A DNA stretch of 64,000 nucleotides, from positions 496,001 through 560,000 of the forward strand of contig BQFW01000004.1 of the NCBI GenBank assembly GCA_020891255.1, given 5' to 3'. How positions within the stretch are numbered: the first letter of the stretch is position 1; every line of letters begins with the position of its first letter. The notes under the pieces were generated by a model. The model was not told the origin of the DNA. It did no database searches and saw only the letters and a list, made by a program, of their open reading frames with translations. The DNA comes from Entomortierella parvispora E1425 (taxonomy: Eukaryota > Fungi > Mortierellomycota). The position numbers and the translations under genes are program-made. This document shows, piece by piece, positions 1 to 64,000 of this stretch.

Positions 1-1747
1 AGAGATGACACAGCCGGGGATCTGACGATGCCAGTGCAACTCCTTGACATCCTGCTGACCCTGATGCACAAACATCAGTTGTGGTGGGACCTCCACTCCG
101 GCATCGTTAACAATCGCCTTTTGACTCGTTCCGTTCAAGGCCTCCTCGGCATCGTGTTCTACAGAGAAATCCCACAAAGTGATCTGATCATCCGCGCCAG
201 CGACCGCCAACACAGACTCGTCCGTTGGGTGCCACTCGATCGACGTGATGGGTGCCTGGTGCCACTTGAATGTAGCAATGGGGGTGGGGTTGGCAGCGCT
301 CTGAGACAACTGACGCAAGTCCCAAACACTGAACACACCCTCATCCGATCCAGATGCCAACATGTAGGGCAACTTCTTGTTCCAGCTGATAACGTTCACA
401 TCCGAGTTGTGCACCTTGACCTCGAGACCAGCTCTCTTCTTGGAACGAACATCCCACACTCTGACAGTCTGATCCGCAGAGCAGGACGCAAACACGCCCT
501 TTTCTGAAGGAGACCACTGCAAATCCTCAATCGAGCTCTGGTGACCGACAAAAGGAACACGGTCGGGTGTCACGGATCCGTTGGCGCAGTTCAAAGTCGT
601 CATGTAAATCTTTCCGTTCAAATCACCCGTCAACAAACGACCAGGGACAGTCTCGGACCAGTCCATGGCAAAACCTTCACAACGTCCGTGCGACTCGACA
701 GTGTAGATGGGCTTCTTGGCCGACTCGGGGATCTGAGTTCCAGGAACGTCCAATGCACGGATATGAGGAGCCAAATCCCAGAGATGCACCTTGCCGGTAT
801 CTGCCCAAGTGGCAGCAATCTGCTGGTCGCGCTGAGGCATAGCCTTGAAAGATTATGGTAGTTCAAAATGCTCAGTTAGAATCCAATGAGGCCCCAGGAA
901 TACAGCAAGGGAAAGAGTACAGACATATCGAACCGAGAATAATCTTTGCTTACTCTGATACGGTTAACGCCTCCGTTATGCTTCATGCTCTTGTACTCCA
1001 AGATGGGATCCTCATCAACCTCATCATCATCACTCTCATCGTCACTCATGTTGCCATCATCGTTCTTGGTCTTTGCCAATTGACTCATCTTCATGACCAG
1101 GACCTCGTTGTTCTGGCTCAAGTCGGCCTGGGTACCGGTGACAACATAGGCAGTGGCGGGGAAGGTGCAGCGTTCGTCTCCGAGCTGATCCCAAAGGACA
1201 TCGAAACTGAGGCAGGGCCACTTGACGTTCATGCTGTGCAACATCTCGTAGGCAGATTGATCAGCCTCCAGAACCTCATCCTTCTCCAAAGCCTGTCCTG
1301 GCAAGTAAACGCGCACATCCTTGTCATCTTCCTTGTCCTGGTCCATCTCGATATCGTTCTTGGCCTGGTCCAAGTCCATGCCTAGTCGTCCGTCAAGGTA
1401 ATACAAAGGAATAAATGTATAAGTATTGCGATACACTTTTAGAGGGTAGTCAATCCTCTGTGAGGTCGGTAGACTATCATTCTTCTTTTGAAGGAGCCAG
1501 CAGAGTGGAGTGCCTGGCAACAAAGAAAGAAGAGAGAGAGAGAGAGAGAGAGTCTGGCGGTTGCTTTACCTTCGTCATCGTCATCGTCGTTCTCAATAAT
1601 GACCTCCTGGTCACTCTCGACCTCATCCTCCCAGGGATCCTCAAACTCGCCCATGCCCTCATCCTCAACGGTGATGCGTCCTGCAACATTGAAGTTGGAC
1701 TTTGCCTCCCGCATGTCCTCGTCGTGATCCTGTACTCGCTTGGACAT
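1..1747 (-). CDS. RRB1: Glutamate-rich WD40 ribosome assembly protein Rrb1/GRWD1 (3' end outside window)
   Basis: Exons 1747-1570, 1381-954, 843-<1 with GT..AG junctions that keep frame. Acidic N-terminus, YEMLHSMNVKWPCLSFD (CAF1C_H4-bd-like) motif, and WD repeats VFASCSADQTVRVWD, LASGSDEGVFSVWDLR, WHQAPITSIEWHP, LMFVHQGQQDVKELHWH. Confidence 0.93.
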
Positions 1748-2684
1748 GATGAAATGAAGTGTAGATTAAAGAAGGGTACTAATAAACAAAAGGGGGAAAC
1801 CAAAGATGCAGTGTGGGGGCGGGATGGTATCAAAAGAGGAATGTATGAATGAAATGAAATGAATGCAAGGAGCAATGAAGAACAAAAACAAGCAAAAAAG
1901 TTGAGTGATGCCGAAGTAGAAAGGTGCAGAGCAAAAAAAAAAAAAAAAAGCGATAAACAAAGTGACTGCTTTAATCAAGACAAGGAACAAGGCGCAGGCA
2001 TGTCTGTGCCTGGGGAAAGTTTCTGAGTGTCTGCCTATCTCAACTATCTCTGGTCTATTGTTCTTTGTTCACGCATGGGTATATTGCTTTGCCCTTATCC
2101 CACTATCAGAGGTCATTAAAGCATCGTATATTACCTACAAATGGAGCATGGAAAGAGATGATATCTGTCAGCCAATTGGTCTTGTGCTGTTCAAACAGCA
2201 GCAACAGGGAAGACATGGGGAGCAAGGGATGCTCGCTCAGAGAGAAGATTAGACAACTAATCGTAATCATCGAGAGACATCTATGCAGCAGTTTGCACTG
2301 TTGCTTCTGTCTTTCTTAGAGTATATCTTTGACTATTTTCATCATCATCGCGAGCTATCGGTTTGGATGGTGCGTATGTTTTGAGCCTGATGTGCTGTGA
2401 ATATACCATACCTATTCATTTACGGCATCGGGTCCCTTGCAAACGAGCACGAGGCGAAGAGAGAATGCAGCTAGTGCATCCAAAACAACAGAGATGAAGA
2501 GAGGAGGAGGAGAGATGAAGGTTTGCATGCATCTTTCGCGTCTGCCTGTCTGTTCTGCATTGTCGGCTCATGTAAGGATTTTGCCAAGCCACCGGACTTC
2601 CCCCCGGCCCATTTTTCCCTTTTTGCAAATGCATCAGCATCCTCTCTTTACCTCACACTTGCACGAAACAGACCGGAAGCAACC

Positions 2685-3462
2685 ATGGACTTTTCTCAAT
2701 TCAACGATGCCGAGCGCAACCACCTCCAGCGTGTCATGGAGCAGAAGCAGGTACATTAAACCCCCTCTAACCCCAAAGCAGAGATCCGTCCAATGGCAAC
2801 CACTACAAAGAAGGGAAAAAAATCATGTCGTTTCGGGCTGATCTGGATGGACTTTGGAACATTCATGGGACAGACCAGACCGCGCTTCTTACTGTTCAGA
2901 CACCAAGGATATGCACATCTTTCCGTATTCGCTTATGGCAGCGAGTCTTTTTTTTTTTGGAATGGAGAACAACCGCGAACAGCGAGCCACTACCACCGCG
3001 TACAATTGGAACATATCAGACAGCGTGTACTCACATGCCTCCACTGTTTTGCTCAATTTCTTGATAACCTCTCTTTAGATGAAGGACTTCTTGAAGTTGT
3101 ACAGTGGATTGGTTGAGCGTTGCTTCACTGACTGCGTGAACGACTTTACCTCCAAGACTTTGAGCTCCAAGGAGGCAAGTCCCAGTTCTGTCTTTTTTTT
3201 TGTCTCTGCTTTCATCCTGTTTTCATTGCTTCCTAACTTGTTTTATTCTTTCTCTTCTTTTGCACTCCCATTGGACTTTTTCTTAAAACAATAACGCAAT
3301 GGACAACTTTCAACAACAACTTCAACAACAACTTAACGACCTCTTTCACCAAAACAGGATGGTTGCGTACAAAAGTGCGCTGACAAGTTCTTGAAGCACT
3401 CTGAGCGTGTCGGTCAGCGTTTCGCTGAGGCCAACGCCGAGATGATGGGAGGACCCAAGTAA
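2685..3462 (+). CDS. TIM9: Mitochondrial intermembrane-space small Tim chaperone Tim9
   Basis: Exons 2685-2750, 3079-3174, 3358-3462 give an 88-aa protein: [61 protein letters not shown], with twin CX3C. Second intron is GC-AG. Confidence 0.93.
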
Positions 3463-3760
3463 ATATGGGGTTAAAAAAGAAATCAACCCCCCCCCCCCCA
3501 ATCCTCCAACATAGAAACAAACGTCGAGTGAGGGACATTGAAAAAAAAACCAAGGATAATTTTATTCAAAATTTTGTACAGAACAAAATAAATGATTTGA
3601 CAAAAGCGCCATTGTGATGAGGAAACAAGCAATATTTAGCCAAAGGAGAGAGCGGAGAAAGGAAGAGGAGGCGGCCAGGCAGTGTTTTATTAATATTTTC
3701 GTATAGGATATTAGTTGAGGGGAGTGGAGTGTGTATCGGGTGGTGAGAACGACATCTTCT

Positions 3761-6700
3761 TTATCGGCCGGATCCGCGTGAAAAGCTCGAATTCCCAGCA
3801 GCGGCGGACGCGTGGGAGGCATTGACCTGTCTCAAATACTCGGCTCCAGTGGCTGCGCCAACGGTGTTACTGGATCCAGCCACATACATACTCGTCGCAT
3901 TCTTTCTGGAGGCTGAAAGACCAGTGGACGAGCCTCCTCCTCCGCCGGCCGCAGCGCCTCCATAGAACGAACCGTTGTCGGTGCTTCCGCCATGTCCATG
4001 GCCATGGCCATGACCTGCAGCAGCGCCACTCACAGTCAATCGTCTCGAATTTGCCCCAGTCGTTGATCCGGAAGAAGAGCCCGAGAAGGTAGTGGGGGTG
4101 GCATAGAGACTGGTATAATGCTGCCCGTATTTGGATGAGCCACTGATATTGCTGCTATGGCCAGCTCCGCCACTACCTTCTGAATATCCGTGCCCATGGC
4201 CTCCCTGATAACTTTGGTTGGTCGAGGAGACAGTCGAAGCTGCGAACGAGGGGATCCCAGCACTAACATGTGTGCGTCTTTCAAACTTCATCGATCCTGC
4301 TCCTGAATTCGAGGAAATGGAGGTGTCGGGCTCTGTCTTGACCTTGAGAGGACGTGCAGCTGACAAAGACGCTGAAGATTGTCCCGAGAAACTAAAAGAA
4401 TGAAAATACAAGGATTAAAAATTAGAGAGGAACGAGACTAAAGATAACAAAAGCCGACAGAAAGAAAAAAAAAAAAAAAAAAAAAAAAAAAAGGAAAAAG
4501 AAAACTTACATGGTACTGCGACGTCGGGAATTCGATGAGGAGCTGCTGCTTGCACTTGTGTTCATTGGCTGATGGTAGTCCGATGAGCTGGAGGGTGAGG
4601 GGCTGAAAAGGGTTCGGACAGGGGTTCGAATGTCTGAGATCCATTCGTGTTGCAGTCCTTCTCTAGGCTTCATACGCTTTTCAGGATCCCAGATCAAGCA
4701 ACGACCAATGAAATCCAAAAATAACGGGTCATTGCACTTGAGGGCCTGCCCCAAGGTCTTTGAGCCCGGTCGACGTTTTTTGCCCTTGGAGTTGACTACT
4801 GACTTTGGATTACCGGAAGCATCTGTGAAAGCAACCCATTTCATACTGATTAGTACTCTCGACGATGCATTGTCATTGAAGAATTCTGTTGTAGTTCCAC
4901 CGCTTATCATAAAATATATAACTTACCAAAAAAGACCTTCTTGCGGGAGCTTTTCTCAACAAGGTACCGGTCAGGGATACCCTGAATTTCCATGATGCAA
5001 GAAAGCTGTTCCTGCTCGTTCTCTCCAGGGAACAAAGGATAGCCAGTATATAGCTCTGCAAGAATACAGCCAAGAGACCACATGTCGATTGCCATGTTGT
5101 ACGACATGCCCAAAATGACCTCGGGTGATCGGTAGAATCGGGATTGGATATACGTATACACCTTCTCGTTTTCAAGACAACTGCTTCCAAAATCGATCAC
5201 CTTAATGCTGGATTTCGTGGGGTGTTTCAACAAAATGTTCTCCGGCTTGAGATCACAGTGCACAACACTGTGCTTACTCAACAAATCCAGAGATTGCAAA
5301 AGCTGTGTGCAGAACCTAGGAGTAAGGAAGACCATGCCAAAGAAATTCGTCTTAGTAAAGACTCTTGCACAATTGCAAAATATCTCCTTAAAATCCAACC
5401 TACCTCTTGATAAGACCCAGACTAAAGCCCTGGAACGAGTTTGTCTTGATGAACTCGTAAAGATTGATAGACAATAGCTCAGAGGCAATGCAAAGATGGT
5501 TGCGGAAGTAAAAGTTGTCTGTCATACGGATCAAATTGTGCTTTGCGTCCGGGTCCTAAAAAAAAGCGTCGATGTTAGATGAAGGCCCTGACATTCAAAG
5601 CAATCCCGGTGTTTGTCATTCATTTTCTTTTCTTACCCATCGGTTCAGCTTATCCAAGATCTTGACCTCAACCAGAGCCTGACAGTGGAAACGCTTCTTG
5701 TTGCGGATGATCTTGATAGCTACATATTCTCCTGTCTTGTGGTCGTAACATTTAGCCACTTGTCCAAATGATCCCTTGCCCAACATGTCCAGTATCTCGT
5801 ATCGGAACATGAGATGATCGTGGTTCACAATCAGATAATCTCCTCGCTCATCATCGAATCCAAAATTGCTGTTGCTCGCCTCCATGCTTGCGGGCTTCTT
5901 GTGCCGACAGTTTTGCCCCACATAGTATACTTGAGGGTATTCGCCGATCTCGGCCCGCTCGTACATGCTCAAGTAGGGTGCATACAATTTGAGGGCTGCA
6001 TAAGGCGAAAGAGGAGGGAATGGGCTGACTCCCGAAGAGGAAGGAACAGACGTTGACAGAGCCTTGGGCGATTTTGGCTCTAATGCAGGCGAAGCGCCAT
6101 TCTGGCCATGCAAAACTGTGCTTGGGTGAATTGGTTGTCCAGAGGTGTACGGCGGATTCGGGTTGGTGACCACAGATGATGTGGGTGTTTTGGCCATACC
6201 AGAGGTAGAGGGCGAGGACCGAGTAGGTGTTTTGAGCTCGTTTGTCTTTTTTACATCAAACTGACTCAATAGGTGACTCGAGGTTGGTGGAAGTCTAGCC
6301 GAGGCGGGAGCAGTGGAGGATTTCGAGAAGGTAGACGCTCTGGGTGTGGAGGGAGCATCGGATTTTAAGGGAACCGCATTTGTGGCGATGGTGAGAGGAT
6401 CCACCACTGTGGATCGACGTCGGCTCAGACCGCTCAAAAGGCCACTAGAGAAGCTCCTGGATGTCTTTGGTTTTTCAGTCACGGGGGGGGTTGAAGTTTT
6501 GACCGTCAGAGGCTGCTGGTTTGTCAACGGCAGGTCCGTGGTACTTCCTCCTCGGATTGTCTTCGAGTCCAAAGTAACATCAGCAACCTGTGTCCTCGCC
6601 GCCCCCTTCATGGCAGCTTCCCTAGGCGTAACAGTTCCTCCTCGAGAAACATTGGCAGGACTAGGGATCATGGATCCTGCCGCTCGTGAAGCCATAGGCG

Positions 6701-9700
6701 ACGACATATTGGTGGTTCGTGAAGTGGTTGACATGTACATAGGAGGCAAAATTGTGGGAGCAGGTTTAGCTTTTGGAGGGTCCATAGCCGACAATGTCTA
6801 GGAAATAAAAGATTTGTGGTTAGGAGTGTATACAAAGAACTACAGCATATCCCACGCATGCAAGTTTTCTAACCTTTCCTCTCTTGCGAGTAGCACTTTG
6901 CTGGGCGCTGGAGCCTCCAGAGTTGCTGCTGCTGTTCGCAACCATCGATGTCCTGTCCTTCGCCCCAGATACCATCACACCAACGTCCTTCATCCTGCCA
7001 ATACTGCCTTCTGCTCCATGACCACTACCATTGGAGCGGGAATGAGAAGCAGGGATGTCAAATACAATGCTCCGGCGATGAGACCCGGCCAGAGAAGGAT
7101 TAGGTGGGTGTCTCATGACAACAGTCGGCATGACCACCTCTGCAGCAGTGGGGACTGGAGGCTTTGGGGCAGGCTCCTTGATATCCAGAATGCTCATGTG
7201 CTTGGTCATGTCAGCAACCGGTACTGGAATGGTGTCTGCTGTCTGTGGAAGTGGTGTTCCTGATTTACTGCTTGGTGTCGAAGAAGAAGGTGAGCGATGA
7301 GAGTCTGGACGCTGGGCGGGAGTCGGGATCTCATCTGACACGATGACAGATTTGCGAAGAGTGGACTGGAACTCAGAAGAGTAGTGAGGAGGCAATTGAG
7401 GATGCTGGGGGACTGCGGTCGTCTGAGTGCCGCCTGCACTAGCACTTCCTGCAGGCGTACGCGATCTTGAGCGTGGGGGTGGGGTCGGGCGCCCTTTGTA
7501 ATCCGCTGTGGGGGTAGAAGGGATTCCGCTCCTCGACTTTGTTCTTAATTGCGGAATACCACTGGGTAAATGAGGCGATGCAGCCCTAGAGTGAGACCTA
7601 GGTTTGGGGTCCTCATTGCTTCCATTTGAGTTGCCGTTGCTACCGTTGGTGGCTCCGCCACTACCAGTAGAGTTGTTTTCATTGTTGTTCTGGAAGGCAG
7701 CGTAGAAGCTCTCGCGCTTGTACTTTGCACGAGTTTGGTGGTCCCGTTGCTGTAATTGCAGAAGAAACTGCTCCTGCTCCCGCCAAGAGTCACGTCGGCT
7801 AAGAGTTTGGTCTGCAGCAGCCGTAGGATCAAACGCCTGAGGCGAGGTCTGGGACTCGGTGTAGGTTGGCATCCGTGGTGTGGCTACATTTCCATCTGCT
7901 GCACTGCTCTCGCCATTGGTCTGGTTCATACGCGCTTGAAGGGTACTGTACGATTCTGATCGCCTATAGAGGTCCCGAGGCTGGACAGAAATCTCTGCAG
8001 AGGTGTTCTTTCGAGAAGACGGCAATGTTCCCTGGGTCGAATAGTGCTTTGAATAACCCTCGTATTGTGAACCTTCTGTTGGCTTGGGCAATGACTCCAA
8101 AGGAAGAGTCAGGGGTATTGGCCCAGACGAATATGACTTGCTCCTGTAGTGACTTTGTGAGACGGGCGAGGGGGGTGCTTGAGGAGTAGTCTTTGGGTAT
8201 TGGGGATGCATGCCAGAACTGCTCCGTCCAGAGCTCAACGGGCTTGTTAAAGCAGTCATCGGGGAGCCATCCGAATTGGAGATAGATGATGGTGTCATAG
8301 GTGGATTAGGAGACATTGGCATATCCAGTCTATGTAAAAAAAAGAGAGAAAAAGTAAGCGAGGTTAATATTTTGTCGTTAAAAACATGGCAGCGGAGCGT
8401 ACAGCAAGGGGTGCGTTGCGTCCCGGAGGAATGTGCGCACGGGAAGGGCGAATCCTCATTTTGGTTTCATGGAAAACGCTCCACAACCCCTTGTCGCAGA
8501 TACCGCCACTCTTGGGGTCTTCACACAAAACCAAACATTCGACTTACCCTGTGCTGTGAACGCGATGATGCGGGGACGCCGCGCCTTGATGCTTCCTTTG
8601 AGGGTCCATCGGGCTGGCCGACTGTTGCTGGAGGAACTGCTGCTGGTAGTATTGCTGTCTAAACTCGTCTTCTTGTTGATACTGCTGCTGCTGGTCAAAG
8701 TGGAGCTGGTTTTGATGATATTGCTGTTCCAGTTCATGAAAGCTCTGTCTTGAAGACGAGGACTGCTTCCGTGGCATAGTCTCGTGCTGGGTTGGATGTT
8801 CTGAAGGGTGCTGCGACTGAACCCATGAGTATGGGACCTGAGGAATAATGGCTCCGATGGATTGACGGGACTTTGCTGGCAACGACTTGCGGTAGCTATC
8901 CCTCCCTTCTACGCCGTAGGCTAAGTCAAAGACAAGTTGGATAGAAGTGAAGGGATGATGTGAGCTCCGACGAACAAGATGGGAGGAGATGAGGGAAACG
9001 AATGACATGCGGTTGGCGTGAACACAAAAAAAAAAAAAAAGTCGTCTTCTCCCCTCTCCTGGTCTGTCTGGTGCACATCGTTGTCAGCCCCAAACCTCAC
9101 CCACCCTCCCTTGCTTTCCTGGAGAAAGATAGAGAGAATCTCGCTGAACTACCTGCCTCCTCGGCCGGGAAAACGTGCCCCTTGACCCTGACGCCTGACT
9201 GCGACCACGACCGCCATCGCTCCCACTCTCCAACCACCCAGCAAACAAACGACCAAACAAAGGATATCTCTCGAGCAACGAGGCAGGGGTCAACGACCTG
9301 CACACGCAAGTCCATTGAGATGCTCACAAAGAACGTGTTGTTTCTGTGCACCGCTCCACTTCAACACAATCATTGAACGATCACATTGGGGGTGGGGGGT
9401 CCATTGCTAAATGCCAGAGCGACGCCCTGTTTATCTTGTGTCCACTGCATCCCAAGATGCGCCTTGACCCTGCGCTTGACCACCTCAGCAACAGCACGTT
9501 CCCATTCATCTTCAAACTGTCTTCCAACGAGAACCCTTCCACAAAGGCGTCATGCGCCATGCTCCAGTTTTGACACCAGAGCAGGAAACAGGAGAGAGCA
9601 GCTGAAGCAGACCCTCCTGTCCACAGAGAAAAAGAAAGAAACGACTCCAAACTGCTCGAGAATCGACACGGGTAGAAAGCTGATCCTGGCTCAGCGCATG

Positions 9701-10760
9701 AGAGGACCAAAAAAAAAAAAAAAAAAATGGACCACAGGAGGTCACATCCTGTCGTTCTCCGCACTCAACGAATCATAGACCACCGATCTTCACACCCCAC
9801 ATCACCGGGCACGGAACTAGCCCACGACTAAACACCGAGGAGAAACACCACTTACAAGAGTTCATTGAGCCGTCAGCTCCAGCACCTGGGGCCTCAACCC
9901 CAAACTCATGGGCTGCAAGGCTTTTGGGTCGACGGGTCTTTGGTGATACTGTCAGGACAGGTGTCGGGGTCGCCATGTTACTAGAGCTGCCATTGATGCC
10001 ACTGCTGCCGCCATTGTTATGGCTAAAGTGCGTTTTGCTGCTGCTGCTCGGTCGAGAGGTCAAAGGCACTGAAGACGGGGGCGGTGGTGGAGGTGCTGTT
10101 GCCATCTCCACTGTCGAGGAGGGAGATCCATAAAGGTCCTGCTGGTACTGCGAGACGGGACGACTCCTATATCCTTCCCGCGCACCCGTCCCTCCATTTC
10201 CACGAGATAATACGCCTGTTGGTGTCACAGTCCCGGTCGCCAGTCCTGATCCCGTGTAGCTCTGGACAGTGCCTTGTTCGGGGGGTCGACTCCCGATACC
10301 GCCGTTGGCACTGTTGCTGATGGTGTTATTGTTGCTGGCCTCATAGCCGCCAGTGGTGTTCTGAAGGCGAGCATTATGTCTTTGTCCGTTTCCGCTGCTC
10401 GAACCGTTGGTGGCTGTCAGGGGTGCAAAGTATGGCGGTGGAGAAGGAGGCGAGAACTTTTGAGAATTGTAGATGGGCGCCGTCATGATGGGTGGAGGCG
10501 AATATGCCTCAAACTCACGGACGGGGATCTTGCGAAGGGGAGGGGGTCTCTGCTTGATGGATGGCGATGATGGCTGCTGCGGCTGTTGCTGCTGAAGGTG
10601 GAGAGGAGAGGAGCGATGCTGATGCGACAGATGCGCGGGATTAGAAACGGTCGGTTCCAGGTCCAGCCTGCGGTCGAACGTGTCCGTGAAGGCGCTCTGA
10701 CGCTGCTGCTGTTGTTGCTGGTGCTGGTGCTGTTCATGTTGCTGCTGGTATTGGCTCTGC

Positions 10761-10792
<32 letters not shown>

Positions 10793-10864
10793 CAGCGTTG
10801 GTGTCTTGGGCGAGACAAGCGACTTGCGGCGCGACGAGAAGAAGGACGACTTGAGAGACTCCAT
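3761..10864 (-). CDS. Class-2 DYRK (DYRK2/Pom1-like) dual-specificity protein kinase, ~1,830 aa, long low-complexity N-terminus
   Basis: Eight exons (10864-9856, 8920-8548, 8329-6874, 6797-5637, 5555-5404, 5315-4927, 4822-4510, 4391-3761) join in frame to 5,484 nt. DH box [33 protein letters not shown], activation loop [13 protein letters not shown]. The link of the first exons to the kinase is inferred from splice phase. Confidence 0.88.
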
Positions 10865-12078
10865 GTTGGAGTCTGGACCGAGCACCGGAGCAGCCGAGGA
10901 TGAGAATATGAGAGGGGTGCGGAGGCAAAGAAGCTTCGAGGGAGAGGAGGGCTCTTTGTGTTCCCTGCCAGAGGGGGGGAGAGATGAACAAAACGGGATG
11001 GATGAAGTGGATGATGATGCTTGGATGATGATGAAAGAGCAAAAAAGTGGAGGATGGATGGACAGACACAGGAGGATGGATGTGTTTGAAGGCGAGTCTT
11101 TTGCAATTAAGAGTTCTTGAATAAAATTATTAATGCTTTTTTAATTTTTATTCCCTATCCTCGTCCTTGTTTTTTGTTCTCTCAAAAACAGACCGCGTCC
11201 TCTGAAAAGTCGACCTTGCCGGTCCTTCTGAGGGTATTTACAGTAGGAAAAAGGAGTTGTTCCTGGGTCGCCACTAAGAACCCTTTCGGGGGTTCTTCTA
11301 GCAGCACCACGGAACCATCGATTTGACTAGACACGCTGGTGATCGCGTCCTTCTTACCCCGCCTACGAATACTCTCATGCACGTTTGTTCTCCTGCTCTC
11401 ATCCTCTGCATCCACATCTTTTTTCTTTCGCAAGCACCCTATACCTCCCTCATCTGTCCTGACGGACAATATCAACAATGTCGTCTCTAATGGCTTTAAA
11501 AGAACCGAAAGCCAACGTGTTTGCCGACATTGATGCTCAATTACAACTACAGCTAGCTTCGTTTTTAGTTCCTGCTACACGGCCAGTCATCCTCCCCCCC
11601 CCCTCTAGAACTTTGCCCTCTCCGTTCATTGAATCGATAATACCCTTGTATCAACTCCATACGTGTTCCCTGTGTCAGTCTTCGACATCTTGCATCGCCA
11701 GTTCTTACTCCTGAGCCGGCCTATGCAATCTACAAAAAAAAAAAAAAAAAAAAAAAGTGGCTTCATCTACGTGTCTATTGACAGCACATTCCCAGGCCTG
11801 AAGAGGCCGTGGGGTCCGAAACCATGCCGTCTATGACTGATCATAGAGAACGGACTAAGGAGGCACTTCAACTTGATGGCGCTATCATTTAAAACGCACA
11901 AGTGGTCAACAGCTGAGATCACTGCCGGACACTCTTCTTGGGACGGATGAAACGGGACGGATGAAACAGGTCGTCGTCCTCCACCCCTGATGATCCAACG
12001 TCAATATGGCCAAGAGAAAGGAAAGGTTTTGCAACTCACAATCGATATTAATGGGGATGGGGCAGTATCAAGGGCATC

Positions 12079-12470
12079 CTAAGGATAGCCCGCTCCCTCA
12101 ATTTCGGACATGTATTTCTTGATGGCAGCATCATAATTTGGCGTAAAGACGCCAACTGCCCATGCTGTCGGTCCTGAACTGCTAGTAAGGGCCGCCAAAA
12201 CCTTGTCTTGGTGCCGCTGCTCCTGCCACCATCCCTCATTACTTACAGCTTTGACCACTGTCTTGTTCGAAGATGATGATGGTGCCACAAATGCACGGGC
12301 TTAAAAAACGGTCCAGTCTGCAGTCGAGCGTGTCCATGAAGGCGCTTTGGCGCCATTGTTGCCGCCATTGTTGCCGCCACTGTTGCTGTTGCTGCTTTGT
12401 TGCTGGGGCGTCGATGACCTTGAGCGAGGCAAGCGACTTGCAGCGTGACGAGAAGAAGTAGGGAGTCCTG
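12079..12470 (-). pseudogene. Mosaic relic: degenerate copy of kinase exon 1 (12311-12470) next to a degenerate copy of the Cys-rich gene C-terminus (12079-12288)
   Basis: FFSSRCKSLASLK...QQQQQWRQSAFMDTLDCRLD matches [13 protein letters not shown]...[16 protein letters not shown] at ~10660-10850. VLAALTSSSGPTAWAVGV matches MLAALSSSPGPTSMDIGV at ~12980-13030. Confidence 0.7.
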
Positions 12471-12530
12471 GGGCAGTCAGTGGAATAGATGATAAATTTA
12501 TGTATAGGTGTTTTTAATCTTGTGCAGCAT

Positions 12531-15500
12531 TTACAACTGGCTGCTACAAGTCTCGTAGTCATCCAGGATGGAGTCCAGAATTTCGCTTGGAAGCTGAGCG
12601 CTGCCCGGCAAGAACGAACCATCGTCCTCGAGGGCGTCAGAAAGCAAATTGGCGGCAGAAACACCGTCGCTGGGTGGGCCTGCAATCAACTTGTCCGCGG
12701 CCACAGTCGCCGCCGCAAAAAGCTTGTCGGAATCCTCCGCTGGCAAACCGGTCCAAGTCACCTTCGCTGTTGGCATCTCCAATTTGATGAGATACCCCAG
12801 TGCTATCAGCACTCCACTGCAAGTCTTCGCTGCGTTTGTACAGTAATTCAAGCCGCCTGCGGCAGGCAACAAATCTCCCAACGCGTTCGTGAGCATTTTA
12901 AGCGCTGCTGGCGGATATCCCACCGCCATAAATTGGGCGTAATTACTCGTGATGATAGATCGAAGCTCTTCAGCAGCAACGCCAATGTCCATCGATGTTG
13001 GTCCTGGACTGCTACTCAGGGCCGCCAACATCGGGTTCTGGTATCCCTTGATGGTCGCTACCAGAGCCACAGTCCTGCTCATGAGCGGTTCTCCGAGTAA
13101 CGTCACAAACTCATCGATTTGGCTAAACGCACTGGTGATCTTGCTCTTGAGCTTTGCAATGTCGGTATCGCATGACAAAGTAGGTGCTGCTGAGGAAGTG
13201 GATGTTGCTGCTGTAGTTGTAGACGCTGCTGCTGAAGTAGGATCTGTCGCTGTAGTAGAGGCTGCTGCTGTGGACATCGCCACCGAGGACGTTGCCTCCG
13301 AGGAAGTTTCTGCTGGCGAAGATCCCTCTGATGAAGATGCTGGTGGGTCAGGCACTGCTGTGTATGACGCCGAAGGAGAAGGTGGATCAGTGGAAGATGC
13401 TGGTGGGTCAGACACTGCTGTGGGTGACGCCGAAGGAGAAGGTGGATCAGTGGAAGATGCTGGTGGGTCAGGCACTGCTGTGGGTGATGCCGAAGGAGAA
13501 GGTGAATCCGTGGAAGATGCCGTTGGGGTGGGCACGGCTGTAGATGGTGCTGCAGGGGAGGATGCTTCCGAGGAAGATGCTACTGGAGTGGCCCCTGCTG
13601 GAGATGACGCCGCAGGGGACGATACCAGAGCAGGTGCTTCTAGGATCAGTGTAGACCCTCCCTCAGGCCTATTGGGTTCTTGGCTTGCTGAAGCTCCTCC
13701 GGTCGTAGATGGTCCTGGATCCGAAGGAGTGGTGCTCTTGCCACCATCTGATGCCGTCGGGGTCGGCTGGACTTCCTTGCCCCCTTTGCACACGCCAGGG
13801 AACTCTGTCCCATCGCACCCATCCGTACACTTCTCTGCAGCCTCAGGCGTACTGCTGGGTCCATCGCAGCTGTACAGTGTGTCTGCATCCAGCCCACATG
13901 ACTTGCCCCAAGCACCTCCACATATCTGACCTGGGTGGACGCACAAACAGATCGGCTCTTGGGTAGGATCACTGTTATCACAAGTGCTGTCGCGTTCCGT
14001 GCTGAGGCATTCCTTCTTGCACAGTTCACCTGCCTCTGGTAGCTCGCCGACCTTGGCACAAGTGTATAGACCCGCAAAGTCGTAGTTGCAATCACCGGGA
14101 TACTTGCTACCACATACAACTCCCGTCTTGGTGCACGCACAGGGATTTTCGTTGACGCTGCACACGCTGGCTCCGCCCTCCTCATCGACACATCCCAACT
14201 TGCAGTTCTCGCCTGGAAGAGGGTCCTCTCCTGCTCTCTCGCACACCTGGATCTGGCTCTTGAAGTATCCACAGGCCTTGTCAAAGCTACTGCCGCAATA
14301 ATTGCCTTTGCCAGTACAGCGACAGTCGAGTCTTTCCGAGCAGGTGTCGGATCCAACATTCACCGTGCATCCCTTGTCGCAAGTCTTGACCGCCTCTGGC
14401 TGCAACAATTGAAAAGAGCAGTGGTACAGCTTGTTCTTGTCGTACCCACAGCCCTCACTCCAACTTGAGCCACAAACATCTGCACTCGACTCTTTACAGC
14501 TGCAATCCTCCAAGCAGATATCGTCAACATCCTCTACTGACATGCCTTCGTCAGACTCCAAGTTTTCAATAGACGAGGTACAGCCTCCTGGACATAGTAT
14601 GATATCATCAGGGTCCTCGGATGGCTTTTCGCCAGCAACACAGCTCAACAGCGCCTTGCTGTTAAAGCCACAAACGGCAGGGAAGTGCTTGCCACAGATG
14701 GTGCCATCTGAGGGACAGGCACATTCTGTGGAGGCACATGTCGCTCCATCATCGAGTGCAACACAGGCTTGTTCAGAAGAGCAAGATATCACCGGCTTCG
14801 GCTTACCCTTATTTGAGCACTCGTACACACTGTTCTTTTCCAGTCCACAGGCTGGCGAAAAGTCGGATGAACAGAACGTCTTGCCATCAGCTTTACAGCT
14901 ACAGTGAGGAGTTCCACAGCTGGCCTCGCGGTCCTCTGAGAGACAGACAGAGCCACTGGGACAGATCGATGTCATCTTGGGTGTGTTCTTGCCAGGGGTC
15001 ATGGAATCTCCTGTGCAGTCGTAGACGGCATTGGGTCCGTTCTGGAGAATGAGATCAGAGCACCGCTCGGCATCGAGATCCGCGGTACAGAATGTTCCCT
15101 TGCCAGGACAGATGCAGGTATCATAGGGAGTCACTCCAAGGCAGCGAGAGGTCTTTTCTTTGGGATCAAAAATGCACGCTGTACCAGCGCTGCATTGGTT
15201 CACCTTCATTGGTTTGGTGTCCTTGCCTGCACTGCAGTCATACAGATACATGGGATCAGCCTTGCAGCCCTTGTCCAACATGTTGCCGCAATAAAGACCT
15301 TCATCTGGGCACCTGCATCCCTGCGACACCACACCATCGCTGACACACTCTGAGTGACCAGATATTGCATTTCGTTTGCAGCCATACAGACAGGTCTGGA
15401 TCTTGGTAGGAATAGGTCCCGCACTGCATTCATAGACCGTGTTTTGATCATAGTAGCACTCAAAGTCGAAAGACGATCCGCATCGTTGGGTGATCTGTGA

Positions 15501-17860
15501 TATGAGAACATGAGAGTAGAATGTCAATCTTCCTGTTGTTCGCCTCATGTTTTTTTTTGTTGTTGTTTTCATTGTTTTAGTTTTTTTTTTTTTTTCTATT
15601 CGTCTCAAACTGATGGGCCATCCCCTTACCGTGGTGTTGTCAAAGCAAAGACATTTCTTGGGGATAGGACTGCAGATATCATCCTTGCCTCCTGGTGCTG
15701 GTTGGCATCCTGCTGGAAGGCATTGGTGCTTTCGAAGTGGCACAGAGCCCTTCTTGCATTGGTAGAGCCCTGTCTCCTCCCATCCGCAGGTGTAAACCCA
15801 GTTAGAACCACACACATCACCATCACGCGTGCAGAGGCACTCCTTGGGGACTTTGTCGATGGGCTCACAGGTGGCAGAACCGTCTTCACTCGCATATGTA
15901 CAGATCGACTCTGCACCGCACCGTGTCTTGATCTCCGCCGACTTGTTGTTTCCACTGGGACAGTGATAGACGGCGCCCAGAATAATCTCTCCTCCCAGTG
16001 CAGAAGCACATTCCTCTTGGAAATCAAATCCACACATCTCCTTATAATAGCGGCATCCGCATGGGTTTTCATGGGGTTGAATCTCGCAGGTGCCTTTGTG
16101 ATCCTCAGCATGGCACAGGGCATTCGCACCACATTTTCCCTTGAGCTCTGGCTTGGATCCTTTGCCTGCACACTCGTATGCAGAGTTGGGAGTGCGACCG
16201 CATCGAGGGTTGGGACCAGTACAGAAGGGCTGGTCATTGACACATGGACAAGGATCCGTTTCACCAGGTTCCATACATAAATCAGGCTGGCCCTCTCTGG
16301 TAGCGCATCCTTCAACACAACTCTTGCGCTTGATGGGCTCACCACCCTTGGTGGGACATTGGTAGAGGGTGTTTGCATCCTTGGAGCATGACTTGTCGAA
16401 GGCCGATCCACACACCTAGTTGCAAGGAAGATATAAAGATCATTAGACCTGATACATGAACGTCGACGAAACAATGGCTCCACAAGACAATCTACCTACA
16501 TCATCAGTACCCTTGCAGGCACAAGGATCTACTGGACGAACGCTGCAGGCATCATTCGAGCATCCATTTGAGCAACCCTGAGAAGCACTAGGTGCTTGAC
16601 CCCTTGTACATGTGTACAGGCTGTCTTTAGCAAAGTTACATACACCTGGGAAGCTTGATCCACAGGCTTTTCCATTGGTCTTGCAAACACACGTGCTCTC
16701 CACAGGGGGATCGGTGGGTTGAGGATTGGAGGTGGTGGGGTTCGCAGTTGGAGGTGGCACAGGCGGGGTCGCTACAAGGGGACCCCGTGTCGGGTCTGCA
16801 CCTGTCGGAGTGCTCTTACCCCCGTCACCACCTTCGGTTTTGCGGTCGCCATTGTCGCCAGCGATGCTAGTCGGCTCTAGAGGGCCATCAGTGGGAACAG
16901 GGGAACCAGGACCACCAGTTGCAATGCCATTGTCACCAGTAGTCGTGGCTGGGCCAACGATCGGCGCATCAGTGGGCACTCCCGTGGGCACACCATAAGG
17001 AGTCTTTACTGCAATCTCTAGGCCAACGGTGGGTTTGACCGATGGTGGAGCTGTGGGCACACCAGAAGGAGCCTTAACTGCAATCTCTAGGCCAACGGTG
17101 GGTTTGACCGATGGTGGAGCTGTGGGCACACCAGAAGGCGCCCTATCTGCAATCTCTGGACCGGCGGTGGGTTTGACCGATGGTGGTGATGTGAGTAAAG
17201 CTATGGTCTTGTCATCGCCACCTCCACAGGATCCATTGTTGCAGCCATTCGCACACGTCTTCACGAAAGTAGGCTTGTCTCCCTGTTGAGAGCAGGTGTA
17301 CACGGCCGAAAGGATAAAGTTGCATCCAGAGAGGTTGCTACCACAGAGCGTGCCACTGCCTACACAGAGGCCAGCCCAAGGATGCTTCTCCTTCTTGCCA
17401 CCCTTCTTGGCCTTCTTCTTCTTGCCATGATGGGATCCCTTCTTGTGTTTGTTGTGTTTCTTGACAGGGACATGCTCAGAGTCGAAACTGTCGTCGTCAG
17501 AGTCTCCATCTTCGAAGTCGGCAGTGTCGTCGTCGTCTCCGTCCTCTGTCTTGTCGTCGTCTCCGTCCTCTGTCTCGTCGTCGTCGACATCATCGAAATC
17601 AGCGTCCTCATCCGATCCGAGAGCCTCGGTGACGGGGGGTCTCGACGACAGCACATTCAGTCGGGAGATTGTAACAGGGTTGTTCCATGTTGATGATCTG
17701 GACCTTCAGCTCACCATCGCTTTGGTTCTTGAGGCATTGGTTCGGCTTTTGGAAGATAGAGCCGTCCGGGGAAACGACCTTGGGAGCGCGACAGATGATG
17801 CTGTCAATCACAACACGCTCGCACACCAAATCGAGGGTGCCAGGGCAGGTCAAATCAAGA
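12531..17860 (-). CDS. Large cysteine-rich repeat protein (~15 eight-Cys modules, acidic/His-Lys and Pro/Ser/Thr linkers, helical C-terminal domain), probably secreted; 5' end missing here
   Basis: ORFs 12531-16415 and 16443-17654; introns 15495-15629 and 16416-16499. Module CxC-x6/7-CG-x6-C-x7-Y-x-C-x12-C-x3-C-x9-C is repeated ~15 times. Codon-biased frame continues upstream to ~17860 across a +1 shift in the G6 run at 17634-17639. No start or signal peptide next to it. Confidence 0.75.
13333..13520. repeat. 60-bp coding tandem repeat (~3 copies; SPSASPTAVPDPPASSTDPP)
   Basis: Near-identical units gaagatgctggtgggtcagg/acactgctgtg...cgaaggagaaggtg with 60-nt period. Confidence 0.9.
16984..17187. 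repeat. 69-bp coding tandem repeat (~3 copies; PSGVPTAPPSVKPTVGLEIAVKA)
   Basis: Repeated gtgggtttgaccgatggtggagctgtgggcacaccagaagg with 69-nt period. Confidence 0.88.
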
Positions 17861-18060
17861 AAGAAATGGATCGACGGTTGTTCGAATTTATTGTGCCTTT
17901 CGAGAAAAAGTACAAAGAAAAATATTAGTTATTCTGTGGCCAATTTTGATTTGATGTGAGCAGCAATGCATTTGAGCTTAGAATACTTACATAATTTGAG
18001 CTGAGACTCAATTCCTGCATGGCACCTGCTTCGGTGCATGAGGACTGTGATGGTTCCCCA
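17860..18060 (-). ncRNA. Candidate Fanzor omegaRNA (scaffold plus guide) overlapping the 3' tail of the Fanzor ORF
   Basis: Position matches TnpB/Fanzor omegaRNAs (established knowledge). Bulged 12-bp stem-loop TCCT-CAT-GCACC-[GAAGCA]-GGTGC-c-ATG-c-AGGA at 18013-18044, a small TTGAG..CTCAA hairpin and a duplicated AGCTCAAAT just downstream. No expression evidence. Confidence 0.25.
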
Positions 18061-21000
18061 GTCGAAGTCGATCTGGTGTTGGAAGAAAGCGACCAGGTGG
18101 GTCGCTTTGGGTCAAAGGGTGGCAGCGTGGCTCGGTCCTCTGGGTCCGATGTGACGAGAACATAGCCCGCCAATGCAATGTTGACCGCGGCATTTGTGTC
18201 GCGTCCTCGTTGGGTGTATCCCACCTTGTACGATTCGCAGTCAGGGTTGGTGCATTCGATAGCACCGTGGACACGAACCAATCTCGTCTCCCCCATCCTT
18301 CTTTCTCCGTGCTCGCGCTAAACGGACCAACTGGAAACAAAATGGACAAGTTTGTGACGACTTGTGCTCGGGGGTCTTCGCGACTGGGGTGTACCTCATG
18401 TGCCTCTCCGGCACCTTATTCCCCCCCATTTTCGAGTGCCCCTTCAATCGTGACCCTACACCCATACCTGCATCACCGTGTAGCATGAGCGGAATCACAA
18501 CTGGTCTCGACTTTGGGCAAGTTTCGAGGTGTTGGAGGGACATCCGTGGCCTCTCCGGGCTTGTTCGATCTAGCGTAGGTTCAGGTCGGTGATGTATACC
18601 ACACTTGAGGCAAAATCCGTTGGTCTGAAGTCGGGGCGGGGCCGTTATCAGCAAAGAAGATATTAGCGGAGACTGCAATGATGATGGTGGCGAGGATGCA
18701 TCTGCAGTAACTAGACGGGCGAAGAAAAAAAAATCCAATCAATCTACAGCTCTGTGACATTTGGCTAGCCCCTTTTCATTTTCTGTCAACTTACTGTTGG
18801 CCTGTCGGCTGAACGCTTTCCTCTCCTTCGCCGCAATACGATCATAAGCGCGCCTTAGTTGTAGTTCTTTGTAGTGTCGGAGATTCTGCATCTTCTTGCT
18901 GTTTTCGAATATTCGAAGGTCTTTCCGTACCCTTCGTCGCAGCTCCTGGGCCTCCTCAATGGCATGTGAGGTGCTTGCTCGTGTGATGGAAGTATCAGCA
19001 AGCTTGGTGTATACTTCGGATATCGTCTCCGGCCCGGCCATCCCTGGGATTGTCGTTTCGGTGACCATCTTTGATCGTACTTGGGACTGTCTAGTCAACC
19101 CTCCATGATGTCGGATATTTGACGCTTTGGTCTGATGTGCCGCGGGAAACCTCATCTGCTGAAGAGTAGCAGGAACATAGTCGGGCGGCTCAGGTTCAAT
19201 ACCCGCCAAGACATCAAACCTGTTCTTCATAGAGATGAGGGTGCTCTCGGGAACGGGGACAGTGTTGAAGAGGACGTGTGCCCCTGGATCCGTGCCTCCT
19301 GGCATCAATACCATCTGTCTATTGGTGGGATCCAAGTTGTTGTCCTCAATTTCTGCCACCAACCGCTTGATATTTATCGACTCTGCCTTGTCGAGGCAAC
19401 CAAGTCGACGGATTGTGGGATTTGAGGAGAATGGGCCGGCAGGAACAGAGGAGGATGAATTGACAGGGGCCGAGGAGGAAGAACCGGCAGGGACCGCGGA
19501 AGACGAGCTGGCAGGGGAGCTGGCAGGTGCTGAAGAGGCCGATGACGACGAGGATGTTGTGGAGGAGTAGTATTTGTTATGATCGTACTTCTTTTGTCGT
19601 AGGTCTTTGATTTCCGCCCGCATGCGCAATATTTCACGTTGAACATCATGAAAATCATTACGCATTTTCTGCATGTTGGTCTTAAATTGGTCGGTCACCG
19701 ATACTCGAGCATCCTGAAAATTGGACTTCAGGGTCTTGAGTTGCTTCTCAAGATTAGCTGCTTTTCTGTTTCGTCCTTGAAGGGCCTTTTCCTTTACTTT
19801 GATAGTATCGGTAAGGTCGTCTGCGATCTTTTTTGCCTGTGGCTTCGTCATTCCCTCCTTTTCTAGTTCCTGCTGCCTCAGTTGGTTGTAAGAAGGCTCC
19901 CGCTGCTTTTTCGATTTCTTCGTCTTAAGCCTCTTTTCCTTGAACAGGTTCTTTGGGGCATCTTTTCGAATCCCATGTCCCATAATTCGTACAGTGTTTT
20001 TGTCGACAAACAGAAGCCTGTCGTGCACAAAGTGAAATGTTATGTGTTATGGTCATGTTCTTGGTAATGTTCGAATACAATGTCATTCACTCTTGGCACA
20101 TTCCCTCTTACCGATCAGCAAATACAAGCCCGTATTTTTGGCAGATGGAATGGATAACACTCATATCGAAGAAGGCGCTGAATATGACGGGTGCGTTTTT
20201 TACTCCAAGTGCCTGAGTTGAACACAAGGTTCCTTCGGCATCGAAAACATCAAAATGCTCCTTCTTTGATGAACAAAGCGCCTCCCGAATCCCTGTTGAT
20301 CCCAATGGGAGTGGATGAAGTTTTCCTGCAGACGATATCGGATAGAGCTTCCTCGTAAAATCGCCAAACCCCATCGCATGCAGTAGATGATTCGCCAAGT
20401 AAGCAAACGGCCCTGTCGCTAGGACATGTCGAGGGATGGTGCCTGATGTGGGCTTTGGTGTAAAGGGTCTAAGTGCATTGATGATTTTCACCGCTGCATC
20501 GACCTCGTTCTCCTTAAACGTGTGGCTGTCGAAGAGATGTTGTCGTACAATGTCCTTTGTGACCAACCCCGACAACTCGCCGATATCAAGTAATTTGCAG
20601 ATCACTGTTTCCAAACCGCGGAGGTGCTTCGAGGTTGGCTCCGCTTTCCGCATTAACTCTAAAACAGGAATCATGTACAAGTCAGACACCACATAGTTTA
20701 AATACACAATGTCGGGGATTGGTATGACCTTACCTTTTTCAGCGGCCGCTGCATGGCAAGGGTCAGAGGTCGCATTCTCACTACCCCCTTTCACCTCCTC
20801 CTCTTTGGCCTCTTCCTCCAGAGCCTCTCGGAAACCGTCGTCCTCATCCATCTCCTCATCGTCATAGTCGCCATCGTCACCCAACATAACCTCCTGGTGA
20901 TCGACATCATCGGTAGAGCCCTGAGACTGTGTGCTGGCTATGTTGATGAGACGGAGCAATCTTTGGACACGGTCGACACGCGAATACAATGGTTCATTGT

Positions 21001-23356
21001 CCGTCGGATCCGTGAGAATCAAAGTTGATCCAGACCACTCATTGGTGCATTTGCGAACGGTCCGATCCAACTGATCCAATAAAGAGAAAAGTTTTTTCCT
21101 TCTTCTTGACTCCACCCGATTTCTGGGCTTTCGAGCGGCCTTACTGTGCATTTTTTTTTCAGCCCATTTCTTTTTGTTTTGACGGTATCGCTCTTCGCCA
21201 AGGGGTCGCAAGTGAATTCTCACGAGATATCGAACCACTGCCCTTTTTATATCGCCGTAGATATTTCCGTTCCAGATATTGGCAATGTCGGTTGCAGCCG
21301 TTCTCAGCAGAGTGTTCAGTGTCTGCGATAATCCTGCTGGACATTCGGCGTTTTCTCGGAAGTTGTCGTCATCACTGGCTGTCTTTTGGATACACTCGAC
21401 CAACGTTGTCCAATCTGCGTGATTGTTCTCCTTCTCCGTCTTTCGCTTTTTCTCTGCCGGCTCCGAGTCCCTGTCTGGAGGAAGAAGCTTCTTGGCGAGG
21501 AAACCCAAGAAGTTCTGGCTGAAAAGATCGCGTAGATCAGGCACCACGTCGGCGTTCTTGTCCTCGGACTTTGTGATTTTCTTCAGGAGGTCGTGAGAGA
21601 CCTTGGCAACCCTGACCACGGGATCTTTCTGAAGTTTAGGATCGCGGATCTGGAAGCCGGCAGGTAGAATGCCTGTGATATCTACATCCTCCCAGTCGTC
21701 ACTCAAACAGCCCCTAAATACCTGTAGTGGAAACAATGCTCAAAATGTTAGCAAGAGATTGATCGTGATATTGAAAACAAAACCGTTCGTCACAGAGCTT
21801 ACCTCCACATGTGCCTTCATACATGCCGCCTGCACCTCTTCCATGTGGTCCGATAGAAGCGTCTGACTCTCACCGAGTAGATCGATGATTGCTTCCTTCG
21901 TATCGGCGTCAAACTCTTTGCGTAGGATCCTCTTTATAGGCAGATCGCACACACGAATCAGGGTCTCCTTGTCTAGGTCGTCCTCTTTCATTCTCGGCTC
22001 GACCTCGTTGGCGCTGCATTTCTCCTTCCTTTCGACAGCGTCACGCCAAAACACCTCGAAGTTGTCATTTACAAACACTTTGAAGATCTCCAACTGTCGA
22101 TCGTCAAGTTTGTCCACAAAGTCCTTGACTGATATGCTGCCTTGTGGTCTTCTCAGATTTTGCTCCAAATCTCTAATTGCGTCTTGAAGAACATTCTGTG
22201 GTAATCGGGTTCGAGTAGATTCCTTTTCCAGCAGGCTGGCTCGGGAGGCTTCCATTATATCTGCATCATCGACTTTTCTTTTTTTCTCTTGCTGGTCTTC
22301 CGGTCATCAATTTTTTTGACGGCCACCTCAACACCGCCTTTCACCACTTTCCTCAAGTGCCATGTACTATATGCATGACAAATATGATGTTAGGGGCCTG
22401 GGAATCGTTCAATAGGTTCATTTCCCTATACCAGTAAATACTTACCACTTTCCGAGGAAGCACCTTTCTGCATCCTCAAGATCAAATCCAATCTTGTCTT
22501 TTCTGTAGGTTTGGTGTCTTGCTCCAGGACAATACTTTGCAAGTGGTGTTCCTTGCGTCGACGGTAGACCGGCTGACAGGGCGGTGACTGGTGGTGCGAC
22601 AACCGGGGACACAAATACGGATAGCGGGGAGACTGATGGAGCGGAGGTTTCTGGTGCAAGGATTGATGGCGTAGAGACCGATGGCAGTAGCGATTGGATT
22701 ACCTGCGGCGCAACATTTGAGACAACTAGTGGGCAGTAGGTCCGCATATGTTCAAAGGAATCAGCGACGTGCACTAGTGCGACGATAGGCGCGAGAAATG
22801 GCTCTATGACAAGAGTAGAGGCGCGCGTGGAGACGACAACGATCTTGACTTGCAAAAGATGAGCGAGCCTGCGCATAAGGAGCGTTGAAGGCGTCAGGCT
22901 GATAAAGTCATCGGCAGCGGAGTCTTTGAAGCCAAAAGCAGTTTGTCGGGTGCGGTTCATAACGTCAGCAACAAGGGCGGAGAGGGTCTTATTGCACTCG
23001 TCGATGACGAGCCCAAAACGCTGTTGAAGGACCTTCAGAGTCTTTTGAACATTTTCCGCCCCTGGAAGAGCGTTGCTTTGATCACGTAAGAGAAAGTCCA
23101 CGCGTTGCTGCAACAACAGTGCTCCCTCTTGAGTCTGCTCGGACAATCGGCTATTTGCCTCCTCTACAAAATCATCATCATCGATGAACGAAATTGTCGT
23201 CTGAAAAGGGGAACATGAGTACTGTGTGGGCTCGCTGACGATAAGAGCAGACAGTCCAAAGTAAGAGGCATCCAGTACCTTTTTCGAAGAGGCGCCAGAA
23301 ACATCCAGCAAGTGAATCTCCATGTCCATGTCCATGGAATCTTGGCTGCTCGACAT
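17888..23356 (-). CDS. Fanzor (eukaryotic TnpB-like RNA-guided RuvC nuclease), Fanzor1-like, ~1,640 aa, intron-containing; two single-base homopolymer frameshifts
   Basis: Exons 23356-22446, 22366-21803, 21721-20112 (probable internal 75-nt intron 20659-20733), 20017-18748, 18624-17991/17925 keep phase once the indels at T7 22279-22285 and C5 18290-18294 are corrected. RuvC-I GGTDPG (D at 19288-19290); GDAGMGVGSRLKGH; RuvC-II TPEHKSSQTCPFC (E at 18367-18369); Zn ribbon CPFC...CTNPDC; RuvC-III RDTNAAVNI (D at 18198-18200). Confidence 0.85.
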
Positions 23357-23407
23357 TGCTTCTTAGCCAATGTCCATAAACTTGGAGATTAGGGACGGGT
23401 ATGGAGA

Positions 23408-23531
23408 GGATGTTAGAATGCCGAGAGGATGTTAGGGGTGCAGGAAGGATGTTAGGGCGCAGAGGGGATGTTAGGGTGCAGAAAGGATGTTAGGGTGCAG
23501 AGGGGATGTTAGGGGCGCAGAGAGGATGTTG
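23408..23531. repeat. 19-20 bp minisatellite (~6.5 copies, GGATGTTAGGG(T/C)GCAGAGG) just upstream of the Fanzor start
   Basis: Read directly. Most units contain TTAGGG; on the - strand each contains CCTAAC. Confidence 0.9.
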
Positions 23532-23624
23532 AGGTGGGCGAAGAGAGGAAAGAGACGCGCGACCGCGGTTCGTGGCTCTCTGGCTGCTGGCCAATCATCT
23601 ATTCGCATCCTTCACGTATTCGCA

Positions 23625-23634
23625 TTGTCACGTG
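23625..23634. promoter_or_regulatory. GTCACGTG E-box ~270 bp upstream of the Fanzor ATG
   Basis: ttgtcacgtg; the same motif lies upstream of two other TE-borne genes. Function is inferred. Confidence 0.3.
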
Positions 23635-23759
23635 GAATTAGCCGAGACTCGGCAGAGATGTCGAATCAGATGGTCTTCCAGAGAACATTGAATCTTCGGA
23701 AGCTACCCTCTCCTGCTGTTCACAATCGGAAAATCGGCGATTTATCTGACCCGCCACCA

Positions 23760-24500
23760 TGGCAGCACAAATGAATGTGAGATTCCTACCATCAAATTTG
23801 TGCGCACATTCGAGAGTCCGACTCGCCCACCTGGTGTGCGCTGACCGGCCGATGCCAAACCAAATGTCAAACTGTCCAAACACTCCCCGGCTAATCTCTT
23901 CCAGATCTTGGAGGAGGACAACTATGAAGAAGCTACTGAAAGAGCATGGCGCATGGAGCGGAAGCATGGAGTAAGTTTACATTGTTGTCCATATGTTCGC
24001 TTATTTGACTTACCCCGAAACTCGTGCCTCAGGAAACAGCGGTGGTTCAGGATCGACAATCCAGCGAGCAACAGCATCACGCAAAGCGGCAGCGGTTCAG
24101 AGGATATAATAGACAGTTGAGAATGGACAGATACAACCTCTAGGATCCATTACAAAGATTTTGTTTACGCAGAGACCTGCCCAATATGCTCGATTGCCTG
24201 ATCCAGAGGAGCCTTTAGAGATCCCAACAACCGCCACTTTCGTTCAAGCACAGCACTTGGTTCACAAATAGCGCAGGAAGATAGACGGTGATGGACTCAA
24301 GAAAAAACAGATGGAGCTCAATTCAAACGGATTCGATTAAAGCCAGAGGACTTATCTCTTCTTGTGGATGTGGAGAGCCTACGGACGACTCTTAACCTCT
24401 CATAGCATGGCTTGAATGGCCTTGTCCATCTACAACAGGCCGCTCTCCCTCGCCCGCTAGAGAATATGGAAGATATCAATCGTGTAGATTTTGATTGACA
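23760..24500 (+). pseudogene. Decayed spliced ORF of unknown family, convergent with the Tc1 transposase
   Basis: Protein-like stretches ILEEDNYEEATERAWRMERKHG|ETAVVQDRQ joined by GTAAGT(23971)..CAG(24032), followed by frames interrupted by TAG/TGA stops and shifts. Confidence 0.3.
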
Positions 24501-25631
24501 CGTTTATTGCTGGACCAAGTATAAATAAAGTCTATGCTCCAGTCCAAAAAATTCTCCTTCAGGCCATCGGCGTCATAGCCACAGTGCGAAAACAAATTGA
24601 TGGCTATAGGTTTTGTTTTTGCACATGCCTTGAATGCAAGGTCTAGAACGATTTCCGGTGCCTTGGCATAAACAAGATTTGCATTCTTTTCAATGAAGCG
24701 TTTGGTTAGAGAGAAACCAACCTCAATTGGGTTCAATCGGGGAGAATAAGGAGGAAGAAAAACGAGAAATGCCCTCCTACTCTCAATTGCTTCCCGGAAT
24801 TCGCTATACATAGGAATGCGAGCATTGTCTATAACTACAAAGGAGTTAGGTAGAGGGTAAGGTTGAAGGTGGGGTAGAATCTTCTCGACAAATGCATCAT
24901 GAAACGACTCCCGCGTGAATGTTCCAGTAGTGAATTCCCAGGCAAGAAAACCTCTGTAGTTAAAAGCAGCCAGTGCAGAGACACGAACCCCCCGTGAAAA
25001 AGGAATATTTACAATAGTTGGCGTATTGACTGTGGAATAGGCGTACGACCTCAAAGCCGCTCGTCCGTCCTTGCTCGTCTCATCAATAAATCAATAAACA
25101 CAAGCTGCTCTGGAAAGAGGTACAGTTCCTTCATATTTTGTCGAAACCACTCGATTTCCTGTGGGTTTGACTCGCGTGCTCGTTTCTGCAACTTTTTTCT
25201 CGAGAGATTCAGATCATTTCGTAAAGCACGGCAAATTGTGGAGACTGATGTATTCTGCAGATCTGGAATTCAGGTCTAAGCTCCTCTTGTAGCTCCTCAA
25301 GGAAGAAGCAAGGATGGTGTTTGGTATATGACTCGACGAAAGTCAACACATCTGGTGGCCATCGAGAAGAGTTTTTGCGCGTATGTTCAATGTGAACGTT
25401 CCCTCTGTTGTTGAAATGACCTGTCCATGTCCAAAAAAAAAACCCCCCTAAAAAAAAAGAATAAGAAAAAAAAAACGCGAAGGCGACGCGACTCAACAAC
25501 GCTGACTTACGAGTCCATTTCGTGATCGTGTATTGCGAAATGCCTAGCGACACTGCCACAGCAGACCTTGGCAGGTCCATTATATTGTAGAGCTTAATGG
25601 CGCACCAGCGAATATCGTCTGAAAAGGTCAT
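24476..25631 (-). mobile_element. Tc1/IS630-like DD34E transposase pseudogene
   Basis: HTH N-terminus MTFSDDIRWCAIK; intron 25421-25510; LVFIDETS, VVIDNARI(P), FLPPYSPRLNPIE with 34 residues between the second D and E. Frameshifts at ~25265 and at an 8-bp duplication 25083-25098. Confidence 0.88.
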
Positions 25632-25888
25632 TGGGATGTGGGGTGATGTTTCAGAAGCAACATGCACGTTGCAGTTTAAATACTGCGGTCCGAATAGCTG
25701 TTTCTCATCTTTTTACCCTTTCTGAATGAGTAAAAAGTTCGTAAGTATACTACAAATAAACGAATGCCAGGTAAAATACGAACATATCCATGCTTTTTCC
25801 AACTACACGCAGAAACTCCTTGTCAGTATGGTTCCAAAACGCACCCTGAAATTTTATTTATCCTGCGACCATGTTCACGCGCCCCGTG

Positions 25889-25898
25889 TTGTCACGTG
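25889..25898. promoter_or_regulatory. GTCACGTG E-box ~260 bp upstream of the Tc1 transposase ATG
   Basis: ttgtcacgtgcatttaggc resembles ttgtcacgtggaattagcc at 23625. Confidence 0.3.
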
Positions 25899-26028
25899 CA
25901 TTTAGGCTACAAAATTTCTAGGTTAACCGGAGTGACTGTTCATTGATATATATTTTATCATCATGATATCTGCAAGTTTATTTTTTTTTAGGTGCAAAGC
26001 ACAATAAAAAAAAAAAAAAAAAACGAAC

Positions 26029-26362
26029 TTGCACTCATCCTTTTCGACGGGTTTCTTTTCATGGTGAGGCTTCTTCACATGGTGGTGATGATGGCTCTTG
26101 CCGTGATGATGATCCCTATTGCCATGGTGGCGATGGTGTTTGCCATGGTGACAATGACCAGGGTTCTCAGCTTTTACGAATCCTTGATCCTTAGCAGCAA
26201 GCTATTGCTGGTGGTGCTGGTGATTAACAGCCTCTGGGTTATGATGCTTTTGATCGTGCACCTTCTTTCCACATTTGGCATGCGCGTCTCACCGACTTGT
26301 TACATCAATCCATCGCATACAGCAATCGCCAAGATGGCAAGTCTTGCTGCTGGTAACTTCAT
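26029..26362 (-). pseudogene. Signal-peptide plus His-rich N-terminal fragment, probably the separated 5' end of the Cys-rich gene
   Basis: ATG at 26362 gives MKLPAARLAILAIAVC; after a shift, WIDVTSR*DAHAKCGKKVHDQKHHNPE...Q*LAAKD...HHGKHHRHHG...KKPHHEKKPVEKDECK, then a GTTCGT donor-like site. One frameshift and two stops (TGA, TAG). Confidence 0.5.
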
Positions 26363-26794
26363 CTTGCGTCTTTCGGACCTTCACTTAGTAAAGAGCCCCT
26401 CCCTTTCCCTAGCACACATGAAAGGGGTAGGAACTCTGAATTTGCAGAAGCAAAGAACGAGTATCTGCATGTCTATTTGCTTGTCGCTGACAATGAAGGA
26501 GAGAATTCAGAATTGGCCCCTTTGAACAATAAAGGGGAGGAAAACCAGGGGTTCGGTCTTGAGGAGTGAGATTCTTGGGGAGGAAGGAGCGTCAAATCAC
26601 GCGAGCACTCGCCAGTTCGCAGCTGGAGCGACTCTTTCCCGCTGTCAGCTTATGGCCATCTGACGAGCAATCATCGATGTTCACTTGTTCATGTTGCTTT
26701 TATTGGATTTCCGGAATTACACTGTACTGTACATTACAGCCTGCATTTAGAAGTCAAAATAAATCAATAAAAAATTACAAAAAGAAGATGCAGT

Positions 26795-28135
26795 TTAAGC
26801 CATTGCGGCCAGAACCACCGAGGCCAGAACCATGACTCCCGTCAAGGCCTTGGCGGATACTGTTGTCGCGCTGTTAGGGGAGGTAGGGGTGATAGTTGGT
26901 CCACCAGGCACGGGCGAGCCCGACAATCCTTCGTTTCCGAGGGACGTGCTCGTGACATTAAGGGGGGCCAAACCAATCTGGACGGAACCTGGCGTGAAGT
27001 CGTAGACGGCATAGATCTGACGCAAAAAGGGGTCTCCCAAAATATACATCTCGTAGTCGCCCAATGGCATCACCATCGAGACACACTGCCCTTCACCGGC
27101 ACTAGCAACATAGTCGGAGTAAGGCACGTTGTAAGTGACGCCATTGAACGAGACCCCGAACGTGGTTGTGCCCGAGCAAGGCACTGTGTAGACCTGATCT
27201 GCAGCAGAGTATACAGCACCAGGGACGCTTGCATGGAAGGTCTGAGCAAAAGTCGTAGGCACGGCAATAAAGGACGTGCCAGTGTCAAACAACCATGGCG
27301 CCGTTGAATAGCCCGCGACGGCCACACCTCCAACGTAGGCGGCATCCGCATTGAGATACCACATGCCCTTGGTGGCAGAAGCGCTGGTTGAGACGGGCAC
27401 CTGGTTCAATGTACCCGAAAACTTTGTGGTGTCGATTCCTCCGAACAAGAACGAGCCTCCCTGGTTCGCGGTCAAAGAAGACGTCAAGTAGACCGAGAAA
27501 ATATTCTGATCCAAGAGCTTGGCTTGATAAATCGTCGTCAATGGTGTAATAGCATTGGCCACGGGGGTCGTGGGCATCAAACCGACCAAACCTGCTACGC
27601 CTTGTCCATATGACGACAAGTCGAGGTTGCTCTTCGTGACGTCCAAGATTTGCTGGTTCTGAACAACCAATCCAGCAATCGAAACCTGATCCTCCACAAT
27701 GGGTCCAGCGCCCCAGGTGCCATCGCCATACGTGATGTTGTAAGAATACGCCGTCTTTGTGCAGGAAGTACAGGTATAATGGGCCATCTGGTCGCAAGTC
27801 GATCCTTGACATTCGTTCGAGGTGATCACAATCATATCACTGCCAGTGTCAAAAACGACCTGGAAGGACTGTGGAGGGTTGCCAAGTTCGATCAGACCCA
27901 CATAGCCCAGGTTCTGGGCGTTGGACACGATCGAATTGCCCAGATACTTGGATTGGAAGATGCTACCGAGATTGGTGGTGGCGGCAGAGGATGTCTGGAC
28001 CGTTGGCTTTGAGACCTTGACTTCAAAGGAGGCGCCTGAAGAGATGCTGAGCATCGAAGTCGTGGCAGCGAGGGCAAGGAGGCAGGTCAAACTGCGGTAT
28101 CCAGTTGATCTGGCTGTGGTCGACGTCCTTGTCAT
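26795..28135 (-). CDS. Secreted pepsin-family (A1) aspartic protease with probable GPI-anchor signal, intronless
   Basis: Hydrophobic N-terminus; YVGLIELGNPPQSFQVVFDTGS, flap YGDG, second catalytic WLFDTGTS, ILGDPFLR; Ser/Thr linker and hydrophobic C-terminus. Start taken as the ATG of MTRTST. Confidence 0.92.
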   Translation of the reverse strand: MTRTSTTARSTGYRSLTCLLALAATTSMLSISSGASFEVKVSKPTVQTSSAATTNLGSIFQSKYLGNSIVSNAQNLGYVGLIELGNPPQSFQVVFDTGSDMIVITSNECQGSTCDQMAHYTCTSCTKTAYSYNITYGDGTWGAGPIVEDQVSIAGLVVQNQQILDVTKSNLDLSSYGQGVAGLVGLMPTTPVANAITPLTTIYQAKLLDQNIFSVYLTSSLTANQGGSFLFGGIDTTKFSGTLNQVPVSTSASATKGMWYLNADAAYVGGVAVAGYSTAPWLFDTGTSFIAVPTTFAQTFHASVPGAVYSAADQVYTVPCSGTTTFGVSFNGVTYNVPYSDYVASAGEGQCVSMVMPLGDYEMYILGDPFLRQIYAVYDFTPGSVQIGLAPLNVTSTSLGNEGLSGSPVPGGPTITPTSPNSATTVSAKALTGVMVLASVVLAAMA

Positions 28136-29203
28136 GATGCCGTGCAACGTGCGTTTGAGTGTATGTACGTGTGAGTGTGCTTTTGTGAGTGTGGTGCTGC
28201 CCTCTGGAAAGTCGCTGGAGCGTGTCGATCAAACAGAGTACAATCGGATATGGAAGTGGACACAGAAAAGTAGGACGAATGAAGAAAAGAGGGAAAAAGA
28301 TGAGTAGCGGGTGATTGCTGAATGTGAGTTCAATGACAGCTGAGCGAATTGAGCAATGTAATACAGAAATGCAATGGAGAAACAGGCAGAGCGTCAATCG
28401 AGAACAGGGTGTGGGACAGGTGTGAGGGGAGTGGAAAGAGAAGAAGGGAGGGAACTTGAGCCTTGAAGAAAAGATATATATAACGGACCGCCGGGAAATT
28501 AATTATCGCAGGTAGGGGACGAAAAAAAATGACGCTGGTCCACAACAGTGGCACTGTTCGTGGTCGATGCAGGTGTTGCGGCGTGTGTTGGGCGTGTGGG
28601 TGTGTGGGTGTGTGGGGAAGAAAGGGGGGGAGGAGGGCCAGGAAAAGGGGGACAAGACCATGTCACCCACAAACGTCGCTGTTCGTCCGTCCAGCCATCC
28701 CCCGCATGGACAAGGCACTTGGGCTTGGGCTGTGGTTGCGTTGCATCATCCGCCTTTTGCACGCTGACACCTTTTTTTTCCAAGGATAATCATTATTGCA
28801 GTACATGCTTTGTACGATCTGCGCGCAAATAAGCAAATAAGGCAGAGAACAAGCCGCAGATTCACGCACGCACGGCCGGGCCAACAGCCGGACCACCCAA
28901 AGCCCATCCGGCCCAAGGACGGGCCAATCCCAGCGGAGAAACCAACGGACGAGAACGAAAAAATTATTTTTGTACGAAAAGGGGGGCTCCATGTCTCGTC
29001 TTTTCACCTCACCTGAAGTCTCACTCGGTCGAGCTTCCTTCCCTTCCCCAGCTTCCCTTCCTTCGGTCGACCACGGCGGTTGAGCACAGCCTCGGGGCCG
29101 CCTGGATAAACCTGGGGCCCCTGTGACCAGGATCACAATCCTCACCACGCCCCCATTGGTTCGCTCTACTGCGCATGCGTGATGATATCTGTGCAAACAT
29201 CTG

Positions 29204-29234
<31 letters not shown>

Positions 29235-29389
29235 GAATGATGGTCGTACCTGCATGGACGTACAACACTCGCCAGTTCCATATCGATTCTTCATCCTCTC
29301 CTCTGGCAGAGATTTTTTTTTTTTTGTTACTGTTGTTCTTCATTCAAGGCACATTATTGCGCTGGTTTCATTTCATGATATCGAACCAA

Positions 29390-31474
29390 TTACGATGACC
29401 GAGATCCTGCATGGACGCGTCTCCTACGAACATTCCCTTTTGGTGGTTGTGGAGGCACTGGTCCTTGTTGACGACCGTCGCTGCTTCCCTCAACCGACTG
29501 CGCGCGATCAGAAGTTAAGAACCTATGCCGGATCACCAACATTCCGTACATCACAGCAGAAAAGAAGCCGGCACAGAGGGCCCACCAATTCTCGGGCATG
29601 AAGGCCCCAAGAACGGCTGTGCCCAAGAAAAAGTACTCTGCTCGGACGAGGAACCGCCACAGTGCTTGCACCCAACCATCCACTTCTTCTGGATCTCTGT
29701 CCTCAGAACCAACTTCATCATTGGTGGTATTGATCTGGCAATCTTGTTCAGCTGGGTCTTGCTCCTTGTCGATTGCTGAAACGCTCTCCACCAGTGTTAC
29801 CTCGGTTGCGCTTGGATCTGTCTCGTCAATTTCAGCTAGAGGCGCAGTCTCTTGCAAAGTCTCTTCATTCAGGCTTTCCGAGAGAGACTCAACAGAGGTG
29901 ATGTGAGCAACAGCTGGGGCGTCTTCTGTAGAGGCGTCTTCCGCAGAGGCGACCTGAACTGGCGACAGCGACTCCATCTCTGGCTCGTTCTCGATTGCCT
30001 CCCAGTCATCGTCCTCGATCTCTCGCTCAATCCTTTCCAGTTGCTCAGCCGTATCTTGACTCTCAGCCGAGTCTGTCTCTTGCGGCTTTTGCTCACTTGC
30101 AGCGGTCGGTGATGAAAACACATCCAGAGATGAGGGCGCTGAGGCGGATGGCAATGCAGATCTTTCTTCCCCTTCCTCTGTGCGCAGATTGCTCTCGTTC
30201 GATTCTTGCTCAGAGTCAACGTGGCTCGGCGTCAACTTTTCTAGGAGGGCATCGTCGATCAGTGGGAACGAGGGTGGCATTTCAGCCATCATTACCGTCG
30301 TCGTATTCATGGTATTCAAGGGGGTCATCTCGGGCGAGGCAATGCCTGATAAAGCCATCGACGTCTCTTCCAGGTCGGGAATGATCGACAGCGGTCTGGA
30401 TTTGTGATGGTGATGAGAGCTCTCTTGCAGGGAAGACAAGGACGAGCCTGCGAGCGGACCCTTGGGCGTCAGTGGCGGTGACCTCAAGCCCATGAATGGG
30501 TGTGAGGTTGTTGGTGATTTTGAATGAATCTCCTCGTTTGCAATAAAGATGTTTTGAAGCGATCGACCCTCCTTTTGAGAAAGTGAACGTCCAGGAGGAG
30601 ATGATTCTGGGTCATCGGGCATCTCGCCTGCTGTGAAAGCCACAGGCGATGACGATGTTGATGACGACTCTGGATCATGGTCGATCGATGAAGCCGTTGA
30701 TGGTCGAGCATCGGACCGATGACCGTCGTTCCCTGCAACTGGCATTGTCAGGTTCTGATCTTTCATCTCCTTCAAGTGCCTCCACCATCCAACCGTGGCC
30801 ACGACCGATCCCGCGACCTGAAACTTCTTTCTCAAGGTCCTAACCCCCATCGAAAGCTCTTCCAGATCATTGGTCAGTCTCCTTCGACTCATTGAACCCC
30901 CATGTTCAATAAAACTCTCTGACAACCCAGGCTTCCCCTGGATCCTCAGCAGATGGTCCTCGACTCTGTACATGCGTTTCGATTTTTCTGTAAACTCTTT
31001 GGCCAGAGCTTGTGTTCGAGCATAGAGTTCATGCGACTGATGGTTGAAAGCATCCAATCGTGTCGTAATCAGATCCAATCGAGCCTGGATCGCCGATTCC
31101 ATGGCTTCGCGGGCTGCTGTCGAATCTGCTCGGACTCTCCGACGACGATTCTCGAACGCAGAGGGGGGGTAACTGCTGTTACTGCTGTTATCGGTGTGAT
31201 CATGAGCGTGGGTATAAATTGGTGACATGGTGGGCGAGCAGGAGGATGCGGCTGTTGTGGCAGTCAAGGGAGAAGAGGCGAAAAAGTTGTCTGTCGAGGC
31301 TGAAAACGAGGACGGAGGAGAGATCCTTGGGAGGTTGGAGCCGGTATGAGAGGACGTAATGATGGAGTGAATCTTGACTGGCTGGTGTCGATATGGTCTT
31401 GACTGCTGCTGACGTTCTTGTGATTGCTGGGTTGAAGACAGAGTCGTGGTCTTGTCTGGTCCAGCGGGATGCAT
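29390..31474 (-). CDS. Uncharacterised 694-aa protein: N-terminal coiled coil, acidic disordered middle, two C-terminal TM helices
   Basis: Single long ORF with heptad-like segment (IQARLDLITTRLDAFNHQSHELYARTQALAKEF) and hydrophobic YFFLGTAVLGAFM / WWALCAGFFSAVMYGMLVI. Confidence 0.7.
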   Translation of the reverse strand: MHPAGPDKTTTLSSTQQSQERQQQSRPYRHQPVKIHSIITSSHTGSNLPRISPPSSFSASTDNFFASSPLTATTAASSCSPTMSPIYTHAHDHTDNSSNSSYPPSAFENRRRRVRADSTAAREAMESAIQARLDLITTRLDAFNHQSHELYARTQALAKEFTEKSKRMYRVEDHLLRIQGKPGLSESFIEHGGSMSRRRLTNDLEELSMGVRTLRKKFQVAGSVVATVGWWRHLKEMKDQNLTMPVAGNDGHRSDARPSTASSIDHDPESSSTSSSPVAFTAGEMPDDPESSPPGRSLSQKEGRSLQNIFIANEEIHSKSPTTSHPFMGLRSPPLTPKGPLAGSSLSSLQESSHHHHKSRPLSIIPDLEETSMALSGIASPEMTPLNTMNTTTVMMAEMPPSFPLIDDALLEKLTPSHVDSEQESNESNLRTEEGEERSALPSASAPSSLDVFSSPTAASEQKPQETDSAESQDTAEQLERIEREIEDDDWEAIENEPEMESLSPVQVASAEDASTEDAPAVAHITSVESLSESLNEETLQETAPLAEIDETDPSATEVTLVESVSAIDKEQDPAEQDCQINTTNDEVGSEDRDPEEVDGWVQALWRFLVRAEYFFLGTAVLGAFMPENWWALCAGFFSAVMYGMLVIRHRFLTSDRAQSVEGSSDGRQQGPVPPQPPKGNVRRRRVHAGSRSS

Positions 31475-31792
31475 GATGAAAGTGCTTTGGTGAGGGGTCG
31501 TTTCGGTTATATTGGGTCGTGTCGTTGTAGTTTGCTGTCCGAGACAAATGAGGGGTCAGGCAAGGTCAGGTCAAGAAGAAGCAAATGAAAAGAGGAAAAG
31601 AGAAAAGAAGAGAAAAAAAGGATGTGAACTCCAAGGTCAGGGCGCAAAAAAAAATGTGGAGGCAGGCAGTCCGGGTTTTTGGAGTGCGCTCAGTTGTTTT
31701 GATGTGCTGACAACTATTTCATCATCCAGGAGGACAAAGGTGCTGCAACAGCTCAGCAGATCGCAAGAAGGAGCAGGTGAGCAATTGAGAGG

Positions 31793-33616
31793 ATGAAAAA
31801 CGACAACAAAGCAGGGGTTTCCAATGGTCAGGCACGACTCGGACCATGCGACAGTTGGCAGTGGCTGGCAGGGTCAGGGCAGAGCAGGGCAGGTGAAGAA
31901 AACACCACTGTCAAGACTCAGGGGCTGACAGGGTTAACAAGACGAAAAGAAGGGAAGGGCAGAAACAAAACAAATGAAGGGGCAGGAAGCACGCGTGCAA
32001 CAAGAAAGACAGGGGGACAAGGGGGCAGAGGGACAGAGGGACAGAGGGACAGCAAGATGAGTCCTCCAGCAGGAATGAATGAAGGGAATGTCAAAGAGAT
32101 GTTGCAAGCGGGCGATCAGCCCGGTGTGATCCCATTCTTCGCCCCACAGAGTGCCAAAAAAAGAGCTTCTTTGGTTAAAGGCCAACAATCATCACGTGAT
32201 GTGACTCTCCCTCCGGTCGCTGGAGAAGCAAAAACCGAATGGTCAGCCATTCAAACAAGTCCATGCATCCAATCATCACGCATGCCAGCTCAGACACCGT
32301 ATCCAGAGTACTACTCAGTCGGCATGGAAGAACGGACCCCGGCTGCAGGAAACCCGCCTCGACATCCTGCTTTTTACGACGAGTCCAGTAAAACCTACTA
32401 TCCTACGACAGGGATCAGATCCATCCATCCAGAATACCTCGACCTGGCCCAGTATGCACCCGTCGCCGCAGCCCAGCCTCAAGTGCAACTCGTCATCTTG
32501 GATCTCAACGGCGCCATGGTGAATCGAGACAGCTCGAAAAAAGTCACCCGACGACCTCACCTGGACGCCTTTTTACGTTTTCTCCTCCAAAATTTCCGAG
32601 TGATGGTCTGGTCCAGCGCCCAGAGACGCACAGTCGACAAGCTCATCACTGAATTCCCTGCAGGATCGAGAAAGAATTTGGACCGCATCTGGTCAAGAGA
32701 GGATTGTCGCTTGAGCTCTTTAGATTTTTACCGCAAGGTTCTGACGCTCAAGGATCTGGATTTTGTCTGGGAGGTGGCCGAAAAGGAAAGGGTCGCAGCT
32801 GGGCAGAAACCGGAGCTCGTCAAGAAGAAACATGCGAAAAAAAAGTATGCGGTACGGTTTGATCAGACAAACACCATTATGATTGACGATTCGATCCACA
32901 AAACTCAACTGCAGCCGTACAACAGCATCATCCTTCCAGACTATGATGAGGATGCTCGTGACGGAGGCATGGACAGAGAATTGCTCAAGGTTCGGGACTA
33001 CTTGACTCGCCTGCTCTATCAGGAAAATGTCAGCGCTTACATACGGACGTCGCCCTTTGATGCCTCAAGCGTCGAGTTTCAGGGTCCTTTGTTTGAGGTC
33101 AGAGTCAACAATCAGGATAAAATGGTTGCAAGGGGAGGTTGGTGGACTCGGAATGCAAAGGGTATGAAAGAAAAGGAAAAGAACATTATGAGCACTCAGT
33201 CATTTTTGCCGATGATTCCATCAAGCTCAACCAGCGACAGTAAGGAGAATCGGAAAAGAAAACTCGGGGCACTATCCGACTCGACAAAGGACCAAGATAT
33301 GCAGAGGAATGAGGATTCACACAGGAAAGCGGATAAACCGAGAAAGAAGAGGCGGAAGAAGGCGAGATTGGACACTGAAACAACAACCCATATTGCGGAC
33401 GACGCTTGTGAGGATGGGAAGGACAGGGAATCAACGACTCGGATAGCACAAGGACCGTCATCAACCGCACAAGGAAAAATGTCAAGAAGAGCCAGGAAGC
33501 GGCTATCAAAAGCAAAAGCAGCGGCAGCGGCAGCTGCGATGGAAAGGATACCAAAGAGGAGATGGCGGCTGGCACCAGAAGAGACTGAAGGGTGGCTAGA
33601 CTGCCAAGGACAATAA
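31793..33616 (+). CDS. FCP1-homology (NIF/HAD-like) domain protein with basic C-terminal tail; true start probably internal (~32058-32323)
   Basis: LVILDLNGAMV (HAD motif I variant), RRPHLDAFLRFL, VMVWSSAQ, KDLDFVW, TIMIDDS, QPYNSIILPDY. Confidence 0.82.
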   Translation: MKNDNKAGVSNGQARLGPCDSWQWLAGSGQSRAGEENTTVKTQGLTGLTRRKEGKGRNKTNEGAGSTRATRKTGGQGGRGTEGQRDSKMSPPAGMNEGNVKEMLQAGDQPGVIPFFAPQSAKKRASLVKGQQSSRDVTLPPVAGEAKTEWSAIQTSPCIQSSRMPAQTPYPEYYSVGMEERTPAAGNPPRHPAFYDESSKTYYPTTGIRSIHPEYLDLAQYAPVAAAQPQVQLVILDLNGAMVNRDSSKKVTRRPHLDAFLRFLLQNFRVMVWSSAQRRTVDKLITEFPAGSRKNLDRIWSREDCRLSSLDFYRKVLTLKDLDFVWEVAEKERVAAGQKPELVKKKHAKKKYAVRFDQTNTIMIDDSIHKTQLQPYNSIILPDYDEDARDGGMDRELLKVRDYLTRLLYQENVSAYIRTSPFDASSVEFQGPLFEVRVNNQDKMVARGGWWTRNAKGMKEKEKNIMSTQSFLPMIPSSSTSDSKENRKRKLGALSDSTKDQDMQRNEDSHRKADKPRKKRRKKARLDTETTTHIADDACEDGKDRESTTRIAQGPSSTAQGKMSRRARKRLSKAKAAAAAAAMERIPKRRWRLAPEETEGWLDCQGQ

Positions 33617-33932
33617 ACACTCTCCTGGACCCAGACCAACGTTTTGCAAGGGATACAAGTCCGGCCAGAAATGGCAGCAATGCAGGCGTGTGCCTGTTTG
33701 TCTGCACAGGCCCACGAAGGCCTTTTTTTTTTAGCACAGTCACTACTTGGCCGTGTCATTTCTGCGCGTTGCGGTTGCGGGGATGACGAACGAGGAACGG
33801 GTGGGCGGGAGAGCGGGCTGCAGTGGGGCGGGTGCGGTTCCTTTTTTTTTTTTTTTGCCCTTTTGTTCCTTGCTCCCATTCCATCAACAACTCCCACCCT
33901 CTCCATTCCCTTTCCCTTTCCCATTCATCACT

Positions 33933-35648
33933 ATGAAGACCACCTTCCTCCTCGCCGGACTCTTGTCCTTGGCTGTCGCCTCCCAGGCGGAAATGACTCG
34001 GTAGGGCGACTTGCTTCACTCTTGGCTTGGCTCATGGCAGGCGTGTGCCCTTTTGTCCCCAGGGTCGGCTCTTCCTTGGCTGACTCGCTGCTTCGCTTTC
34101 CTCCCTTTACCTTGTAGCATCAACCTCAAGAAGGCTGACCTCACTGCTGCCGAGAAGCTCGATGCCTATGCTGAGACTGGCTCGTATATGGCCCAGAAGT
34201 ACTTTGGCTCCCCCTCTCGCAAGATGAAGAAGGACCAGGCCAACCAGATCTTTGGTCTCGATGCTGAGGGCAAGCCCTCGTACGGAGTCCCTCTCTCCAA
34301 CTACATGAATGTCCAGGTAGGAATGCAATGCTTTCTCACAGGAAGGTCTCGTGAAAGTGTGGTTGCCTGTGCATGGATGCTCTGTCAGCAGGCTTTTTCT
34401 CGCTCTTGTTCTCGCGCTCGTTCTCGCTCTCTTCACAACCCCGTTTCCCCCCTTCGTTTCAACCGACATGGCTCGCCTTCTCTGTCCCCTTTGAAATGAG
34501 CTAACTGACAGACTGACAAACATGCAGCCAGACAGAGGGACGATGAGCACATGCATGTGCAAAGTCGACTGAGGGGCTACAAGTTGACCCTGTTGCCCCA
34601 ATATGGTCACGCTGCTCTAATTGCCACTACCCCTGACAACGGGTATTAATCGTCATCATTTGGGCAGTAACCACCGTTCTAACGTTTTTTCTCTGTTGCA
34701 TCATAGTACTATGGAGAGATCTCCATCGGCAGCCCTGCTCAGACCTTCTCGGTTGTCTTTGATACCGGCTCGTCCAACCTCTGGGTTCCTTCCACCCACT
34801 GCAGCTCCATTGCCTGCTTCCTCCACCGTCGCTTCGACTCTGAAAAGTCCTCGACTTTCAAGCACAACGGTACCGAGTTTGGCATCCAGTACGGCAGTGG
34901 CTCGCTCGAGGGTATCATCAGCAACGACAATGTTGAGGTTGGCGGTATCGTCATCAAGGGCCAGGACTTTGGCGAGTCTGTCAAGGAGCCCGGTCTTGCT
35001 TTTGCCTTTGGCAAGTTTGACGGAATTTTTGGTCTCGGCTATGACACCATCTCAGTCTTGGGTGTCGTCCCTCCCTTCTACAGCATCGTCAACCAGAAGC
35101 TTGTTGATGAGCCTGTCTTTGGCTTTTACCTTGCTCAGGCCGACGGCTCCACCGGCGGCCAGATGACTATTGGAGGTGTTGACACCAGCCATTTCGAGGG
35201 CGAGCTGGAGTGGCACGATGTCCGCCGCAAGGGCTACTGGGAGATTAACCTGAACAAGATTCGTTTGGGTAACGAGGAGGTCGACATTGATGGCACTGGT
35301 GCCGTCATTGACACTGGTTCGTCCCTAATTATCCTTCAGACCGATTTGGCCGAGATGATCAACAAGCAGATCGGTGCCAAGAAGAACTATGCTGGACAGT
35401 ACACGATCGAGTGCGATGCTGTGGCCTCGCTCCCCGACTTTTCGTTCTTCTTTGGCAAGAAGGAGTACAAGCTCTCTGGTTCAGACTATGTCCTCAATGC
35501 TGGAGGCTCCTGCATCAGTGGATTCATGGGCATGGACTTCCCCGAGTCCTTGGGCGATCTCTGGATTGTCGGTGACGTCTTCTTGCGCAAGTTCTACAGT
35601 GTCTACGATCTTGGAAACGACCGTGTCGGTTTCGCTCCTGCCAAGTAA
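33933..35648 (+). CDS. PEP4: Vacuolar aspartic proteinase A (cathepsin D-like)
   Basis: Exons 33933-34000, 34118-34316, 34707-35648; signal and propeptide; VPLSNYMNVQYYGEISIG, FDTGSSNLWVPS, YGSG flap, AFGKFDGIFGLGY, VIDTGSSLI, WIVGDVFLRKFYSVYD. Confidence 0.93.
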
Positions 35649-36038
35649 AAAGAGAGACATCTCCCTTTGTCATCTTCGCCCTCCCCGTCTCTTTCCTCAT
35701 GTGTCTTTTTTGTATATCATTCCTATATGACAAATCTCTTTTTGTTCTCTTATGAACGGTCCCTCAGTGTCTTGAACCAAAGAAGACGCAGGGCCTGCTA
35801 CTATCTACTCTCCTTGTCATCCAAAATAAATAAATAAAAAAATGTTCTTGATAGACCAAGATTCTTCCCGTTTGCCTTATTTGACAAGAGTCTTTGAGAA
35901 AACGCTCCAAAACAAGTATTTGGAAGAGTTGGGGTTCAGATCAAGCAACATTATTGACTTATTTTTTTCTTTTCTTCAAAAAAGGATCTTTTTATTACAA
36001 GTGTAGATAACGGGATAAGTGGTTGTTGTTTTTCTCTT

Positions 36039-37807
36039 TTAGATCAAGAAGGAGATGACTCTCTTCCACCAGGGGCCGTGAACGATCAAGTCTTGCTTGT
36101 CAGCCTCGGTTGGAATGAAGCGACCAGTATCGAGATCGGCATCCTCGGCGCGAATGAATGGCGTCTTGCGGACAATCTTGTAGCCGACATAGAGGAACAA
36201 GGAGCAGACCCAGGGGAACCAAGCACCCAGCAAGTTCTGAGCATACGTATCGCGGGCCGAATTGAAATCAGTGTCGTTATCGAAATCTGCACGGTGAGGG
36301 GGATCGATGACGGACAAGTAGCAAGTGGCGATGATAATGAGGGTTCCGAGAATGAGTGCAAAGATGTTGCCATAGGGGTATCCCCAGGAGACATAGGGCA
36401 ACTCGGAGATGGAGCGACCTTGCTTCTTCCAGCAGTAACGGAAACGGAAGTGAAGCATGAGGATAAAGATCCAGGACTGAAAGATGATGGATCCAATGAC
36501 GGACACAAACCAGTTGAAGACCACACTGGAACCAATGAAGATGGTCAAGAGCGACAGGCACGAGCAGAGCGTGACGATGGCCAAGGCCACCAATGGCACA
36601 CCACGCGAGTTGGTGTAGCCGATAATACTGTGGGCCCAACCGTTACGGGCCAAGGACAAGAGCATACGGGTCGCGACGTAGAAATCAGAGTTGATAGCCG
36701 AGAAGACCGAGGTGAAGACGACGGCGTTCATGTAGTTGGCGGCACCGGACATACCAGCCTTGACAAAGACCAAAGTGAAGGGGGCACCAGAAGCAGTTCC
36801 GTTTGCGTTGGCAATCTGGGGGTCGTCGTTACGGATGATCGAGGCGATAAGGAAGACAGAGACGATATAGAAGAAAGCAATACGGACCAACACAGTGTTG
36901 ACGGCCTTGGGGACGTGCTTGTGGGGGTTGCGAGACTCGGCAGCAGTGACACCGGTCATCTCAGTACCACCGTAGGCGTAACCGACGTTGACCAAAGTAC
37001 CGATGAAGCCCAAGAAACCTCCCTTGAAGGGAGTACCAGCTCCGTGCCAAGCATCCATGCCGTACTTGTGGCCACCGACGGCACCAGCATCGACGAGAAT
37101 TCCGCAAATGATGAAGATGATGATGGTCAAGACCTTGAGGATCGAGAACCAGTACTCAAGCTCACCATAAGCCTTGACTCCCACCAAGTTGATGAAGACC
37201 ATGACGATAATAATCAAAAGTGGCACAACCCAGACTGGGAAATTAGAATCTGCTGGCAACCAAAACTTGACAATAATGGCAGAGGCTGACAATTCGGAAG
37301 GAATGGTCAAAGCCCAGTTGATAAAGTACATCCAAGTCATCTGGAACGAGAAGGCCTCGTCAAAAACACGTCCTCCCCAGGCGTTGAAAGCACCGGGCAA
37401 AGGCAACAATGTCGCAACCTCTCCAATCGCCTGGCAGACAAAGACAAGCCAGAGACCGACAAGAACGTAAGCCAGCACTAGTTTGCGAGAAGAGTTTTTG
37501 CATCCGTCAGTCTCTGATAGACCTCCCTTGTTATCACCATAGAGCACAGAGTAAAGTGAAAAAAGTGAAAAAAGTGACGAGAATCCTTACAGGCACCAGC
37601 AGGTCCAGCTTGGAAGATAGACTTTCCGGAGGTCAAGAAAAGTCCGGTACCGATCGTTCCTGACACAGCAATCATGACCATGTGGCGGAGACGAAGGTCG
37701 CGCTTCAAACCCTCTTGCTCCTTGGCAAGGTGGGGTACGTCGGCGTCTTGCATATGGCCGACATCATACTTGTCGTGGGCAACGCCCTCATCGTATTTCT
37801 CATCCAT
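36039..37807 (-). CDS. Amino acid permease (APC superfamily, YAT family)
   Basis: Exons 37807-37591 and 37477-36039; LKRDLRLRHMVMIAVSGTIGTGLFL, GELEYWFSILKV, YAYGGTE, AESRNP; ~12 hydrophobic segments. Confidence 0.94.
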
Positions 37808-40623
37808 TTGTTAGTGAGTATATATGAGAAGGTGGGTATATGGAAAGTGGCGGTTGGAGGATGAGGGAAGTAAGAAAGAAGAGGTAAAGGGAGAGGGAGA
37901 GGGAGGGTGGTTCTTCTGAAGGAATAGGTAGAAAGGCACACAGTCAAAGGAGAAGGGAAAAAAAGAGGAAAAGAAAAAGGGATACCGGAGTCGCCGGCGG
38001 CTTGGGGTTTATATATGCAAAGCGCAAAGAATAGAGTCGTGGAGGGTTCAACGTCCCTTATCGCCTGCCGTTGGTATTTTTCGCTCGCCCACCTCATGTG
38101 CACCCTCGCCACATCATCAAGGTAGACCCCAACTAACCGCACCACCCCTGAGCCCTGTGCGAGCGAAAAAGAAAAATAAGAGACAGGTGAGGACGGACCT
38201 GGACACAGTTCGTTTCTCGGCCTCATACAAATCAGAACAGAGAGAAAGATAAAATAGGGCGACCACGGACTACGGGAGCACAAGTGAACGGGACCAGTTG
38301 GACAAGAGTAAGCAATCAATCGTCTGTCTTCAACATATTCACTCTTATTTAGTCCAACTCACCCTCCCAAAACAACAAACGAAGGCGAGCACAAACAAAG
38401 CAAAGTCAAAACAAGTCGCGCTTATTGCCTCGTCCGGGCTGAGAGAGGCAATTTGTGCTCCTGCTGTCAAAACAACATGATCGAAAGCGAACCCATTCTA
38501 TGACAGGGATGGTACACGCTCACCACACACGACTATCTGCTCTTGGATGCTCTATGGTACCGGTCTCATTATTGGAGAGTCGTGGTATTGGGTCTCGCGT
38601 ACATCTCGGCATCTTTTTTACAGGACCAAGAACATTGACGATAATTGAAATAATCTGCGCCCTCTTCTTCCTTTGGAAGAGTGGATCGCTCAACGGATTG
38701 ACAAGTAGAGGGACTGAGGTCAGGCGGAAAGCTTTGGGCAAGAAATACTTCAAAGATCATCCGTCACGGCACTGCCATCCGCTTTTCTCTTTTTCTTTTT
38801 TTACTCTTTTTTTTTTTTTCCCTCCAAGACGTTTTCGCAATCCAGATTACTATTGTTCATTCGCTCATCAAGCAAAGACGACCAGTCTATGATTGATCTT
38901 TCAAGATATCTGTGGAGTAGTCGCGGTGTTGCTGTTGTTGTTGTTGTTTTTTGCTTCTCTCGTCTCACAAAGCCTTCTGACAATTTGGCCTTTACGCCTC
39001 TTTGATAATGTTTGTTTTGGACAAGAATGGTAAGGACAACAAGGCTGGGAATCCAGCATCAACAAACGCTCTTGGCAGTATGAACAGAGTGAGTAAAGCG
39101 GAAGGGAATCCGGTCGCTTCAAAAAAAGAAAAAAAGGCCGAGGGTTCTTGGTTGCACACACATGTGAGTAGCGAGCAGCCAAGGGAGATAAACACGACCA
39201 TCCTGCATGACAACAAAATCAAAGTTTTATTAATAAAATAATGAGGGAGAGGGCGAACATTCGACTCGACTCTAAATCCCTTGCCCTTCTCTTCCTTTGC
39301 TGCAGAAGAACGAGGGCCACATTATCCCGCTTTTCTGAGGCAGTGAGAATACGACATCCTGTCCTCAGAATGGAAGAGAAAAGGGGAAGGAAAGTCAAGA
39401 AGACGAGGGGTTGGCAGCAAAGCCGAAGACAGGGGAGAAGAAGGAAAGAGCACAGACAGCCAAGCCCGAGCGGAAAAATCATCACGAGGAAAGGATTTCT
39501 CGATTTTCGTTCACTGCACAGCCCCGATTCCTTACATTTTTCAAACCCCTCTGGGCGTCCTCTTGACGCGTGGTAAGACACGCTGATTTATCCTGGGTCT
39601 CTTTCTTCAATAATGTCGCGATTTTCTTTTCTTTCATTGTCAAACATGGATGTTTACCTTCCTTCGTTTCGACTCGACTTCTCTTTATTTCCCTTTTAGC
39701 CATTGACAAAAGGTCAAAAAGGCGATCTCGGACGTATTCTTTTGTTGATGTTGTGCGTCGTTGTGCGTTGTTGGATTTGCTTTGACCAGATCTACATGTG
39801 TTCATGTACCTGTGTGCATCGTCATTAATTCTGCTTCTTTTCAAGGGCTGTTTTGTCCTGCTGCTGCTGTTCATCTCTTGGAAAACAGTTGTCCGTGGGT
39901 GTTAAGATTATATGGACGACCTGCGCGTTGTTTCCACAGAATCACATTGACTTTCTGTCTTTCTAGCGTGTGCTGCGATATGGCACCATTTCGCACTTTG
40001 AATCGACATTTAGATCCTTCTCCTTTACCGATATTCTCTCTAAAGGATAAATGTATCTGGAAGATCCCCACCTCACCTCGTCTCAATTAAGTGCCCCTCC
40101 GAGATTGATAAGACGGCTCACTTTTGAACTGCCCCGCTCCCTCCCTCTCGGGACCTGTGGTCTATCGCGTCATTTTTTTTCTCCGAGTCTTTCCAGCAGA
40201 ACCGGAACTAAGGTGCGATGCCTCTGAAGTTCGATTGATAATTGTCAGGTAAAATCTTAAAACCAGCTTTTTCTCTACAGTATCTCCATGAGCCAAGAGA
40301 GATTACGACCGAAAGGGCAGGCCGGATCGAGAACCTTTTTCTGAGCAACGTTAAACCAGCAAAAGAGGAAAGCTCGTGTAACCAACTTTTTACATGAACA
40401 AGTTAAACCAAGCTGCAACACGCGCCTCGCCCTCTTTCTCCCTTGTGTTCAACCAATCGTGCAAGGAGGTCCGAGAGTCCCGAATTTGGGCCCTTCCCTT
40501 GGCTCTTTATTCTAAGAGAGCACAATCCAGTTTTCCTTGGACGTTTTCGCCGTTTTGCCTGTACCATTTTTTTTTTTTTGGGTCTCTTTTTTGATTGTTC
40601 TAGCCTTGTTTTCCCGGAAGCGT

Positions 40624-40748
40624 CTATTTGTCGGCCCGTCCGACAAGATCTTATTTGTCGTCCCTGCTCTCAATTGCTCTTATTTGTCGTCCGTTCCCCC
40701 TTATTTGTCGGCCATGTCCCTATCTGTCGGCCGCTGATTTTAAGTTAA
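40624..40748 (+). repeat. Left TIR with ~5 TATTTGTCGG subrepeats and terminal hairpin
   Basis: ctatttgtcggcccgtccgacaagatcttatttgtcg...ttatttgtcggcc...taagttaa; stem TTGTCGG/CCGACAA. Confidence 0.88.
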
Positions 40749-41236
40749 CTACACTAGCATTCCCAAGCGCTTTGACGCCACAATACGAAACTGGCAAAGC
40801 AGCCTGCGTTCTCCCCTACGATCATGACCTTCATCCTACTTCAGTTGTAAATATCACGAAGAAGACTCCGGTCGTAGGGGCATCTCCATTCTGCTCTTTG
40901 AAGTCCTCTCACCCTCTTTTCCTGGTATCCATCCTTTCTGAAGCCTGCAGCTCAAAAAAGCACAACTTTTTTTTCTTTTTTTTTTTTTTTTTTTTTTTGG
41001 GAGACATGGCTTCAATGATCATCTCTCCTACAATTGTCCGCTGCCTTCAATTGTCCGCTGCATGAAGACAGTAATACTCCACACTATTAATATAAGTTTA
41101 TGTTCTTTTATTAGGAAAACAGGGCTTTACAAAAATTATCCATTACCACCTCTCAAGATTGGGATATTATTCTCCTCTTATTCTCCTCTTTCCTGCTCTA
41201 ATTCTACACTATCTGCAGGCCGTTGTATGTAGATAT

Positions 41237-43738
41237 CTAGAAGTTGCCTTTGGACTTCTTGGAAGCCATGGATAATTCTTGGCTGGACTTGATCCTTTTT
41301 GTTGGGACCTTCCCCTTGGGCGGTAAAACTATCGGGTCTTTTACGATCTGCAGGCCCGTCATTTCTTCAATTACTTTTTTCATCTGTGCCTCGGCTTTTT
41401 TCATCGCTTTAGCGTAAATAGCTGCCAGCTTTGGATGGTCTGCTCCCATTCGCACCAACTCCTTTGAATTGCCCTGCAACTCAGCAAAGCGGCTTCGCCG
41501 AGCCTGCTCTCTTCGTTCTACAGCGGGGATAGCACCGTACTCGGGGAATAGCTTCGAAGCAGATTCCATATACGTCAAGCATGGAGTCCGAACGCGCTTT
41601 TCGGACAGAGAAGGATGTCGGGGACCTAGGAAGGCAAGGTCGGGTCCTCTTGTAACCGGAGAAACAGACAAGAAGGGCCGAGACGAAAGATTGAGGTTCT
41701 CGGTGTCTTGCCAGCGCTCTTGGAACCACCGCATGGGCACCAGTTGGATATGGTATCTAAAGGCATGATCTCTCCGCATCATGTAGAAAAAGTGTTTGCA
41801 CACAATCCCCACATTCTGCAACTTGAGACATGTGCACAGATATCCTCCATCCCTGAAGAGAAGAACCCACGATGCGTCGTTTTCTTCGAGATGAGAAACA
41901 AGGTGGATACTCTCAATCTCCGAGTCGCTCAGTTCACTTAGCAAGGCCCCCAATGTCGACAGGCGAACTTCTTGTCGAGTAGATAGACGTATCTGCCCCT
42001 CGTCCTCTGGGTCCCTAAAATATCGTCGCAACTTGGTCAGCCATTACAAAAAAAAAAAAAAGGTTAGATGGATTATAGTTGACAGGCGACCGTTCCCCAG
42101 CATTTACTCTACTTACTTCATCGTGCTCATGGAGTTCTGCTTCATAAGAAAAAGAAGAGGAGATTTCCTCTTTCATCTTGTTTTGACCGAATCGTCCTAG
42201 GAATCGCTCGTTTTCCGATATGACGGCTTGAAAGGTATCATATCCCTTATACCTCTCCTTGACACCGTCTTTGGAGTCGTCGAGGAAAGCGAGGTACCTA
42301 TTTTGGATGCTCTCATCCGCGATCTTCTTTTGAATGACTTGGAAGAGTTCATCCAAGCCTGTGTTGCCGTTCGCCTTGAGTTTGATCAGATGGTGTGCTT
42401 TCTCAACTCGCTGTGAAGCCTGTATCCCAAGCGTGAGGAGTGTCCCCACCCATGGCTTAGCCCAATAAGGGCTTCGACTGTAGATATACTGTAGCCTCTT
42501 GTCAAGTGGACTCCCGGGGACCAAATCAGGGAATGCAAAGTCCAGAGTTCTCTGCCACTCTTCTTCAAAATTTCGCCGAGTTATAGTTCGCTGAGCAATC
42601 CAGAATCCGTTTTTGAACTTTTCGTACTCTTCCTTTCCGACCTGGCAGGAGATGTTCGAAAGATTCTTCGAAAAAGTGCCACAGACAGTTTACCATGTGA
42701 GTATTGGGGGACAACTTAATGAGCGCCGACTCAAATGCCTTGTCATCGTCGCTAACGACCACATGCGGATGCCGATTGCCGTTCGCCTTGAATAAATGGT
42801 AAAGAACAAATAAAAAATCTGATCTTGTCTCCTTGCTAAGAAGGGCGCATGCCACAACTCTGGTTGCACCCTCAGCATCGACAATCGTGGTGACGTTGAG
42901 GTGCATTTTGAAGCGGTTGGTGTTGTATGTTGTGTCGTTCATCACTACATCATGGTATCGTGAATAGAGATCCCTTTGGAGTGGATCCATCCAAAAGACG
43001 CGTCTGATGACCGAATTGTTGTCCGTCTGAACTTTAGCATACCATCGCTCATCCTTCTTGCGGAAACCCGTCAACATTGCTACCAGACGCTGGGCGTTGT
43101 TCGCGCCGTGAGAGCCGGTAGTTCGTCTTGCCATTGCGTTCGACACTCTTCTCCCAGAGAAGTACCGCTCGGGGTTTCGCCTCTTGAGAACTTCCCTGAT
43201 AACAGGCATGCTCGCCCCTGCTGCTGAAAGTTCTTGAGCACATTCCCTCATGGGTGTTGTTAACCTCTGTCTCGAGGGACTAAATATCTCGGCGTGAGCT
43301 ATCATCTTGTGGTTGTGAGCCGCAGTGTCGTTCTTCCGATAAACGGTACAGTCCTTCCCGTCCTTGCTTGCTGCACGGAGTTGAATGTACCATTTGCAGT
43401 CGCAGCGAATCGAGGTCTTATTTCTTTCCAACTCAGGTACAGAGGTCTTCTTAGGACTATGCTTCCTCCCTTTTGTACATTCTAGAACCTCTGTAAAAAA
43501 GGGACTGCGTTAGTCGTTCGGCCTTGCCTCGCACACGCCAGCATTGCAAGGAAACGTACTCATCCACTCGCGTGATAGCTTTTTGCTTGAGGCGATTCGA
43601 ATATCAAATCCACACGAAAGGGACCACTGTCGAACGGCATTTATGGCATCCGAGAAAGAATTGAAGATTTGAGAGTCCAGTTCCTCGGGCAAAGGAGTGT
43701 GTGGATTCTAGAAATGGCAGAACAACATCAGACACAGC

Positions 43739-43770
<32 letters not shown>

Positions 43771-45602
43771 GTGCAACGAACCTTCTCGATAGGAACGAAA
43801 ACCCTTTCATGTTCTGTATCCTGGAAATTCTTGGAGTCCTGGTGGTCCTCACAATCGGATTCTTCTTCATACCAGGGTTCGCGCTCATCTTCACGAGCAT
43901 CAGCCTCCCCTCCACACGGGCGTTCATAGTTGGAATAGAGATTGCCCTCAAGATCCCGATCGTCGTAATCATGGTCGTTGTCATCAAGGTCGTCATCATA
44001 ATCCTCCGATGGACAATGAAAGCGATTATCGCTGAGGAGATATCGGTCGTAGTAGATATAAAGGTCTTCCCCATCCTGAGCATCAAGGATGTCAGGGGTT
44101 CCCTCTCTTTTCTCCTTCTCCTTCTCTTCAATAACAGGGATGTCATGATCCCCGCCCTTCCCTTGAACAACCGGGATATCGGAAGCGATATTGACAACTC
44201 TGTCGGCAACTCTTTCATCGCGCCTTTTTATGGCGGTATTGTGAGTCACCTGAGTTATTCCGTGAGATTTTCTGATGATAAAAGGTGACTGTTGAGACTG
44301 GTCTGGAGGGGTGGGGTCCTCGATAAACAAGGAAGACACGCCCTGCAAGGACAATTGGACAGTATGTAAGTAATTGGACTCAGTAGAAAGTGATCAACGG
44401 CAACATATACGTACTTTGTTCGTCCAGTCTTGTCCGGTCAGAACATACATATACCACAGCCGATGGTTCTTGCTAGTGGCCACCGTCCAGGCTTTTATGA
44501 GATGAAATGGCCGGCACTCGCTCTCAATAACATTAAGAGCAATGACACCACAGGAGCCTCCATCGATGCCTTGTTGGGGTACCTCCAATTCATGGACTTT
44601 CTTGAATGCCGTATATTCTGGCACCATGCAATGTTTCAACATCCTGGCAATGGTGCGACCAACCTCCTCACCTAATTTATCCGATTGTCCCCCATCCAGC
44701 GAGTGGCCGAAGGACGTTCGTTTGGCGGCAAAGTCGATGACCACAGGAGCCCAATGGCGTCCAATGTTGACAATCGCAAATGCCTTCCTTTCGGCAATGG
44801 CGCAATGAAGGATGGCGGTCTTGATGTAGTCCCACTGCTTCTTTTGTTGCTCCCGCTCATGGACATTCAGATTAATACGAAGGGCTGTCGAAGGAACGAA
44901 GATATCATCGCCGCTGGTTTGAGCTGCAAACTCTTTCATAACCGCGTCAATGACTTGTCCCGACAGCCACTCTTCGTGCCTAAGCTGGAGGAGGTCGGTG
45001 ATACTGGTGACGGTACCATTGTAAGCCTTAAAGCCGTGTCTAAGGATAAAAACGGCCAGATTAGATGTGTTAAAAACAAACTGCCATGGCCAGGGATTAT
45101 GGATGTACAGTATAACTCACCCCAAAATGTTGGGACTCTGAAGAAGAATGGACCTCATTTTCCGAACGACTTCCGCTCCGATCTTAACAGGGCCATTTAA
45201 CCAAGTCAACATATCACGAAGCAAAGCTGACATATCCATTAGGTCATGGATTTGCTTCATGGCCTGAAGGGCGGGAAAGGAGACGAATCCCACCTTGCCA
45301 ATAAGTACGACACCCGGTCGAGAATCGTTACTAATCAGTTCTATCGCGGCCGCGACTGATGCTGGGTGAGGGATCGGCCTGTTGATACTCAGGTCAGATA
45401 GTGTCACTTGAAGCTCGTCGAAGTAGGTCGCAAGTCGCTCTTCGTTGGTGAAGAACGTGGGAGTGACTTTCGTAAGGACAGGTGGGAACTCCATATGGAT
45501 TAACTCCCAGCCCGTGAGATGTCTCTGCCACCAGAATTCAAGAAGATCCGCGTCGTCGAGAAGCTCGAGCGAGCCGTTAACATGGCTTTCAGGGAGCGAC
45601 AT
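41237..45602 (-). CDS. MULE transposase with N-terminal Ulp1/C48 SUMO-protease domain (Ulp1 - acidic linker - FAR1/WRKY-like - DDE - SWIM), ~1,330 aa, one homopolymer frameshift
   Basis: Exons 45602-45121, 45039-44415, 44342-43782, 43707-43560, 43490-42117, 42031-41237 sum to 1,328 codons after removing one base at A5 42671-42675. Ulp1: LRHEEWLSGQVID, RHWAPVVID, PQQGIDGGSCGV. FAR1: RCDCKWYI..HNH. DDE: NDTTY, VSDDD, CLWH, SQRVE. SWIM: CTC..GIVCKH. Confidence 0.85.
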
Positions 45603-46062
45603 GAGGTGAGGTTTCCAAGCAAAAGGGTATTTGGTGGTTAAGGGAGATAAGAGGTGGTGGTGGAGGTTCAGTTGGCCGCAAGGCCTTTTAGTGCCTTAAA
45701 CGCGTAACGGCTGCCACAAAAAAAAACGTCAAGTACTGATTTTTGGCCGATTCTCACGGTGCTCACAAGAAATTACCCCTGAGCCCCTGAACCTTCTTCT
45801 CGTTTTTGAGTCGAAGGTGCCTACTTTCGCACTTCACTCTTGAATTTATTTCTCGTGTTCAAGTTCTTGCCCAAAAAGAAACATTCCGCTGAGCAATAAA
45901 TACGGCACATACTTTCGTCTTTTCTACTACTATTATCTGCACCTGCCTTACTTAGTTACAATCAACCCCATTACTGTGAATCTTCAGGTGAGTTAAGTAC
46001 ACCTCTTGTCCGTGGAACTCACTCTCAATTGCTCTAACTTCCTTTTTTTTATTGGACAGTAG

Positions 46063-47103
46063 ATGGACGAGGATCACCCTTTCTTTGCCGAGCTTAGCCG
46101 CCATGTTGCATTGGCCTACGACCTCCCTTTTGATGCTCCCTGGTTAGCTCTCTGCCCTGAAAAGACGTATCGGTTCACTTGGACTGAGCTCCTCCAGGTT
46201 GCCAATGCCTTGGCTCTTCCAATAACCTTAAAGTTGTCAAATGGAGCGATCGTTCCAAGACTGCAGGCGCTATGCATGCTTTGCTTTCGATTGAGTTATC
46301 CTCATCTTATCAAGGATATGGCCGCTCTCTTTTCTCGTGATTCTCCTTTTGTGTCGCACGCAATCAAGACCATTAACGAGTACATCCTTTCCGAATGGAA
46401 GCATCTTTTGGAGTTTGACCACACCCGCCTACGAGATGAATATCTGGAGGGTTTAGCAGCGCGAGTTCAGTTTATGAAAGGGAGGCTGACAAACTGCTGG
46501 GGATTTGTTTCCTGGACTCATATTGAGATCTGCCGACCTAAGGAAAGGCCAAACCTGACATATTCTACCCAGAAACAGATGCACTCAATGAAATATCAGT
46601 CGGTTTGCTGTCCAGATGGTATAATTGCCCATTTGAGCGGTCCTCATCCGGGAGCAGAAGCTGACACGGTCACTTTGACCAAGTCTTGTCTTCCAATCAT
46701 TTTGAATGCCCACTGTCATAACACTCTTGGCGCTCCGATGGTCATTTATGGTGATGGGAATTATCCTGATTGCTTTCAAGTTTGTCGTCCATATCGCGGT
46801 CCAGTCCTCAGCAAGTCCGAGATCCGCTTCAACTTATCCATGAGACGTCCCCTTCTTTGTGCTGACAAAGGATTTGACTTCATTGACAATAACTGGAGCT
46901 GGTTGGCCCATAGTAACATTCTGAAAATGAGACAGACTAAGTACTACATCGTGTCTGCTCTGTTCGCCAATATTCTCACTTGCATTCGTAGAGGGAACAG
47001 CGTCACCTCGTATTTCGGGATGGATCCGCCAACTCTTGAAAATTACCTTACTCCAAAACACCAGTGGATGCCAGAATCCCTTCCAAGTCAAGATTTATTG
47101 TAA
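46063..47103 (+). CDS. PIF/Harbinger transposase-derived (HARBI1-like, DDE_Tnp_4) protein with degenerate active site
   Basis: ALCMLCFRLSYP, MKYQSVCCPDGIIAHLSGP, YGDGNYP, PPTLENYL. The canonical CxGxIDGT reads CWGFVSWT and VE.GF reads ADKGF. Confidence 0.85.
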   Translation: MDEDHPFFAELSRHVALAYDLPFDAPWLALCPEKTYRFTWTELLQVANALALPITLKLSNGAIVPRLQALCMLCFRLSYPHLIKDMAALFSRDSPFVSHAIKTINEYILSEWKHLLEFDHTRLRDEYLEGLAARVQFMKGRLTNCWGFVSWTHIEICRPKERPNLTYSTQKQMHSMKYQSVCCPDGIIAHLSGPHPGAEADTVTLTKSCLPIILNAHCHNTLGAPMVIYGDGNYPDCFQVCRPYRGPVLSKSEIRFNLSMRRPLLCADKGFDFIDNNWSWLAHSNILKMRQTKYYIVSALFANILTCIRRGNSVTSYFGMDPPTLENYLTPKHQWMPESLPSQDLL

Positions 47104-47126
47104 TAAATTGTATCACTGCATGGTCG

Positions 47127-48435
47127 CTAGCTTTCTGGTCGCCGTGGTGCTGCGGCTGTGGCCAGAGATATACTGGGTTGAAATGTTGTCTGAGGGCGCG
47201 CCAGCATTGGAGGCCATTGTATGGAGGTCGAGTGAGGCTGAGGCTGAGGTAGGCCAGAAGTCCTTGAGTAAGATTTCCATACAATATCCTGTAAATCACG
47301 GATTTCATTTCTGAATGTGAGAAACGTTCCATGCATTTCTGACCTCAAATCCGACAGCACTGAAATGACAGCAACGGTATTCCTATTCAAATCGTCGATA
47401 TTCCTATTCAAATCGTCGATACTCCTATTCAAATCGTCGATCTTGGATACTGTGTTCCTGCCGAGATCTTCAATGATGGTTGTGTTGTCTGTCATGTTCC
47501 TTCTAAGTTCCTTAATTCTAGCGGTAGTCTCAATCGCTACGACCTGTCTTATTGACTGCACTTCGTCCGCTATTCTCCTTTGCTCCTTCGCAAATCCCCG
47601 AGGCATCCGCATTGTCTTTGTTGTTTTTGTGCTCCGAGGTGGTGTCACAGAGCGGTGTTTGGGCGAAGGTACCATGGCTGACAACGTAGCTGGAGGGTAG
47701 AGTAGCTCTTGTTGCTGCTGATGAATGGGCAAAGCAACTCCACGATGACTTTTCGTATCGCCTGGGGCAGCTCGAACATGCGTGACGTCGGCCCTATTGG
47801 AGCTTCGTGTTTCGCTATCATATTGTTCGCCCGCTGAATGTCCATCCTCATCCTCATTCTCTTCTTCCTCGTCTTCCGGCTCATCGTCGTTGTCATCGTC
47901 TTCACTGCCGCGCGATACAGTATCATCAAATCTTAGTTTCTTGATTCTCCGTCTGCGATCCTCTGTGACAAGATTCTGTCGGGTTGCTGTTGCGGGAGAT
48001 GCCACGCGCGCCCTCTCTTCCGCCGTGAGTTCCGATGTTTCCTGCTTGATCCTTAATAAAGTTCGGTCGTAATCGCGCAAAAAGACGACAGAGCTCCAAC
48101 AACCGAGTTGAGAATGCGAGATCCACCCCAGTCGCGGAAGTGGCTAATTTCTCATAGGCGTTGTAGTCAGCACAGAGTCTGCCAACAGCCGAATATAGGG
48201 CACCTGCTGTAACGCCTCTCAGACTCGGCTCGGCACGCTCTAGCTCTGTAGAAAGCTGGGTATACAATTCGCCGCCTCTCGTCAGACTCATGCCTCTCAG
48301 TTCATCCTGCGCACTAGCACAGAATTGTTGGAGTCGCTGAACAAGGAATTGGACGGCCAAGAATATCCTCCGTTGGTTTCCACCACTGGGAAGGGCTTTT
48401 AGTCCACAGTACCTCTTTGACCCAGTGGCAGGCAT
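47127..48435 (-). CDS. Myb/SANT(trihelix)-like DNA-binding protein with acidic region and coiled coil, Harbinger ORF2-like; one homopolymer frameshift
   Basis: ORFs 47926-48516 and 47127-48080 join (436 codons from ATG 48435) if one base is removed from A5 48079-48083. Helical LYTQLSTELERAEPSLRGVTAGALYSAVGRLCADY..ATGVD..LLELCRLLRDY resembles Myb/SANT-like partners. Convergent with the HARBI1-like gene. The domain call is by eye. Confidence 0.6.
47380..47441. repeat. 21-bp coding tandem repeat x3 (heptad IDDLNRN)
   Basis: tcctattcaaatcgtcgata(t/c) repeated three times. Confidence 0.9.
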
Positions 48436-48754
48436 TTCAGTTGAGAGGTCAGCTAAATGAGGAAAAGGGTAGTTCAGTGAAATGCCAGGAGAGCAAAGGA
48501 ATCTCAATTGACTCAATTAATTACCTTCCCGAATGCTGTCTTCCACTGAAAGAACCCTACCGGACTGGAGTGAATCGACATCTTCAGGATCCTCAAATAT
48601 ATTCCGGTAGTGCTTCAGATGGACAGTCTGTTCTCTCGAGAGCGTCGCAGAAGCAGGTTGTGGGGATGGATTTCGTTTTTGAGACATCTCGTTGTGAGTG
48701 ATGGATTCGTAATAAAAATGAAGCAATTGTTGTGTTGGAGGGCTGCATCGCGTG

Positions 48755-48764
48755 GTCACGTGAC
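48755..48764. promoter_or_regulatory. Palindromic GTCACGTGAC E-box ~320 bp upstream of the Myb-like gene
   Basis: Perfect 10-bp palindrome in intergenic DNA. Confidence 0.3.
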
Positions 48765-49099
48765 TATAGTCGAAAGATGCCCTGGTGGTGCAGCGGCCCC
48801 GAGCCGCCCCGTGCCTGGACCATGAGGAGGGAAAGACGGGCTAGCCGCTCCGAAGGCGCTCTCGTCGAGGTCGAGCCCTCTCTCTTTGTCGTTCGAACCT
48901 GGCGTGGTCATATTCGCAAATAGATGGTTTCTGTTTTTTTTTTTTTTGGTTCTCTTCCGGGTTTTCCTGAAGTTTTCTCGCCTGCTCGTATGGAACCAGT
49001 GTCCATGTAGCAGAAGCAGCAGCGAAGAAATAGTAGGAAAGAAGTATGTGACAAAGACAACTTTCCCCTATCTTTCTCCCATTGCACCCTTTTACACCA

Positions 49100-49580
49100 G
49101 GGTAGTGTTGGCTTAGAGGCAGATCCAAACAACCTTGGCTGTAGTTTTGCACCTTGTTCATCATACAAGTGTGCCTTCTGGGTCAATTGCAGATACTACG
49201 GCAGTAGTCAATGGATATGATATTAGTGAAGGACAATGGCATGGCTTTCAACAGCCTTCGCGTACTTTGAAAATGAGAATTCGCTTCCCAAATCCCAAAC
49301 GTCTAGAATGCAGTTTAGCAGTTCAAAGAAAACAAAGATGATGAGGAAGACACCTTCCCTACAAGAGATACCGTATTGAGAATCCAAAGGTCTCTTTTAG
49401 TGATAGACTGCATCATTTTTAGATGCTTCTTTTTGGTACTAACCGAGCTTCAACTGGCTAAAATGATGAACAAGCGAAAGAGCTGCAAATACGATGACCT
49501 TGTCAAAATCTCGCCACGCTCACATCCGTACTTGTCATGATTTTTCTTAGTTCGAGAGTGAAAACGTCTTTTCATATTCG
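49100..49580 (+). pseudogene. Decayed ORF fragment inside the MULE, family unknown
   Basis: Frame CWLRGRSKQPWL*FCTLF...QFKENKDDEEDTFPTRD with several TAG/TGA stops and a branch-like ACTAAC..AG at ~49437-49446. Confidence 0.25.
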
Positions 49581-49734
49581 TCCAAAGCTGATGATCCCTT
49601 CTCTGAGGGCCTTGTAACTGGATCAGTACGCGTGTCCAGCTATTTAACATCAACCTCTTTTTGATTCCAACTTCTATCCAACTACACTTTCAACTTTTGT
49701 TCTCTAGAATATTTGTAGTTAAGTGGGGCTCAAT

Positions 49735-49850
49735 TTAACTTAAATAAAGCGACCGACATATACGGGAGCAGCCGACAAATAAGGGGGAGCAGCCGACAAA
49801 TAAGAGCAATGAGCCGACAAATAAGAATTGTCGGACGGGCCGACAAATAG
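49735..49850 (-). repeat. Right TIR with CCGACAAATA subrepeats
   Basis: ttaacttaaa...gccgacaaataag (x3)...ttgtcggacgggccgacaaatag; inverted match to the left TIR. Confidence 0.88.
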
Positions 49851-51084
49851 TCTAGTCCTGTTTTCCCTGCACTTAATTGTGCTTTCCATTCCCTCGCTTT
49901 GCATGGAATTTTTCTAAAGAGATAGAAGACAAGGACCAACGGCGTCCCAAAGCGTCCTGCATTGTGCTGAGAAGAGACAAAAGTATGTAGGTGGCTGGTA
50001 TCTCTGGACCTGCAGACTGCAGCTTTGCCTGATGACCCCTGGACTTCTGAATTGAACCTTTTTCGGGCAGTTGACCTCCTTCTTCCCCATTCCTGCCCAT
50101 CTCTTTCTACCCTTCCACAAGATGCTCTCCTTTCCATATCCCTTTCAATGGCAGGGTCCAGGTCCTTTTCATTTAAGCCTTATCGCTTGCCGACGTCTTT
50201 ACCTTGCTGCATTTTGCAGAGTGAGCATTTGGACCCTCTCTTCTCGCATGCTCGTCCGCAGTAGAGTTCTTCTCGCGACGCGGGATAAAAGTCTCTTTAT
50301 AAGAGTTTGTCCTTGAAAGAGCTACTTTAGAAGCAATGAAAAGTAAGACTCGTTGGGGCTCTAGCGGGAAACGGTCCAGGCACAAAAAGCGGTACCTCAC
50401 AACCGGTATTTGACTCCCGCATGACCCACGCGTCTAATTGGACAATAACTTCGTTCTCTTTCATTTTCGCGTCAGGTCATGAGTCCATCTCCTTTCCTCC
50501 TGTCGATGTGACCCAAGGACAGGATAACTCACACCTTCTTCAACCTTACCTTTCCCCTTCATGACAACTGCGCTTTCCTCTTTCAGTCTCTCTGCTTGTT
50601 TTGCTTGCCTCTCTGGCTGCAAGCCTGACTTGATCGGCTGATAGGATTTGGCTCACGACTTGACCTACTAATTAACAAACTGGGAGCCTGCAACGCCAGC
50701 GTTTTAGAATATGTTTGTTTTACATGGAACACAAACAAAAAAAACCGACATCATGCAACGCAATGGAGGATGATGACGCTCGTTGGTTCCTTTTTTTTTT
50801 TTTTTTTGTGCCTGGGTAAAAAAAAAAGGGGGGGGAAGAGGAAAGTTTGTGTCCATGCAAAACCTGCGACTGTGGGCTGAACGAACCTTTTCTTTTTTTG
50901 CTTTTTTTTTTGTGTGTGTGTTTTTTATTACAACGAAAGACGCGGCGAAAAGGGTGGGGGGAACGAATCTCTTTCCCAGCAGGAATGCGCAGGCGCCTGA
51001 TAGGAATGAGTCTAACCGCAAAAAAAAAAAAAAAAAAAAAAAAAAAAGATATATGAAGGGGGAGACGAGACGACTAAATAAATT

Positions 51085-52908
51085 CTATTGGGAACAATCG
51101 TACTTGTAAACACGGACATAGTCCACGGCAAGGGCGCGATCTAATCCGTTTTCGGGACCCCAGGTTGGGTACCAATCATCTTTGGCGGCATAGAACTCGT
51201 TGACGGCATGTTCTGATTGATCGTTCCATGGCTTGCCTCCAACTCCGTCCGGGAAGTATCCTGCCGTACCCGCTACGGCCACATTCATGATCTATGAAGG
51301 AGAAGGAGGCCAAACATGTTTATGTCCATTGACTTTACCGGACTCTCGGAGAGATGTGGAAGAACAAAAGAGGCGAGACTTACGAGGTAAAAATCTTGAT
51401 CGAACGGTGCAGAATTGGACCCAACCCAAAGGTTATCCACCCACTCTGGGAATTGACCCTTTTTGAACATGTCGTTAAAGGTGACATTCAACACTAGGTC
51501 ATCGTCGACATAGGTTTTGAGTGCCTCAGGCGTCCAATCTAATGTAAAGATATGGAAGTCATCTGCGAAACTCTCTTCTTTCGGAAGTGCGTATTCTGCA
51601 TGGGTCATCTTGTATCGGTTGAACTCGTATGAAGGGCCTTTGTTGTTGTTGTCGGTGTTGTAGTTGGTGTTGTTGTTGGTGTAGTTGTTTCATAAAAAAA
51701 AAAGGCATGGAGATAGGGAATGAGTCTCCGAGAAACACAGCATCCAACAATGGAATCTAAATCTCGTCTTGCTGCCCCATGCGCCTTACCCCAGTGCAAA
51801 GTCGATGCGATCTTGTTGTTACCTCCTCCAGGATACTCGGGTCCATTACCACGCGATTCAACTATATCAATCTCTCCACTCGCAGGCCACCCTCCGTACT
51901 GATAGTCGACCGGCAGCATCCAGATAGCCTATTCAAATCCAGAGAGCGCCACGTTTTCAGGAGCGAGTCAGGCACTGAATCCAAGCCCTTTTTTTTTTTT
52001 TTTTTTTTTGTCATTGTCCTTTCTTACCGGCCAAATCCATTTGCCCTTTGGCATCCTTGCCTTGACTTCGACTTTGCCATATTTAAACTTGAAGCTATTG
52101 ACGGACCGTACCAATCCGGATTGGATCGGGTTCAAGATATTACCACCAGCGCCCGCGACACGATAACAGCCATAGTCATAATTGCCCGTGCATTGCGTGC
52201 CTGGGTCCGTGCCCCACAGGTCCAGGACGCCATTCTCTTTCAAGGCCTCCAGGCCAATCCTGTTTTCCGTCAGCGTAGGTCGGATGTAAAAGACGCCATC
52301 CTTCACAAAAGTGTTGGTCCGGTTGTTCATGTACGCCTGTACCTCAAAATTGCCGCCTCCCGTCAATGTCAAGTCGTGCTACGTGAAGGGGATCAAACAA
52401 CCTTTTTTTTTTAGTGGCGCAACCTTTTTTTCTTTCCTCTCTTCCTGTCCTTCATTCCTCCCTATTTTTTTTTTTTTTTTTTTACCTTCCAGATAGAATT
52501 GTCCAGAGTATCAAACTCATCCGCAAAGAGCAGGCAGTTGTCCGTCTTGATGATCGACGTTGTCGACATTATCTCTTCTTTTGTTTTCGACTTGACATCA
52601 GTCTCCTCTGTTGAAGTGGACATTGTATGTTGTTGTTGTTGTTGCTGCTGCTCCATGCGAGAATGTCCATCCCGCCGAAAGTCGACGCCAATCATCTTTT
52701 GAATGTCAAGGTTGGAACAGTCGTCCGTCTGTGTGACCGTCCCATGGGCGGCAGCATGAGAGTCTCCTGGCGTCGACTCTAAACCCGCTGTGGCGGATGT
52801 GGCGGATGTGGTGGATGTAGCGGATGTGGTCGCGACTAGAACGCTGACAGCCCCAATGACGAGCGAAATGGCCAAGGCCGGCGAGATCGTCAATGATTTT
52901 AGTCTCAT
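51085..52908 (-). CDS. Secreted GH16 beta-1,3-glucanase / beta-glucan-binding protein-like
   Basis: Exons 52908-52486, 52378-52028, 51928-51790, 51638-51384, 51291-51085; signal peptide; LLFADEFD, GGGNFEVQAY, FKYGKVEVKARMP, WPAIWMLP, catalytic SGEIDIVE, PFDQDFYLIMNVAV. Confidence 0.93.
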
Positions 52909-53540
52909 ATTAGTGCGGGAAAATTGCCTCCTTGTTGTTAGTCGATAACACGCGTCCGTTGCGAAAGAGCTGAACTATTGTTGTGCTAAAAGATGAGTAG
53001 CAGGAGAGATATGATACTTGTTTAGATGGAACAAGAAAGAAGAAGAGAAAAGGGAAGGGAGAGGAGAAAGAACAAAGTGGGAATATATAAAGAAAGAGAG
53101 AGAGAGACCAAAGGACCCAGGATTCTCTTGTTCACCTCGAGGGTGCCTTGCCCTGAGAATGCGGTTCAGGGCGCGCACGAGTATATGAGACGCGCCACAT
53201 GCTCCTGCAACCCTCTTCGAGTTCGGACCAACTGTGGGGTTCTCGGATCCTTGGTCTTGTCTTCCACACCCTCCACCGTGCCGCCTCCTTTTTTTTTTCC
53301 AATTTGCGATAGATCTTGATTGGTCTCTTGCTTCCTTTCTTGTCTCCATCTCCCTGCGTCTCGTTTCGATCGACACGATTATCTGTCTCTCTCTCTCCTT
53401 GTCTCTCCCGATTCTTTGGGAAGCATAGCATTTTTTTTTCTTCTTTTTATACATTTATACATGCAATGACTATGATACAAAATGAAATGCGCAAACTGTC
53501 CATCATGACCGCATTGGGGCTATTCAGTGCCACGCTACAA

Positions 53541-56500
53541 CTAAATTTGATCCAAGTCTGACTCGTCCTCGTCGTCATTGGTGTCATCTTCGTCTCCTTC
53601 CTCGTCTTCCCCGCTTTCCATCTCCTTTGATGATCCACGACCTTTGCGCGACAGGGCCATACTAGCAGATGCCTTTTGGGGTGATGATCCACGTCGCTTT
53701 CGTGTCTCTGCAGTGGGAAGAAGAATGTCCTCGTCGCGGATTCGCTGAACAGTCTCTGCCTCAATCAGCTCACGGAAACGGGCTAGCTGCCACTTCATCA
53801 TCGCATCCCCTCCAGCTTTCGGTCCTACTCCCTCCGACACGGATCTCCCACAGAGAACGCTCACCTCGTTCGCTTTCCATTGCCAGTGCAATCGAGCTGC
53901 TGACCCCTTGTACCGCGCCTGTGGTTTTTCTTTGTGGGTCATGCTTGCGCTGATCTGGAATTGCTGACACTTTGATTCGCTCATGTCATAATTGCGCTTG
54001 AGGTAACTTTTCAAGGCGATTGCTGCTTCCACCGCCACACTGGCCTTCGCCATGACTGCTAGAGGAAGAACAGGCTCGCGATCGTCTTCGGATGTGGTTG
54101 TAGCTGGAGCTCCATCATAAGCTGCCTCAGGCCCAGACAACTCTGCGACATCTTCTCCTGATTCGTTCCCATTCGTGACAACCAGTGGCTGCCCCTTTCC
54201 TTTCCTGATGGCCTTCCCATTGCCCCCCTTACTCCTTCTCTGGGTTTGTAGAATAGGTTTCTTCTTGGATAGACGATTGCCAGACAACGTTGTCGATCCC
54301 GAAGCCATCTCCAGGAGGCTCTCCAAAAGCGTCATGCCAGTCCCAGCAATAATCCTGTTCAAATAGAATATCACCAGGTACACCTCTTCCATCGTCCTGT
54401 ACTGAAGGTAGGCAAGATTTTCAGCAATAAATCGCGCGTAGTCACCATCCACTTGAACATCCTTGACAGTCAGGTCCACATCAAGAGTTTTGACAAGGCC
54501 CGACAAGAGTGCATTCCTTGTCTGTCGTTTCTCGCTGGCAAGACCATACATTGTGTCCAGCAGAGCCTTGGGCTGGTTCGTCTCTGGGACAACTCGGTAG
54601 CCTAAAAGAGGTAAGGTCTGGTTAGGCCACAGTCTCCAGAGAAATATCTCTCTATACATCTAAAATCGCATCTCTGGCTTTTACCTAGAGTGTCTGCTGA
54701 AGCCCCAATGGCGTTTCTGTAGAGGTACAACGTGCGAACGCATTCGGAACTCTTTGAATAAATCAATGAGGCGTGCTTGTCATGAAGCTCCCGGTGAATC
54801 TTGAAGGCTCTATCGCTCAATACAGGGTCATCACTGGCCTCGAGTGCAACCGCCACTGGCATACAAAGTACGGGATGAACCAAAGCCTGAGATGTCACTT
54901 GACCAATAACATCAATAGCGGCACCTTGTAAGGCACGGTCATTTAAAAGCGCGCACTGCAACACTCGATCCAGATATCGCTGCATGATAGAACTGCCGAC
55001 TCCGGCGCCCATGTGATCTTCCGCCTTGGCAATCAGACTGTTACTTGTCGCAGCTTCATCTGGAGTGGTAGAAGAGCTCTGGATCTTTGCCAAAAAGTTG
55101 AAGCAGACAGAAAGAAGCTCGATTTTCATGGCACTATCGCCTCCTGAAAAGACTGCATCCATGATACGATGGCTGTGGGGTGAGTTCATGAGGGCCGGGA
55201 ATGACAGGAAGACAAAGCCTATAGACAGAGCATTATCAATACAAAGACTGTTAGCCATTGGTGCACCATCCCTATCTTTCATCATGCATTGGTACCCGCA
55301 ATTCATTACCTAACGACTGGAGTGCACCTTGCTGGATAGGCCCTGAGTTTCCAGAAACACAAAGTGATACCAAAAGATTGAAAACATGCTCCTCCGTCGT
55401 TGAGGACATGGACGCTTTGAGATCCTCCAAGTGGGGTTCTTTTGGGTTGTCTGCGATAGTCTGTGAGAATGGAAAGTGTTGACACAACAATCCCACAATT
55501 GTCATGAGTCTTCGAGTCTTGTTTTCCTGGACTGATTGACCCTGGAGTAGCTTTTGAGCATCCGTACTGAGCAGCCCAACACATGTCTGGAAGAACTTGC
55601 ATATCCGCATTGAATGGCTCGTCAACAACCGAACAATCAGGCACAGGACGCTAACAGCTTCAGGAAGTAAAACCACCGGACATTTTGCAACCAGAGCCAG
55701 CGACAACCTCTCTGCTGTTTGCGCATCCATGGCTGAAACATCTTTGACAACTGGCACAGCGCTTTGAAAGATCCGCAAGACAAACATGGTGATCCGCCAG
55801 TCCTCTGAGGTCGTCGAACAATGAAGGTAAACCAAAAGGGACCCGAGGTGCTTGGCATCCACCAGTCGGGGCTCAGCTCTGACAAAAGTGAAGAGGGTGT
55901 GCACAGTAGAGGTAACCGCTGACTTTGGTGCGTCTTCGTCCTGAAGTGTTTGAACAAGATCGACCAAACAGTCGACGATCACAACGCAGGCTCTTCCAAA
56001 GTCTTGACTAGCAGCGACTGGATCGAAGTTGTGGTGACCACGCTCCTTCTTGAGCAGATTCGTGATCACAGAGCCAAACGCCTCGTCTTGTTGAGCAGAG
56101 AGCTGTCCTACCATATCAACCAATGTTCGCGTGCGCCTAGACACTTCTCTTTTCTGGGATGGGCTCACGAATCCGTCATGTGCTGGTCGGCGCGAGTCGC
56201 CCTGCTCCTCTGCTGTAGCTGCTGTCACTGAAATAAACTGCCCAAAGACGACCTCGCTCACGCTCTTGAGGGCCAACTCCCTGACTGAGGTCTCGCCATC
56301 ATTCACACGAAGCAGCAGCTTCTGAGAAATGTCGTTTTTAGTGACGGCACCGTCCGAAACAGAATACATATCTCGTAACAAACGGATTACTCGCTTTCGA
56401 ACATTCAATCCAGTATCCTATATTTTCAACAAGAGATGAGAAGATGTTAGGCTCGGTACCTTCCAAGATCAGACAAGTTCGCTTAGAATTCCCCTGGACA

Positions 56501-59500
56501 CTTACAGATATGCGGTCGGTGACAATGTCGTAGTAAGCCCTTCGAATCTTTGCATCCTGTACCATGTACTTTCCAACCATCTCGACGGCTGCATCACGGA
56601 CTGAGGAGCTCTGGTCTTGCAATCGTAAGGCAACAGTCTTGCGAACATTTTGCTGAGAAAGTACCCCATAGTCACCAATGACAATCAGAGACAGCGCCTT
56701 CAACGCCTTGGCTCGAAGAGTAATAGCGCCACTCTCCAGAGTCATCAAGATCCTGGATAACAGCATGTCAAACGAGAGAAACAAGCTTTGTCTGGAGGTG
56801 AGATAGACAGCGTTTCTAAGGATCGTTTTGCGTATCACAGGCGTCGATGAGCGTGCATCATGTTCCTGGTTATTGAACAGCTTCCAGCACTTGGAAGCCT
56901 CAAGTACCAGGGTATTCCAGCACTCTTCGTTCCATTGACCCCCTTCGACGTCTTTCGTGGTTGCGGAGCAAATTGACAACAGCCATTGAGCAATCCAAGA
57001 GTTCTTGGCTGACCTTAACGCTGAGTCGTTGGCTTCTTGTGAACCAAGATATCTGACGATGCCACTGTAACTCGCCTGCAAGTACAGTACGTCCGTTATT
57101 TTGGTCTCAGAAGTGAGCTCTCCATAGAAAGGTCGACACTCTTCCTTGTCGTCACCCGCTTGTTGCTCTGAAGTCTTCTCCAGCTCGTTGGATATGGTTT
57201 TCACTTTAGCTGCAATCGATCCTAGGCAGTCCACAGCCATGATTCGTGATGCAGAGTCTGCTTTAGAGTCGTCCAAGAATCTCGCCTACAAGGTGAAAGT
57301 ACGTTAGAGGTGAGTTCCGGACATAATACTTTTACTTTTGAGAAAACTTACCATAGCTTTGCTGAACAAGAAGAGATATAGTTCAGCGCTTGGCCATTCT
57401 GGATGACCCAGGACTGTGAGCAGATCGTTCAACAATGCGTCCAGCACTGCCCTGTAATCAGCATCCAGAGATGATTTTGTTGGTTTGGTGCAACGTGAAA
57501 GCAAAATGTTGAAAATGTAGCCGACGCTAGACTTTGCACCTTCCATCACTGAGCGCATGCTGTCCTGAATCTATTAGTCATACCAAAGGTTGCGGTGTTA
57601 TTACCAACATACTGCCGCCGAAGCTATGAAAGAAATCGCTCATCAATCGCATACCTTCTGCAGCTCAATCCTTTGGGTTGAGTGTGGTAGCTCTTGAAAA
57701 TCGACAGGAAGTCTTTGCGCGGTGGTGTTCTCGGCACACATATGAACCAACTGCAGGAGTAAAGCAGACGAGGCATGGATTCTGGACCCATCGGTTAATC
57801 TAAACAGAAAAAAGATCGGTGAGCTGCTGAACTCTCCTCTGCCACATCACATCACGAATGAGGCCGCAATTTAAAACTGGCCCTTACCTGTAGGATTTGA
57901 CGACCTTTTTACCATGTGGCAGTTTGATGAGCAGTGAGAGGATTTCTTCCAAGATCCAAGACCGTTGGCTTTGATGTTTTGCGAATAGCTAACAAAAGCA
58001 AGTAAACAAGATGTTAGTTAGCATGCGCGGTTACCAAAAATAACATTGAAAAAAACCAATGAAATCCTACCAATCTCATCAGACTTGATCCCGCCTGTTT
58101 CAACGACTCTGCTTCGGTCAGTCCCACAATCATTTCAGAGCTCGTGTCGATAAAGAAGAGAGATAAAGCAATATACACGAACTTGACAACAATGTCATCC
58201 GACAAATCCGCATCCCCAGTAACACGAAGCTTCTCGGCAATGTCGCATGTAATCCTGACTAGAGACAGCATCTGTCGCTTCAGAGAATCATTTTCAGAAA
58301 TGCCTTTGAATACCGCAGATCCCTTGCTTAAACCGTTGTCCTCCTTTGAGAACTCGAGGGCCGGAGCGAGAAATTTCTCGAGTCGAGTCTTGAACACGCT
58401 TAGAGATGTAAGTAGAAGCTCCTCTGGGAAGAGGTGTTGCGCAAGACCCTTCGCATTCAAAATGACCAAGCTCAATGACGCATGTTGCAGAGACAGCACA
58501 ATTCCGTCAAGCATCCCGCTTAGGTTCTTGCCACTATCCATAGTATTTTCAGCCGTCCCAGATCCATCATTCTCCAAGATTTCGAGAGAGTCAAAATGGC
58601 TCATGGACCGATCCAGGTATCGCAACAATGTCGCCATGGTGTCGATTTGCACCTCTGCAATAAGTCCACGGCCTGATAGATCACTCACGGATCGCTCCAG
58701 ATGCCTTAGCTCAACCAAGGTCAAAGAACGACGTGTACCATCTTCATTAGATTCGCCTTCCTGGGGGCGTTCCAAAAACTCGGAAACAGTGTCCTCGAAA
58801 TCCGAAACTGGGTCTAGAAAACAGACTTGATTAGATCTTTTTTTTTTTTTTCATTTCTAGAGGAGTGCACGTTACATTTCACAAATAGCAATTCGCATCT
58901 TACCAAGGTCTTGGGTAGGTTCTGTTGGTCGAGGAATTGGAATTGAAGTTCCCGATTTGGCTGGACTCGATTGACGTGCCTTAGCATTGCTCGGATCAGC
59001 GGCGGAGGAGGCAGGGCGAGATTTGATCTTTTTGGGTGCTCTGGCCTTCTTCTTTTCAAGCTCATCGTCGGTACCATCATGCGCGCTTCTCTTTTGGGAC
59101 GATGGAGCTCTCGGAGAACTTGGCCCCCTTTGTGATGATGTCGCGATTCCATCAACTGTAGTGGACGAGAGTGTTGCTGGCAGTGATGTTGGCAATGACG
59201 GAGGTTGCACTGGAGTTTGACGAAGTTGTAGAAGAGTGGCATAAGGATCGACCCTTGGGAGCTGTTGGACACTTCCAGAGTGTGATTGGGTCAGCGTGCA
59301 ATGTTCAAGGATCGCCTCCGAAAGATTGGCGAGTGGAAAGTCGAACTGTGGTATAAAGGACTCTTGGCTGGAGGTAATCTGAGCCGCCTCTTGAAAGCGA
59401 CTAAAACATCAACGAGCATTGTTAGTCCTGTGGCCATTTCTTACATAAAGTTGATAGGATGGAACGTACATGTTATCGACATTGGCGCTCGCAACAATAG

Positions 59501-59977
59501 ATTTGAGATACTCCCTCTCAAAGTTGTTGCTATACTGTGAGAGCCCCTCCTGGGCCAACACGGCGCGGATAGCAGGATCCCTTGCATGGGCGACCTCAAA
59601 GTCATGGAACGCAACGGTAAGTGAAGGGAGATCTCGCAAAACTATGATATAAGAAAGGAAGAGGGTTTTGTTGCCACATGGTCAGGATATTGGTTGGCTA
59701 AAACTACACCAGCATGGATAGTGAAGAACATCCTCTTCATACCAGAGTCAGCTGAAGTGATCGAAGCCAGGGCACAAAACTGCAAGCCTGCCTGTGCAGT
59801 TGTAGGGACGTGGTTCAGACTCGGACCAAGAAACCCGGATCCCTGGGGCCCCAGTCCAACGGTAGCCTCAGTCGATTCAGGCAGAGTGGCTGTAGGTGAG
59901 ACTGGGTTCATGGATGCAGGGATGGAGGAATGTGCCTGAATTGGTGGCAAAGGGCGCTGCTGAATGGGGTCGGCCAT
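53541..59977 (-). CDS. SCC2: Cohesin loader Scc2/Mis4/NIPBL (multi-exon)
   Basis: HEAT-repeat ORFs with FLSFDMLLSRILMTLE..LRAKALKAL, DQSSSVRDAAVEMVGK, DTGLNVRKRVI (Cohesin_HEAT) and FIAENLAYLQYRTMEEV (Nipped-B_C); ATG at 59977, stop at 53541. Confidence 0.92.
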
Positions 59978-60462
59978 GATGCAGACTTAGGCAGACATTG
60001 GTTGCCAGGACAGCAGCAGCGGCGGGGGTGTGAGGAACAGGGGCCGGTATGGGGTGGAGGGTGGAGGGTGGAGGGTGGGACGGACGGACGAGAGGCGGCA
60101 CTGCGAAGGCGGACGATGAGCGAGAGAGAATGAAAGGGGCGAATGAAAAGCGAGAGAAAGGCGATCTCGCGTCAGGTCAGTGTGTCAGTGTGTCGGTGTG
60201 TCTTGTCTGTCTGTCCACAAGAAAAAAAGAAAAAGCAACGCCCAGCCCAGCGCCACCATTTTCGTATTGTCGTGTTCTGTCCCTTCCTTTGATCGCAGAT
60301 GCTGCGCCATTGGCTGGGCTGCAATATAATATATGCAGTCTTTTTATTCAGTTGGTGGCAAGCAGCGTCTATCGCTCTCGTCTCGCCTCTCGCGCCCCTC
60401 TACATCTACATACATGTCCCTCTACATGTATATGTACAGTACAGCGCTTTCTGTGCACACTT

Positions 60463-63395
60463 TCACAGCTCGAACGTGTCCGTCAGGATCGAAAAGTACG
60501 TCAGCGTGGCCCACAAAGGCCTCGACTTTACGATCTGCCGCATCACCCCAATCTCACCACTGCCCTGCAACTCCCGCTCCGTGTCCCGCCCAAAGCCCTC
60601 CGTCTCCATCGCTGTAAGCTCCACGCGGAGCTTGTCGTCCGGCCCACTGGCGTAATACTCCAGATCCACTCGCCAGCTATCGCTCACATGTCCACCTACA
60701 TGCCGGATCACATAGTGGGTCGAGTATGAGAATGGATCTGACGATCCCAGGGACCAGGATGCTAGATGGGTATCAAAGCTCGCCACAGTCCATATATAGT
60801 TTGGGTGAGTGCACAGCACTGTCAGTCGCCTCAGTCCAGTCTTTGGATCGTACTGAATGTTCTCTGCAATGAGCTTTGGCGCATCCTGGATCAAGTCTGT
60901 GAGTGGCTGGTTGGACTCTGCAATCGTCTTGTTGTTCGTCTGGCTGCGGATATAACCTGTCGTGTCCAGCACATACGACTCCAGGAACTGGTTGAAAGGG
61001 TAGATCGCATTCCAGTCACTCGGGTTGGCGCTCGCACTCCTGAACTGGGCTTCGCTCTTGAACATGGTCTGGACCTCAGTCACGTAAGGCTCGTAGAATG
61101 GGCCTGGGTCCGCATGGGCCAAGTACAAGACGGATTCGCCCGACGTCATGTTGCGGAGGTGCTGCACAAAGACTCTCTTGGGATGGAGCTCATCGTATGG
61201 GTACATGACGGCGGACGAGATCAGGACCGTGATAATGTGCACTGCTACCAATCCGAGGATGATACGCTTCAAGACCGCACGGCCGAATCGGTGAGAGAAT
61301 GCCAGCAAGGGAGGACAAAACACAAACGCAACAAATCCGGACATGACTGCCACAATGTTGTCAACAGGGGCGTCGACACCGATGCGTCCTGTCAATGGAA
61401 TAAACATATCCAAGAGACTGTACATGACAAACGTAAAGTAGGCCGTGGGCAGAGCGGTAATGACAAAGTATGTCGCGTACTCGACCCGAGTCACCTCGGA
61501 ACTGTTCTTGAGCTCGGAAGCTGCCTTTTTGTGGTTAAACATCAATCCCGCAGTAAAGCTCAGAGTGAAGAGTGCAAAGACATAGCTACTAGCCAGACCC
61601 ACAGCAGAGGCTCCCACCAACGTCATCGTGAAGAAGAGTTGCAGCCCCGACAATGTACTGAGCTCGTTGGCTGCAGTACTAGCGCGTTTGTCATGGAAGA
61701 GATATTGGATCGAGAACATTCCTGCGAGCGCCACTGGTCCAAATAATCCAACGGATAGCCATTCGTGCGAGAACCACTGCATGGGGGTGCCGAGAGCTTG
61801 GAGAAGGACCACGGTAAAGTTGGGGAGAAGTAAGGCCACGATAAAAGAGAGTAGAATAGACAGTGTGCCTCGGATGGCTGGACGGGAAACACCAGTGACC
61901 ATGGTAAACAAAGCCAAGCCGCCGATCAGGACATGTGCACGAAGGGCAGCGGTCCAAGAGTACGAGACAAAGAACTGGCCAAAGACATCAAAAAACACCA
62001 CGCTAGATGTGCGTTCGAGATTGACAAGATTGGCGGTCTCTGTCAGGTAGGTAGCCAAAGCTAGAGCATTCTCGCCCATATGCTGAGGAAGTCCGGCCTC
62101 CATAAACTCATCGAGATCAAGGTGCGTGTGGTACAGGTAGCTGTTCTTGTAGACCGCCATATCTAGACCCGTGAGGTTGCCATGGTCGACAAACTGACGG
62201 AAGTCCGTGTCGGACAGGATCAAGCCAGTGGCAAACAGATCGTTCGCCAAGACCGTGCCATGTGGATACGGCACCGTACCGTACGCCTCGATCATCTCAC
62301 GTGAGTTGGCTTGGAAAAGGACCTCAGGTCCACTAGTTCCACATGCCTCGAGGTTGACGACCGCTCGGACCTTATCCTTGAGCTCGTGACCAGTAATGAA
62401 GGAATGCGATGCATCTTGCAGAGACTCCTCACCACCATTGAATACTGAAGCAAGATCGGAGGTTAGTCCAAAAGAGTTAACAAGAACAAGGTATATGCAA
62501 TATATAGACGGGACTTTGGCACAGGGTACTTACAGAAGATGACGCTGTTTTTCTTTGGCGCAGGTCGGAGGGACATGATGCGGATGATCTCCATCATCAC
62601 TCCACACCCCAGGGCGTCGTCCGCTGCTCCAGGGCTTCCAAGGGTGGTGTCGTAGTGGGCATTAAGGAGAATCGAGTTTTCATCGCACTCTGGGCCGCAG
62701 GAGAGCCGTACAATGATATTGGTCATGTTCGTGTACATCTTCATGACCACTGGTATATGATTGTAATGAAGTGAATTTAATTAGCCAAAAGGGTCGATCG
62801 TTACAACTGAGCCCCTCGCTCTCGAAATTGTATTCTTACCTTTTGACATGAAATCAAAGCGATGGGAGCCGTCGCCCACCTGAACCCACATATCAAAGTT
62901 GGGAAGATCATGGGCTCCTCGAAGGGATTCGATATGTGCTTGTTCCCTGAGAGCACTGAGTTCCTTGATAAGATAGGTCTTGGTCTCCTGTTCCTGTTCT
63001 GTGCCCACGACGCGATATCCAATATCGCGAGTCATGTACCTCACGACTTGACGGACATTTTCTTCCGAGAACTGAGGCTGGCCTGTAACGGGATCTCGTC
63101 CTCCGTGGATAGGGGTGGGCAGACTGTAGTGGATCTGGAAGGTAATCATGGAGATCAAGGTCAAGAACCCGAGCAAGAGACCCCAAGCAGAAAAGATTGC
63201 CCTTTTGCTTGAGAACGCCGAGTGCTTCTTCTTGCCTGCTCCTTCCCCATCAAGAGTATTGAGGTCAAAATGACTGAAGGGTGATCGTATCGCAGCATCT
63301 ACCAACTTCTCAGGAGAAAAGATGGCTAGAGGATCATCGTCATTTTCAAAGGCGTTGTTGAAATGGCGCTGCTTGAGGGCACCGATGGCTTCCAT
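60463..63395 (-). CDS. M28-family multi-pass membrane metallopeptidase (ERMP1/Pff1-like)
   Basis: Exons 63395-62840, 62749-62534, 62444-60463; LLNAHYDT, GAADDALG, FNGGEESLQDAS, NLEACG, YLYHT; ~8 TM segments and a lumenal C-terminal domain. Confidence 0.92.
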
Positions 63396-64000
63396 TCAAA
63401 GAGGTATTCTTCCTTTCAAAAATCGTAAAGGATGCTGGGCTGGTTTTGCTGACTGGGGGGAGAGAGTTGTGCTTGGCGTGGAAAGATAGTCGTGAATGTA
63501 GGAAAACAAAGGCACAGAAAGGTCTATTTCTAGTCGTTAAATGCGTTCGGGCAGACGTGTTTGGCTGAGAATCGGTGAAGTTGCGAGAAACGGTTGGAAG
63601 ATGAAGACGAGGACGATGTAGTGAGAAGGAAATGGGGGGCCAAGGGCCGAACGTGCGCGCCAGGAAGGCTGAGGTTACTTCTACTGCAACAGGGAGGGTA
63701 TGTGGATGAGCGAGGGGAGGAAGACAAGGAAGAGGAAAAGAGAAAGAATGGAAGAGAAGAATGAAAAAAGAAAGAAAAAAAAGCCACGGATCCCGATGCA
63801 TCACTCAAACCAACTCGCCCCTCCCGTGCATCCGCCCTTTCCTCCTTTGGCCATTTGCTTCGCTCGCGTGCTCGAGTCCTCTCGCCGTGACCACCGCCCC
63901 CATGGTTCTCGTCTCACTGGACACTGAGTCTTCTCTCTTACTTTAATGGCCATAGGCACTGGCTTGGCAAGTCAAGAAGATTGCGGCACATGGCAGGCAG

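Follow-up and report, generated by a model that had tools for sequence, protein, structure and literature searches.

To our knowledge, Fanzors are the only RNA-guided DNA endonucleases of eukaryotes. Their reported mean size is 620 aa (PMC10530073). The window, i.e., the whole 64,000-nucleotide stretch of Entomortierella parvispora DNA that was analyzed, harbors at positions 17888-23356 of the minus strand a gene whose product would be about 2.7 times the usual Fanzor size, which raises the question of whether it encodes such a nuclease as one intact protein. An earlier note, made from the sequence alone, had joined six minus-strand open reading frame (ORF) pieces (22442-23356, 21740-22255, 20108-21736, 18739-20028, 18241-18738 and 17925-18296) into a protein of about 1,640 aa and proposed a Fanzor of very large size that contains introns and has kept its catalytic D/E/D triad intact. 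All six pieces and all quoted motifs were found (Table 1), and signature, profile search and predicted fold agree with this assignment. The locus is very probably one copy of a mobile element specific to Mortierellaceae, in which one seven-exon gene encodes a 1,652-aa Fanzor1-type nuclease.

The assignment is based in part on the residues that define the family. The RuvC-I DPG motif, in which neither Asp nor Gly varies among 24 family members, is followed by a RuvC-II Glu located six residues ahead of the zinc finger (E1525-HKSSQT-C1532), the TNB zinc ribbon CPFC...CTNPDC and the RuvC-III segment RDTNAAVN, which fits RDxxxxxN. The published Fanzor regular expression, taken like the definition of the DPG motif from bioRxiv 10.1101/2023.08.09.552727, matches both the window protein (aa 1246-1587) and its paralogue P0040. 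The best PDB match of a C-terminal family profile was SpuFz1 (8gkh_P, E 0.0027), and in this alignment the family Glu and Asp fall on E541 and D606, respectively, of SpuFz1, the catalytic residues of which are described in PMC10432273. The protein retains an intact triad and zinc ribbon, both of which are conserved in the family, and the alignments suggest that the D/E/D residues may come together in one active site. Single-sequence searches and a RuvC-I profile gave no match in the PDB. None of the Pfam models scored above its threshold; the Pfam profile PF07282 (Cas12f1-like_TNB / OrfB_Zn_ribbon) scored 10.2-16.9 bits (E 0.007-0.86), below its gathering cutoff of 26.3 bits. Because of this low score the family, found only in Mortierellaceae, is annotated as hypothetical.

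Table 1. Features of the Fanzor locus in window coordinates; domain limits are mapped from the predicted fold of paralogue P0040
Feature	Position	Strand	Remarks
Mobile element copy	17888-23600	-	this copy about 5.7 kb (element ~5.5-5.7 kb); 3' end exact at 17888, 5' end approximate (23600-23660)
19-nt tandem repeats	23404-23549		TTAGGG-like cores; element 5' leader; same repeats in L001
Exon 1	22446-23356	-	aa 1-303; ATG 23356-23354; from the ORF
Intron 1	joint 22366/22446	-	79 nt skipped, GT..AG ends; X2 contigs
Exon 2	21803-22366	-	contains A-run 22279-22285; corrected frame matches P0040
Exon 3	20734-21721	-	X2 joints 21718/21800 (cut +3, 81 nt) and 20658/20734 (75 nt)
Exon 4	20112-20658	-	X2 joint 20016/20111 (cut +1, 94 nt)
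Exon 5	18795-20017	-	end of WED, coiled-coil hairpin 19845-19561, Ser-rich linker, RuvC-I
Intron between exons 5 and 6	18711-18794	-	X2 joint 18710/18795 skips 84 nt
Exon 6	17991-18710	-	CxxCxxHH...CP module, Glu1525, TNB zinc ribbon, Asp1581; contains G-run 18290-18294
Exon 7	17888-17896	-	9 nt: two codons and stop (...SNY/AQ, stop 17888-17890); extreme end of element
N-terminal extension (predicted)	21998-23224	-	alpha/beta domain 23224-22721 and helical region 22525-21998
Expanded WED/REC lobe (predicted)	19966-21967	-	aa ~437-1020
RuvC plus TNB (predicted)	18096-19395	-	aa ~1211-1615
GTDPG	19296-19282	-	aa 1244-1248, RuvC-I; Asp1246 codon 19290-19288
CxxCxxHH...CP module	18612-18508	-	in exon 6, inside RuvC
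GDAGMG	18477-18460	-	motif quoted by the earlier note
EHKSSQTCPFC	18369-18337	-	shifted RuvC-II Glu1525 (codon 18369-18367)
CTNPDC	18254-18237	-	second half of TNB zinc ribbon (ribbon 18348-18237)
RDTNAAVNI	18203-18177	-	RuvC-III Asp1581 (codon 18200-18198)
Conserved 3' terminal region	17888-18081	-	candidate omegaRNA scaffold or element right end; helices 18076-18058, 18045-18012 and 18011-17996, then intron 6

The gene was compared with assembled Logan contigs from three public runs (X1, X2 and X3), of which X2 is RNA-like and supports the exon structure. The introns, for which RNA data had been named as the check, are all removed by GT..AG joints in the X2 contigs, which shows transcription and splicing of the gene, at least for its near-identical subfamily. 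Introns had been correctly recognized, but the count implied by six joined pieces did not hold. The gene is composed of seven exons and six introns, where one additional intron of 75 nt is in-frame within the third ORF piece, at a junction also used by annotated model P0003, and the last intron (94 nt) precedes a 9-nt terminal exon. This terminal exon is deduced from an X2 contig that stops at 17990 and has the loose letters TTATTGTG, the reverse complement of CACAATAA (17895-17888); the annotated paralogue P0040 has a comparable end (...STYSQ). Exon 6 is a single reading frame in paralogues L003, L004 and L005. The extra C..C/CxxC-HH insert that had been described ahead of RuvC-II is real and conserved, but the splice junction KCHRA/TNGFC drawn within it was rejected: the X2 joint places the true junction between the fourth and fifth pieces (o4/o5) at ...RQAN/ITADASS..., and KCHRA is intronic.

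Structural models (AlphaFold, AF2) were those of the intact paralogue P0040, which is 43% identical to the window protein, and were mapped to the window. This paralogue is predicted to fold as a WED/REC lobe followed by RuvC/TNB, like SpuFz1, PpFz1 and GtFz1. The top seven matches of its RuvC/TNB half in a Foldseek search of the PDB are all Fanzor1, and VIA-align superimposes P0040 residues 1149-1532 on SpuFz 363-633 with Z 13.8. For the N-terminal half of the model the best Foldseek match is PpFz1 (E 0.018), i.e., Fanzor1 entries top both halves. The WED/REC lobe (P0040 residues 386-966) aligns with SpuFz 18-341 (Z 15.4), with PpFz 103-444 (Z 13.9) and with GtFz (Z 11.7), while Cas12f aligns with the N-terminal half at Z 7.4-7.9. 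The HMM and AlphaFold/Foldseek checks suggested in the earlier note point to SpuFz1 as the best profile match and, for the paralogue model, to Fanzor1 as the closest structures.

The models also define what is extra in this protein. The earlier note had counted 800 or more additional N-terminal residues; the protein is indeed oversized, but of the roughly 1,000 residues that precede the coiled coil most are predicted to form an expanded WED/REC lobe and only about 430 aa lie outside the Fanzor core. The true additions are these ~430 N-terminal aa, the coiled-coil hairpin with the Ser-rich linker ahead of RuvC-I, both recognized in the earlier note and located in exon 5, and the CxxCxxHH...CP module. 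The blocks of the N-terminal extension are modeled with a pLDDT of 70-95 and gave no match in Pfam, PDB-profile or Atlas searches. Matches to an OTU-like fold are weak (Z 4.3-4.5), and the candidate catalytic Cys/His positions of such a fold are not conserved. A PIN/XPG domain was not detected in the giant Fanzor by Pfam or fold search. The putative role of the extra parts, the enlarged REC lobe included, is most likely in nuclear or chromatin access, oligomerization or R-loop stabilization.

An N-terminal half of this kind could also belong to a separate gene, such that exons 1-4 would constitute an upstream gene and exons 5-7 a Fanzor of normal size. The genome annotation does divide the locus into models of 314 and 1,081 aa, many database models end at exon borders and not a single RNA contig covers all exons. 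However, the predicted WED/REC lobe, needed by any Fanzor, spans exons 2-5 and RuvC spans exons 5-6. In the X2 contigs all introns are spliced out, those at the exon 1/2 and 4/5 joints among them, and the protein frame continues across each. Furthermore, P0040 (1,570 aa) and P0021 from Gryganskiella (1,731 aa) are annotated as single proteins, and these full-length homologues are collinear with the window protein, as is seen in five paralogues and another genus. Two adjacent genes are thus highly improbable. Relatives in the AFDB include a Cas12f1-like TNB domain protein and uncharacterized proteins from Mucorales; the matching AFDB proteins (333-1,154 aa, E 1e-19 to 1e-15) align with the P0040 model only from residue 192 or so onward.

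The gene resides in an element that is present in several copies. Contigs of X1 and X3 leave the window sequence at 17888/17887 into three to four different flanks, and word depth is 240-290 inside the element compared to 72 in the flank; together, depth and distinct flanks indicate three to four near-identical copies of this subfamily, and the genome contains at least six paralogues. At the other end, DNA identity to paralogue L001 begins at 23599. Two sister paralogues, L007 and L005, share 98.4% identity across 5,488 nt, and their similarity stops precisely at the stop codon. The element yielded no transposase, inverted repeats or target duplication. The lack of a transposase, together with the conservation of the ~430 extra N-terminal residues and their OTU-like hint, would also fit a domesticated or catalytically re-purposed Fanzor derivative. 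It would bind DNA under RNA guidance, or cut it in a different role, and the N-terminal domain would act as effector rather than in transposon maintenance. Such re-purposing is quite unlikely: the family has kept an intact triad and zinc ribbon, the candidate Cys/His positions of the OTU fold vary, and copies with 98% identity at unrelated loci, sharing a sharp common 3' end, indicate that the element is mobile rather than domesticated.

Homopolymer length is a classic error of long-read assemblies, and the two frame breaks in this gene are both found in homopolymers. The earlier note had described them as two 1-nt lesions and had considered that the gene may be intact; their positions are confirmed, but one comprises 2 nt, and for both an error of the assembly is most likely. 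Every contig of X1, X2 and X3 shows 4 G in the G-run instead of the 5 G of the assembly (one letter absent at 18290) and 5 A in the A-run instead of 7 A (two letters absent at 22278). With these run lengths a single open frame of 1,652 aa is restored, in a coding sequence of 4.96 kb that is otherwise stop-free, and the gene is therefore most likely intact. Because the element is multi-copy and Logan contigs are able to lose rare variants, the window copy itself could still carry both indels. It would then be a recently dead pseudogene, with the indel-free contigs derived from two to three near-identical sister copies; the genome's own annotation (P0003) terminates at the frame breaks, and paralogue L001 is 3'-truncated. 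The run lengths of the assembly are, however, found in none of the contigs from the three runs, and SNP variants at about one-fourth of the depth are retained within a run as separate contigs. A pseudogene is on these grounds unlikely.

The product is predicted to act in RNA-guided DNA cleavage. The protein would bind an omegaRNA derived from the final ~125-190 nt of the element, a conserved and structured segment that includes the last intron. Sequence flanking the element would serve as guide, and the triad D1246/E1525/D1581 would cut matching DNA, which may help the element to persist or spread, as has been proposed for TnpB and Fanzor. Conservation and structure extend over the terminal 190 nt, where 11 pairs are compensatory; the conservation of intron 6 is unusual, and an Rfam search of this region gave no match. 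A more speculative and, in our view, doubtful reading is that of a Cas12-sized Fanzor lineage with an intron-overlapping guide RNA, where the REC, coiled-coil and N-terminal additions confer properties absent from 600-aa Fanzors. Here, the 94-nt intron and the 9-nt stop-bearing exon would lie inside the omegaRNA/right-end region, and a primary transcript would be either spliced to yield mRNA or left unspliced to yield guide RNA. If this were true, nuclease dosage would be coupled to guide production, and the new properties might include a longer heteroduplex, dimerization or chromatin targeting.

TnpB became Cas12 through domain accretion. The present lineage is conserved, expressed and apparently intact; with 1,570-1,730 aa, it equals or exceeds Cas12a in size and implies that eukaryotic descendants of TnpB also grew in this manner. 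Because Pfam-based annotation missed the family and gene callers usually fragment it, surveys filtered by length or Pfam may have overlooked it. The lineage offers a natural experiment on how an RNA-guided nuclease in chromatin is affected by an enlarged REC lobe, a coiled coil and an extra N-terminal domain, on how guide-RNA production and splicing coexist, and on how a Fanzor element without transposase spreads.

Among known systems, TnpB (ISDra2) and Cas12f have the same RuvC/TNB core and WED/REC plan, but are prokaryotic, intronless and ~400-500 aa in size. In TnpB the canonical RuvC-II Glu is found ~50 residues upstream of the zinc finger; the equivalent strand reads LHGDAGMG here and LHGAAGSG in the paralogues, i.e., the position is G(D/A)AG without a conserved acidic residue, and this placement of the Glu was rejected. 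A CRISPR-Cas12 system was likewise rejected, as no adjacent CRISPR array is found at 15-27 kb of the window. PpFz1 of Parasitella parasitica (PDB 9CF0/9CF1) is likewise from Mucoromycota-grade fungi, and the PpFz omegaRNA scaffold resembles, by eye, the 3' end described above (short stem-loop, GGTAAG ... ACTAAT, T-run); PpFz1 has an FRI insertion that binds cyclophilin (PMC11423790). The order WED, REC, RuvC, TNB of the paralogue model is that of SpuFz1 from Spizellomyces punctatus (PDB 8GKH, 9CEU-9CEZ), which also shares the RuvC-I Asp, the Glu located six positions ahead of CxxC, the ...HG..(E/G)CTNP(D/N)C... half-ribbon and the RuvC-III RD. SpuFz1 is encoded by an intronless single ORF of 638 aa, and its 2.1-kb element has inverted repeats of 30 nt (PMC10432273), whereas the giant gene encodes 1,652 aa and is interrupted by six introns, and its element showed no inverted repeats. 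At a sequence identity of 8-15%, the two proteins differ in a WED/REC lobe of ~580 residues here compared to ~325 in SpuFz1, with REC nearly doubled, and in the ~430-aa N-terminus, the coiled-coil insert and the CCH(H)C module that are extra in the giant Fanzor.

The gene on the minus strand of the window is a real, transcribed gene of giant Fanzor1 type, which lies inside a multi-copy element. An ORF scan of the window revealed six long ORF pieces at 17925-23356 on this strand, and all motifs quoted in the earlier note are found in the sequence. Sequencing support came from contigs of three public runs (X1, X2 and X3), which were aligned to the gene region. X1, where 89% of the sampled words are present and many contigs display zero differences, has the properties of genomic DNA from the same organism. 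X2, which shares its sample with X1, behaves as RNA because the segments skipped at its contig joints are bounded by GT..AG on the minus strand. X3 is from a different sample and its copy diverges at roughly 5-7% of positions across long pieces. The introns obtained from X2 are listed in the table. The eight letters that trail the X2 contig end at intron 6 are the element's final eight bases (17895-17888), and the gene therefore has a sixth intron and a terminal exon of 9 nt, which encodes ...AQ and the stop codon. The splice junction KCHRA/TNGFC, proposed from the sequence alone, is unused; the actual junction, seen as an X2 joint and also found in the genome annotation, is RQAN/ITADASS. The annotated model P0003 (1,081 aa, contig BQFW01000004.1) is identical to part of the window gene.

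The reading frame is broken at two sites, previously described as two 1-nt homopolymer indels. Both sites do lie in homopolymers, but only one differs by a single letter: in every covering contig of X1, X2 and X3 the G-run at 18290 has one letter fewer than the window, and the A-run at 22278 has two letters fewer. With the run lengths of the contigs, the seven exons yield a 4,959-nt CDS of 1,652 codons with zero internal stops, and the corrected frame agrees with the paralogues through both sites. An alternative is that the window copy alone is broken while its near-identical sister copies are intact. However, variants in X1 that differ by SNPs and have one quarter of the depth persist as contigs of their own, so that a real indel variant would probably have shown up, and this alternative is unlikely. 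Both frame breaks are very probably assembly errors, and the window gene is most likely intact. At 21146-21203, within a Lys/Arg-rich REC insertion, sister-copy contigs (X1, X2) carry 13 other letters instead of 56 nt, which is an indel polymorphism among copies.

Searches of Pfam with the six ORF pieces and five homologues returned just sub-threshold Cas12f1-like_TNB and coiled-coil noise, and no match in the PDB was obtained with either the C-terminus of the Gryganskiella cystojenkinii homologue P0021 (phmmer) or the RuvC-I profile A4. When the whole-region profile A1 was compared with the PDB, coiled-coil matches dominated and the C-terminal columns were lost, so a profile of the C-terminal exon (A3) was used. 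Its best sequence in the PDB is SpuFz1 from Spizellomyces punctatus (8gkh_P, E 0.0027). Assuming a 394-residue MBP offset, the family Glu aligns with 8gkh_P residue 935, i.e., E541, and the family Asp with residue 1000, i.e., D606, both of which are among the SpuFz1 catalytic residues defined by experiment (PMC10432273). The Fanzor signature of Yoon et al. (DPG, 120-280 residues, Glu six residues ahead of [CH]xxC, another Cys and RDxxxxxN; 10.1101/2023.08.09.552727), applied as a regular expression, hits residues 1246-1587 of the window protein; the intact paralogue P0040 (EMPS_06637) is hit as well. The RuvC-I Asp is invariant (24/24 family members). In the window protein, the predicted catalytic triad is D1246, E1525 and D1581. 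The Fanzor identity proposed in the earlier note is borne out, as the published signature, the C-terminal profile match to SpuFz1 and the paralogue fold all agree.

This fold was predicted with AlphaFold2 for two segments of P0040, which stood in for the window protein. In a Foldseek search of the PDB with the C-terminal model, Fanzor1 structures occupy the top seven ranks (E 1e-4 to 8e-3), followed by Cas12o, Cas12X and Fanzor2, and P0040 1149-1532 aligns with SpuFz 363-633 at Z 13.8 (VIA-align). Fanzor1 is again the best match for the N-terminal model, which is without RuvC. Because the N-terminal model matches the WED/REC region of Fanzor1, the supposed extra N-terminus (~800+ residues in the earlier note) is mostly an expanded WED/REC lobe, and ~430 N-terminal residues are outside the Fanzor1 core. 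The coiled coil, the linker (Ser-rich) and the extra Cys/His insert noted from the sequence are present, the last as a conserved CxxCxxHH...CP module. The helical part of the N-terminal extension is common to uncharacterised AFDB proteins, one of which is named Cas12f1-like TNB domain protein. For the N-terminal alpha/beta domain, profile A7 yielded noise and nothing informative against the PDB, and an ESM Atlas feature search with the N-terminus gave uninformative scores (0.40-0.70). Assignment of the first domain as an OTU deubiquitinase was rejected, with Z just 4.3-4.5 and the candidate Cys/His not conserved.

Introns of the window gene, models and structural alignments of the paralogue P0040 (residues), and parts outside the Fanzor1 core
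Feature	Position	Strand	Basis or counterpart	Value or description
Intron 1	22367-22445	minus	X2 joint	
Intron 2	21722-21802	minus	X2 joint	
Intron 3	20659-20733	minus	X2 joint	
Intron 4	20018-20111	minus	X2 joint	
Intron 5	18711-18794	minus	X2 joint	
Intron 6	17897-17990	minus	X2 contig stopping at 17990, then eight letters	
AlphaFold2 model	P0040 760-1570		alignment depth 36 sequences	mean pLDDT 71
AlphaFold2 model	P0040 1-1000		alignment depth 17 sequences	mean pLDDT 74
Structural alignment	P0040 386-966		SpuFz 18-341 (WED plus REC)	Z 15.4
Structural alignment	P0040 385-999		PpFz 103-540	Z 13.9
Structural alignment	P0040 387-998		GtFz	Z 11.7
Structural alignment	P0040 385-968		Cas12f	Z 7.4-7.9
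Outside core	N-terminal ~430 residues of window protein			alpha/beta domain and helical region
Outside core	within REC			insertions
Outside core	last WED strands to RuvC-I; coiled coil at aa ~1061-1155 of window protein			~95-110-residue antiparallel coiled-coil hairpin and Ser-rich disordered linker
Outside core	before old RuvC-II strand			conserved CxxCxxHH...CP module

When exon 5 was used as the query of an exhaustive phmmer search, just 37 relatives were identified; ten of these were looked up, of which all organism-labelled ones are from Mortierellaceae and the others are unlabelled JGI/IMG, ENA or Logan contigs. Two relatives, P0040 (1,570 aa, 43% identical to the window protein) and P0021 (1,731 aa), are full-length and align collinearly with the window gene, starting at the N-terminal domain and continuing through RDTNAA(V/I)NI. 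The loci with related copies (L001, L003, L004, L005 and L007) are paralogues rather than orthologues because they are found in the same assembly as the window. L007 and L005 are 98.4% identical across 5,488 nt, from ~170 nt upstream of the ATG to the exact stop codon (...CACAATAA), their flanks are unrelated to each other, and neither terminal inverted repeats nor a target duplication was seen at their ends. At 17888/17887 the X1 and X3 contigs split exactly into several different flanks, and the word depth is 72 in the flank vs 240-290 within the element, which together indicate ~3-4 near-identical copies in the window subfamily. L001:8388-12594 is a degraded paralogue (87.5% identical) with frame changes, some of which may be homopolymer assembly errors; it ends just past RuvC-I (3'-truncated), and its alignment to the window begins at 23599. 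On the minus strand of L005, a solo copy of the element's final ~165 nt spans 859-1022. It shares 76% identity with the end of L007, has the same ...GTCACAATAA terminus and could be a ghost or a 5'-truncated remnant.

At 23404-23549, in the 5' leader of the element, a 19-nt unit with a TTAGGG-like core (GGATGTTAGGG) is repeated in tandem six to seven times. These repeats, also found in L001, may act as a promoter or as an array that binds protein. No transposase gene was found within the element. Just beyond its 5' end there is a Tc1/mariner-like transposase ORF at 24476-25054 (to ~25631), which was rejected as a mobilising partner; it is probably an unrelated insertion because it is located outside the element and is missing beside the paralogue loci L003, L005 and L007. 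Directly downstream of the element, a 403-aa ORF (16443-17654, minus strand) rich in Asp/Glu, Pro/Thr and Cys contains 69-nt tandem repeats (16984-17193) and displays low-depth transcription in X2.

The mean Fanzor size given by Jiang et al. is 620 aa (PMC10530073), the candidates of Yoon et al. were filtered to 500-1000 aa (10.1101/2023.08.09.552727), and a 677-aa Mortierella entry, of another type, appears in the table by Saito et al. In the searchable literature, we found no Fanzor paper naming Mortierella or Mucoromycota, and no description of a Fanzor that bears a coiled coil or exceeds 1,500 aa; this absence does not prove novelty.

The element's final ~190 nt (17888-18081, minus strand) are conserved across paralogues with ~43% protein identity, and the protein tail encoded there is disordered. 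Using RNAalifold, helices are predicted in the final 90 nt of exon 6, with 89% of cells paired vs 21-41% when the partners are slid, and with 11 pairs that display compensatory change, a number equalled in 0/500 shuffles; because the alignment holds six sequences only, this evidence is suggestive and not proof. For intron 6, the window and L007 share 72% identity (z 3.6); the identity of introns 1-5 is at chance level. A scan of 17-24 kb with Rfam gave one chance match. The data support, but do not prove, assignment of 17888-18081 as a candidate omegaRNA or right end, which overlaps the last spliceosomal intron and the 9-nt stop exon. Judging from family membership, the mechanism would be omegaRNA-guided cleavage. 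Published omegaRNA scaffolds of PpFz, the Fanzor1 from Parasitella parasitica, have a short stem-loop, GGTAAG and, later, ACTAAT and a T-run; judged by eye, the 3' end of the window element shares this layout.
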